From Torpedo marmorata (taxonomy: Eukaryota), in NCBI GenBank assembly GCA_977017645.1, contig OZ360230.1:75268001-75332000 (forward strand): a stretch of 64,000 nt of DNA, in the 5' to 3' direction. Shown here piece by piece: positions 1 through 64,000 of this stretch (position 1 is the stretch's first letter; every line of letters starts with the position of its first letter). The translations under genes and the position numbers were made by a program. Below the pieces are notes generated by a model. It had not been told where the DNA came from. It saw nothing but the letters and a program-made list of their open reading frames with translations, and did not search any database.

Positions 1-639
1 ACTGTACATTAATTCCATTGAAAGTACACACAAATACAGCATAGATATTGAGAAATTATTTTCAGCTTTCATGCTCAATTTCAAAGGACGGCTCTTTTCA
101 AAACTATGAAATGCCTCTTAGCGCACTGAAATGGGATCTGAAGAGCCTTCACCACGATTAGTGAGGAGGACAAGCTACTGCCTTGTCACTGCCTTGCAGT
201 TGGCTGGGAAGTGGGGCAGCATTTAAATAACTGTCTCCATAGCAGCCACCGTGCAGTGGAGATGAGGGAAAATGCAAGGGAGGGATTCTATGTTAATCTG
301 TTCCAACCCCTTGCTCCAAATGGCTCAAATTCCATGAGTGGCCAAGCCACTGGTAAACAAGCAAGAGTCCACTGATGAAAGCACACATCTCATGTTTGAT
401 CTTAAGAAAAGGCCTGTGATCAGTGAAGGGGAAACCCTGATTAATTCTGCATAATGCTGACCAGGAATATTGAGGCTGGGGACGTGTTGTGCAAACATTG
501 ATGTTACATGGATGCTGAGCCTGGGGGATGTGGAATACAAATATTGATGATTCAGTTTAAACCCCTTAATTTCCATTTCATTCAGAACGCCCTGTACAAA
601 ATGCTCCTAGGCCTTTTGTGAGTGAACAGCAAAGTTGTA

Positions 640-783
640 GAGAGATACAAGAAACTGCAGATCTGTAATCTACAGTAAGAAACAAAATGCTAGAGGAACT
701 CAGCATCCATGGAGGAAAATGGACAGTTAGAGTTTTGACCCAAAATGTCAATTGTTCATTTTCCTCCAGCATAAGTTATAGGT
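640..783. repeat. Short fold-back relic of Penelope-like element termini
   Basis: Contains the aaatgctagaggaactcagc motif shared with the Penelope termini at 18781 and 21380; internal inverted repeat ggaggaaaatggacagtt / aattgttcattttcctcc. Confidence 0.55.
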
Positions 784-2281
784 TGCACCCAAAAGCTCCA
801 GCTTCTGCTGGCAGTGGAGCAAGTGTAGTGAGTGTTATGGCATCATTAGTTCAAGTTCAAGTTCCAGTTTATTGACATCTGATTGTAGATATACATATAC
901 AACCTGATGAAACAGCGTATCTCCAGACCATAGTGCATACACACAAACACAAAGTACTCCCTACACACAAACAACATTCTGTATATACGTAGTGATCCAA
1001 AGTAGCTGTGCTCAGGATGCTGGGCAAATTGAAGCCTTCCTAAGGATCTGGACTAATCACCAAAGGGTTGAAAAGCAACCTGGAAAGAATCACTAGCGTG
1101 ATTTAACATATGGAAATAACATTTTCATTTGTAATTTTCAGTTTATAAAATCTATACAATGGGGTCCTATTTTAAGGTTTGAAATTTAGTTGTTATTTAG
1201 TTGCCAGGATTCAAAGGCAAGCTCAATCCTGTTCTCAAGAATACCCGCAGATATGTATTTTCTTGCAACAATAATTATCTGAGCTCTCTTTTCCTTCCAA
1301 AGACTGCTGATTCCCTCTCCAGTCTGAAGACATAACTCCTGATATGAGCCAAGAGCCTCTCTGTAGAGGCTGATTCCACAACTGCAGGGCATTTGGCAAC
1401 TGAAAGATTGGTAAACTTCCACAGTATTCTTCAAACAAATACTTGCAGACATAAGGGTGCCTTTGGTTAAAGTTTACTTTCATTCAGCATGTATTAGCAA
1501 AGGTTCAAGTGAATTAGGCTTGAGTGAAAGAATTAGAAAATAAAAACAATTGGTATCCATATTAAGGCAGGATGAATGGAACACGACACAAGGATAAGAA
1601 AAGATTGACCAGCCTGTATGAAATGCAAGTTCTCCCAAAAGCAGCACTTTAATTCATTGAAAATTAAACCATTCCCAGACTGAAATTTTGCAGTCAGTAT
1701 GAGTTTTGTCTGTGCACAATTCTAATGATAGACAGGATAGCTGTGATTAACTCTGAAGAGAAAATACTGAATTTCACTTCACACGGAACTTCAAAATTAT
1801 TACCAGTTCACTGCTTGGTGCTTGACCACTCTGAGGTTTCCTTTTGTCTGACTGCTGATATAGGTAACCCATGTCAAGATATTTTACATTCAACATTGAT
1901 CCACGAGCGACTGCTCAAATGGTGGAGTTGGGGGTGGGGTGGGGCGAGCGGGGAGTAGGGGCATTCTATAAATGGCACTGGTTGATGTAATTGAGAAATG
2001 GGTAGAATTGGAGTACAAAGGGTAAGATAACAGAAAAGGTGAGAGAAAAAATCTTTAAAAGGTGTCATGTTTAAGAGCATACATTATCTATGAGAATAAA
2101 AAATGACAATAATAACAATTCTTTGGACAAAATTGAAATTCTTTTGCCAAAATATATTTTTATTAATTTAATTCCAACCTACTGTTTTACTATGTACATA
2201 GCATAACCTATCAGAATGAAGTTACAAAGAAAATGTTTTCCAAAGTTTCCTGGGTGCTACATTACCAGAATTTTTTTAATT

Positions 2282-2861
2282 CATAGAACATACAACACTA
2301 CAGCACAGTACAGGCCCTTCGGCCCTCGATGTTGTGCTGACCCATATATTCCTTAAAAAAATTAAACCCTCTCTACCCCGCCACCCTCTATTTGTCTTCC
2401 ATCCATGTGTCTGCCTAAGAGTCTCTTAAATGCCCCTAATGTTTCAGCCTCCACCATCATCCCTGGCAAGGTATTCCAGGCACCCACAACTCTCTGTGTA
2501 AAAAAAAAACTTACCCCTGATGTCTCCCCTAAACTTCCCTCCCTTCACTTTGTATATATGTCCTCTAGTGTTTGCTATTCCTGCCCTGGGGAAAAAGGCG
2601 CTGGCTGTCCACCCTATCTATGCCTCTCATAATCTTGTAGACCTCTATTAAGTCTCCTCTCATCCTTCTAAGCTCCAAAGAGAAAAGTCCCAGCTCTGCT
2701 AACCTTGCCTCATAAGACTTGTTTCCTAATCCAGGCAACATCCTGGTAAATCTCCTCTGCACCCTCTCCATAGCCTCCACATCCTTCCTATAATGAGGTG
2801 ACCAGAACTGAACACAATACTCCAAGTGTAGTCCCACCAGAGATTTGTAGAGTTGCAACAT
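2282..2861 (-). mobile_element. CR1 LINE 3' fragment
   Basis: ORF 2565-2861 LEYCVQFWSPHYRKDVEAMERVQRRFTRMLPGL...LFSLELRRMRGDLIEVYKIM is the CR1 ORF2 C-terminus, followed by the CR1 3' tail (acagcacagtacaggcccttcggccc on +). Confidence 0.9.
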
Positions 2862-3247
2862 GAAGGTTTTCTGATAATTATATTGCTGAATTACTATCTT
2901 CCAATCTGCACTATTGTAACTTGTAAGTGCATTTACTTCATATCACTTTTTAACCTTACGTCATGGCTTTCAATATCCCCTCCAAATCTATTCATCTATT
3001 CCAAATATCATGTAAAGGTCTTGTATGTCATGAAACACTGCAGCATGATAAGGCCCTTGTGACAGTTTTAGTTTACAGAATCGCAAAATGTTTTGCAGAA
3101 AACCACCATTCAGTTCTTTAATTTTGACACCAACACTTTCATTCATTTCTTTTGCCTTTTTTACCTTTAAATGTTTAAATTTACATCATAATTTCAATAC
3201 TTGTTCTGAATAGCTACTATACATTGAAACACTCCATGACAATGAGG

Positions 3248-6200
3248 AGAAACACGAAAGTCTGCAGATGCTGTAATTGTAGTAAGTGGTGCAAAATGCT
3301 GGAGGAACAGCAGGTCACACAGCATCCATAGGAGTTAAAGATATATAACTAATGTTTTGGGCCTGAGCCTTTCATCAAGGTCTGAGCAAAAAGCAGGCAG
3401 GTGTCTGAATAAAAAGGCTTGGGGAGGAGTGAAGAAAGGGCAGGGGAAGGATCACAGGCCAACAGGCAAAAGGCCATAATTGGACAGAGAAAGGAGGACA
3501 GGAGAGGAAAGGTGAGAATTCATAGGGGGAAGGGGTTGGCTCTGTGAATGCGGAGCTGGAGGAAAGGAGACAGAGGGAAAGGGAAAGAGAGAGAGACAGA
3601 GCTAGAGGAAAGGAGACATAGGGCATAGGGATAGGGGAAGGAGAGAGACAGGGGGGTGGGGTGCTAATGGAAACAGGAGAAGTTGATGTCAATGCCATCT
3701 TGTTGAAGGGTGACCAAATGGAATATGAGGTGTTGTACCAACAATTTTTGGGTGGTCTCAGTCTGGCAGTGCATGAGATCATGGACGCATGTCGGCATGG
3801 GAATTAGGCAGGGAATTAAAATGGGTTGCCACTGGGAGATCCCGTTTTTGCAGTGGACAGAGTGAAGGTGCTCAACAAAGTAATCTTCCAGTCTGAGTCC
3901 AGTCTCTCCGATGTAGAGGAGGCCACAACAGGAGCACCGCATGCAGCAGATGACGCCTGCAGATTCACAAGCAAGTGTTGCTTCACTTGGAAGGGCTGTT
4001 TCAGAATCAGAATCAGGTTTATTGTCATGAACATGTGTCATAAAATCTAATGTTTTGCGGAAGCAGTATTGTGCAGAACAAGGTGAAAAATTACTATAAA
4101 TTACAATTCTGGAAATACAAGACTTAAAAAAATAATTAACTAGTGAAAAAAAGAGAAAAAGTAAGGGAGTGTCCATAGATTCATTCGCCAGTCAGAAATA
4201 TGATGGCGGAGAGGAAGAAGCTGTTTTTGTAATGTTGAGTGTCTGTCTTCAGGCTCCTGCACCTCCTTCCTGATGGTAGCAGTGAGAAAATGGCGTGGCC
4301 TGGGTGATGAGGGTCCTTGATGATAAAAGCTGCTTTTTTGAGGCACCGTCTCTTTAGATGCCCTTAATGCAGTGAAGACTAATGGTGGCGCTGGTTGAGT
4401 TAACAACTCTACGTAGCCTGTTCTTGTCTTGTGCATTAGCACCTCCATAGCAGAAAGTGATGCAGAATGCTCTCCATGGTACACCTGTAAAAATTTGCAA
4501 GAGTCTTTGGTGACATACCAAATTTCCTCAAACTCCTAACGAAATATAGTTGCTGGCATGCCTTCTTCATGATTGAATCGACATGATGGTCCCAGGATAT
4601 GTGTTCAGTGATATTGTAACCCAGGAATTTTAAGTTTCCTACCATCTCCACTGATGACCCCTCAATGAGGACTGGTTTTTGTTCTCCTGGCTTCCCTTCC
4701 TGAAGTCCACAATCAATTCCTTAGTTTTACTGATGTTGAATGCAAGGTTGTTGTTGTGATACCACTGAACTAGCTGATCTATCTCACTCCTATACACTTC
4801 CTCATTGCCATCTATGATTCTACCGACGACCATGGTATCATCGGCAAATTTGTAGATGGCATTTGAATTGTGCCTAGCCACACGGTCATGGGTTTAGAGA
4901 GAGTAGAGCAGTGGGCTAAGCACGCATCCTTGAGGTGCCCCTCTGTTGATTGTCAGTGAGGAGGAGACATTGTTACCGATCCGCACTGAGTGTGGTCTTC
5001 CGATGAAGAAGTCAAGGATCCAGTTGCAGTTGGAGGTACAGAGGCCCAGGTTTTGAAGCTTGCTAACCAGTACTGAGGGAATGATGGTGTTGAAAGCTGA
5101 GCTATAATTGATGAAAACCAGCCTTATGTAGGTATTGCTGTTGTCCAGGTGATCCAGGGCTGAGTGGAGAAACAGTGAGATTACATCTGGTGTGGAATGA
5201 TTGTGGCGATAGGCAAATTGCAGTGGGTTCAGGTCTTTACTTAGATATGATTTAATGCTGGCCATGACCAACCTCTCAAAGCATTTCATTACAGTAGATG
5301 TGAATACTACTGGGCGATAGTCATTGAGACAGCTCACCCTACTCTTCTTGGGCACTGGTATGGCATGATTGATGCCCTTTTGAAGCAAGTGGGAACCTCT
5401 GACTGTAGCAGTGAGAGATTGATGTCTTTGAACACTCCAGCTGGTTGGTTGGCACAGATTTTCAGTATCCTGCCAGGTAAACCATCAGGGCCTGACGCCT
5501 TGAGAGTGTTCACCCTCTTGAAAGATGTTCTGACATTGGCCTCTGAAACAGATATCATAGGGTCACCAGTTTTTACAGGGATTTTCAAAGTACAGTTGAA
5601 TTCTCCTTTTCAAAGTGAACATAAAAGGTGCTCAGCTCATTGGAGAGTGAAGCGTCACAGCCTTGTAGGATGTAATGGCCTGCAAGCCCTGCCATAGCTG
5701 GCGTGTATCTAATTCTGTTTCTAACTTCACTCAGAACTGCTTCTTTGCTGTTAAGATAGCCTTCCGTAGGTCATACCTGGTTTTCTGATAGAGTTCTGGA
5801 TCACCGGTCTTAAACACCATCGATCTAGCCCTCAGCAGGCTGAGAATCCTTTGGTTCATCCACGGTTTTGGTGAGGCAATCCTGTGGTTCATCCACGGCT
5901 TTTAGTCAGGAGCCCCGTATGGTATGGAGGGAGGAGACATGGGTGCAAGTGTAGTATTTCTTGCAGTCACAGTGGTAGGTACCAAGGGGCGATCGGTGGA
6001 AGGAGTAGACGAAGGAGACACAGAGGGTGCGGTCCCTGCGGAAGGCGGAGAGGAGAGGAGAGGGGAAGATATGTCTGGTGGCGGGACCATGTAGTAGGTG
6101 GCGGAAATTGTGTAGGATGATATGTTGGATGCAGAGGCCGGTGGATGGTAGGTGAGGACAAGGGGAATCCTGTCCTTGTTGCACATGGGGGCGGAGGGGG

Positions 6201-6548
6201 CCAGGGCAGATGTGCGGGTAATGAAGGATATGCGTGTGAGGGCCGAGCCAATGGCAGCAGTGGGTAAGCCACGTTTTTTGAAGAAAGAGGACATCTCGGA
6301 TGATCTTGCATGGAGGACCTCATCTTGGGAGCAGATGTGACCGAGACGGAGGAATTGAAGAAAGGAATGGAATCCTTACAGGGGGCAAGATGTGAAGAGG
6401 TGTAGTCAAGATAGCTGTGGGAGTTGGTCGGTTTGTAGAAAACATCTGTTGAGGATTTGTCTCCCGAGATGGGGACAGAGAGATCGAGAAAGGGAGAGTG
6501 TTGCTAGAGATGAACCTCGTGATTTTGAGGTCAGAGTGGAAGTTGGCA
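3248..6548 (-). mobile_element. Penelope-like element (RT C-terminus + GIY-YIG + terminal repeat), interrupted by a Rex LINE at 4002-5900
   Basis: GVICCMRCSCCGLLYIGETGLRLEDYFVEH (GIY-YIG) at 3800-4000; MSSFFKKRGLP...RIPLVLTYHP at 5902-6294; sequences on either side of the Rex insert join colinearly compared with the copy at 19049-19880. Confidence 0.85.
4002..5900 (-). mobile_element. Rex1/Babar-like LINE, 5'-truncated, frameshifted RT
   Basis: [56 protein letters not shown]; (TCTGAT)n-type 3' tail at 4001-4016. Confidence 0.85.
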
Positions 6549-7478
6549 TTACCTGCATATCTGCCATGGCCCCGTCCGCGTTTCTGCCACCTAATACGTG
6601 ATCACACAACCAGACACATCTTCCCCTCTCCTCACCTCTCTGCCTTCCGCAGGGACTGCTCCCTCCATTACTCCATTGTCCACTATTCCCTTCCCACCAA
6701 TCACCCTCTTGGGTCCTACCCCTGTGACCACAAGAAATGCTACACTTGCACCCACGCCTCCTCCCTCACCAGCATTCAGGTCCCCAAACTTGCCTTTCAA
6801 GTGAACTAACACTTCCCCTGTGAATCTCCAGGGGTCATCTGCTATATCCAGTACTCCAGTTGTGTCCTCGCTACATCAGAGAGATTGGATACAGGCTGGG
6901 AAATGGTTTTTGATCACCTTCACTATGTCCACTGCAATAGCAGGGACCTCCCAGTAGCAACCCATTTCAATTACCCGGCCCATTCCCATGCCGACATGTC
7001 TGTCCATGATCTCATGCACTGCCAGACTGAGCCATCCCGCAAATTGGAGGACACCTCATATTCCATCTGTGCACCCTCCAACCGGATGGCATTATCATCG
7101 ACTTCTCTGTTTTCGTTAGATCCATCTCCCCTCCTATCCCTATTTCTCCTTTCCTCTAGCTCTCTCACTCTCTTTCCTTTTCCCTCTGTTTCTTTTCCTC
7201 CAGCTCTGCATTCACAGTGCCATCCCCTCCCCTGATCAATTCTCACCTTTCCTCTCCTCCTATCAATATCCAAATCAATATCTAATTATGGCCTTTTGCC
7301 TATTGGCCTGTACTCCTCCCCCTGCCCTTTCTTTCCTCCCCCCTCCCTCTTTTATTCAGACACCTGCCTGCATTTTGCTCATACCTTGACGAATGGTTCA
7401 GGCCTGAAATATTGGTTATATACCTTCTATGGATGCTGTGTGACCTGCTGAGTTCTTCCAGCATTTTTGTTTTTTTAC
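6549..7478 (+). mobile_element. Inverted second arm of the Penelope-like element
   Basis: TTRHIFPSPHLSAFRRDCSL, DLPVATHFN...HCQTEPSRKLE; ends in the terminal motif ccttgacgaatggttcaggcctgaaat...tgacctgctgagttcttccagcatt. Confidence 0.8.
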
Positions 7479-7559
7479 CATGACTTAATGATTTTTTTTG
7501 TGACATTTTACGTTTTTCCTCACCGAAGCCTCTTGCAAATTTCTACTGGTGTACCCTGG

Positions 7560-8796
7560 ACTCTGACTGGTTGCATCCCTGTCTGGTATGGAGGTGCCAA
7601 TGCACAGGACAGGAAAATACTGCATGAGCACCAGCCTTCACTCCTTTTTCTTTTTTAAATCTCTATTAATTCTATAAAATCATGGATATAACAGTTCATT
7701 CACTATATACGTTTACCAAGAAAAAGCAAAGAAAAGCATTATCACATGTTCCATTAAACCATCCATAACAGAGTATACATTACAGATATATATCAATTTT
7801 TTTCTTTACAATTTAGTATTATAATACCAATAGGTATAAAAAGAACCAAGCCACAAAAAAAAGATAACATAGTAATTTCATCATAATACATTTTTTAATA
7901 AAAGCTAAAGCACTCTAAACTAGCCTACCACCTACCCCCACCCCAGAATTGCACTGACCTGTAGAGATAATATAACTTCAAATCATGAGGAATCATAAAC
8001 TCTGATAATAGTCCATAAAGGAACCCCAAATATTAGTAAATTTTAGGTTTAATTTAATATTTGAACATCTAATTTTTTTCTAATGTTAAGTAACTAAAGG
8101 GTGGTCTCCGTTAATGATGTCATTAATTGGTCATATAAACATTATAAAAATGAATATTTTGCCTAAATTTTTGTATGTATTCCAAGCACTTCCAGTATTT
8201 TTCCCTAAAGTATTTTTTGATCAAATAGACACTTTAATTTCATCTTTTATTTGGAATGGTAAAAGACCAAGAGTAAGAAAGGAAGTACTACAAAATGACA
8301 AACCACAGGGTGGTTTTGCTTTACCTAATTTTAGGAATTATTATTGGGCTGCTAACATTAGATTTATTAATATTTGGATACATTTTAAGAATTATCAACA
8401 AAGATTTAAATGGATGAAATCAGAAATGAAGGTTATAGGTAAACATTCGTTAGTATCTATATTAGGAATGCCTTCACTCCAAAAGGACATCTACAAGAGG
8501 CAGTGTCTCAAGAAAGCAGCCTTTATCCTCAAGGACCTTCACCACCCAGGCCATGCCCTCTTCTCCCTGCTACCATCAGGAAGGAGGTACAGGAGCCTGA
8601 AGATAAACACCCAACGGTACGAAAACAGCCATCAGATTTCTGAATGAACCACAGACACCACCTCACTTTCTCTTCTTTTGCACTAATTTATTTATTTTGT
8701 AAAAAAATTAATTTATAGCAATTTTGCACCAGTAATGCTGCTGCAAAACAACAAATTTTGTGACATATTCATGACAATAAATTCTGATTCTGATTC
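7560..8796 (+). mobile_element. Rex1/Babar-like LINE 3' fragment (7560-7644 and 8470-8796) split by an L1 insertion
   Basis: LTGCIPVWYGGANAQDRK, then [40 protein letters not shown]; tail aataaattctgattctgatt. Confidence 0.8.
7645..8469. mobile_element. L1-clade LINE fragment with 5' inversion
   Basis: Minus-strand 3' end with poly(A) at 7645 to about 8097; plus-strand ORF2 piece IIKMNILPKFLYVFQALP...GGFALPNFRNYYWAA; 11-bp TSD gccttcactcc at 7634-7644 and 8470-8480. Confidence 0.85.
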
Positions 8797-9599
8797 ATGT
8801 TCTCCTTAGTGTGCTTGTAAAATAATTAAATGGCATTTCTGAGAGGATATGGATTTTGTCAGTTTTGGTTTACCATATTTATTATTTCCCATGAGAAATG
8901 CAGAAAAAAGTGAAAAGCTGGGCTACCTTTGTTTTTGTTATAATACAAACTGACTAATTTATGTTTTTCAGGCTCAAGAGAGTTCGAAGCATGCAACTTC
9001 TTGGTTGTTAACTTCCTCTGTATTTCATGGTCATGTCTTTTCACTTGAAAGTAGCTTTTGGGCCCCAATATGGTCATCTGTCTTCGAGGTGCCTCCCGCA
9101 GTAGATATTTCAGTTCTTCAGCAACAAAGGAAGTTATGTTGCCAAGAATCTCTACTCTGCTTTCATGGGCAATTGTTGGATCTTTTTTACCACTTGCCTA
9201 ATTTTCCTTTAAATGATATACTGCAACCCTTAAAGTTTGCCAAATCTTGATCACTAAACTGCTGACACATATCGAAAGCATAAAATGTCATCGCCCTCAT
9301 GTCACATTTCTGTCAAAGCCAAGCACCTCAACGTATGTTTGATCCATGATCCGAACACAGACAAAATGCCTTGCTAATGATTTATAACCTAATGATTGAT
9401 AATCTAATGGCCAAAGCAAAGGGAGGATGTTGATGAGATTAGCTCACAGTGCATGTGCTGCGCCGATAAAGTTGGTAAATTAGAAGACGGAGCTATTGGG
9501 CTTTCTGCTTGCAAGGTGGCAACAGTGATCGCTTTGATAAGAGCTTTGGAGAATGTCAAGAAAACCACTCCATGTTGTAAAAAGTATACTGTTCACAGG

Positions 9600-9968
9600 G
9601 ATTGTCAATTTTTCAGGTCAAGACCCTCCCCAGTCTTCATTCAGGGTCTCGACCCAAAACATCAAACACCCTTCACTTCCACAGATTCTGCCTGACCCAT
9701 TGAGTTCCTTCGGCTGTGTTTCTTTTTTGCTCCGGTTCCAGCACCCCTGCTCTTTGCATTTGCACTCCCATCTACTGAAAATTTAAGTTTAGAATAAAAA
9801 CAGAAAATGCTAGAATCACTCAGCAGGTCAAGGAGTGCAAAAATTGAAAAAGGATTTAGTGCTTCAGCTCAGAGGCCCTTTCTCAGAATTAGAGGAGAGT
9901 TTGACCTGCTGAATTTTTCCACTGTTTTCGATTTTTATTTCAGAATTCCAGCATCTGCAGGTTTTTGA
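9600..9968. repeat. Two degraded Penelope-terminal mini elements (about 9600-9750 and fold-back 9795-9968)
   Basis: cagggtctcgacccaaaacatc...ctgcctgacccattgagttcc; aaatgctagaatcactcagcaggtca ... tgacctgctgaatttttcc inverted pair. Confidence 0.55.
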
Positions 9969-12719
9969 TTTTCAAACAAAAGTCTTGGATAGCAAGAGAA
10001 TAGGATGACTGAGGAACAATGAAGGTTTGGGGCAAGGTGCACATTTCCCCAGTAGAGATGGCTGAAGTGAATGGTTGCATAGCCTTCTGACAAGTGGAAG
10101 ACCAATGAAAAGAAGACAAAAATGGGTTCAGGATCAGAGCAGCAACCAAAATATGCATAAACCTAAACACACCAAGAATTATTTTGATACACAATTATTG
10201 TCAGAAGGAAGACTTCGATTTTGATGCCATTCATTCTTGAGACTAGAAGAGTCTAGCTATTGATCTTGGATCTCTAGAGCAAATGGAAAAGATTATGTCA
10301 CTGCTGCAGCAGACTGAAATTGACATCAGACTATATGAATATGACTCCAAATGCTGTTAGGGCCAAACTTTGTAGCAGGTCTATGGGCAGCAATGCATTT
10401 TTGCTGACTAATCCTGTCATCACTCTTGAGTTAAACCAAACTTAAATAAATAACTCACAGTTTTTCCCTTTACAGCAACGGTCCCTCCTGATATCTCTCT
10501 TAGCCGCAAAAGTGATTCGTTTCACCAATTCCAATGCATATATTTTTACAGGTTGACCTGCCTGCAGCTATTTGCTGATTTTGATTTTGTTAATATGAAT
10601 GGAATGAGTTTTGAACTTCTTGGGTTCATTTCCTATGCCTCATGAATTCTCTTAAGTAAATGATGCAAGAGAAAACTTTAACTGTTTCAATTCCATCTTC
10701 ACACCAATAAAAGTACTTGAAACAAAATAAAATGCAGCTGTAATCACATGGGAACTTGTCAACCAAACCAAGAAGCCTTGCTGAGGGCAATAGATTGTGG
10801 CCACAGAAAATGTGCATGTAAGAATAATATTGACCATGTTTGTCATTGGCGTTAGTCACTGAGACACAGAAAATAATTTTGCGACAATGAAAAAAAAAGG
10901 GAAAATGCAAGAGAGAGATTTATTTCCAACTTGCATGATTAATTTATGATTAGGAATTTTAATCAATGTGACAATGTAAATGAAGGTCAAATCAAAATAA
11001 ATCAAATTGATGTAGCCAGTCATTGCATGTTTCAAAATATTTCATCAGCCATAAATTTCTTTTTTAAATTGCTCTGACCACTATATGCAAAAAAAGTCCA
11101 ACAATAGCAAACTGTTAATACATCTCTTTTTGTTGCTATCAGTTGTGGGGAACAGTCAGTGACAATTCAAGGAAAAAAAATTGGCTTCATCTTTCCAATC
11201 TGACTCCAATAATTTAACACACTTACAATACCCCGAGGGTACACTGAAATTTCTGGGTAGCATGAATCTAAAACCATTCACCAGAATGACAGCTTATAGG
11301 ATGGAACAAACTACTGTACTACATACCTGTGTGATAAATGATTAACCTCTGTGAGATTCTTTCTACATTCTCTTCAATTTCAACAGTTGCTTATTGGCAA
11401 ATGGCAAAGTCTCTTGATTTAAACATTTGGCCCAGAGTGCAAAATTCAGATCCCAGAACAAAAAAGATGTATAAATCATTGCATTTCATGAATAATCAGG
11501 TTTTTCCAAGATTCTTGATTGAAAATGATAGCTCCTGTAATTGTACTTTAATTTGACTATTTTAAGTGAGCTTGAACATAAGCTCCAAATTACATGTGGT
11601 ATGTAAACACAAAATGCAAAAAGAACATGATACTATTATTCTACATTCATAAAACAATTTCTTTCTAAGTATTAAATTTATATAGTTGAAGCAAAGACAT
11701 TATTGAAAAAGACAATTACTTTACGAATCTGTTTCGAATAAATTTTGACATGCAGAAGTTTTCAGTGAATTTGAGTCAGCCACATGCTTAGTTCCATATA
11801 ACTTAACAAAACAGCTTTTAACCTTGGGCCAAAATTATATTCAATTTCTTATTCCTTCCAAATCCAGCAATATTTCAGAAATCTGAGAGTTACAAAATGG
11901 TGGAATACTGGAATGTAAAAGTAAATGGGTAAACTAAAATTTGATATACAGTATGAATTGAATTCTGGCATGAATCCAGGGCATATTAAAAGTGTGGAAG
12001 TAGTTTCATGATGGACTGAACTCTATATACCCACTGGCTTGGAGTTTAGCAATATGTACTTTTGCCTGGGTGACACATATCGAGGAAATTAACTCATCAG
12101 TAGTGGTATTACAATAGCACCTTTGTGTGGGACAAAACTAATGACGTAATCTGTGGCACTCTACATGTGTGGATCATTTTACATAATCTCCCATTTGTCA
12201 GACTCATGAAATCCAAAGAAGTTTCAAATCTACACTCTCCCCATTTTGGAGCTCACCATCCTTTTGCTTAGAACTATAATGGACACTGGCTGACATTAAA
12301 ACTCTGAATTGCTTCAAAACAAAATCATACAGAGCGAACTTATGTTGCTACAAATGGTTCCTTTTCAAAATATAATTTTTTATTTGTAATCAAGAGCTGG
12401 TTGGGACAATTAAAAACATCAAAGATAAGAACACAATAACATTTCTTTGGAAAGCTATCAAAGAATATTTTCATGTGGAAGCCTTGCTAATGATTCCTGC
12501 CATCTTTGATGTTACTGATCGGCTACAACTTATAGATCATAGTGTCTTTTCAAATATTGATTGTGGCCAACTGCAGGATCAGTTAACTTTTCAGGAATAA
12601 AGTCCGTAAGTATTTATACATTTCCTTGTGCTTCTTTTTAGTTTAAGTTGAATATCGTATCAAAGGCATAAGGCACCCTAATAACACTTCAATAAACTCC
12701 TTTACAACTTTGACAAGTC

Positions 12720-13065
12720 AAAAATATTACAGATGTTAGAATCTAAAGTTAAAAGCAGAAAATGTTGGAAGCACCAGCAGGACTGGCAGCACCTATGGAA
12801 ATGAAAACAGAGCTGATAAACTGAGAATCTGTAAGACTTTCTCATACCACACCTGTTGAGTGTTTCCAGCATTTTCTGATTATATTCCATGCACCTTGAG
12901 TGCCTGTATGTTCCAGTTAGCCCACAAATATGTTTTAAGAATGTGCTGATGCAGGTTCCTGACCTGAAATGTCGACCATCCCTTTACCTTCATAGATGCT
13001 GGCTGACCCACTGACTTTCTCCAGAACCTCTTTTCTTTGCTCCAGATTCCAGCGTCTGTGGTCTG
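12720..13065. repeat. Penelope-terminal mini elements (fold-back 12720-12890; plus-strand 12942-13065 with hammerhead-like remnant)
   Basis: gcagaaaatgttggaagcaccagcagg ... acctgttgagtgtttccagcattttctg; ctgatgcaggttcctgacctgaaatgtcgac...gctggctgacccactgactttctccag. Confidence 0.55.
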
Positions 13066-14419
13066 CATATTTTAAGTATGATTCAGGACTATCACTTGAA
13101 TAAAACATCAACACTCACACCCTATCCAAATTCTATTTCATGGTTAGTCTGCATCCCAAGGCAATGGTTTTCTGTCATTTTTCTTATAGAGTCATAGAAT
13201 TCCACAGCACAAAAACAGGACCATTGGCCCAAATTGTCCATGCCAACCACATGCGTCCCATTTGCCTGAGTTTGGCTTGTATCCCTCTAAACCTTTCCAA
13301 GAAATGTGAATGTATTAAAATGTACATTTGTTTGGACTGCCCGTGGTGCAGAACCAAACTCAAGTTGAATCATCCACATTACATCATGTCTACTGAGGCA
13401 TTGTGCCGCAATTTGGACCCTGCCTCTGGAAGTATATCTAGCCTGAATTAAATTACTATTAATCAATTTACAATGGAGTCTAACATGTCTTAAATCTCTT
13501 CATCGGGCTATTTTTTTCAACAGTATAAACTTTAGTAGGCAAGCTATCTGGCTATGATTAATATATTCCCTATACTTTTATATTTCTTTCTCCAACCTAT
13601 TACCAGCACGATAACTCAATGTTATATTTCATAGGAGACAGCACCAGAAAAAATATTTGCTGGTAATATTTAATGCAATGCTTTCAGTGGAATGGCCTTT
13701 TCATGCACAGAATTGACTAACCCAGCCACCAATTAAAATTGAGAAATATATTAACAGGCAATTGTTAATATTTCAGTCAAACAGATGCAGCTATTTTTTA
13801 TTTTGCCATTTTCTTCTCAAAAGAATTTTAATCGCGATCAATCAAACTGTCGATGGTCAAAAACAATTGGAAAGGCAGACAGAAAAATGTTCAGTCTCAT
13901 TCAGAATTGTAATTCAGGTTCCTTTGATTTTAATTAAACTTTCTCCATTCCAACATTGGCTTTGCATAGTTATACTTGAGCACACCAAGCAGGAATTCAG
14001 TCGAAATAACACACATAGATGAAGGAAAAGAAAACCAAAGCTATACTTTTGTATGGTCAGTTACATAAACTAAGTTTTCTCCGACTTCAGATCTTAAACT
14101 TTAAGAGTATTCTACATCTGAAGAGTAAAGTTACACTTTTTAAAATCAGTATTCTATTAACAACGTTATATGATTATCCTGTTTTTATAGACAGAAGTGC
14201 AATGAACTTTGTCTCTATGGTATGAAACTTGAATTAAAAACATGACTGTGATGCCTTGTGGTACATTCTTATAATAAACTAAAAGAGAAAACTATCTTTA
14301 GAAAAGCATTTGGATGTGATTTACTATGCTGAGTTCATGCATTTGAAGCATTCTTTCTAAATCATAGGATGTAAAAGATGTAAATACTTTGTAGATCAAA
14401 ATGAATTTTATGCCTGAGC

Positions 14420-14730
14420 TAAACACAATCTGCTGGAAGAACTCAACGGGTCAAGTAGCATCAGTAGGAGAAAAAGAGTGGTCGAGGTTTCAGGTGAAAC
14501 CATTGATCGAGACTGGGAATATAGAGAAGGGAACGAGTGTAAAGAGGACTGGGTGGCAAGGGTGGGACAGGGTCCCTATGCGGGATAAGTGAACCAGATG
14601 TGGTTGATGATCACTTATTATGTTTAATATTATGACTACTTTTTAATACAAATCACGAAAAAGTGTCCCAACCCGAATCACTGACTGATATTTCTCTCAA
14701 TGAATGCTGCCTGACCCTCTGAATCCCTCG
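14420..14730. repeat. Degraded fold-back Penelope-terminal element
   Basis: tgctggaagaactcaacgggtcaagtagca ... tgctgcctgaccctctgaatccctc inverted ends. Confidence 0.5.
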
Positions 14731-16676
14731 ATTTCTCATTGTTTGCACTTATTAAGTTTACCTTTCTTGGTCAGTCTTCAATGTAGTTTCGAAAGGAGGC
14801 AAATTCATTCACAATTAGTCAATAAAAATTGAAAATACAATTGAGACATCAGGTTACAAATGATAAAAAGACAGATACACGAAACAACTTATTTTCATTA
14901 GAAAAAAAGAATGAAACGAAGAGACACATGATCTTGGCAGTTAAATGCTGAAAATGCAGAATAATAGCAATAATAATGAAACATTATTAGAACTCAAAGG
15001 GATATAAACATAAATTTGGCAAATCATAAATGAAAAGTGAATATTTTTGTTTTTTTTGAGCAATATACTCAGAATAGATTTTAAACATACATTTTTTTGC
15101 TTTAGCAATTTAGAAAGGAGCTATTTCAGGATGTAATTACAATTTTCAAACATAAAAGATCAAATATTTCATTCAGTGTGGCTTGGAATGCATGTGAAGA
15201 TCAGTAAAGTGGATTCAATTGCTGGATTGCATCCCTGGAACTTTGACAATCACTTGGAGGACATAGATGAAATTTCAGCCCTCTCTTGGAAGTTTTCCCT
15301 CTGGTTACTCCCCTTCAACAGGGGATTAAGCAAGTTCAGGAGAATCTTTTGGCAGAGACATATTGCAATCAGATGTAGACACAATGCACTTAATAGCCTT
15401 CACACATTCCATGAGCTCCCCTATCCAAAACGGAGAATTTGGAATGGAGAAAAAAGATGATAATTTTTTTGAAAATATTGACATTGAAAAATTAGTTCCA
15501 AAAATAAAAATTCTAATAAGATATGTTGTTAAGCTTAAGGTAATAAAGCCATATTTTCTTTGCAGAATCAAAATATTCAAAGCACATTGAGGGTTAGATT
15601 GTGAGGAAAACAAATCAAGGTACTTTTAATTTCTATACTAGGCAAAAGTTGATGCAAGTTTAAATGCCACTGATCATAATGTTAATGGAAGAAAATCACC
15701 GTGGCTTACACAAACCAAGATCCCAACCAGTCAAGAAATCCAAAAGGAGCTTGAATATAGATTACTGGTGTGAAGACGTTACACGAATATTACACCAATT
15801 AAGGTTTTGGACAAATAGGATAAGCATGTTTTAATTATCTAGGTCAATACATAGTGCAGATGAAGGAAGAATGATAAATGACTGATAAGTAAATGAATAT
15901 TCTATTTTGGATATATTGCCGATTATTTCTTTCATACGAATTATTTTGCAAATGAAACATTTTTGCATTAAAGGTGATGTGCAAATGGTCTCCAAGTATA
16001 CTATTGTTATTGGTGTATCTTACAAACCTGTGCGGCTGTGGAAAGTAAGAATTTTGGGGCATCTGTACATTGAGAATTTATTGTCATATACATAAGTACA
16101 TTCAGAATGGCAAGTTATTAGAAAGTGTAAACACATTAACTTTTAGTATGATCTGCTGAAAATTGTCAGAGCTCTCGTGATTTCAAAGATTTTTGAACCT
16201 TGGTGCCATGGACAACCTTTTGTGGGAGTATTCATTCTCTATATACAGAAGGGAAACATTTTAATCTGGAGAGCACATATTCTCAGAATTTCACATTCAG
16301 CTAAGTATATTTTGCAAAGTTTGCGGCAATCCCCAAACCAAGAATGATTAAGTGGAGCATTTCCTGCTATCAATTGCCCCATCACTAGTCATTCTTGATG
16401 TGGGAACTTCATACTGATGTTTGGCCCCCAATATACCGTATATTTTGGCGTATAAGTCGACTCGCGGATAAGTCGACCCCTTTTTTCAGCCTTATTTTAA
16501 TGGTTTTATTGTATATCCGGCGTATAAGTCGACCCCCAATTTTCGGGCTGTCCGGGCCTCCCAGCAACAATCCAAAATTTGTTACAACACCCCAATCGCC
16601 AAGTAACAAAGCTGTAAATTAAGCAAGTAAGTTAAAAAAAAACAGTAAAAAAAAACCTTTGCTTCTGGCCGGGAAG

Positions 16677-16833
16677 ATGCCAAACGGAGCTGGGTCTAAG
16701 TCTTCAGCTTCGGCTGCAGCCAGAGTCGGCGATGGGCGACTCCATTCTCCACATCGGGTGCGGTGCCGTCCTCATTGAAGAAGTCGCCCTGCTGCCCAAG
16801 TGTGCTCGGTGCAGGAACCACGGCTACGTGTCG
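16677..16833 (+). pseudogene. dmrt1: Captured dmrt1-like exon-1 fragment (N-terminus to first half of the DM domain), frameshifted
   Basis: ATG CCA AAC (MPN) at 16677; AAG AAG TCG CCC tg CTG CCC AAG TGT GCT CGG TGC AGG AAC CAC GGC TAC GTG TCG = KKSP[-]LPKCARCRNHGYVS, matching vertebrate DMRT1 KKSPRLPKCARCRNHGY(A/V)S; truncated before PLKGHKR. Confidence 0.8.
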
Positions 16834-17140
16834 GCTCCCAGGCAGGAGTGGCGACCTCGTTCTCCCGGGCAGGAGCGGCGACCTCGTTCTCCCGGGCAGG
16901 AGTGGCGACGTCGTTCTCCCGAGCAGGTGCGGCGACCTCGTTCTCTCGGGCAGGAGCGGCGACCTCGTTCTCCCGGGCAGGAGCGGCGACCTCGTTCTTT
17001 CGGCAGGTCGGGAACGGACTCGGACTATGTGGCAGGAGCGGGAACCTCACCCTACCGGCCAGGAGCCTCGGCTTACCGGGCAGGAGCCTCGGCTTACCGG
17101 GCAGGAGCGGCGACCTCAGGCTCCCGGGTAGGAGCGGGGA
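16834..17140 (+). repeat. GC-rich minisatellite (about six 27-bp units, then 21-bp units)
   Basis: tctcccgggcaggagcggcgacctcgt tandem repeats, then ggcaggagcctcggcttaccg repeats. Confidence 0.9.
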
Positions 17141-18475
17141 CCTTGGGCTCTACAATTGTAGAATGTCTGTGTGGTTTATGGCAGCGCCCGGCGGTGGGGA
17201 GGTGTCGGGGAGCGGCGGCACCAGCGGTGGGGAGGTGCTTCCAGCTTCGACCTATACGCCAAATCAGTTTTTCATGGGTCGACTTATACGCCAAATCGGG
17301 TTTTCAAGGGTCGACTTATACGTCGAATCGGCATGGAGTAGTTTTTGAGCTGATTTTAAGGTCTCAAAAGTATATCCGGCGTATAAGTCGACCCCTGTTT
17401 TTTGAGAGATTTTTGAGGGTTTCAAGACTCGACTTATACGCCGAAATATACGGTACTTGAAAGTGCAAATTGGCTGTTTGTATCTGGGGCCTGGACAACA
17501 CCATTGTACTCCCTTCATTTCCAGCCAGAAATCCTCATTTGTTTCCAAACCACCATATTACAAAGGTTGTAGCCAAATCAACCCCCAATGTAAGAATGCA
17601 ATGCACCAAAGCTGTAGACCATTCGATCACATGCTCTTTGTTGAACCACAAAAGACAAGCTACATTATGCAAAATCCTGTTCTTCGAAAACAAAACTAAA
17701 TTGATGCAGTAACTTCCCCTCAAGATCATTTTCAGAGAAGAGTAATGACCTTCTTGCTAATGATACAAAAAGAGGCCAATTGTTCATCAGATCCATGTCT
17801 TCTCCCTGTAGAGCAATCCCATCATTCCCATTCCCCCTGTGCATATTTCCCTGTAGCCCTGCAATTTGTTTCCTCTCACATCCCCATCAATTTCCCTTCG
17901 ATTCTTTTTGTCATTAACCTACATTGGAGAGTAATTTACAGTAGACAATTAACCTACCAATGCTTTCAAATTTGGCAGGAAACCAGATCACCCGGAGGAA
18001 ATCATCATCAGGGATCGGGAGTACAGAGCTTTCGTGCTGTCCTAGCCAAATCCTCCAAATTTTCACAGTTGGTTGTTTCTAATTTGCTATTTATAGAACT
18101 GTTCACTTCACAATTTGCTGATACAACAACAATGCCAACATTGCAAATGCAATCAAATCACATGAATTACTTTAGGGTTGCTTTCCTGGGATGTGCAGTT
18201 TTTAAATACCTTTCACAATTCTGTCAAAGGAGCTATCAAAAGATGGGCCCCAATTTTAAAAATGACACCAAATTGATTAGCTCTGTTTGAAAAACAGCAT
18301 CATCTTAAAAATGAACATATTCATTTCAAATAGTGAGTAAAAGCTAAACCAAAAAATCATGTTTTTTAATAATCATAAAATCATAGAAACTAACCCTACT
18401 ATTGGTTACTTGATATCTATGCCATCAAAATATTATCTTGTCTTGTTCACCCAATCTAAATCTAAGTTTCATATA

Positions 18476-18704
18476 CAGTAAAACCCCTGGTATCCCGCAC
18501 CTATGGAGATTAGTAGATGCAGGATAAGTGTATTTTCTGGTTGCTTGAAGATTGCATGTTGCGTGATTGGTGAACTAACGGCGAGGCGCACCAATTTTAA
18601 ACTTCCACATTATTTATTAATTTATTTTCCGCAATTTCTTTTGTTGCCTATTGCCTGAGGCTGTTGGTGGCTTGAATTCCGGATAACAGGCGTTTGTTTT
18701 ACTG
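18476..18704. mobile_element. Tigger/pogo-like MITE (copy 1)
   Basis: TA-CAGTAAAACCCCTGGTATCC ... GGATAACAGGCGTTTGTTTTACTG-TA; homologous copy at 51049-51258. Confidence 0.8.
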
Positions 18705-18885
18705 TATATCGGTTCAAATTCCAAAAAAAAAATCATCCCTGGACAGCAACCCCAGACGAGCCAATATTTTTTATTAACTTGTAAAACACGAAAATCTGTA
18801 GAAACCGTGGTTGAAGTTAAAAACACAAATGCTGGAGAAACTCAGCAGGTCAAACAGTGTCTTTTATGTAGCAAAGGTAGAAATA

Positions 18886-18926
18886 CATAACCGACGTTTC
18901 GGGCTTGAGCCCTTCATCAAAGTATG
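18886..18926 (-). ncRNA. Minimal hammerhead-ribozyme-like motif in the Penelope terminal repeat
   Basis: Reverse complement cauacu-UUGAUGA-a-GGGC ucaa GCCC-GAAAC GUC-gguuaug: core boxes, stem II hairpin, palindromic ACGU helix III, bulged stem I; C3 is U. Confidence 0.55.
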
Positions 18927-21277
18927 AGAAAATGCCGAGAAAGGAGGGAGGGGACAGCAGCAAAGAGGGGGAGGAGGGATGGCTGGGTGGGTGGAAAAAA
19001 ACAGGAAGGACAGGTGAGGGGGGGAGGGGAAGGAAAAGACAAGCAGGTTTAGTGGAAAGCAGAAAAGTCAATGTTAATGCCATCTGGCTGGAGAGTGCCC
19101 AGACGGAAAATAAGATGTTGTTCCTCCAATTTGCGGGTAGTCTGGGTGGGATAGTACATAAGGCCATGGACAGACATGCAAGTGTGGGAGTGTGACTCAG
19201 AATTGAAATGGCTGGCTACTGGGAGGTCGCTGTTGTTGCGGACGGAGAGGAGGTGCTCAGCAAAGCGATCTCCCAATCTACGACCGGTCTCTCCGATGTA
19301 AAGAAAGCCACAAAGGGAGAACCGGATGCAGTAAATAAGTTCTCTGGGTGTACAAGTGAAGTGTAGTTTCACTTGAAAGGCCTGTTTGGGGCCCCGGACC
19401 ATGGTGAGGGGGGAGGTGTGGGCGCTGGTGTTGCACCTCCTGCGGGCACAGGGGAAGGTGCCGGGGGTGCGATGGGTGGGGAGGGATGAGTGCACGAGGG
19501 AATTGTGGAGGGAGCGGTCCCTGCAGAATGCCGAGAGGGGAGGAGAAGGAAAAATGTGTCTGGTGGTGGGATCCTGTAGTAAGTGCCGGAAATTCCGGCG
19601 GATAATGTGTTGGATGCGGAGGCTGGTGGGGTGGTAGGTGATGATGAGGGGGATTCTATGTTTGTTGCGTCTGGGGGCAGAGGGGGCCACGGCAGATGAG
19701 TGGGAAATGGAGGAGATGCGGGTGAGGGCTGAGTTGATGGTGGTGGAGGAGAAGCCACGTTTGTGGAAGCAGGCAGACATTTCAGAAGATCTGGACTGGA
19801 AGACCTCATCTTGGGAACAGATGCGGCGGAGACGGAGAAATTGAGAGAAGGGGATGGAATCCTTGCAGGGGACAGGGTGGATGGAGAAATTGAGAGAAGG
19901 GGATGGAATCCTTGCAGGGGACAGGGTGACGGCGAAATTGAGAGAAGGGGATGGAATCCTTGCAGAGGACAGGGTGTACATGGTCGTAGAGCTTGAGAGC
20001 AGCAGGGGTTGCAGATGGGGAGCAGTGAGAGAGAATCCCACAGAACTCCCTTCGGAGAGCAAAGGCGAACTTCTTCAGGGTAGGCATCCTTCAAAGAGTT
20101 TTCAAAGAGTTGTTGTAGTATTCAGAAGTAAAACACGAAAATCTGTAGACACCGTGGTTGAAGTAAAAAAACACAAATGCTGGAGAAACTCAACAGGTCA
20201 AACAGTGTATTTTATATAGCAAAGGTAGAAATACATAACTGATGTTTCGGGCTTGAGCCCTTCCCCTGTCACCTGCAAGGATTCCATCCCCTTCTCTCAA
20301 TTTCTCCGTCTCCGCCGCATCTGTTCCCAAGATGAGGTCTTCCAGTCCAGATCTTCTGAAATGTCTGCCTGCTTCCACAAACGTGGCTTCCCCTCCACCA
20401 CCATCAACTCAGCCCTCACCCGCATCTCCTCCATTTCCCGCTCATCTGCCCTGGCCCCCTCTGCACCCAGATGCAACAAACATAGAATCCCCCTCATCCT
20501 TACCTACCACCCCACCAGTCTCCGCATCCAACACATTATCTGCCGGAATTTCCGGCACTTACTACAGGATCCCACCACCAGACACATTTTTCCTTCTCCT
20601 CCCCTCTCGGCCTTCCGCAGGGACCACTCCCTCCGCAATTCCCTCGTGCACTCATCCCTCCCCACCCATCGCACCCCCGGCACCTTCCCCTGTGCCCGCA
20701 GGAGGTGCAACACCTGCGCCCACATCTCCCCCCTCACCACGGTCCGGGGCCCCAAACAGGCCTTTCAAGTGAAACTACACTTCACTTGTACATCCAGAGA
20801 ACTTATTTACTGCATCCGGTGCTAGCTTTGTGGCTTTCTCTACATTCGAGAGACCGGTCGTAGATTGGGAGATTGCTTTGCTGAGCACCTCCTCTCCGTC
20901 CGCAACAACAGCGACCTCCCAGTAGCCAGCCATTTCAATTCCGAGTCACACTCCCACACTCACATGTCTGTCCATGGCCTTATGTACTATCCCACCCAGA
21001 CTACCTGCAAATTGGAGGAACAACATCTCATTTTCCGTCTGGGCACTCTCCAGCCAGATGGCATTAACATTGACTTTTCTGCTTTCCACTAACCTGCTTG
21101 TCTTTTCCTTCCCCTCCCCCCTCACCTGTCCTTCCTGTTTTTTTTCCACCCACCCAGCCATCCCTCCTCCCCCTCTTTGCTGCTGTCTCCTCCCTCCTTT
21201 CTCCACCTATCATCTTCTGCCTTTGCCACTCCCCTCCCCCCCTCACTCTTTTGTTCGGACGCCTGCCGGCTTTTTCT

Positions 21278-21318
21278 CATACTTTGATGAAGGGCTCAAG
21301 CCCGAAACGTCGGTTATG
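21278..21318 (+). ncRNA. Minimal hammerhead-ribozyme-like motif in the Penelope terminal repeat
   Basis: catactttgatgaagggctcaagcccgaaacgtcggttatg, identical to the inverted copy at 18886-18926. Confidence 0.55.
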
Positions 21319-21399
21319 TATTTCTACCTTTGCTACATAAAAGACACTGTTTGACCTGCTGAGTTTCTCCAGCATTTGTCTTTTTTATTAACTTAACCT

Positions 21400-21640
21400 C
21401 TACAGCCCATCGATCTCTGGTGGAATCACATCTTTCCTATAATTTGGTGACTAAGAGCAACATTCAGCATATATAGTTCCAGCATGACATCCCTAATCTT
21501 ATATCCTGCGTCCCACCTAATAAAAGAAAATGTCCTGTATGCATTCTCTACCATTTTATGAGTGTGTCCATGTCTTATTTTCCCTTCCTGAATACTTACT
21601 TCAGTGCTCTCCATGCTGAATTCCATTTGATATTCTATTT
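21400..21640 (-). mobile_element. Degraded CR1 fragment
   Basis: KMVENAYRTFSFIRWDAGYKIRDVMLELY resembles the CR1 ORF2 segment KAFGMLAFINQSIEYRSWDVMLKLY at 55315-56562. Confidence 0.6.
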
Positions 21641-21839
21641 GTACAACAGACTAATATTTTACTGGCAGTTCGGAACAGAGCCAGCAGAGGATCCTTTCCA
21701 CTGGTCAGTTCATCAGAAGCCAGAACTTAAACACAATCTGCTGGTGGAACAGCAAGGCAAGAATCAGTGGGGCAGCAGCGTCAGTGGGAGAAAAAGAATG
21801 ATTAATGTTTCAAGCTGAAAGTCTTTGTTAAGACTGGCT

Positions 21840-22360
21840 AGAACCATAGAACCATAGAACATTACAGCACAGAAACAGGCCACTTCGGCCCTTCTAGTCT
21901 GTGCCAAACCATTTTTTTTTGCCTAGTCCCACTGACCTGCACCCAGACCATAGCCCTCCATACCTCTTCCATCCATGTACTTGTCCAAATTCCTCTTAAA
22001 TGTTAAAATTGAGCCCGCATTCACCACTTCAGCTGGAAGCTCGTTCCACACCCACCCCCCTCTCTCTGTGAGAAGTTTCCCCTCATATTCCCCCTAAACT
22101 CTTCCCCTTTCACTCTTAACCCATGTCCTTTGGTTTGTATTTCAACTACACTCAGGGGAAAAAGCCTTTCTACATTTACTCTGTCTGTCCCCCTCATAAT
22201 TTTAAATACCTCTATCAAATCTCCGTTCATTCCTCTACGCTCCAGGGAATAAAGTCCTAACCTGTATAACCTTTCCCTGTAACTCAATTCCGGGCAACAT
22301 CCTGGTAAATCTTCTCTGCACTCTTTCTATCTTATTGATATCTTTCCTGTAGTTAGGTGT
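21840..22360 (-). mobile_element. CR1 LINE 3' fragment
   Basis: LGLYSLERRGMNGDLIEVFKIMRG; tail agaaccatagaaccatagaacattacagcacagaaacaggcc. Confidence 0.88.
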
Positions 22361-22374
22361 AGTTAAATATATAT

Positions 22375-22622
22375 TTTTTTAAATTTGGACATACAGCACG
22401 GTAACAGGCCCTTCCGGCCCATGAGTCCGTGCTGCCCAAATAGCCCAATTAATCTATAATCCCAGTACGCTTTGAAGGGTAGGAGGCAACCGGAGAACCC
22501 GGAGGAAACCTATGCAGACACGGGGAGAACGTACAAACTCCTTGCAGACAGCGCCGGATTCGAACATGGGTCGCCAGTGCTGTAATAACTTTGCGCTAAC
22601 CGCTATGCTAACCATGCCACCC
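22375..22622 (-). mobile_element. tRNA-derived V-SINE (HE1-like)
   Basis: Reverse complement shows A box (tagcatagcggttag), B box (gttcgaatcc), V-domain ggagtttgtacgttctccccgtgtctgc...ggtttcctccggg, and a CR1-like 3' tail. Confidence 0.85.
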
Positions 22623-23309
22623 GAAATGTAGTAGAGGAGCCAGTTTAAGGAAGACAGGGTGGTAGGGGTTGGACAGATGTCCCAAATGGGATTGGTGAAT
22701 TAGGTAGAGGTGAAATATGACGGACAGAGGCAGAGGATTGGCAGTTGCCTGACAAAAAAGAAAGAGAGGCAAGAGAAAAAAAACAATGGGTCAGGCGGAG
22801 GAAGGTGAGTCATACAGGGTAGGGTGGAGTGGGTAATTAGGACAAAGGCTGCCAGTGATGGGATCTGATAAGAAGAGAAGGTGAAACTGGTCATGTAAAG
22901 AGAGACCACAGAACTGAGATAGGGATGAAGGAGAAAGAGCAGAAGAATCCAGTGGGGACATGGGGGTGGAAGGGGATAGAACCAAAGTGGAGGGGGCTGG
23001 GTGGAGGTGGGTGAAACTGGGTGGAGGTGGGAGGGAAGGGGAAGAGCAGAAGTGGTACAGAGGAATAGAGAGGGAATCATTATCTGAAATTAGAAAATTC
23101 TATGTTCGTACCATTGGGCTACAGACGGTCCAGGCGGAATATGAGGTGGTGTTCCTCTTGTTTAGTGGAGAAGGCCCAGGACAGAAAACTTGATGTGGGA
23201 ACGGGAAGGGGAGTTAAAATACCAAGCAACCAGGAGCTCAGGATGGCCACTGAAGACAGAGCATAGAAGCTCTGTGAAATGGTCCCCAAGTCTGCTTCTG
23301 CCTCTCTCC

Positions 23310-23819
23310 ATCATGTTTCACCTTTTCCTGGTGAAAGGAAAACTTCTAAAGATGTACCATGGAGAGCATTCTGGCCGGTTGCATCACTGTCTGGTACAGA
23401 GGTGCCAACATTCAGGTCAAGAAAATACTTCAGAGGGTTGTTAACTCAGCCTGTGACATCACGGGCACCAATCTTCGCTCCATCAAGGACATCTACAAAA
23501 GGCAGTGTCTTAAGAAAGCAGCCTCTATCCTCAAGGACTTCCACAACCCAGCTCATGCCCTCTTCACTGTGCTACCATCAGGAAAAAGGTACAGGAGCCT
23601 GAAGACGAACACTCTGCGGCACAAGGACAGCTTCTTCCCCTCTGCCATCAGATTCCTGAATGAACAATGAACCACAGACACTGCCTTACTTTGTCTTTCT
23701 CTTTTTCTTGCACTATTTTTATTTATCTTGTAAGCTGGTTTATATAAATGTTCTCACTGTGATGCTGCCGCAAAATAACGAATTTCGTGACATGTTCTTG
23801 ACAATAAATTCTGATTCTG
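23310..23819 (+). mobile_element. Rex1/Babar-like LINE 3' fragment
   Basis: MESILAGCITVWY...HALFTVLPSGKRYRSLKTNTLRHKDSFFPSAIRFLN; tail aataaattctgattctg. Confidence 0.85.
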
Positions 23820-23949
23820 GTTCACCAATCCCTCCCCTCCCACCCTGTCCTCTTTACACTGGCTTCTCTACTATATTTTACCACTCTCGGGGAAGGGGTT
23901 CGGCTCGAGAAGTTAACCATTCTTTTTCTACCACTGATGCTGCTTGACC

Positions 23950-25874
23950 CAGTGCCGGATTAAGGTATTGTGGGGCCTGTAGCATTTATTTTAAAGGGGC
24001 CCTAAATTGTGCCGGCTGGCGCATGCGCGGTCCTAAATTGTGCCGGCTGGCGCATGCACGGTGAGGGGGAAGTGTGATGGCAGCGCACGAAGTTCCGGCT
24101 GGCGCATGAGCAATGAGGGGGAAGTATGACTGCGCCCACCCCCCCAACCCACCGAGAGAGTTTCTAACGCTAACCCTGCATGTCCGTTTTGGTAAGTTTG
24201 AAATAGTCTTAATTATTCTTAACAAAATGATGATGTAGCTTTCTCAGATCACTATATATTCAGTGATTACCAGTGGCGTATCTAGGTGTAATGGGTTTGC
24301 ATAGGGCGTAGAAAAAGAGACGACTCACGGAATTGTTTTCCAGCATTTATTCGCTCCCTTTAGAAGACAAAATAATACAACCATTGTCTTCTGGGTTTTC
24401 TTCCTTGTCTGCCCCTTTGCAAGGTAGCAAGCAGTATATATCATTCATTCTTTTCCTCAACTACACAGGTACTGTATTTTAACATTTCAATATGTACTCA
24501 ACTCAGTGTACACGGTATTAGCCGAGAGGTTTTAAGATTTGCCCAGGAAAACATTTTGCATTTTAAAATCTTTTCAAACTATATAAAAAATCTATATATA
24601 CAAAGTGAAAACAGTGGCACCCGGTGGGCAAGTTAAAAACTGCATAGAAAAACTAACTAGCCAAAATCATACAATTAACAAGGAAATTCTGTACCTTTAG
24701 AAGACAAAATAATACAACCATTGTCTTCTGGGTTTTCTTCCTTTTCTGCCCCTTTGCTCCTAAGCATGCAAAATAACAGAATTTACACTATGAAATTTCT
24801 GGTCACATGACCAACACATGGTAATGGCGCCTCAACACAAGTTAGATAAAACTTTCATAAAGCTTACATTAATAATTAAAACAATACAAAACCAACTGTA
24901 AAACATAATAATATTAGCAATGAACAATATACATTGAGATTGATAAAATAACCAATTCATTTTCCAAAGAAAATATTAAAGTAACCCAGCAGCAAGGTTC
25001 CCACACACTTACCCTTAGCAAGGTAGCAAGCAGTATGAGGAATAGGAAGGGAAGGGCTTAGGAGGTGCACAAGGTGTGTACCGCCAAACTCATTCCCACT
25101 GGAAACATTATTAAAATGGCAATAATTACAAGTGACTCATTGAGATAAAATTCACAATTACAGAATTGAGAATAAAAAAATTTAAAACACATTTTTAACT
25201 CTGTTACATAGGGAACATAGCACCTATGGCAAGCACTGAAATTGCGCCCACCCTGTTAAAACTTACTTACACATTTTGCACTTACACTTACACTGAAATT
25301 ACACTTACACTGAAATTGCACCCCCTCCTCCCCTCCCCTGTTAAAACGTACTTACATATTTTGTTAAAACAAAACTTACTTACGGTGATGGCGGCTGGTT
25401 AAATGAGGGATCAATGGCCGTCTTCGTTACCTATTAACCCCTATGCAGCTGGAACTGCTCTGCATTTCCCTGGTGACATTGCTCCTGCAATGAGCCGTCG
25501 CCGCGAGCTGCCGGAGCGGCCTGATCAGATGCCGGAGCAGTGCTCCTGTGAACTCCGGCAGCACTGCACCCCTGCCGCTGCGTCGGGAGTTAGATGTTGG
25601 GGGGAAGGCGACGGACAGCCAGGGCTAGGAGCGAGGTGGTCGGGCAAGGCGAGGACAGTGGCGCCCCCCTTCGATTTGCGGTTAGCGATTTTAGCCTATT
25701 ATTACCTTTAATCGGGGTTATTAACACAGACTATCAGTGTGGTTTCTCATAGCCGCTGCACAAAGATGAAAACAAAAATGTTTCTCATAATTCATAGTAC
25801 ATAAACGCGGGGGCCCTTGAAAATCCGGGGCCCGTAGCATATGCTACTTTCACTACTACCTTAATCCGGCCCTG
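23950..25874. mobile_element. Non-autonomous hAT-like DNA transposon
   Basis: TIRs CAGTGCCGGATTAAGGTA / TACCTTAATCCGGCCCTG (1 mismatch); 8-bp TSD gcttgacc / gtttgtcc (6/8); ggggccc subterminal motifs; inserted in a Penelope terminal repeat. Confidence 0.85.
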
Positions 25875-26199
25875 GTTTGTCCCGCGGAGTTCCTCCAGCA
25901 GATTGTGTTCAACATCAGATTCCAGCATCCGCAGCCTCCTGTGTTTCCAAAAGCTTCTGGACTCAGTGCAGAGTCCTCAGCAACAAGCTTTGCAGAACTA
26001 TGGGAAGTGAGGTAAGTTACAAATAGTTTACAGTTGAATCATTTAAAAAGTGTTAGCTTTTTTTTGCTGGTGTTTTTAAGTGTTTTAAAAATGCCGACAT
26101 TTTAAAAGATTTAATGTTTCACTGTAATTGTTTTTGAATGTTTTCTAAGTTGTAGCTCCTGATAGTTCAAATTATGAAGAAAATATTTTAGCAATATTA

Positions 26200-26352
26200 A
26201 AGAAGCATTTAGACAGACACATGAACAGGCATGGAATGGAGGAATGAATTTTGTACAGGCGATGGGATTAGTATAATTTGGTATAATGGTTGGCACAGAC
26301 ATCATGGACTGAAGGGATCTGTGTCTGTGCTGCATTATTTAATGTTTTATGT
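26200..26352 (+). mobile_element. CR1 3' tail fragment
   Basis: aagcatttagacagacacatgaac...ggcacagacatcatggactgaagggatctgtgtctgtgctg. Confidence 0.65.
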
Positions 26353-27352
26353 CAATAGTTTATTCATTCAGTTCCTTTTAAATGATTTTCTGTTAATTAC
26401 CCGGTGAATAAATGTAATCAGCTTCCGTAGAAGATCCATGGTGAATATGTTTGATAAAGATGGGAGATACATTTGATGAAAAAAGAAAACTGCTCACTGC
26501 CAAAAGATAATGGGCTTCATTATGCTCCACCCAGAGTTCATCCTGTACAGTTCTCATGGTTGTGGTATTCTTTTTTGTCTTCAAGAGTGAAGTCAAACCC
26601 CAGGCCTCGATGACAAGGCTATCCCACAAAGCAGAAAGATGTATCAGTGGAGCATAGGTTTCAGGCAGTGGATTCTGCAGCTCTGTTCCAGAGTGCCTGT
26701 ATGACTTGTTTCTAATCTTCTCTGATAACCTTCCATTTAAACAATTGATCTAATTTAAAGGAAATAAACATAATAAATTTACTTAAAATCCTGCTGTAAA
26801 AATTAATTAAAAACATTAAGATTAATTAAAATAAGAGAAAACAAAACAAACCACAAATGAACTGTAATTCAATCCCAACGTCAACCCCATGCAAACAAAT
26901 GGGGCCACGTTGGATGCATCAAATGTAGTGTGAGTAAAACCAAGGCCAGGGAGAAGAGACAGAGTTACGCTTGAATGGAATTACTGTCTTATTCACAGTC
27001 ACTGGAACAATCCATTCCGTTTTGCCAGCAGCAGTCTGTAGTGAATCCACGAAGAATTCCTCCACTTCTTCGTCCACTGTGTGCACCTTTCTCTTGGTAT
27101 CTCCTGCTTTGAAGCACTTTGCAAAATGATTCTTTTTCCCACATTTATAGCAGGACTTTCCATAGGCAGGACACATCTTTGGAATATGTCTACCTCTGCA
27201 CCTGCTGCATTTGTTGTTTGAGCTTACCACTTTGCTTTGTTGTTACTTTGGGAAACTCCTGGTGCTCTGCTTATCTGTTTTCATCGCATGCACTGTTGTG
27301 TCTATCCTGTGCAGCTCCTGAACTGTTGTGTCTATCTTGTGCAGCTCCTTAT

Positions 27353-30300
27353 TGTTGTGGATATACGCAGGTGTGCGTATGACGTCATAATGCATATATA
27401 TTGTGTGCTGCAGGGAACCATTTTAGATTTTCAATAATGAATGAATAAGGCACCACGTCTCTTTATGCAAGTGTATTTCTAAACCTAGAATACACAACGG
27501 ATTGGCAACGAGGATAAAAACAAACTTCTTCTACACTCCGAACGTTGGAAGAAGATTGGAAGATTAGAAGTTACAACACAAGATGAAGACCACAGTAAGC
27601 CACACAGGATGATGCAGAGAACAAAGGAAAGAAGACTCAAAATGGCGGAAGGACATTTTGGAGAATTCAAAGAATCAGAAGGCTGGTATGACTACGTGGA
27701 GAGATTTGATATGTTCTTTCTTGCCCATAATATAACAGATACACAGGCTTTCAGAAGGAAACAGGCACTGTTTCTAAGCGAAGTGGGAAGCAAGATATAT
27801 AAACTGATAAAATCTCTTTTGGCACCTGCGAGACCGAGTACTAGGTCTTATGAGGATTTGTGTGCAGTGGTAGGAGAACACCTATCGCCTAAACCAGTAG
27901 TAATTGCAGAAAGATACAAATTTTATTCCAGAAAACAAAAAGCAAACAAAACTGTAAGTGAATATTTGGCGGAATTGCGCAGACTGTCAGAAAGTTGTAA
28001 TTTTGGAGAGTTCCTGAACGAAGCATTAAGAGACAGGTTAGTCATGGGTTTGGCTGACCGCAATGCCCAGCGACGATTGCTGAGTAAGAAAGAATTAGAC
28101 ATTAAGTCTGCGTATGATACCGCCTTAAGTTTCGAGATGGCCAGCCAAAACAGGAATATCAGACAAGGAGAGACGCAGGTAGTGGGAAAATTAAACCGAG
28201 GAGAATGCTTCCACTGCGGAAAAAGTAACCACAATCCGGATAATTGTTAGTTCAAAAAAGCAAGGTGTCATCTATGTGACAAGGAGGGACACATCAGAGC
28301 CAAATGTCTACGAAAAAGAGAAAGTGGAGGAAAGGAGAAAAATCAGAAACCCAAATACAAAAAACAGTCGTCCAAAGTGAAAAATGTGGGGGAGAAGGAA
28401 GTGAAATGAATGACTCCGAGGAAGACAAGGCAATGGAAGTAATGTATATTCGCAGTGTAATGGATAAGAATTCTGAAATTTATATCCAGGTTAAAATCAA
28501 CAATGAACCGCTTCGGATGGAGTTGGACACGGCAGCATCTGTGTCTCTAATGCCAATAAATTTGAAAACACGACTATTACCCCATCTTACCATGAAACAG
28601 TCCAACATGGTGTTGAAAACGGTCACAGGGAGAAAGTCAAAGTGCTTGGGAAATGTAAAGTAGACGTCGAGTATAAGGGACAGACATTGAACGGATTACC
28701 CCTCTACATCGTGAACACAAAGGGGCCGGCGTTGTTTGGAAGAAACTGGTTGTCGCACATCCAACTGGATTGGATGGAAATTGGGTCAGTAATGAAGATG
28801 TATGCTGAGGGTAAACCCAAATCGAAGGTAGAGCAAGTACTTAAGAAGTATCAAAAGATTTTTGCAAAAGGCCTGGGAAATATTCAAGGAGTCCAGGCAA
28901 AGTTACAATTGAAACCTGAGGTTGAACCCAAATTTTATAAGCCAAGGACGGTACCTTTTGCAATAAAAGGAAAGATTGAGTTAGAACTTAACAGATTGGA
29001 AAACAAAGGAATCATTGAACGACTTCAATATAGTGATTGGGCAGCTCCCATCGTGCCCGTCAGAAAACCCAATGGAGAAATTCGCATTTGTGGTGATTAC
29101 AAAGTCACCATTAATCAAGCTCTGCAAATACCAGAACATCCCATGCCCAGAGCGGAGGAGTTGTTTCAAGCCCTGAATGGGGGAAAAAAGTTCACAAAAC
29201 TGGATTTATCTCAGGCGTATCAGCAAATCGAATTGGATGAGGCATCAAAAAAAGTATGTGGCAATCAATACTCATTTGGGATTGTTCACTTACACTAGAA
29301 TGCCCCGACAATATTTCAAGCGGTTATGGACAAACAATTACACGGAATAGATGTTGGATGCTACCTCGATTACATAATTATTACAGGTTGGGACGACGCA
29401 GAACATCTATCAAACTTGTAAAAGGTCCTAACCTGACTACAACAAGCAAATGTCTGTTTACGCCGAGACAAATGTGTATTTATGGTACCCTCAATAATAT
29501 ATCTGGGTTTTACAATTAATATTGAAGGAGTCCGAATGGATACGGCTGGTACCGAGGCTGTCCACAGAGCACCCTACCCATCAAATAGAGCAGAATTACA
29601 ATCATTCTTGGGTTTGGTTAACCATTATCGGAAGCACATTCCTAACATGTCAACGCTGTGCAACCCGCTGAACCAATTGTTAAGAAAAGATCAGAAATGG
29701 TGTTGGAATAAAGAAACAAGTAATGCGTTCAATCGTTTGAAAGAACTGCTGACATTAACCGATAATGTTCTTGTCCACTACGACCCAGAGAAAGACGTGA
29801 CTCTGGTGGTGGATGCTCCACCAGTAGGTTTGGGTGCAGTGTTGTTGCAGGTCACAGAAAAAGAGAACAACCTGTGGCTTACGCCTCCCGCTCGTTGACG
29901 GCTTGTGAACGTAATTATGCACAACTGGAAAAGGATGGACTGGCCATAATATTTGGTCTCAAGTGATTTCACCAATACTTGTATGGTAGGAAGTTCACCT
30001 TAGTAACAGACAACAAGCCACTGAGTTTAATTTTAGGACCTAAAAAAGGCATTCCGGTACTAGCTGCGACAAGAATTCAGAGGTGGGCCATGGAGCTCGC
30101 TGCTTACGATTACGACTTAAAACATATACCGGCAAAACAAAATGGCCATGCCAATGCCTTATCACGCTTGCCTCTGCCTAAAACTGAACAGGAAGAAGAA
30201 ACAATTAAATGGGTGGCGGAAGCTACAGCTATTAATCAAGAACAACTTCATCACTTACCGATTACAGCAAAGACTATCATCAAAGAAGTACGGAAAGAAG

Positions 30301-31969
30301 CTACACTGTCAAAAGTCCTATATTTTACATTGAATGGGTGGCCCGAGATCGACATTATTTTGCCCAAACTGAAACCTTATTATACACAACGCAATGAAAT
30401 ATCGATCGAAGAAGGCTGTTTATTGTGGGGAACCAGGACAATTATCCCCAGGAAATAGCAAGCAGCCATATTATTAGAGCTACACAACAATCACCCAGGA
30501 ATGGTCCGAATGAAAGCCCTAGCACGTATGCATGTGTGGTGGCCATCAATTGACATCGATATTGAACAGACAATGTTACATTTCTCAGGAGATGCAGCCC
30601 AAAGAACCTCAAGCCGAAGCTAACCCATGGAAATGGCCATCACGACCATGGTACAGAATTCACGTGGATTTTGATGGTCCATTTATGGGTGAAAATTTCC
30701 TGATTGTGGTCGATGCACACTCCAAATGACCAGTAGTATCGCACATGCGGACAACAACAACAGACCAGACAATGGAGAAACTACGAAATATGTTTGCGTC
30801 ATATGGATTACCTATGGAACTCGTCTCCGATAATGGACCTCAGTTTGTATCGAATGCTTTTAAAGTGTTCCTACGTAATAACAGTATACGACACATCTTG
30901 TCGGCGCCCTACCACCCAAGCATGAATGGAGAAGCTGAACGTTTTGTACAAACCTTTTAAAAAGTCATGAAAACTAAGAAATCACTAAACGTATCATGGA
31001 ATCACAAAATCGCGGATTTTCTATTGGCGTATAGAAACACACCGCACTCCGCAACAAAACGGATGCTGGCGGAATTGATGTTTGGGCATGGCTTAAGGAC
31101 CCGACTCTCTACAGTGCACCCGAACATCAGCCTTCGTATCGAACAATCCACATCTCCGAGTAAGCCGACCCGATCTCTGGAAGTAGGATAGCGAATATTG
31201 GTACGGGATTACCGGGACAATAAAGAGACGTGGATAAGAGGCGTGAATCTCTTAAAGTTGAGTCCGTGTTCATATTTTATACTGGTGGGAACTAAAATAT
31301 GGAAGCGACACATCGACCAGTTGAAGGCGGTAGATGATCAAGTGTCTGTGTCCAATACGGACAATCTTCAAGACTTTCCATTTTGGGCACATTCAAACGA
31401 CGACATTCCTGAAATAACTTCAACAGATGAAGCTCCTTCAACATCAGCTGCTCAGGAGAGCAGTACAGCCCATGTTCCGAATAGTGAGCATCAAAGACAG
31501 GGCTCACAGTCCCAAGAACCAGCTGAGGAGGAGGTATTTCCCGAGAAGGCCAAGAGTCCTGAGAGGTCGCAAAGTCTCCCTACGGGTCCTGCCTCGCCAA
31601 GAAGGTCAAAAAGGGAAAGACGTCCTCCAGAATGTCTGAGGGACTATGTACAATGACTTGGCCATTTGGCATTTTATATTTACGTTGTGGTGTGCGATAG
31701 TAGTTAACACCATGATAGTAATTAAAATCCATTAGTATATGTGTACTTCTTAGACACTGTAGTTTAGTATGCTTACTGCTTATATACCATGTTAAACGAC
31801 ATTTATTTTGTGGGGGGGAAAGAGTGTTGTGGATATACGCAGGCGTGCGTATGACGTCATAACGCATATATATTGTCTGCTGTGGGGAACCATTTTAGAT
31901 TTGCAATAAAGAATGAATAAGGCACCATGTCTCCGTGTGCGTGTATTTCTAAACCTAGAATATACAACA
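27353..31969 (+). mobile_element. Full-length but decayed Mag-like Gypsy LTR retrotransposon
   Basis: LTRs 27353-27499 and 31825-31969; PBS TGGCAACGAGGAT (tRNA-Ser type) at 27503; PPT at 31812-31824; 5-bp TSD cttat/cttag; order gag-PR-RT-RH-IN. Confidence 0.95.
27609..31656 (+). pseudogene. Gypsy gag-pol, multiple stops and frameshifts
   Basis: gag LRDRLVMGL + CFHCGKSNH; protease MELDTAASVS; RT WAAPIVPVRKPNGEIRICGDYK, KLDLSQAY; RNase H VDAPPVGLGAVL, TDNKPL; integrase RIHVDFDGP, VSDNGPQF, PYHPSMNGEAER. Confidence 0.9.
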
Positions 31970-32720
31970 CTTAGCTTGTGCTCGTGTGATCTCTGTTCCC
32001 CTACACATATTCACAGCCTTTTCCAGAGTCAAATCTTTTTCACGCAACAGTCTTTCTCTAAGTCCATTATCTGGGATTCCGCAAACTATTCTATCTTTAA
32101 AGAGTGAATTTTTCAAATCTCCAAATTCATAGGACCTACTCAGTGTGTGAAGCTTGGCAAAGTATTGGTCAAAGCTCATACCTTGTTTCTGGTCACAGGA
32201 GAAAAACTTGAATCTCTCAAATGTGACGTTTTTACTTGGAACAAAATACTCCTCAAATTTTGTCATCAGAGTGTCCAACGTGAAAGCTGTCTCATCAATT
32301 TGAAAACTGTTATAGATGTCCAAGGCATCTTCACCCATCACGTACAGAAACATAGACACTTTCCGTTTTCCATCGGTCTCTCCCATTCCACCAGCTTCTA
32401 AATAAATGTTGAATCGTTGTTTGAAGCATTTTCAATTATCAGCTAGATTGCCGGTAAACTGCATCAGTGTGGGAGGACTTAACTTATCCATGTTTACAAA
32501 CTATTGTCTTCTCTTATTCACTGAGACACTTCTGACACCAAGTTATGCTTGTTCTTTCAAGAAGAACAACTTTACGTGGGTTTAACATTTAACCGACTTT
32601 ATTTTCCTTGAGCTGCTTCAACCGACTTCCAGCCACACATCCCCGTCATATGTCACTTCCGGTTTCCACCCAACAGCGTGCATTGCATGCTGGGAAATGT
32701 AGTTCTTATTTACATACATA

Positions 32721-32802
32721 CAGGTAGACCCCTACTTACGATGGGGTTCCGTTCCGGGGCTCACATCGTAAGGTTAAATTATCGTAAGTCGGGGTCTACC
32801 TG
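32721..32802. mobile_element. 82-bp Tigger-like MITE
   Basis: 22-bp TIRs CAGGTAGACCCCTACTTACGAT / ATCGTAAGTCGGGGTCTACCTG (1 mismatch); TA flanks. Confidence 0.85.
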
Positions 32803-32825
32803 TACTGGTAGTATTCTGATTTGTC

Positions 32826-32921
32826 CCTGCCGGGAGGCCGACATCCCCACTCCTGCCGGTGGGAGGCCGACGTCCCCGCTCCTGCCGGTGGGAAGTCGAT
32901 GTCCCCGCTCCTGCCGGGAGC
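32826..32921. repeat. GC-rich tandem repeat (about three units of 25-29 bp)
   Basis: cctgccggtgggaggccgacgtccccgct-like units. Confidence 0.7.
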
Positions 32922-33019
32922 CCGAAGTGGCGCTGGGTAACTAGGGGCAACGGCGTCACCTCGCAACCTACGTTGTGATTTGGAATGCATGCGCAGATTG
33001 CCGTCGCTCTCTCTCCCTC

Positions 33020-34673
33020 TTTTTAAAAAAAAATATTTTATTTAAAATTTTAAATCACAAAATACATAAGGTAGAATTTAAAATTATCAAAATACTTGTG
33101 ATATATTTTCACCCCCCCTCCCACCCTCCCCTCCCTAACCCTCCCATCCCTACTAATCTAATAAAATAAAATAAAAAAAAAAAGAAAAAGATAGAATAAG
33201 GAGAATGTCAATCTAAAAATACATCTATAAACTAATTCTATTATGGAGGTTAGGTTCGCCAGTAGATCCGATGTCTAGAGATTTTCAGATCCTTTTTTAA
33301 AAATATTTTATTTAAAATTTTAAATCACAAAATACATAGAATAAAATATAAAATTATCAAAACTACTTGGGATACATTTTCACCCCCCTTCCCACCCTCC
33401 CCAACCCTCCCAACCCCACTAATCTAATAAAATATTAAAAAAAAGAAAGAAATAGAGAAGAAAAAGATAAGGTAAGGAGAATGTCAATCTAATAAATACA
33501 TCTATAAACTAATTCTATTATGGAGGTTAGGTAGCCAGTAGATCCAATGTCCAGAGAAGATTTTCAGATCCTTAAACCAACAACTTTCATATATGGGCTC
33601 CAAATTTTTAAAAAGAAATGATACTTATTATGTAAATTGTAAGTAATTTTTTCAAGTGGTATACATGAACGAAGTTCTGCATGCCATCTTTCTAACCCTA
33701 AATCTACATCCGATTTCTAAGTAATAGCAATACATTTCTATGAAACAGCTAAAGCAATTCGCAAAAATTCTATTTGATACATATTTAATTTCATCTTAAT
33801 ACTAAATTTTTTAATATCTCCAAATAAAAATAACATAGGGTCCATTGGGAATGTAATCTTAAATACTTTATCTAAAAAATTTTTAACTTTTAACCAAAAA
33901 TCATAATCTTTTGGACAAAATCATGTAGAGTGTACAAAAGAACCCTCCTCTTTATTGCATCTAAAACATAAACCTGATAATGTCGGATTAAATTTCTTTA
34001 ATTTTTTAGGTGTTAAATATAATTGATGAAAAAAATTATATTGTACTAATCTATATCTGACATTAATAATCTTCGTCATACTTAATTTACATAATTCTTT
34101 CCAATGATTTTCATCTATTGTTACATTCAAATCTAATTCCCACTTTAATCTTGATTTATGAATTCCTACTTTAGGAATTTTTCTCTGAAACAATTTATAC
34201 ATTTGAGAAATAAATTTATTGACATCTCCTTTAGTAACTAATAATTCTAATTCGTTCTGCCTTGGTAAGATCAAACTATAACCTAATTTCCCAACCAAAA
34301 ATGCTCTAATTTGATAATAAGCAAAAAATGTATTATCCAATATATTGAATTTATCTTTCATTCTTTGAAAAGTAATAAATTTCCCAGCTTCAAAACAGTC
34401 ATTTATTTTCTTAATTCCTTTTTGAAACCAAATTTTAAATAATTGATTATTGATAGTAAATGGAATAAGTTCATTTTGATATAAAGGCATCTTTGGAGAA
34501 ATCGATCCTTTTCCTCCTATTTCTTTATCCGTTTTGTTCCAAATTTCTAACAGATGTTTAAGAATAGGAGAATTTTTCCTTCTTGTTGATATTAATTTAG
34601 AATCCCATTTATAAATAACTTCTTCTTTAGAATCTTCTCCTATATTATTTAATTCTATTCTAATCCAAGCAGA
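33020..34673 (-). mobile_element. Two head-to-tail L1-clade 3' fragments (33020-33292 and 33293-34673)
   Basis: ORF2 C-terminus INVRYRLVQYNFFHQLYLTP...CFRCNKEEGSFVH, LRSCIPLEKITY; identical family 3' UTR and A-rich tail repeated twice. Confidence 0.88.
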
Positions 34674-34679
34674 GATGAA

Positions 34680-35131
34680 CGTAGAGACAAACATCCAGTG
34701 CTGCTGGAAGATCATCAATTCAGTGAAAGATTACCTTTCGTCCACCCGAAAACTTGTTGGTCTTCCAGCACAGTGAGATGTCCGTGAGGGGATGCTACTG
34801 ACTGCTGACTGTCACATTCCAGGCTGCAGGAGTACATGCTTATGGACGCACAGGCTTAATGCAGCCAACACAAAGGTTTTGTGGGAAGGACCACAGTCTA
34901 GAATCCTTCCACTAAAGGCATTGAAGGGCTGAGTCCAGAGGAGAGCCCCTCAAACAACTGAATGAGGAGTAACCCAGGGTGCCATGTTTGGGCAATGAAT
35001 GGTGCTGTATAGTAAAATGTAGAATGTCAAAATGTATATAGGAACATGACTAAGAATGTAAAAAAAACCTTTGCACTCTTTTCCTTTGTATATATATTTT
35101 CATTATGAATATAGTTTATTTTTTGAAAAAA
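34680..35131 (+). mobile_element. Tx1-clade LINE 3' fragment
   Basis: ETNIQCCWKIINSVKD...NLLVFQHSEMSV...SRLQEYML-like C-terminus; A-rich end. Confidence 0.65.
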
Positions 35132-35674
35132 GAGGGTCAGATATGCGATGTATCTGATCCTGCTACTCACCACTGTTGGGGTCCACCGTGGATATAGCAC
35201 TGACCCTGAATGCTTTATCTAGCTGACAAATCTCTGCCGAACTGCTGGCCATGAAACAGCACAATTCAGACCGTAAAACTGAAAATATGAAGTAGATTTA
35301 GTGCGCCTTTCAGTTATGGTTTCTTTCTCCAGAAAGTTTCTGTGTGGTGCAATTTACTTAATACAAAGGTACTTGATCAAAACTTAGATTCAGGCCCATG
35401 CAAAGCTGGTAATAGGCCCAGGCCAGATGGGAAATGTAGGCCCCATTTCAAACTGCTCATTAAGTATTTTTGTAATCAGTGCTAAATACATATCATTTAT
35501 GTATGGGTATATATATGTACATGTAGTGTACATGATGTACTTACAAGTAACAGAACAGAATAAAAGAACTAGAATGATTTATAAAAAAGGTAATGGCAAG
35601 CAATTTTATTCAAAATGTATAAAAGACAGTAGAGTACAGTACTGTGATAAGAAGCAGTAAATACAATAGTACAT

Positions 35675-35818
35675 TGTTACAAACTCAATCCAGCAACGAC
35701 AGAAGACGCGATGCAAAAGGGGTAAAATTGAAATTTATATTTATTAAAGACAATTAAACATATAATTTCTCAACAATTAACCCCACTATAAATGTCTATA
35801 AACACTATTCTTATCTAT

Positions 35819-35860
<42 letters not shown>

Positions 35861-36845
35861 GCCCAGACCATTACAGTCTGTGCCCAACCCTCATGTAAAA
35901 ATGGAAAACCTTCCCCAAAACCCCCAGGTCAGTCATAAAAATAAGTCAGTCCCAAAAATACAGTCCACAAAAATCACTCTCTATGTTCAGGGTCCAAATT
36001 CAGCTCTGTGTGCTGGCACAAAGGACTTCTTAGTGAATGTTGGAGAGAGAGACAATAACTGTTTAAGCGTACGAATGCTTGGCCTGCTTTTCTTCTCTGA
36101 TGACTTTCCCTTTTGGTAGGTACACGAGGATTGCGATTCCACATCAGTTTTGATTGAGGCGTGTACTTGGATCTACAGCATGTCTCGCTGATCTCACGCC
36201 TGTTCTCCACGGAAGTTGTTTTTACTCAGGATTTTCCTGATACAGGAGGCCATGTGCTATTCTCCCAGCCTTTTCCCCTGGGATACTGTGGTAAACCACT
36301 GTTATGTGTATTGTGGGCTGAGGATAGGTATGAGCATGTCCTGCTGTCTGTCCCGGTTGCTCCTCCCCTTCCTACCCCGAATAAAGGCCCTTGTGCCACT
36401 GCTCCGCCCTCAGTCCGGGATAGATCAGCAGGTCAACTGCCGTGCTCTTTTATAGCTAATAAAATCCTACTGTTCCTGCACTACTTCTCGCCTCTCTGGA
36501 ATCATTGATAGGCCTATCAGATACACAAGCCTGGATTTGGCTATGTTGTTCCAGTCTCTTGCAACTCCAGACTGAATGCTTTTTGCAGAGTTTTGCACCT
36601 GCTTTTGCAAAAGTGCAACAAAGTATCTTTCTACAGCCTGTCTCTCTCTCGTGTCTCTCTCTCTGAGTGCAGCCAGTCCTGGGCAAGTTAACTCTATCAG
36701 TACCAGGTCCCAGTGTGTACTCCAAAAGACTTCGTCCTTCCTGCTGACCGTCCGCAGTCCAAATGGTCAGTCATGGTCCATAATAACATTCATGTTTATT
36801 CTGTATTCGGAATTTCAGATCAGAAATGGTCATCACTTCTTCACA
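35675..36845 (-). mobile_element. Probable solo LTR (about 1.17 kb) inserted at the hAT transposase C-terminus
   Basis: TGT...ACA ends; ACAT(T) direct repeat at both junctions; hAT sequence resumes colinearly on either side; minus-strand AATAAA near 35740; internal (GT)18. Confidence 0.55.
35822..35857. repeat. (GT)18 microsatellite
   Basis: Direct reading. Confidence 0.98.
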
Positions 36846-37283
36846 TTAAGAAATGCTTTACATGTGGCGGCCCGCCACCGCGGAGATCGAACCAGCACAT
36901 CGCGTGGCGCGCGCGGTTGTAAACAGCGGCATAACACACTATAACGCGACCCTTAGCATAGCTAACCGGCGCGGTTGAAAGCTGGAGCAGTACAAGACCA
37001 GCAGCCCTAAAATGGTGCTGGCCAAGCTGCCCAGCAAACAGATCAATACCAGGCTGGGGAAGAAGGGTATTTATATGCAAGAACGTTCCCGCCTGCTATT
37101 GTTATTTATGCGGCTGATGTCAACCAATCAACCAAACGGCGGCAACTCCAACTGTATTAAAGAAGCATTTGCAGCCTAAATAAAGCAGAGAGCTTAACCT
37201 TCCACACTGCGTGTGTGTGTTTCTTCATAGCAGTTGGCTACAATTGGTGATCCCAATGGTTTAGACGGCATCAAAACCCAGCG

Positions 37284-37976
37284 ATGGATAGCGAAGCAGC
37301 GATTGGAGCAGTCGGCCTCAAGCTCCCGACCTTCTGGACAGTTCGACCCGGCGTGTGGTTCGACCAGGCTGAGGCTCAGTTCCAGATTCGGGGCATCACA
37401 GCTGAGACCACATGGTACTACCATGTGGTCAGCACCCTGGATCCAGAGACTGCAGACAAGGTGGCCAACTTCATCCAGAGGCCACCATCGGAAGGCACTT
37501 TCACTGACTTCAAAGAGCTATTAACTGAGACCTTCGGGCTCTCGCGGCGAGAGAGAGGGGCATGGCTGCTCCACCTGGATGGGCTCGGGGACAGATCCCC
37601 GTCAGCACTCATGAACGAGATGCTAGCCATCCTGGGAGACCATGAGCCCTGTGTCATGTTTGAGCAGGCGTTCTTGGAGCAGCTGCCCGAGGACATCCAA
37701 CTGCTCCTGGCTGACGCGGATTTCAGCGACCCCCGGAAAGTCGCAGCATGGGCAGATATTCTGTGGAAGCAGAAACAGAAGTGCTCGGCTACCATGGGGC
37801 TCGTCACGAAGTCTCGCAACCAGACCAAGGCAGGCCCTGGAAAGGAGTGGCAGGCAAGAGGCAGGGACGAGTCCAAGGAGAGATGGTGCTTCTACCACCA
37901 AAGATGGGGCTCCAAGGCCCGCCGATGCCGGTCGCCCTGCGAGTTCCAGGGAAACGACAAGGCCAGCCGTCGCTGA
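37284..37976 (+). CDS. Gypsy gag (open, 230 aa)
   Basis: LKLPTFWTVRPGVWFDQAEAQFQIRGIT...; C-terminal CFYHQRWGSKARRCRSPC. Confidence 0.85.
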   Translation: MDSEAAIGAVGLKLPTFWTVRPGVWFDQAEAQFQIRGITAETTWYYHVVSTLDPETADKVANFIQRPPSEGTFTDFKELLTETFGLSRRERGAWLLHLDGLGDRSPSALMNEMLAILGDHEPCVMFEQAFLEQLPEDIQLLLADADFSDPRKVAAWADILWKQKQKCSATMGLVTKSRNQTKAGPGKEWQARGRDESKERWCFYHQRWGSKARRCRSPCEFQGNDKASRR

Positions 37977-37994
37977 TGGCCACGGCGGCTGGCC
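37949..37994 (+). other. -1 programmed ribosomal frameshift signal (slippery heptamer + stem-loop)
   Basis: G GGA AAC in the gag frame at 37949-37955; 5-nt spacer; 12-bp stem GGCCAGCCGTCG/CGGCGGCTGGCC with 10-nt loop; pol lies in the -1 frame. Confidence 0.8.
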
Positions 37995-40990
37995 ATCGAA
38001 AGAGCCTCCTGTATGTATGGGATCGCCTTTCCGGTAGACGATTCTTGGTGGATACAGGAGCGGAGGTCAGCATGATGCCCCCGACAGGTTTGGACACTAG
38101 ATGCAGGGAAGCGAGCCCCACGTTGAGGGCTGCCAACAACAGCAGCATATGGACCTATGGCAAGCGTAGGGCCGAGCTGCAGTTCGGAGGCAGTCACTTC
38201 TTGTGGGAGTTCACGCTGGCCGCAGTGGAGCAGCCACTCCTCGGAGCGGACTTCCTGCGGGCCCACAGCCTCCTAGTGGACCTCAAGGGCAAGAGATTCA
38301 TGCATGCGGAAAAGTTCCAAACCTTCGCACTGAGGGGCGCCGGGCTCCTGGCACTGCACCTGGACTCCATCTACAGCTTGGACGATGAGTTCTTCAAAGT
38401 GCTGGCCGAGTTCCCAGCAATCCTTTCCCCTCAGTTCATGGTGGAGGTGCCCTGACATGGCGTCAGGCATCACATCCTTACCAAGGGTTCACATCTCCAT
38501 GCAAGGGCAAGACAACTTCCCCCGGAGAAGCTTCAACTGGCCAAGGAGGAGTTCCGCAAGCTCGAGGAGTTAGGCATCGTTCGGCGGTCGGACAGTCCAT
38601 GGGCTTCTCCCCTGGACATGGTGCCCAAAGCATCTGGGGACTGGAGACTGTGCGGCGACTACCGCCGGCTTAATGAGGCCACCACTCCAGATCGTTACCC
38701 CTTGCCACATATCCAGGACTTTGCGGCAAACCTGCATGGAGCGACGATCTTCTCCAAAGTGGACGGTGCAAGGATACCACCAAATCGCGGTGCACCCTGA
38801 CGACATCCTCAAGACGGCCATCATCACTCCATTCTGGCTGTTTGAGTTCCTGAGGATGCCATTCGGACTCAAGAACGCGGCACAGACCTTCCAGAATCTG
38901 ATGGACGCGGTGGGCCGAGACCTGGATGGCACCTTCGTCTACTTAGACGATATCCTGGTGGCGAGCAGAACCCGGCAGGAACATCTACAACACCTCCGAA
39001 GCCTCTACAGTCACCTACGTGAGTTCGGCCTTACTATCAAACTGGCTAAATGCCAGTTCGGGCTGAGCATGATTGAATTCCTGGGCCACAGGATTACCAA
39101 ATGCGGGGCCACGCCACTACCCATCAAGGTGGAGGCTATCCGCAACTTCCCGAGGCCCAGTACGATCAAAGGACTGCAGGAGTTCGTGGGGATGGTCAAC
39201 TTTTATCGCAGATTCATCCCCGCATCTGCTTGAACCATGCGTCCACTCTTCACCCTGATCACCGGCAAGGCGAAGGACTTGACCTGGGACGATGACTCCG
39301 CACAAGCGTTCGTGGAAGCGAAGGAAGCCCTGGCTAATGCTGCACTCCTGGCCCACCCCAGGTCAGACACACCCACAGCCCTCACGGTCGATGCCTCAGG
39401 AACGGGGATTGGTGGAGTTCTGGAGCAGCAGATAGAAGGAAGTTGGCGTCCACTAGCTTTCTTCAGCAAAGATCTGCAGCCCCCTGACCTAAAGAACAGT
39501 GCTTTCGACAGAGAGCTACTGGCGCTATACTTAGCCATCTGCCATTTCTGGTACTTACTAGAGGGAAGGGCTTTCACGGACCACAAGCCACTGACGTTCG
39601 CCCTGGCCAAGATCTCCGATCCCTGGTCGGCCCACCAGCAGAGACACTTGTCTTACATTTCGGAGTATACCACCGACGTAAGGCACATCTCGGGAAAAGA
39701 CAACGTGGTCGCGGACGCCTTGTCGAGACAGAGCATCCACTCTCTGGCTAACGGACTGGATTTCGTGGTACTGGCGGAGGCACAGCAGCAGGACAACGAG
39801 ATGCTTCAGTACAGGACCGCTGTCACGGGGCTGCAGCTTCAGGACATCCCAGTCGGCACAGGTAACACTACCCTCCTGTACGACGTGGCCACCGGGCAGG
39901 TTCGACCTATCGTCCCAACGGCATGGAGGCGACGAGTTTTCGACTCCATCCACGGGCTGGCACATCCATCAATCAGGACCACAGTGGCCAGCAAGTACGT
40001 GTGGCATGGATTGCGGAAACAAGTCAGTGGGTGGGCCAAGACATGCATACAGTGCCAAACAACCAAGGTACAGCGGCACACCAAGGTCCCCCCGCAGCCT
40101 TTCGAGCCAACGGAGCGAAGGTTTGACCACATTCACGTGGACATAGTGGGACCCTTACCAGTCTCACAGGGTTTCCGCTACCCATTCACGGTGGTCGACC
40201 GTTTCACCCGGTGGCCAGAAGCAATCCCCTGGCCGACAAATCCACCAGGTCCTGCGCCAAGGCACTCGTCTCGTCCTGGGTAGCATGGTTCGGGCTACCA
40301 TGCCACATAACCTCCAACAGAGGTGCACAATTTACCACCAGCCTGTGGACTGATGTTGCCAACCTGTGGGGCACTCAGCTACACCACACGACAGCATTCC
40401 ACCCGCAGTCTAACGGGCTGGTTGAGCGCTTCCACAGGCACCTCAAGGCCGCCCTTATGACCAGACTCAAGGGCCCCAACTGGGTTGACGAACTGCCATG
40501 AGCACTGCTGGGGATTCGTACAGCCCCGAAGGAAGACCTCCACACATCCTCCGCTGAGCTCGTCTATGGAGCTCCACTCATGGTCCTCAGGGAGTTCGTC
40601 CCAATGGCCAGAGGTCAACAAGAGGATTCAACCACCTTCCTGGACAGACTGTGGGAAAAGGTCGGTAACCTGGCTCCGATCCCACCCTCCAGACACAGGC
40701 AAGCCAATTCAACATCCCTGAAGAACTCCAAGACTGTGAGTATGTGTTCGTACGCAGAGGGCCACACCATCCACCACTACAGAAGCCCTACGAAGTCCCC
40801 TTCCGAGTCGTCTGGAACAACGGGGCCACCTTCGAACTGGACATCGGTGGCAAACCATAGGTCTTCACCGCAGACACGCTCAAGCCGGCACACACGGACC
40901 CGACACAACCCGTGGAGACGCCAGCACCTCGGCGCAGAGGCAGACCACCAAAGACATTGGGGACTGCATCCACGGACACTATGAATTGTA
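37949..40990 (+). pseudogene. Gypsy pol (PR-RT-RNase H-IN), disrupted
   Basis: FLVDTGAEVS; [11 protein letters not shown]; MPFGLKNAAQTFQ, YLDD; TVDASGTGIGGVL, TDHKPL; HVDIVGPLP, HPQSNGLVERFHR. Confidence 0.9.
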
Positions 40991-42376
40991 GCGCCGGTTC
41001 TGGGGGGGGGGGGGGTCAGGTGGCGGCCCGCCACCACGGAGATCAAGCCGACGCAGCGCGCACGGTAGTAAGCAGCGGCATAACACATTGTAACGCGACC
41101 CTTAGCATAGCGAACCGGCGCGGTTGAAAGCTGGAGCAGTACAAGACCAGCAGCCCTACAATGGCGCTGGCCAAGCTGCCCAGCTAACAGATCAATACCA
41201 GGCTGGGGAAGAAGGGTATTCATGTGCAAGAACGTTCCCGCCCGGTATTGTTATTTATGTGGCTGATGTCAACCAATCAACCAAACGGCGGGAACTCCAA
41301 CTGTATAAAAGAAGCATTTCCAGCCTCAATAAAGCAGAGAGCTTAAACTTCCACACTGCGTGTGTGTGTTTCTTCGTAGCAGTCGGCTACATACGTGCTT
41401 TTCTTTGGGCAAATTCATCAATTACACCAGAAAAATCAAGCAACTTTGCCTTGTCACGGTTGATGTTCAAGATTGCTAATCAATTCAAACGTTCTTGTAT
41501 CATTGTGGACCGAAAGTATGACTTAATTCATTTTAGGACTGAAGCTCCTCTCATTAGAGGCCACTGTTGCTGGCAATGACATAAAAATGCGCAACGCGAT
41601 GAGGACATTTGGGAAAACATTGACAATCTCAAGTTCAATATTTGACCATAAATTTTCTTCGGTAACACAGCATCGAGTTTGAAATTCACATCAAAAATTA
41701 TTTTAAGAAGAAGCACTTCACTCTGAATGTCACTTGAAATATGACTTGGGTATCGCCGCTGAAACTGATTAGCTTTTTGTTACAACTCATTCTCATCTAA
41801 CTGCTTAAAGTGCCACAAGAAATCAAAAAGTCCACAAATGTCCCTGACTGCAGAAAAGCGACGTGAAAGGCCATCGATAACAAAGTCAATTATGTTGAAG
41901 AACACATTCGCCCTGAAGTAATTTTCAGCATCCTTTTGAGTTGGGTACCCCCTGCGAGTAGCAAAACTATCTGGCACACCAATTTGATTGACACATGCCG
42001 TGCTTCTTCAAGTATATCATTCCATTTCTCTCTCAGTTTCAGGATATCTGCCCGTAGTTGATCAATGTTGTCCCTTTCCACATCTAATGTGGCATCACGA
42101 GATTCTATTACCAAGTTGACCTCATGGATCATTGTGAGAACTTTAATCCAAATGGCTGACATCAGTACACGTTCATATTTTTGATACCCTGAAGATCAGA
42201 CTTACACTCTGCTGTCAAATTAGTAACTTCACTCAGCTCTGTCACTGCATTTCTAACACTATCCAAATGCCGTGCAATTGGTCTTACACAGTCAATTCTC
42301 GCTGACCACCTTGTCTTTGACATTTTATGCAGTGAGACAGGAAGGTGTTCTTTCAGTATCTCCCACCGCTGTGGAC

Positions 42377-42581
42377 TTTTTAAAAAATTTAAAAAAAAAT
42401 ATTTTATTTAAAATTTTTAAATCACACAATACATTGTATAAAATGCAAAATTATCAAAATACATGTGATACATTTTCACCCCCCCCACCCTCCCTCCCCT
42501 CCCTAACCCTCCCACCCCTACTAATCTACTAAAATAGAAAAGAAAGAAAGAAAAAGATAAAATAAGGAGAATGTCAATCGA
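42377..42581 (-). mobile_element. L1-clade 3' UTR fragment inserted in the hAT transposase
   Basis: Same 3' UTR as 33020; TSD ccaccgctg(t/g)gga at 42363-42375 and 42582-42594. Confidence 0.85.
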
Positions 42582-44021
42582 CCACCGCTGGGGATTTGAA
42601 CTGAAGACATTGAACATTTTCTGTATGATTCCAAAGAATGTTATAGCTTCACTGCAGGCTTCAGCACAATCCGTCCCAACGAGATTCAGAGTATGATTTG
42701 CACAACTGGAGAAAATGCAGTTCTCATTCTTCTCCTTTAAGATAGCCTGCGCACCACTGTACTTTCCTGCCATATTGGAGCCATTGTCATATTGTCATAT
42801 GCTTGACCCACACAGTCTTCAAAGTTCAGATTGAGACTTACTAAGAAGTCTAATATTTTCTCTGCAGTTTCTTCACCCGTCTTTTTGTAAAATTCATGAA
42901 GTGCAAGAAAGTGTTCTTCATTTGAAAAACTGGTATCTTCCCTCTTCACATATCTGATGATGAATGATAGCTGTTCTTTGTGAGAACAATCAGGCGTTCC
43001 ATCAACAGCAATTGCAAAATACTTTGCAGCTTTTGTTTCTTGAATAATGCTCTTTTGCACAAATGATCCACAGATTTCAAAGAACTCATTTTGTATTTTA
43101 TTTGATAGGTAGTGTACTTGGGGCTGTGTTTCATTCTCCTGTGCATTCCATACACGTGTAACATGTTCGGCTAATACTGAACCATATTTGCTCAGAAGCT
43201 CAACAATACCAAAAAATTTCCTAAATGGCTATTGCCAATTTGTTCAGAAGAACCATGGAAAGCGAGCCCCCTCTCTGACAAAAATAGGATGATATCAAGA
43301 ATGTGATGAAGAATTTTCTTCCATTTATTACTTTCAGCCTTGATCTGGTCAACAATATAATTGTCAATTGAAGTTGAAGCACCGCTCATCGCTGACTTAT
43401 CTGCTTCCTTCCATGCAATATAGTTTTCCTTGTGTTAGTTAGACTTGGAATCCGATCCTTTAATTTTCTCGACCCTTTCTCAATACTCCATCCTGGATGA
43501 CTGGTTAATACTCTCACATTAGAAGAGACATCCCCCTTGGTAAACAAAAACAAGGTGCACAATAGAGTGACTGTTTCACTTGACTCCAACACAGCCAGTC
43601 TCGTTTATATTTCTCTCCGTTTGTCAGTGTTACTGTAAAAAGGCGAGTTGGAAATGAATGATTATCCTTATCCTTTGGAACATCAGTTGGTACTTCAAAG
43701 ACGAACTTTTAGAAATGATTCAGTGTCAATTCTATTCCTCTTATCAATAAGTCCAATGTCGATTTGTGATTTGGAGACTTTTCCAGCTGCGGACCCTTTT
43801 TCATTATTATCAGCATCAGCTTCAGTTGGCAATTGTGGTTCCACTGTTTACTCTATCAGTTTATCATCAGTTTCTTTGGGAGTATTACCTTCTGTATCTG
43901 TAGCTGGTGCTGGTCCAACAGCCTGGTTATCAAGATCAGCGTGGTCATTCTCTGATTCACATTGATGGTGATGTCCAGCTAGGAAGTCAGTAATTGATTT
44001 GGACTTTTTGACAGCTTCTCG

Positions 44022-46581
44022 ATTAAATGCAGACCCTTCTATCTACCCCGTGAGTTCTCATCTGTGATTCTCACTGGAGTTTACATCCCTCCCGATGCCG
44101 ATTACAAGCAGGCACTCGCGGAGCTGCATGATGAGGTCAGTAAACAAGAGACGGCCCAGCCCGACGCACTACAAATCTTAGTCGGCGACTGTAACCAGGC
44201 CAGTGTCAAGAAAATCCTGCCTAACTACCACCAGCATGTAACCTGCTGTACCAGAGGTCCCAGCACACTTGATCACTGCTACACCAAGATAAGGAAGGCT
44301 TACTGTTCTTTCCCGAGACAACACTTTGGCAAGTCTGATCACCTGGCTGTGCTCCTTCTGCCTTCATACAGACAGAACCTAAAGAGAGAGGCTCCGGACG
44401 TCAGGACAGATAGGAAGTGGTCGCAGGAGGCTGAAGAACGGTTACAGGACTTTCTCGAGTCAGTGGATTGGGCGGTGTTCAAGAACTCTACTGAGAATCT
44501 GAACGAGTAAACCGAGGCTGTCACACACTTTATCAAAACAGCTGTGGATGAGTGTGTCCCCACCAAATCATTCAGGGTGTTCCGCAACAAGAAGCCCTGG
44601 ATGAACAGTGAAATCCGGAACCTGCTGAGAGCCAGATCACAGGCATTTATGTCCAGAGATCCAGATCTGTACAGCAGGAGAAGGTATGACCTCCAGAAGG
44701 CTATCTCCCGGGCGAAGTGGAGATTCCGGATGAAAATGAAAACAATAAGGCACACCCAACAGCTGTGGCAGTGTCTGAATGCCATAACCTGTTACAAAAC
44801 CAAATCTGGTAAAGTAGCTGACGGCAAAGCTTCTCTCTCAGAGGAACTCAACGCCTTCTATGCCAGATTTGACGACAGTAACAGCGAAAAACCACCCCTC
44901 TGCACCCCCACGTCCCCTGATGATCCCACCCTGTCCATATCTGAGGATGAAGTGCGTGCTGCCTTCAGGAGAGTGAATCCGAGGAAAGCATTGGCCCAGA
45001 TGGAGTACGTGGCTGAGTGTTAAAGATCTGTGCTGATCAACTTACCAAGGTATTCACGGATATCTTCAATATCTCACTCAGCAGGGCATGGTACCCACCT
45101 GATTCAAACAGGCGTCAATCATACCGGTGCCCAAGAAGAGTGCAGTAACCTGCCTTAACGACTATCGTCCAGTAGCACTTACATCAACAGTGATGAAGTG
45201 TTTTGAAAGGCTGGTGATGAAGCATATAAGCTCCTGTCTGAATGGTGACATGAATTCACTCCAGTTCGCCTATTGCGGCAACAGGTCTATGGCGGATGCC
45301 ATCTCACTGGCCCTACAAAAAGCCCTGGAACACCTGGACAGCAAAGATGCATACATCAGGATGCTCTTTATTGACTACAGTTTGGCATTTAACACCATCA
45401 TCTCCTCAAAACTGAGCAGCAAACTCCAAGACCTGGGAGTTAACACCCCACTGCGTAATTGGATCATGGATTTCCTCACCTCCAGACCACAATCAGTGAA
45501 GATTGGTAAGAACTTTTCCTCCACAATCTCCATCAGTACTGGAGCACCACAGGGCTGTGTTCTTAGCCCCCTGCTCTACTCACTTTACACCTACGACTGT
45601 GTAGCTCTGTATGACAATAACACCATCTACAAATTTGCCGACGATACCACGGTAGTAGGTTGTATAAAGGAAGGGGATAAGTCAGCATACAGGATGGAGA
45701 TTGAAAACCTGGCTGAATGGTGCACCAAAAACAACCTTGCACTCAATGTCATCAAAACTAAGGAGCTGATTGTTGACTTCAGGAAAGGAAAGCCAGAGGT
45801 ATACAATCCAGTGATCATTGGGGGATCAGAGGTGGAGAGGGTGAGCAAATTTAAGTTCTTGGGAGTCACTATCTCAGAGGATCTTTCCTGGACCCAACAC
45901 ACCAATGGCATCGTGAAGAAAGCACGTCAGCGCCTTTACTTCCTCAGGAGCTTGCAGAGGTTTGGTATGTCAACAGAAACCCTGGCAAATTTCTACAGAT
46001 GTGTGGTGGAAAGTGTGCTGATCGGCTGCATCACTGTCTCGTATGGGAACACCAATTCCCCTGAGCGTAAAGCCCTCCAAAAGGTAGTGGACACAGCCCA
46101 GGACATTACTGGCAAAACCCTCCCCACTATTGAGTACATCTACAGGGAACGCTGCCGTCGGAGGGCAGCAGCAATCTTCAAAGACCCACACCACCCAGCA
46201 CACGCTCTGTTCTCGCTGCTGCCATCAGGAGAGAGGTCTAGGTGCCACAAGACTCGCACCACCAGGTTTAGGAACAGCTGCTACCCTTCCACCATCAGAA
46301 TCCTCAACGACAAAGTCAAATCAGAACTCATTTAAGGACTCTTGCTCGTGCACTTTATTGATTTTCCTTTGCTCTCTCTGTATTGCACAGTCAGTTCCAT
46401 TTTCAGTTTCATTCGTTACCTGTTGGCAGTTCTTTTGATTGTTTACATGTTTACGCTATGTACAGTTTACTTTTGCACTACCAATTAGTGGTAATTCTGC
46501 TGTGCCCACAGGAAAAAGAATCTCAGGGTTGTATGTGACGTCATGTTTGTACTCTGACAATAAATCTGAAATCTGAAATCT
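44022..46581 (+). mobile_element. Rex1/Babar-like LINE (partial APE endonuclease + RT) inserted near the hAT transposase start
   Basis: IKCRPFYLPREFSSVILTGVYIPP, TLDHCY, SDHLAV; RT ORF 45127-46335 with [10 protein letters not shown] and KFADD; tail aataaatctgaaatctgaaatct. Confidence 0.92.
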
Positions 46582-49166
46582 ACTTCTTGCAATTTGGCAG
46601 CTTTCTCTTTGCTGCACCACTTTCATATTTTTTTCATTGTGAAAATCTTCTAGGTCATAATTTTGCTTCCACCCACTGACCAATAGATTATATAATATTG
46701 GTAGTAATATTTTGATATTAACCAATAAATCAAGAATCAATATAAGTGTGTAATTATTTGTTTCTTTACTTGTTTAACATTGGTTAAAAATATTGTAAAA
46801 TCTATTGGTCGGTATGTGGTAGCAAAATTACTGACCTTGAAGATTTTCACATACTTTGCAGCTCTATTATATTTAACATAATATAAAATATATTAGCATA
46901 AAAAGTATTTTGCATTAACAGTTAACAAAAAATAAAAGCAAGAGTGTATAAAATGCAAAAGACAGCACTAAACAACAAAGCTAATAATGAAACAATTAAT
47001 TTAAAACATTACAATGTATCTTTTATCAACAAAGCATTGAAACTACTCACAGGCCTGACTACTCAGTGATAGCATTTATCTGCTGTCAAAGCCAAGTTTC
47101 CTGAAATTTAATAAAGAGGTATATGGTGTCGTGAGTGTGCGTGGGTGCTGCGCAGGCTTAGCGCTAATATCTATTTATAAACCAATTACACAACACAACA
47201 AATATATGAGCACGAAGAAACTGATGGGGGTCGACAGGCTCTATCGAGCTACCGCTCGATAGCAAGGCAGACACGATTACTCGTTCCCATGCGATGCGCG
47301 TGCATGGCAAGTGTTGTGGCGGTTGTGAGAAGAGTGGGAATAGATATATTTTTATTTGTGTGTGTGGCCACCACAACAAGATACATATAATAAATTTGGA
47401 ACATAAGTTGGTTTCAGTTATCTGCATTTATTTATCTATATTTTACCTGTATTAATTTTTTATGAATCTTCTTTAAAATATTAATATTTTGTGCTAAAGG
47501 ATCCCCCTTGACTCTCTTTACAATATCAATATTCTTTACCAGGGGGAGTAGTCCCCCTCAAAATCGTAGGCCCAAGCCAACTGGCCCACCTGGCCCCCCC
47601 CTCTATTCTGGCCTAAATTAGATTATCAAACACTGCCAGTACAAGCACCACATGGGGAGCAAGGATTAGAAACAAGCAAGACATGCTTGATGACAGTGGT
47701 CATCACACAATATGGAATAAGACTATATTGCAGGAGAAAAATATCATGGGAGAACCTTGACAGAACCTTTTCTAAAAGTGTTTCAAGTACTGTTCTTTCT
47801 CACTATCAGAGTGGAATGGGAAAATAACAATTTATTCATCTTATTAGAAATACTGTGCTGTCAATGCAGAGTATGTGGCTGTAATTAATTAGGTAGGTTT
47901 TATCTATGAAGCAGTGATTAATGTGGGATTTTAATCTATTCCATACTCCAGGTCTTTCCAATGTAAACTCTGAAGTAATTGGCTGTCTATATCCTTTGCC
48001 CTCCTTCAGCACGGATTGGCCTTTCTGACAGCTCTGTGAACATAAACCAATCTACCTTAATGCATTTGGAATCCATTCCCAGTTACCGAGACCAGTCCAG
48101 AATTTAAGGAGGGAAAGCTGAAGACAAGAGTATTCAATGACTAATCATGGGAAACAGATTCAAAAGAGAAATATTTTGACTGATTATGCACCGGTCATTA
48201 CTCACAATATCCAAAAATTGGCATCTGAATTCAATTAGAAGCTAACAGAATTGCTCATGGAAAACAGAGAATTAGTTAGGAATGATTAAACATCACGGGC
48301 CATCTCACAGCACACCATGTCAGTCAGGTTTGCTTATGCACAATAGAGGTTTTACATTTTTGTGCTCACAAGTTACTGAAAGTATGAACTAATGATAACA
48401 CCGAGGGAGACATGGCATCTGGGACAATATTTATCTCCATAACCAATGAGATTTAATGAGTGGAAGATAAACATTGGTCTGACTGACAATGTGAGTAAAT
48501 CAGACTCAGTGAATTCAATGTCTCATCAAGCAGAGAGTAAACCATTTATGGGTAGAGGATTGATTAGATTCAAGGACAAAGGAAAAGTAAGGAGTCTTTG
48601 TGAAAACGAAAAGTTTAATTTGAAAAATAAATTCAGGACCATTTACATGCTTAAGAATTGAGACTCCACCCTTATAATTGCTCACTTCCCGGACAAAAGG
48701 TTGATTACAAATTATGAATAATTATCATTAAAGAAGGTACTGGCATATTAATTGAACATAATCCATAACCTTTTTTTAGTGAAATATCAATTAAATCAAC
48801 CTATGGTTTCTTCATACTTAAGTTGGCTCAGGAACAACAACACTATCGTATAGCACAAGAGATTATAATGCATCATACATCTCAGCAAGCTTTACATTTC
48901 AATGCTTTGCCAGTCAAAAGCACAATTTTGATAACAATTTACTTAAGAATGTGATATTAGACGATTGTCGTTAAATACCTTTCTCTCTCAGATTTATACT
49001 AATTTGTAGATTGAAACATTACTGTACAGACATTACATATATAAACCAGCACTATGATATTCATCAGGAGGAAGGTGATTGTAAACTGCATCAGCGAAAA
49101 GTGAATTTTAAGTAATTTCTCAAATTTAAGGAAAGAAAAATAAACCCCTCAAGAGTTTCAGGCAAA

Positions 49167-49996
49167 AAATCATTGGAAAGAATTATGTAAATTAAGTATA
49201 ACGAAGATTATTAATGTTAGATATAGATTAGTACAATATATTTTAATTTTTTCAACAGTTATATTTAACACCTAAAAAATTAAAGAAATTTAATCCGACA
49301 TTATCAGGTTTATGTTTTAGATGTAATAAAGAGGAAGGGTCTTTTGTACATTGTACATGGTTTTGTCCAAAAGTTTATGATTTTTGGTTGAAAGTTAAAA
49401 ACTTTTTAGATAAAGTATTTAAGATTACATTTCCAATGGATCCTATGATATTTTTGTTTGGAGATATTAGAAAATTTAGTATTAGGATGAAACTAAATAT
49501 GTATCAGATAGAATTTTTGCGAATTGCTTTAGCTGTTTCAAAGATGTGCATTGCTATTACTTGGAAATCTGATTTAGATTTAGGATTAGAAAGATGGCAT
49601 GCAGAACTTCGTTCATGTATACCACTTGAAAAAATTACTTATAATTTATGTAATAAATATCATTTCTTTTTAAAAATATGGAGCCCATATATGAAAGCTG
49701 TTGGTTTAAGGATTTGAAGATCTCTAGATATCGGATCTGCTGGCATACTTGACCTCCATAATAGAATTAGTTTATAGATTGACATTCCCCTTACTCTATC
49801 TTTTTCTTTCTTTTTTTTCTTCTTTTTCTATTTTTATTTTTTATATTTTTATTTTTATTAGATTAGTGGGATTGGGAGGGTTGGGGAGGGGAGGGAGGGA
49901 AGGGGGGTGAAATTGTATCACAAATAATTTGACAATTTTATATTCCATTTTATGTATTTTGTGATTTAAAAATTTTAAATAAAATATTTTTAAAAA
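49167..49996 (+). mobile_element. L1-clade 3' fragment
   Basis: LRSCIPLEKITYNL...WSPYMKAVGLRI; 16-bp TSD aagagtttcaggcaaa at 49151-49166 and 49997-50012. Confidence 0.9.
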
Positions 49997-50609
49997 AAGA
50001 GTTTCAGGCAAACTAACTGCGCATACTCGTGAAATGCAGAAATCTGTAGCATCACGGAATACAATTGACATATTGAATTTCATGAATATAAATTACATTC
50101 ATTTTTAAAATTTCCATGCACGTTATATTGAATATATTCCACTTTGTGACTTCCTAATCTCATGGTCACTACTGGAACAGTTACCACCAGGCAAATGCGC
50201 AAGCATTATGAGGAACAGCATTTCTTACCAGTTATTAGTGAATCAGACTGAACAATTAAATAGCACAATATTCTGAAGCTAATTGTTGCATTTATGTTTC
50301 TTTGATAACACAGAAAGCATCTCCATTAGTGGAATTTTAACTCCTCTGATCTCACAGAAATGTTTAACTGTACAAAGAACCTATTTAGATACCATCTGAA
50401 AAATATTGTTTTACAATGATCATACCAGCCAATTGAAATCAATTGCATATCTCTTTGTATGCACCTTGAATAAAGGCAGCACTAGCAATCAATTTGCCAA
50501 ATTTTATGTTAAGGTGTTATAATTGGCATCCTTGATATGTGCAGATAGACTGCTGGTTTTCCTTCAAAAACCATGAGCTGCAATCAGCTTTGAAATATAC
50601 TGAAAGCAG

Positions 50610-51045
50610 AAAAACATAACAAATGGAAGAGCTCTCATGCCTTTTCTACCATTTCATAAGGTCAAGGCTAATCTCTTGCCTCAGCAACATCTATTAATAT
50701 TTAATAATCTTCCAATATTTGTTTTTAACAAAATCAGTGTCTGGACCTCCACAGCCTTCTTAGGGAGTGATATCCAAAGATTCACCACGCTCTGGACGAG
50801 GAAGTTTCTTGTCAGTTCTGTCCAGATGGCTTCCATTCTTGCTTCTGCACACATGAGCTTGGACAAATATCATCCCTACATCAGACTATTAGCCCCATAA
50901 GAATCTTGTACATATAATAAGATCACTTCTCCTTCATCCAAACTCATGACAACATTGACCCAATCTGCTTAATCACTTCACACACAACAAAGCACTAAGC
51001 TAGGAATCAGTCTGTTGACCCTTCACCACACTGCCTTTATTACAA
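50610..51045 (-). mobile_element. Degraded CR1 3' fragment
   Basis: TRNFLVQSVVNLWISLPKKAVE resembles CR1 RGNFFTQRVVGVWNELPAEVV. Confidence 0.65.
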
Positions 51046-51048
51046 TTA

Positions 51049-51258
51049 CAGTAAAACTCATGGTATACGGCACCTATGGGGATTGGTAGATGCTGGATAA
51101 GTGAATTTTACAGTTGCTTGAGATAGTGTGTTGCCTGGATTGACAAGGCGCACCAATTTTAAACTTCCGTATTTTTTATCTATTTATTTTCCACGATTTT
51201 TTTGCCAGTTGCTTGATGCTGCCGGTTGCTTGAATTCCGGATAACAGGGATTTGACTG
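51049..51258. mobile_element. Tigger/pogo-like MITE (copy 2)
   Basis: TA-CAGTAAAACTCATGGTATAC ... GGATAACAGGGATTTGACTG-TA; homologous to 18476-18704. Confidence 0.8.
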
Positions 51259-51582
51259 TATACCCTTCTTTACATGGGGAAACCCGATCTATGCCATTTC
51301 TGCTCTATTCCTATTAATGTTTGAGCCCATAGAGAATTCTTACCATTATTTGCTGCCCTTCTGCTTCACAGCAAACCACTGAACAAACCAATTTTATTCG
51401 ATTTTCTGAGCTTGGGATCCTTTACTTCTGCTGCCTTTATTCTATTCTTTAAATCTTAGCACCCCACATCTTTCTATTTTGCTTTTTCCTTCAAATAAAT
51501 AATCTTGGAATAAATCATTTGCGACCTGGGTTATTTTACTATTACATTATACTGTGTCAATTCTGCAATTAATTTATTACTC

Positions 51583-52230
51583 TTCCATTGAACCCTATGA
51601 TATTTTTGTTTGGAGATATTAAAATAATTAGTATTAAGATGAAATTAAATATGTATCAAATAGAATTTTTGCGAATTGCTTTAGCTGTTTCTAAGAAATG
51701 CATTGCTATTACATGGAAATCTGATGTAGATTTAGGGTTAGAGAGATGGCATGCAGAACTTCGTTCATGTATACCACTTGAAAAAATTACTTATAATTTA
51801 CGTAATAAATACCATTTCTTTTTGAAAATATGGAGCCCATATATAAAAGCTGTTGGTTTAAGGATTTGAAGATCTCTGGATATCGGATCTGACTGGCGAA
51901 CTATCCTCCACAATAAAATCAGTTTATAGATATACTTTTTAGATTGACATTCTCCTTACACTATTTTTTTTCTTTTTTAAAATTATTTTAGTAGATTAGT
52001 ATGGGCTCCCCGTGCTTTTGGCGTGGTTGTCGGCTGGGCCGTACAGTGTACTGTGCGACTCAGCTGCACCTCATCGGTGAGCCGGTGTGAGTCAGGGGGG
52101 TGGGAGGGTTAGGGAGGGGAGGGAGGGAGGGAGGGGGGGGGTGAAAATGTATCACATGTATTTTGATAATTTTATACTTTAATTTATGTACTTCGTGATT
52201 TAAAATTTTAAATAAAATATTTTTTAAAAA
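51583..52230 (+). mobile_element. L1-clade 3' fragment with a foreign insert in its 3' UTR
   Basis: ORF 51588-51869 same family; flanking direct repeat attctg(c/t)aattaattt. Confidence 0.88.
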
Positions 52231-52644
52231 ATTCTGTAATTAATTTCTCTTTTATTGGTATGAATGCAACTTAATTTCAGATAAGGTGCTTTTGATTTTG
52301 GTTTTATATAATTTTTTCCTGTCTTGACTCTAACTGGAGGGAGACCCTCATTTTATACACTGCCCCTTCTTGCTTATTGGTCTCAATTTTACTACCCCCT
52401 CCCCACTATAACTCTGACTTTCAAAATGATCCCTCGTCAGGAGCTCATCACCCCACCCAACAAAGTTTTACACCATAACTGTAGGTCTTATTATTCAATT
52501 TACTGGATCCAGACCATTTCAATTTAACCCCCTTCCTTCCCCAATACTTGAACCAGTGTCTCATGAATTGAGACCTATATTTCAGGTTTCATATCAACCT
52601 CTAAACCATGAAGAATAATATTTAAGGAATATAAATATGTGATA

Positions 52645-53040
52645 AAAAGATGCTGAAATTTAGAACAAAAGCATAATGCTGGAGGATCCAAGTGAGTCAA
52701 CCAGCATCTGTGAAGGCAAAAGGTATTACGCTGACATTTGAGGTCAAGACTCTGCATTGGAACTGGGTGGGAAGAGGAAGGGAGGGAGGTGGAATAGAAA
52801 AGATGAACAAAGGGAAGAAGAAACTAGGTGGTCCACAACCAGTGCTTCCCTTCCACATGCACTAACTGGTCTGCCCGGTCTTTGTACACCACTCACCTCC
52901 CCTGGTTTCATCTGCTCATCATCCCCTCCACATCCAGTTCCACCTAACACCTACCAGTCTCCATCTGTCCCACCCTCCGTCCCTCTCTCTCCTTCCCCAC
53001 CTACTTCTATTCTATACAAAAGTGATATTTATTTTCTTTT
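52645..53040. repeat. Degraded Penelope-terminal fragments
   Basis: aatgctggaggatccaagtgagtcaaccagcatctgtg, then purine-rich and pyrimidine-rich arms. Confidence 0.45.
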
Positions 53041-56000
53041 TGATGCGTTCATTTGTGAATGTCAGAATAAGAGATAAAGAGAAGATTTCAAAAGGGCCCA
53101 TTCAAATAAAGGCATTTTTGCTGATTTATTTTGATGCTGGCTGATCACATTCTACTTTTGCCAAATGCCAGTTCAGCTGATTCTATTTGTCAAAGCATTT
53201 TAATTCGACCCCATTTCCTTAAATCTCATTACAATTTCTGTAAATGACTAATTCCTACTTCATGGCATACTCAACATTTTCATGTACACAAACAGATTGC
53301 AATAATTTTCTTGTCACTGCAGTTAAATTCACATGTCTGCAGCTCTTTTTAAATGAGTAATGCCATTGTAATGAACAAAAACAGCAGCAGTTAATGTTAG
53401 AGTGCCTGGTGCAGTTTATGGTGATGTTATAGTGACTTATTTAAACTGAACCCATCAGTTGTTTAATTGGCAAATTCAAATGGGCAAAGGCAAAAAGCCA
53501 CTGTGGTGTCAAATCAAACAGACATTTATTAAGCCCATCCAGGTCTTTCTTAAAAGAAAAGAGGCAGTTATTTTTCTTTTATTTACTATTTATCATTTCA
53601 CTCTCACTTTTTCCAAGCATTTATAATTGTATAAATATCTTATTTTTCTGTGTGTCTTGTTGTCAAAGAGAGTTATCTTTCTGATGGATTTTTCAGTACC
53701 ATTATTCAATTTCAATGTTACAATTGGTTGGAAAAGTTAGTAGGTATATTAAATCTGAAAAAAGGGAGGGCTTAATTAAGCTTTGTGGATTTGTTTTTGT
53801 ATTTTTTGACAACAATTTACTTATTGCTATCGATTCAATAAATAGAATAAATTACATTGATGAGATAGTCTTAAAGCAGAAAAAAATAAAAATAATATAC
53901 AATTAAAGCAAAACAATAAAATGATTCAAAATTAAATTATGCAAATGTGGAGAAAAGCAGATTAAGAAAAGGTCTCACAGAAGTTTGCCCCAACACTTAA
54001 AACAACTTCACTATTTTATATTGTTAGACATATCTTCGTTCACATTGAAAACACCTCACAAATCCTCCATAATTGTGAAAATGATGAATTCTGTATAATT
54101 ACCAGTCAGCTGCAATCAGAGACTTCTAACCCTCAATAAGACATGCTCTCAATCACATATTTGGCTAACTGACAGAATGAATGATAAACATGCACACTAA
54201 ACTCGTTGTTACGATAAACACGATAATTAGGGAAAAGGAGATTGATTTTTCTCATGCTGGAATTTTTTAGGAAGTAACTTAAAATCTAAAAACTTGCAGT
54301 TATTTTGGCTTTAAAGTACTTCCAAATTTATGGCATTGTGTACTTCAATGTGTAATCATTTAGTAAAGAAATTTTCTAATTTGAAGAATTTACAGACCTC
54401 ATATTACTGAGTTCTAGATTATAACTCATAATTATTGAGTTTGAGTGGGAATCATATTTTTCATTCACTTAACTTCAACAGAGGCTCTGAAATGTGTGTT
54501 CCAAGTGGCTAATGTTTCCCATTTCTGAAGGAATTCTCTCTCATGCTGCCAGCAATCACGTTGTTATATTTCCCCTTTGTAACTCATATGAAATTATATG
54601 AATGGGTCATCTCTGCTGGCAGTATCTTGTTAGTGGATATCAATAAGGATTTTTCTTTTCTGAAAACACAATAGAGATAAAATGAGAGAAACTTGACTTT
54701 TGCAAAATGGTTAAAATATGTCATTGCAAATCAGTAGTCCGTTCTACAAAAATAAAAATCTATAAATGCAGGAAATCTGCAATCGAAACCAGAAACTGCT
54801 GGATAAAATCATGTCAGGCATCAGATGGGGAAAATAATGGAGTTAACATTTCTGTTCTTCAGATGACAGCTGCTGCCAGCTCTGCTGAAAAATTCCAGGG
54901 ATTTGGTGTTATACATAGGCCAATTTCTATTTATTGCTCACTTGCAATCATTATCACCAATAGTGTGTTGTAAAAAAAAATGTTTGTCTTAACTACGGTA
55001 TATACAATCGGTTGTATGTCACTTCAATAATCCGGGCGAAAATGCATGAAAGATGTTGCATAAATTAGGTAGCATGCCCACTGTTCATTTGGTGGCAGTT
55101 CTGTAGAATCTTGCAAGCAGTGGTTCCAAAAACAGATGCAGTTATAATTCTGAATAGCACCAGAAGAGCACAAATTACCAATGTCAATGAAAGAGTCTAA
55201 AATAACTATATATAATAAAACTATGTAAACAGAGACCATATAAATATATAACAATTACAGCACAGAAACAGGCCAGTTCGGCCCTTCTAGTCCATGCCGA
55301 ACACATTCTCCTACCTAGTCCCACTGACCCGCACCCGGCCCATAACCCTCCAGACCTCTCTCGTCCATATACCTATCCAACTTTTCCTTAAACATTAAAA
55401 TTGAACCTGCATCTACCACTTCGGCCGGAAGCTCGTTCCACACTCCCACCACCCTCTGAGTGAAGAAATTCCCCCTCATGTTTCCTCTAAACTTTTCCCC
55501 CTTCAATCTCAATCTCAATCCATGCCATCGTGTTTGAATCTTCCCCACTCTCAATTGAAAAAGCCTGTCCATGTTGACTCTATCTGTCCCTGTCATAATT
55601 TTAAATACCTCTATCAAATCACCCCTCAACCTTCTACGCTCCAGGGAATAAAGTCCCAGAAACCCAGGCAACATTCTTGTAAATCTCCTCTGCACTCTCT
55701 CTATTCTGTTTATATCCTTCCTATAATTCGGCGACCAAAACTGCACACAATATTCCAAATTTGGCCTCGCCAATGCCTTATACAACTTCAACATGACATC
55801 CCAACTCCTGTATTCAATACTCTGATTTATGAAGGCCAACATACCAAATGCTTTCTTCACCAGCCTATCTACGTGTGACTCAACTTTCAGGGAATTAAGT
55901 ACCAGAATTCCTAAATCCCTCTGTTCTACTGCACTCCTCAATTGTCTTCCATTTAACATGTATGACCTTTGCTGATTAGTCCTACCAAAATGTAGCACCT

Positions 56001-57900
56001 CACATTTATCAGTATTAAACTCCATCTGCCATGTTTCAGCCCACTCTTCTAACTGTCCTATATCCCCCTGGAAGCTTTGATAACCCTCTTCACTGTCCAC
56101 AACACCACCAATCTTCGTATCATCTGCATACTTACTAATCCAATTTACCACCCTAACATCTAGATCATTAATATATATGACAAACAACAATGGACCCAGT
56201 ACCGATCCCTGAGGCACTCCACTAGTCACCGGCCTCCAATTTGACAAACAATTTTCCACCACTACTCTTTGGCATCTCTTATCCAACCACTGTTGAATCC
56301 ATTTCACTACTTCGACATTAATACCTAATGCTTGAACCTTCCTAACTAGCCGCTTATGCGGAACCTTGTCAAATTCCTTACTAAAGTCCATATAGACAAC
56401 ATCCATAGCCTTCCCCTCATCAACCTTCTTAATAACCTCATCGAAAAACTGTATGAGATTTGTTAAACATGATCTACCACGTACAAAACCGTGTTGACTA
56501 CTCCTAATCAATGCTTGTCTTTCCAAATAACTGTCTACACCATCTCTAAGAATACTCTCCATTAATTACCCACCACCGATGTCAGACTCACAGGCCTATA
56601 ATTTCCAGGTTTACTTTTGGAGCCTTTTTTAAACAGCGGGACAACATGAGCTACCCTCCAATCCTCCGGCACCGCCCCCATGGCCAGTGACATTTTAACT
56701 ATTTCTGTCAGAGCCCCCACTATTTGTACACTCACCTCCCTCAGGGTCCTCGGGAATATCCTGTCAGGACATGGAGATTTATCCACCTTTATACTCTTTA
56801 AAATAGCCAATACTACTGCCTCATTAATCTTTATATTATCCATGACCTCACTACCAGATTTCCTTACTTCACCTGGCTCAATATTCCTTTCCTTTGTAAA
56901 TATTAAAGAAAAAATTCATTTAAAATCTCCCCCATCTCCTCTGACTTCTCACATAGCCTACCCGTCTGATCCTCAATGGGCCCAATTTTATCCCTCACTA
57001 TTCTTTTACTTTTAATGTACCTGTAGAAACCCTTTAGATTTATTTTTACTTTGCCTGCCAAAGCAGCCTCATATCTTCTTTTAGCCTTTCTAATTTCTTT
57101 CTTAAGATTTTTTTTACACTCCTTGTATTCCTCCAGGACCCCATCTATTCCCTGCTGTCTATACCTGTTGTACATATCCCTCTTCCTCTGAACCAAATTC
57201 CCAATATCCTTTGAAAACCAAGGCTCCCTATATTTTCTAACTCTTCCTTTAATCCTCACAGGGACGAAACGACTCTGTACTCTCAAAAATTTCCCCTTTG
57301 AATATCCTCCATTTATCTGTTACATCCTTCCCTGAAAATAAATTATCCCAATACACACCCTCTAAATCCTTTCTCATCTCCTCGAAATTTGCCTTATTCC
57401 AATCAAGAATCTCAACCTTAGGCCCAGCCCTATCCTTCTCCATTATCAACCTAAAACTAATAGTATTATGATCACTAGACCCAAAGTGTTCCCCAACACA
57501 AACCTCTGTCACCTGACCTATCTCGTTCCCAAATAGAAGATCCAATACTGCCCCCTCTCTAGTCGGTTCTTCTATGTATTGATTTAGAAAACTTTCCTGA
57601 ACACATTTGACAAACTCCACCCCATCCAGCCCTTTTACAGTATGGGCGTCCAGACAATGTGTGGAAAGTTAAAATCTCCTATAATCACCACCTTATGTTT
57701 ATTACACATATATGCTATCTCCCTCTAAATTTGCTCCTCTAATTCCCACTGCCCATTAGGTGGACTATAATACACACCTATTAGTGTTTTCATGCCCTTC
57801 CCTTCCTCAATTCTACCCAAATAGTCTCACTGGACAAGCCATCCAATCTATCCTGCCATAGCACCGCTGTAATGCTTTCTCTAACAAGCAATGTGACACC

Positions 57901-60900
57901 TCAGAATCAGAATCAGAATCAGAATTTATTGTCATGAACAAGTCATGAAATTCGGTGTTTTGCGGTAGCATCATAGTGCAATTAACATTCATATTATAGC
58001 CATCTTATTTTTTATTTATTTTTTTTTAAAATATTTTATTTAAATTTTTAAATCACAAGATACATAAGATAAAATATAAAATTATCAAAATACATGTGAT
58101 ACATTTTCACCCCCCTCCCTCCCTCCCCTCCCGAACCCCCCATCCCCACTAATCTAATAAAAAATATAAAAATAAAAAGTAAAAATAGAAAAAAAAAGAA
58201 AGAAACAGATAGAATAAGGGGAATGCCATCTATAAACTAATTCTATTATGGAGGTCGAATATGCCAGTAGATTCGATATCCAGAGATCATCAAATCCTTA
58301 AACCCACAGCTTTCATATATGGGCTCCAAATTTTTAAGAAAAAATGATATTTATTACGTAAATTATAAGTAATTTTTTCAAGTGGTATACACGAACGAAG
58401 TTCTGCATGCCATCTTTCTAATCCTAAATCTAAATCACATTTCCAAGTAATAGCAATGCATTTTTTTGAAACAGCTAAAGCAATTCGCAAAAATTCTACT
58501 TGATACATATTTAATTTCTTCTTAATACTGAATTTTTTAATATCTCCAAACAAAAATATCATAGGATCCATTGGAAATATAATCTTAAATACTTTATCTA
58601 AAACATTTTTAACTTTCAACCAAAAATCATAAATTTTGGACAAAACCATGTACAATGTACAAAAGACCCTTCCTCTTTATTACATCTAAAACATAAACCT
58701 GATAATGCCGGATTAAATTTCTTTAATTTTAATGTGTTAAATATAATTGATGAAAAAAATTATATTGAACTAGTCTATATCTAACGTTAATAATCTTCGT
58801 CATACTTAATTTACGTAATTCTTTCCAATGATTTTCGTCTATATTTACATTCAAATCTAATTCCCATTTTAATCTTGATTTATGCAGTCCTACTTTAGGC
58901 ATTTTCCTCTGAAACAATTTATACATTTGAGAAATAAATGTATTAACATCTCCATTAGTAACTAATAATTCTAATTCATTTTGTCTTGGTAAAGTCAAAG
59001 CATAACCTAATTTCTCAGTCAAAAAAGCTTTAATTTGATAATAAGCCAAAAATGTATTATCTAATATATTAAATTTGTCTTTCATTCTTTGAAACGTAAT
59101 AAATTTCCCAGCTTCAAAACAATCACTAATCTTCTTAACTCCTTTTTGAAACCAAATTTTAAATAATTGATTATTAATAGTAAATGGAATAAGTCTATTT
59201 TGATATAAAGGCATCTTTGAAGAAATCAATCCTTTTGCTCCTATTTCCTTATCCGTCTTATTCCATATTTCTAACAAATGTTTAAAAATGGGCGAATTCT
59301 TCTTTTTTATTGATATTAATTTAGAATCTCATTTATAAATAATTTCTTCTTTGAGGTCTTCTCCTATATTATTTAATTCTATCTTAATCCAAGCAGAAGA
59401 TTTAGTTGAATCAAAAAATTCATTGACAAATTTTAATTGAGCTGCTTTATAATAATTTTGAAAATTAGGAAGTTGTAACCCACCCATTTCATAATTCCAA
59501 GTTAATTTTTCCATACTTACTCTTGCTAACTTTCCTTTCCATAAAAAGTTCCTAATAATTAAATTTAAATCTTTTAAAAAATTTTGAGGAATTCCACAAG
59601 GAATTGATTGAAAAAGATACTGAATTCTTGGAAAAATATTCATTTTAATACAATTTACTCTTATTATAACCATCTTATGACATTACTATAAAAAATTATA
59701 AATAATAGTGCACGAAAAGTAAGGCAGTGTCTTTGGTTCATTGATTATTCTGGAATCTGATGGCAACGGGGAAGAAGCTGTCCTTGTGCCGTTGAGCGCT
59801 CGTCTTTAGGCTCCTGTACCTTTTTCCCGATGGTAGCAGAGTGAAGAGGGCATGGCCTGGGTGGTGGGGATCTTTGAGGATAGAGGCTGCATTTTTAAGG
59901 CACCAGCTCATGTAGATGTCCTCGATGGAGTGAAGTTCGGTGCCTGTGATGTCACAGGCCGAGTTAACAACCCTCTGGAGTTTACTCTTGTCCTGAGAGT
60001 TGGCGCCTCCATACAAGGCAGTGATGCAACCAGCCAGAATGCTCTCCACCGTACACCTGTAGATATTTACGAGAGTCTTCAGTGACATACCGAATCTCCT
60101 CAGACACCTCACAAAGTATAGCCGCTGGCGAGCCTTCTTTGTGATTGCATCAACGTGGAGGCTCCAGGACAGATCCTCAGAGAAGTTGACACCCATGAAT
60201 TTGAGGTTCTTGACCCTCTCCACTACTGAGCCCTCGATGAGGACTGGGTTGTGTTCCCCTGACTTCCTCCTGAAGTCCACAATCATCTCCTTGGTTTTGC
60301 TGACGTTGAGCTCAAGGTTGTTGTCGTTACACCATTCAATGAGCTGATCTATCTCCCTCCTGTACGCTTCCTCATTGCCGTTTGTGATTCTGCCGACAAC
60401 TGTGGTGTCATCGGCAAACTTGTAGATGGCATTGGAATTGTGCCTAGCCACACAGTCATGGGTGTATAATGAGTAGAGCAGTGGACTAAGCACGCATCCT
60501 TGGGGTGCGCCTGTGTTGATAATCAGTGAGGAGGAGACATTGTTTCTAATTCGTACTGATGTGGTTTTCCGATGAGAAAGTCAAGGATCTAGTTGCAGAG
60601 TGGGGTACAGAGGCCTAGAGTTTGTAGCTTCTTGACCAGCACTGAGGGAATAATGGTAATGAAGGCCGAGCTGTAGTCGATGAAGAGCAGTCGTACGTAT
60701 GAATTGCTGTTTTCGAGGTGATCCAGAGCTGAGTGGAGAGCCAGCGATATTACTGCAGTGGGTCCAGATCATTGCTTAGGTACATATTAATTCTGGCCAT
60801 GACCAGCCTCTCAAAGCATTTCATCACAGTAGAAGTTAGTGCTACTGGGTGGTAGTCGTTGAGGCAGCCCACACTACTCTTCTTGGGTACTGGGATGATT

Positions 60901-61325
60901 GATGCCCTTTTGAAGCAGGTGGGAACCTCTGACTGCCGCAATGAGAGGTTGAAAATGTCCGTGAACACTCCGGCCTGATGCCTTGCGAGGGTTCACCCTT
61001 TTGAATGATGTTCTGACGTCGCCCTCAGAGACAGATATCACAGGGTCCTCAGCCTTTTCAGGGATTCTAGTAGGCACTGTTTTGTTCTTCTTCTCAAAGC
61101 GGGCATAGAAGGTGTTCAGCTCATCGGGTAGTGAAGCATCACAGCCGTCTATAGTGTTCGCCCTCGCTTTGTAGGCTGTAATGGCCTGCACTCCCTGCCA
61201 TAGCTGGCGTGTATCAGTCTCGAGCTTTTTCCGGAATTGCCACTTTGCTTCAGAGATGGCCTTCCGCTGGTCGTGCCTGGACTTCTTGTAATGATCCCGG
61301 TCCCCGGCCTTAAACTCCCTTGTTC
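57901..61325 (-). mobile_element. Rex1/Babar-like LINE nested in CR1
   Basis: (TCAGAA)n tail at 57901-57925; RT YKFADD ORF 59738-60493; [22 protein letters not shown]. Confidence 0.9.
58009..59661 (-). mobile_element. L1-clade 3' fragment nested in the Rex 3' UTR
   Basis: IKMNIFPRIQYLFQSIP...GGLQLPNFQNYYKAA; TSD tattata(g/a)ccatcttat at 57992-58008 and 59662-59678. Confidence 0.92.
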
Positions 61326-61647
61326 TCGCAACCTCCACCTTTTATCCCCCCTGTTCTTTCACGCCTAAAACAACAGAATCCTGGAATATTTAGCTGCCAA
61401 TCATGCCCCTCCTGCAACCAAGTTTCACTAATGGCTACAAGCTACTAAGGAGACAAAGCTGAGAAGAAATAGATAGAAAAAAATATACAAATAATCATTG
61501 GCAGGAAATTAATGGTTCATTAAATTGTAAAGTAGACCAATAATTGATCTTTCAAGATTCTGCCATTGCAAAATTTAGCAGCACAAGACCCAACGCATTT
61601 TGAACAATTGAAAACACCTTTCCTTTTTGAGCTCTGTCACTCCAGAG

Positions 61648-64000
<2,353 letters not shown>

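Follow-up and report, generated by a model that had tools for sequence, protein, structure and literature searches.

How does the start of dmrt1, a gene of the testis, come to lie inside a transposon? The question is raised by an element in the 64,000-nucleotide stretch of the Torpedo marmorata genome that we analyzed (hereafter, the window). An earlier note, made from the sequence alone, suggested that a TA-flanked element without a transposase had picked up part of dmrt1 exon 1, that it may have dispersed this fragment throughout the genome, and that the copies might be a source of new DM-domain exons or of small RNAs against dmrt1. Here we consider where the fragment came from, how it is carried, how far it has spread, and whether it does anything for the host or for the element.

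Structure of the element

The element is 1,018 bp long, and the boundaries given in the earlier note (16436–17453) are exact. Its parts are as follows, where L013 is the dmrt1 locus that is described below.

16434–16435, no strand: left TA target-site duplication, the copy of TA at the element's 5' edge
16436–16463, + strand: left terminal inverted repeat (TIR), 28 nt, an inverted pair with 17426–17453
16436–16539, + strand: Passer (pogo) 5' arm with repeated GGCGTATAAGTCGAC motifs, recognized by identity to transposase-bearing copies
16535–16676, + strand: dmrt1 DNA 5' of the ATG (putative leader), which lacks an internal stretch close to its 5' end; aligns to L013 1165–1178 and 1220–1350
16677–16837, + strand: coding part of dmrt1 exon 1 (ATG through RNHGYVSA), including the DM domain's first third; has +1, -44, and -1 indels
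16832–16837, + strand: CGGCTC microhomology at the join of exon 1 and intron 1; CGGCTC is present at L013 1544–1549 and at about 1701–1706
16838–17147, + strand: GC-rich minisatellite with 27-bp units, 6.1 copies, followed by variants
17148–17245, + strand: remnant of the Passer 3' junction (TACAATT) and a G-rich stretch; absent from the 20 kb around dmrt1 exon 1
17246–17453, + strand: Passer 3' arm with 32-bp subterminal repeats and the right TIR (17426–17453), recognized by identity to transposase-bearing copies
17454–17455, no strand: right TA target-site duplication, the copy of TA at the element's 3' edge

If the TA is counted, the inverted ends span 30 nt and are 93% complementary; the repeats had been described as 25 bp long, and the first 25 nt of the 28-nt ends do match at 24 of 25 positions. 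Translation of the interior gives MPNGAGSKSSASAAA, GDSILHI, SGAVPSSLKKSP, and LPKCARCRNHGYVSA over three frames: MPNGAGSKSSASAAA is encoded from the ATG at 16677, and KKSP and LPKCARCRNHGYVSA lie downstream in other frames. This confirms that the MPN start, KKSP, and the start of the DM domain are spread over three frames, but the breaks between them are not the two single-base losses that had been proposed. Relative to dmrt1, there is an insertion of one base (at about 16733), a deletion of 44 bases (at 16753/16754), and a deletion of one base (at 16788/16789). The element does lack a transposase, as had been claimed: a Pfam scan of its two long + strand frames at E 1e-4 found no transposase or any other family. 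Scanning 82 of the 85 long frames in the window (the other three are the element's own) found retroelement and transposon domains only. This search for host exons near the insertion considered long frames only, and short exons would escape it.

The parent gene

We searched the animal's own genome (6.2 Gb) in six frames for the DM family. There were 3,769 candidates, of which 150 were scored, with 87 matches, and 30 loci were fetched. One of these loci, L013 on contig C2, is dmrt1. Its exon begins with MPNGAGSKSS and contains the whole DM domain, and in the databases it is closest to ray and shark DMRT1 proteins, 10 of 11 of which start at the same ATG. Two more dmrt genes (presumably dmrt3 and dmrt2) lie within 360 kb beyond L013 on C2, and we used this synteny, together with the protein matches, to identify dmrt1. 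Human DMRT1 also starts with MPN, as the earlier note had stated.

Window positions 16547–16837 align to L013 1220–1549 with 253 of 277 aligned bases identical (pairwise E 2e-67). The similarity goes well beyond the DM motif. The 29 remaining DM loci did not match, so we reject dmrt2, dmrt3, and dmrtA as sources of the cargo. By itself, the DM piece matches PF00751 with an E value of 4e-4, which is under the curated cut-off of Pfam. The proposed capture of exon 1 therefore stands, but its description was incomplete: about 130 nt that lie 5' of the ATG, as well as the minisatellite of intron 1, had been overlooked.

After the match to L013, 152 nt are missing. CGGCTC is found on either side of the missing part and marks where exon 1 now meets the intron 1 minisatellite, and the deletion takes out the rest of the DM domain along with the splice donor. 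The minisatellite in the window is related to a 30-bp minisatellite in dmrt1 intron 1, and older copies of the element run through unique intron 1 DNA into the repeat. Minisatellite-like units are also present in other elements (L152 and window 32826–32922), so the ultimate source of the minisatellite is uncertain. In the 20 kb around dmrt1 exon 1, there is no match to the Passer arms of the dmrt1-type element, and a different element with CCGTA ends lies about 5 kb into intron 1. The cargo is a DNA-level copy, intron included, from the single dmrt1 locus. Because intron 1 DNA is present, and because the ends are TIRs, we exclude a processed retrocopy.

The carrier

Using the TIR alone, we found 21 distinct elements, 12 of which contain transposase DNA and 9 of which contain dmrt1 DNA. 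The transposase (from L083) has BrkDBD, HTH_Tnp_Tc5, and DDE_1 domains with DD35D spacing, which characterize Passer, a family of pogo transposons (PMC7386202), and it keeps long open frames in many copies. The TA duplication and a TIR of at most 40 bp that is in common with the transposase-bearing partner also fit this family. In the parts of Gao et al. 2020 (PMC7386202) that we drew on, Passer elements have a transposase, whereas the window element has none, and its provisional assignment to Passer goes by these transposase and end features; the main text of that article does not contain the word “Chondrichthyes.”

The 104 bases of the 5' arm are identical to nine transposase-bearing copies at 95–99 positions and to an older Passer family at 69–78 positions. 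At the 3' end, 110–118 of the last 120 nt are identical to six transposase-bearing copies. These matches support the original description of the carrier as a non-autonomous element of pogo type. Because the arms are shared with transposase-bearing copies, we infer that the window element was probably mobilized in trans by the transposase of an autonomous partner.

Copy number and spread

A 24-mer from the DM piece has 838 exact matches in the genome (424 and 414 on the two strands), one of which is the gene itself, and a 25-mer from the leader piece has 8,099 exact matches (3,976 and 4,123). The first 25 nt of the TIR, used as a pattern, has 26,319 matches. The reversed-pattern controls for these three counts gave 0 matches each. 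In the first 63 Mb of contig C1, 8 of 19 DM hits also had the exact 25-mer of the leader. By extrapolation from a small sample of one contig, the leader-bearing family may have near 19,000 copies (12,000–40,000). The exact 24-mer was present in 4 of 9 DM-bearing copies, and the number of DM-bearing copies, again extrapolated from a small sample of one contig, would be near 1,900. The samples behind all of our proportions are from the first 8–105 Mb of C1.

The copies have differing flanks and their own target duplications. We located both ends at 25 of the 29 sister loci, and at 24 of those a TA stands next to each end, so the fragment is mobilized cargo and not a one-off insertion. Similarly, among 30 copies taken in order of position, the 5' TA is present in 29, and TA is present at all 27 of the 3' ends that were located. 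Nine of these 30 copies have the DM piece, one has part of it, 19 go from the ATG directly to the minisatellite, and one has neither. Contigs from public runs under three organism labels contain many variants of the dmrt1-carrying family, and records in X2, X4, and X5 span the junction of arm and cargo; records in X2, X4, and X5 also cross the 44-nt deletion. As one of the three labels may be the host, the family is common to at least two taxa. Given the two k-mer counts and the TA-flanked sister copies, the dispersal that had been suggested did take place, and we are nearly certain that dmrt1 was captured and spread across the genome.

History of the captured piece

A search with the gene's own exon 1 recovered four further loci, L095–L098. 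The first three do not have the 44-nt deletion, reach position 38 of the 47 in the DM profile, and have the arms of the older Passer family; L098 has the deletion. Other copies have intermediate arms (85–88 of 104 positions identical to the young type and 79–82 to the old type), and these go with intermediate cargo. The lesions that the copies share are nested: 62 nt across the splice donor; the 44-nt deletion; the 1-nt deletion together with the CGGCTC join; the 1-nt insertion; and the loss of all coding sequence after the ATG. When the 5' capture junction is compared to old elements without cargo, CC is common to the arm and the gene, with 6 of 7 positions matching over CC.CCAA. The apparent microhomologies at the deletions are CGGCTC and TC, and over the junctions they range from 2 to 6 nt.

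A tree of 25 rows separates the gene and the old copies from the young copies at 100/99. Most of its other forks are unresolved, three loci were left out because their anchors were not found, and the bootstrap had not settled. (For the same reason, 3 of 30 rows were left out of the alignment of copies.) The young copies differ from the column majority by 2.8% (1.5% without CpG) and from the gene by 10%. Between pairs of copies, the divergence is 5.2% at all sites and 2.9% at non-CpG sites.

The gene has changed as well: within the shared part, dmrt1 itself has lost 6 nt and 7 nt and has three residue changes. At the residues GV, T, S, and S, the old copies agree with other rays and sharks, whereas the host's dmrt1 has lost them. 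What appears to be a 6-nt insertion in the window is the older state of dmrt1, which implies that the DNA went from the gene to the element. The GV is missing from one further ray protein as well (P0006), and the N-terminus varies.

Passage to two other transposon families

A pattern for the 44-nt deletion without the 1-nt insertion has 1,133 matches in the genome, many of them without the DM piece. The first 30 loci with the 44-nt deletion include 15 with Passer ends (two of these are one element), 7 from a second TA-flanked family, 6 of hAT type, and 2 that we did not assign. The second TA-flanked family starts with CAGGT, and we take it to be Tigger-like. The hAT-type copies have 8-bp duplications, which agree at 7–8 of 8 positions in all four copies with both ends found. 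Derived cargo lies between the ends of these two further families. As it has the 44-nt lesion of the Passer line, and as three of the hAT copies keep a remnant of the Passer junction that is absent from the gene, we conclude that the cargo moved from Passer to the other families.

The success of this cargo (9 of 21 elements, several waves, and three carriers) is beyond what a neutral founder would need. To that extent it speaks against a passive cargo, and the cargo may benefit the element.

Is dmrt a special target?

A distinct hAT family has taken up the DM exon together with intron 1 of L004, which we take to be a dmrtA-type gene, and it accounts for 21 of the 30 DM loci that we fetched. 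These copies are 87–93% identical to L004, and 9 of the 10 with both ends found have 8-bp duplications. They contain the whole DM domain in open frames, and 20 of 21 have no in-frame methionine upstream. A 26-mer across the boundary of exon and intron has 45 exact matches, including the gene. The family has 1,352 ends; the dmrtA-type cargo was present in 1 of 30 that we sampled, and the rest had varied interiors.

The older Passer family also carries exon 1 of map4k4, which was seen in 2 of 30 loci and has 17 candidate places. The best matches of this piece (18 residues) in the structure bank are all MAP4K4 (E 0.014), and its parent locus was not found among the 12 loci fetched. The other captured pieces are, like that of dmrt1, GC-rich gene starts. 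A search with our sole control family, Forkhead, gave 82 candidates and 60 matches, as compared to 3,769 candidates for DM. Given the map4k4 cargo and the varied hAT interiors, the idea that DM genes are a special target for capture is not supported, and the DNA transposons of this genome take up many GC-rich gene starts. Among the cargos seen, the start of dmrt1 is the one that attained a very high copy number.

Coding capacity

In the window copy, the ATG frame is 33 codons long and does not reach the DM piece. Neither the C-terminal recognition helix nor the whole DM domain is present in any dmrt1 cargo that we found, and the suggested role as a source of new DM-domain exons is not supported. 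For DNA binding, the DM domain needs both the zinc module and this helix (PMC1931443, in the part that we drew on). The longest dmrt1 cargo ends at position 38 of 47 in the Pfam model. In L096, the ATG frame runs through the zinc-binding part (PF00751, E 6e-16), and the first cysteine is changed.

Where the 44-nt and the 1-nt deletions occur together, reading from the ATG can again enter the DM domain, whose first third it covers before passing into the repeats; 8 of 30 such loci are open. This pair of deletions is also what one would expect had an open frame been selected for, which speaks against a passive cargo. As a sign of selection, the reopened frame is weak, because a second indel restores the frame one time in three. 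Over the three codon positions, there are 16, 15, and 17 variant alleles in 49 copies (one duplicate was dropped; p = 0.75), and for the 9 copies of the frame-open type, p = 0.33. Both tests are small, and purifying selection on the frame was not seen in either. A role for the cargo as protein seems unlikely, because the helix is absent, the variants are even over codon positions, the CpG sites have decayed, and coding sequence is gone from the most common subfamily.

We also considered a role for the DNA of the 3' junction. ACAATGT is the core of the DMRT binding site, and we rejected it as a feature of the family: it is present in 1 of 28 copies.

Comparison to known systems

Plant Pack-MULEs capture GC-rich gene starts, with many cargos per transposon family, and are flanked by duplications of 9–10 bp; small-RNA effects on their parent genes have been reported. 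The ray elements are alike in taking GC-rich gene starts and in having many cargos per family, but they belong to another superfamily. The dm-W gene of Xenopus is a whole or DM-complete duplicate of dmrt1 that turned into a gene. For dmrt1bY and Izanagi of medaka, the duplicate of dmrt1 is likewise the gene, and transposons gave regulatory or exon sequence, according to the part of PMC6825717 that we drew on. The duplicates in both of these systems are DM-complete, whereas the ray transposon carries a DM-incomplete piece.

Closer parallels are found among animal transposons. In the parts of Tan et al. 2021 (PMC8277862) that we drew on, there are 370 Pack-TIRs in 100 animal genomes, and only four are multicopy: one described case has three copies, and Ssk-FB4 of the fly has four. 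Template switching followed by transposition is proposed there. The elephant shark, which is the sole cartilaginous fish in that study, has 0 Pack-TIRs, and the terms “dmrt” and “map4k4” are absent from the 12 supplement files that we searched. The ray element shares with Pack-TIRs its TIR arms and target duplication, an interior copied at the DNA level from a host gene (L013, intron included) that lacks the same transposon, junction microhomology, GC-rich cargo, carriers of hAT and Tc/mariner type, and multiplication by transposition (PMC8277862). It differs in having at least 8,099 copies, staged subfamilies, and one cargo in three carrier families. By every feature that we tested it is a Pack-TIR, and it is about three orders of magnitude beyond the described cut-and-paste cases.

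The bat Helitron HelibatN3 carries the promoter or 5' UTR, the first exon, and part of the first intron of NUBPL, in about a thousand copies, and bat Helitrons in general are biased to the 5' ends of genes, with 12,382 copies across all captures (Thomas et al. 2014, PMC4224331, in the parts that we drew on). As in the ray, it is the start of a gene (leader, first exon, and part of intron 1) that was amplified. However, Helitrons are rolling-circle elements without TIRs or TA duplications (PMC4224331), whereas the ray element is of the cut-and-paste type, and its single capture is near their total. By analogy, animal Pack-TIRs (PMC8277862) and bat Helitrons (PMC4224331) are better parallels for the ray case than dmy or dm-W. 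In the literature that we searched, mostly as abstracts, there is no report of the capture of dmrt1 by a DNA transposon or of the Passer family described here. The family may be catalogued in Repbase or Dfam without its cargo being noted.

Discussion

The window copy belongs to a non-autonomous Passer family that carries dmrt1 DNA in thousands of copies, and we think it likely that this DNA is passive cargo, mobilized by the transposase of an autonomous partner. An older Passer element would have acquired dmrt1 DNA by template switching during the repair or replication of a broken element, with microhomology of 2–6 nt as the guide. As the nested lesions show, deletions then trimmed the cargo stepwise, while the arms went by way of intermediates from old-type to young-type Passer sequence, and every trimmed form would have been copied in trans by the Passer transposase. 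As an abundant sequence, the cargo may have been a frequent template for further captures, by the second TA family and by hAT. It would yield no DM protein and serve no host function.

It is possible, but we think unlikely, that the cargo instead aids the element. The GC-rich leader and minisatellite might keep copies open and active in the germ line, where they would out-copy empty ones. This could explain why 9 of the 21 sampled elements with the shared TIR bear cargo, why 19 of 30 copies lost the coding sequence and retained the leader and minisatellite, and why the cargo outlived the turnover of the arms and reached two other families; it would also fit with the other captured pieces being GC-rich gene starts. 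On the other hand, the decay of CpG sites indicates that the copies are methylated in the germ line, and founder effects or closeness to the arm account for the retention equally well.

We are more doubtful that the copies act in trans on the gene. Under this explanation, piRNA or siRNA against the transposon would also pair with the leader and exon 1 of dmrt1 (with roughly 90% identity) and modulate its level in the gonad. There are thousands of copies, on both strands, with exact stretches of at least 24 nt in common with the gene, and the changes of dmrt1 in the shared part would fit an escape. But the copies diverge from the gene by about 10%, and neutral drift suffices for the loss of GV, which also occurred in P0006 within a variable N-terminus. 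We consider it equally improbable that gonadal piRNAs from the dmrt1 pieces, in three families and several ray taxa, partly set the dose of dmrt1, with the gene's 5' end changing to evade them.

It is very improbable that a copy has turned into a DM-domain gene, as happened with dmrt1bY of medaka and dm-W of Xenopus. L096 has its ATG frame through the zinc-binding part, and the dmrtA-type copies in hAT elements have whole DM domains in open frames. Yet all of the dmrt1 cargo that we found ends before the C-terminal recognition helix, the first cysteine of L096 is altered, the window copy is frameshifted, and 20 of 21 dmrtA-type copies have no in-frame methionine upstream. Finally, although the window piece, taken by itself, gives a protein match under the Pfam cut-off, an assembly artefact, a retrocopy, or chance likeness to the DM motif can be dismissed: the DNA match takes in the leader and intron, each copy has distinct flanks and its own duplications, the junction of arm and cargo is spanned by contigs from independent public runs, the Forkhead control shows no such inflation (82 versus 3,769 candidates), and we saw neither the same junctions inside the dmrt1 locus nor copies without independent flanks.

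Passive cargo, as we prefer to see it, still has consequences. The copies inflate counts of DMRT genes (87 scored DM matches and 3,769 candidates, as compared to about 8 genes), and they disturb primers, probes, and read mapping for dmrt1 in these rays. Gene capture by cut-and-paste transposons of animals has been regarded as rare and, in almost all cases, limited to a single copy, but here one capture has at least 8,099 copies. With its readable intermediates, a preserved older state of the gene, and passage between superfamilies, this family offers a direct route to studying how cargo moves. Also, dmrt1 is a dose-sensitive testis gene whose duplicates became sex determiners in other animals, so this genome is a natural test of whether small RNAs directed at transposons act on the parent gene in a vertebrate gonad.

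Other features of the window and of the dmrt loci

Besides the dmrt1-carrying element, two features of the window should be mentioned:

32826-32922, minus strand: minisatellite-like repeat of three 29-bp units, 79% like the window element's minisatellite
62011-63885, plus strand: open frame of 625 codons

No Passer ends were found around the 29-bp units. The 625-codon frame had no Pfam match at E 1e-4; we take it to resemble a Buster/Charlie-type hAT transposase.

Intron 1 of dmrt1 (L062) itself holds a TA-flanked element of 845 bp (6773-7617 in the coordinates of the dmrt1 locus, L013), which has a GC-rich interior and the CCGTA ends of a different family. Also, two more divergent DM exons, L025 and L027, adjoin dmrt clusters on contigs C22 and C2, and one of them has perhaps decayed.

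Gene fragments in other transposons

Elements of a hAT family, with CAGTGGCGGATTAAC ends and 8-bp target duplications, contain DNA of another dmrt gene, of dmrtA type: its complete DM domain exon, together with a portion of intron 1. A 26-mer that spans the exon-intron boundary of this cargo has 45 exact matches in the Torpedo marmorata genome, including the parent gene. The DM frame is open in several copies, and most of the copies checked lack a Met upstream of it.

L004/L063 (G000:C2:256.48 Mb): dmrtA-type parent gene
L005, L006, L009-L012, L014-L024, L026, L028-L030: hAT copies with dmrtA-type cargo

Two more families, the second TA-flanked one and the second hAT one, also contain dmrt1 cargo that lacks the DM piece. 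The carrier loci form two groups, given in that order:

L217, L235, L236, L238-L240, L244
L220, L222, L228, L232, L242, L245

The start of map4k4 is present in the older Passer family, where the cargo comprises the first exon, its splice donor and the GC-rich DNA upstream; there are 17 candidate places:

L146, L166, L174-L185: older Passer loci noted for this cargo

Nested inside another old Passer element (L152) is a TA-flanked element that has a minisatellite as in the window element and a putative first exon with a splice donor, distinct from the others.

Many Passer copies (L069-L093), 91-98% alike, still have transposase frames 300-440 codons long; the family was thus active recently. For the hAT family that we sampled at L186-L215, we counted 1,352 ends; the interiors differ widely, and many are GC-rich and promoter-like. 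It is likely that this family has captured further gene starts.
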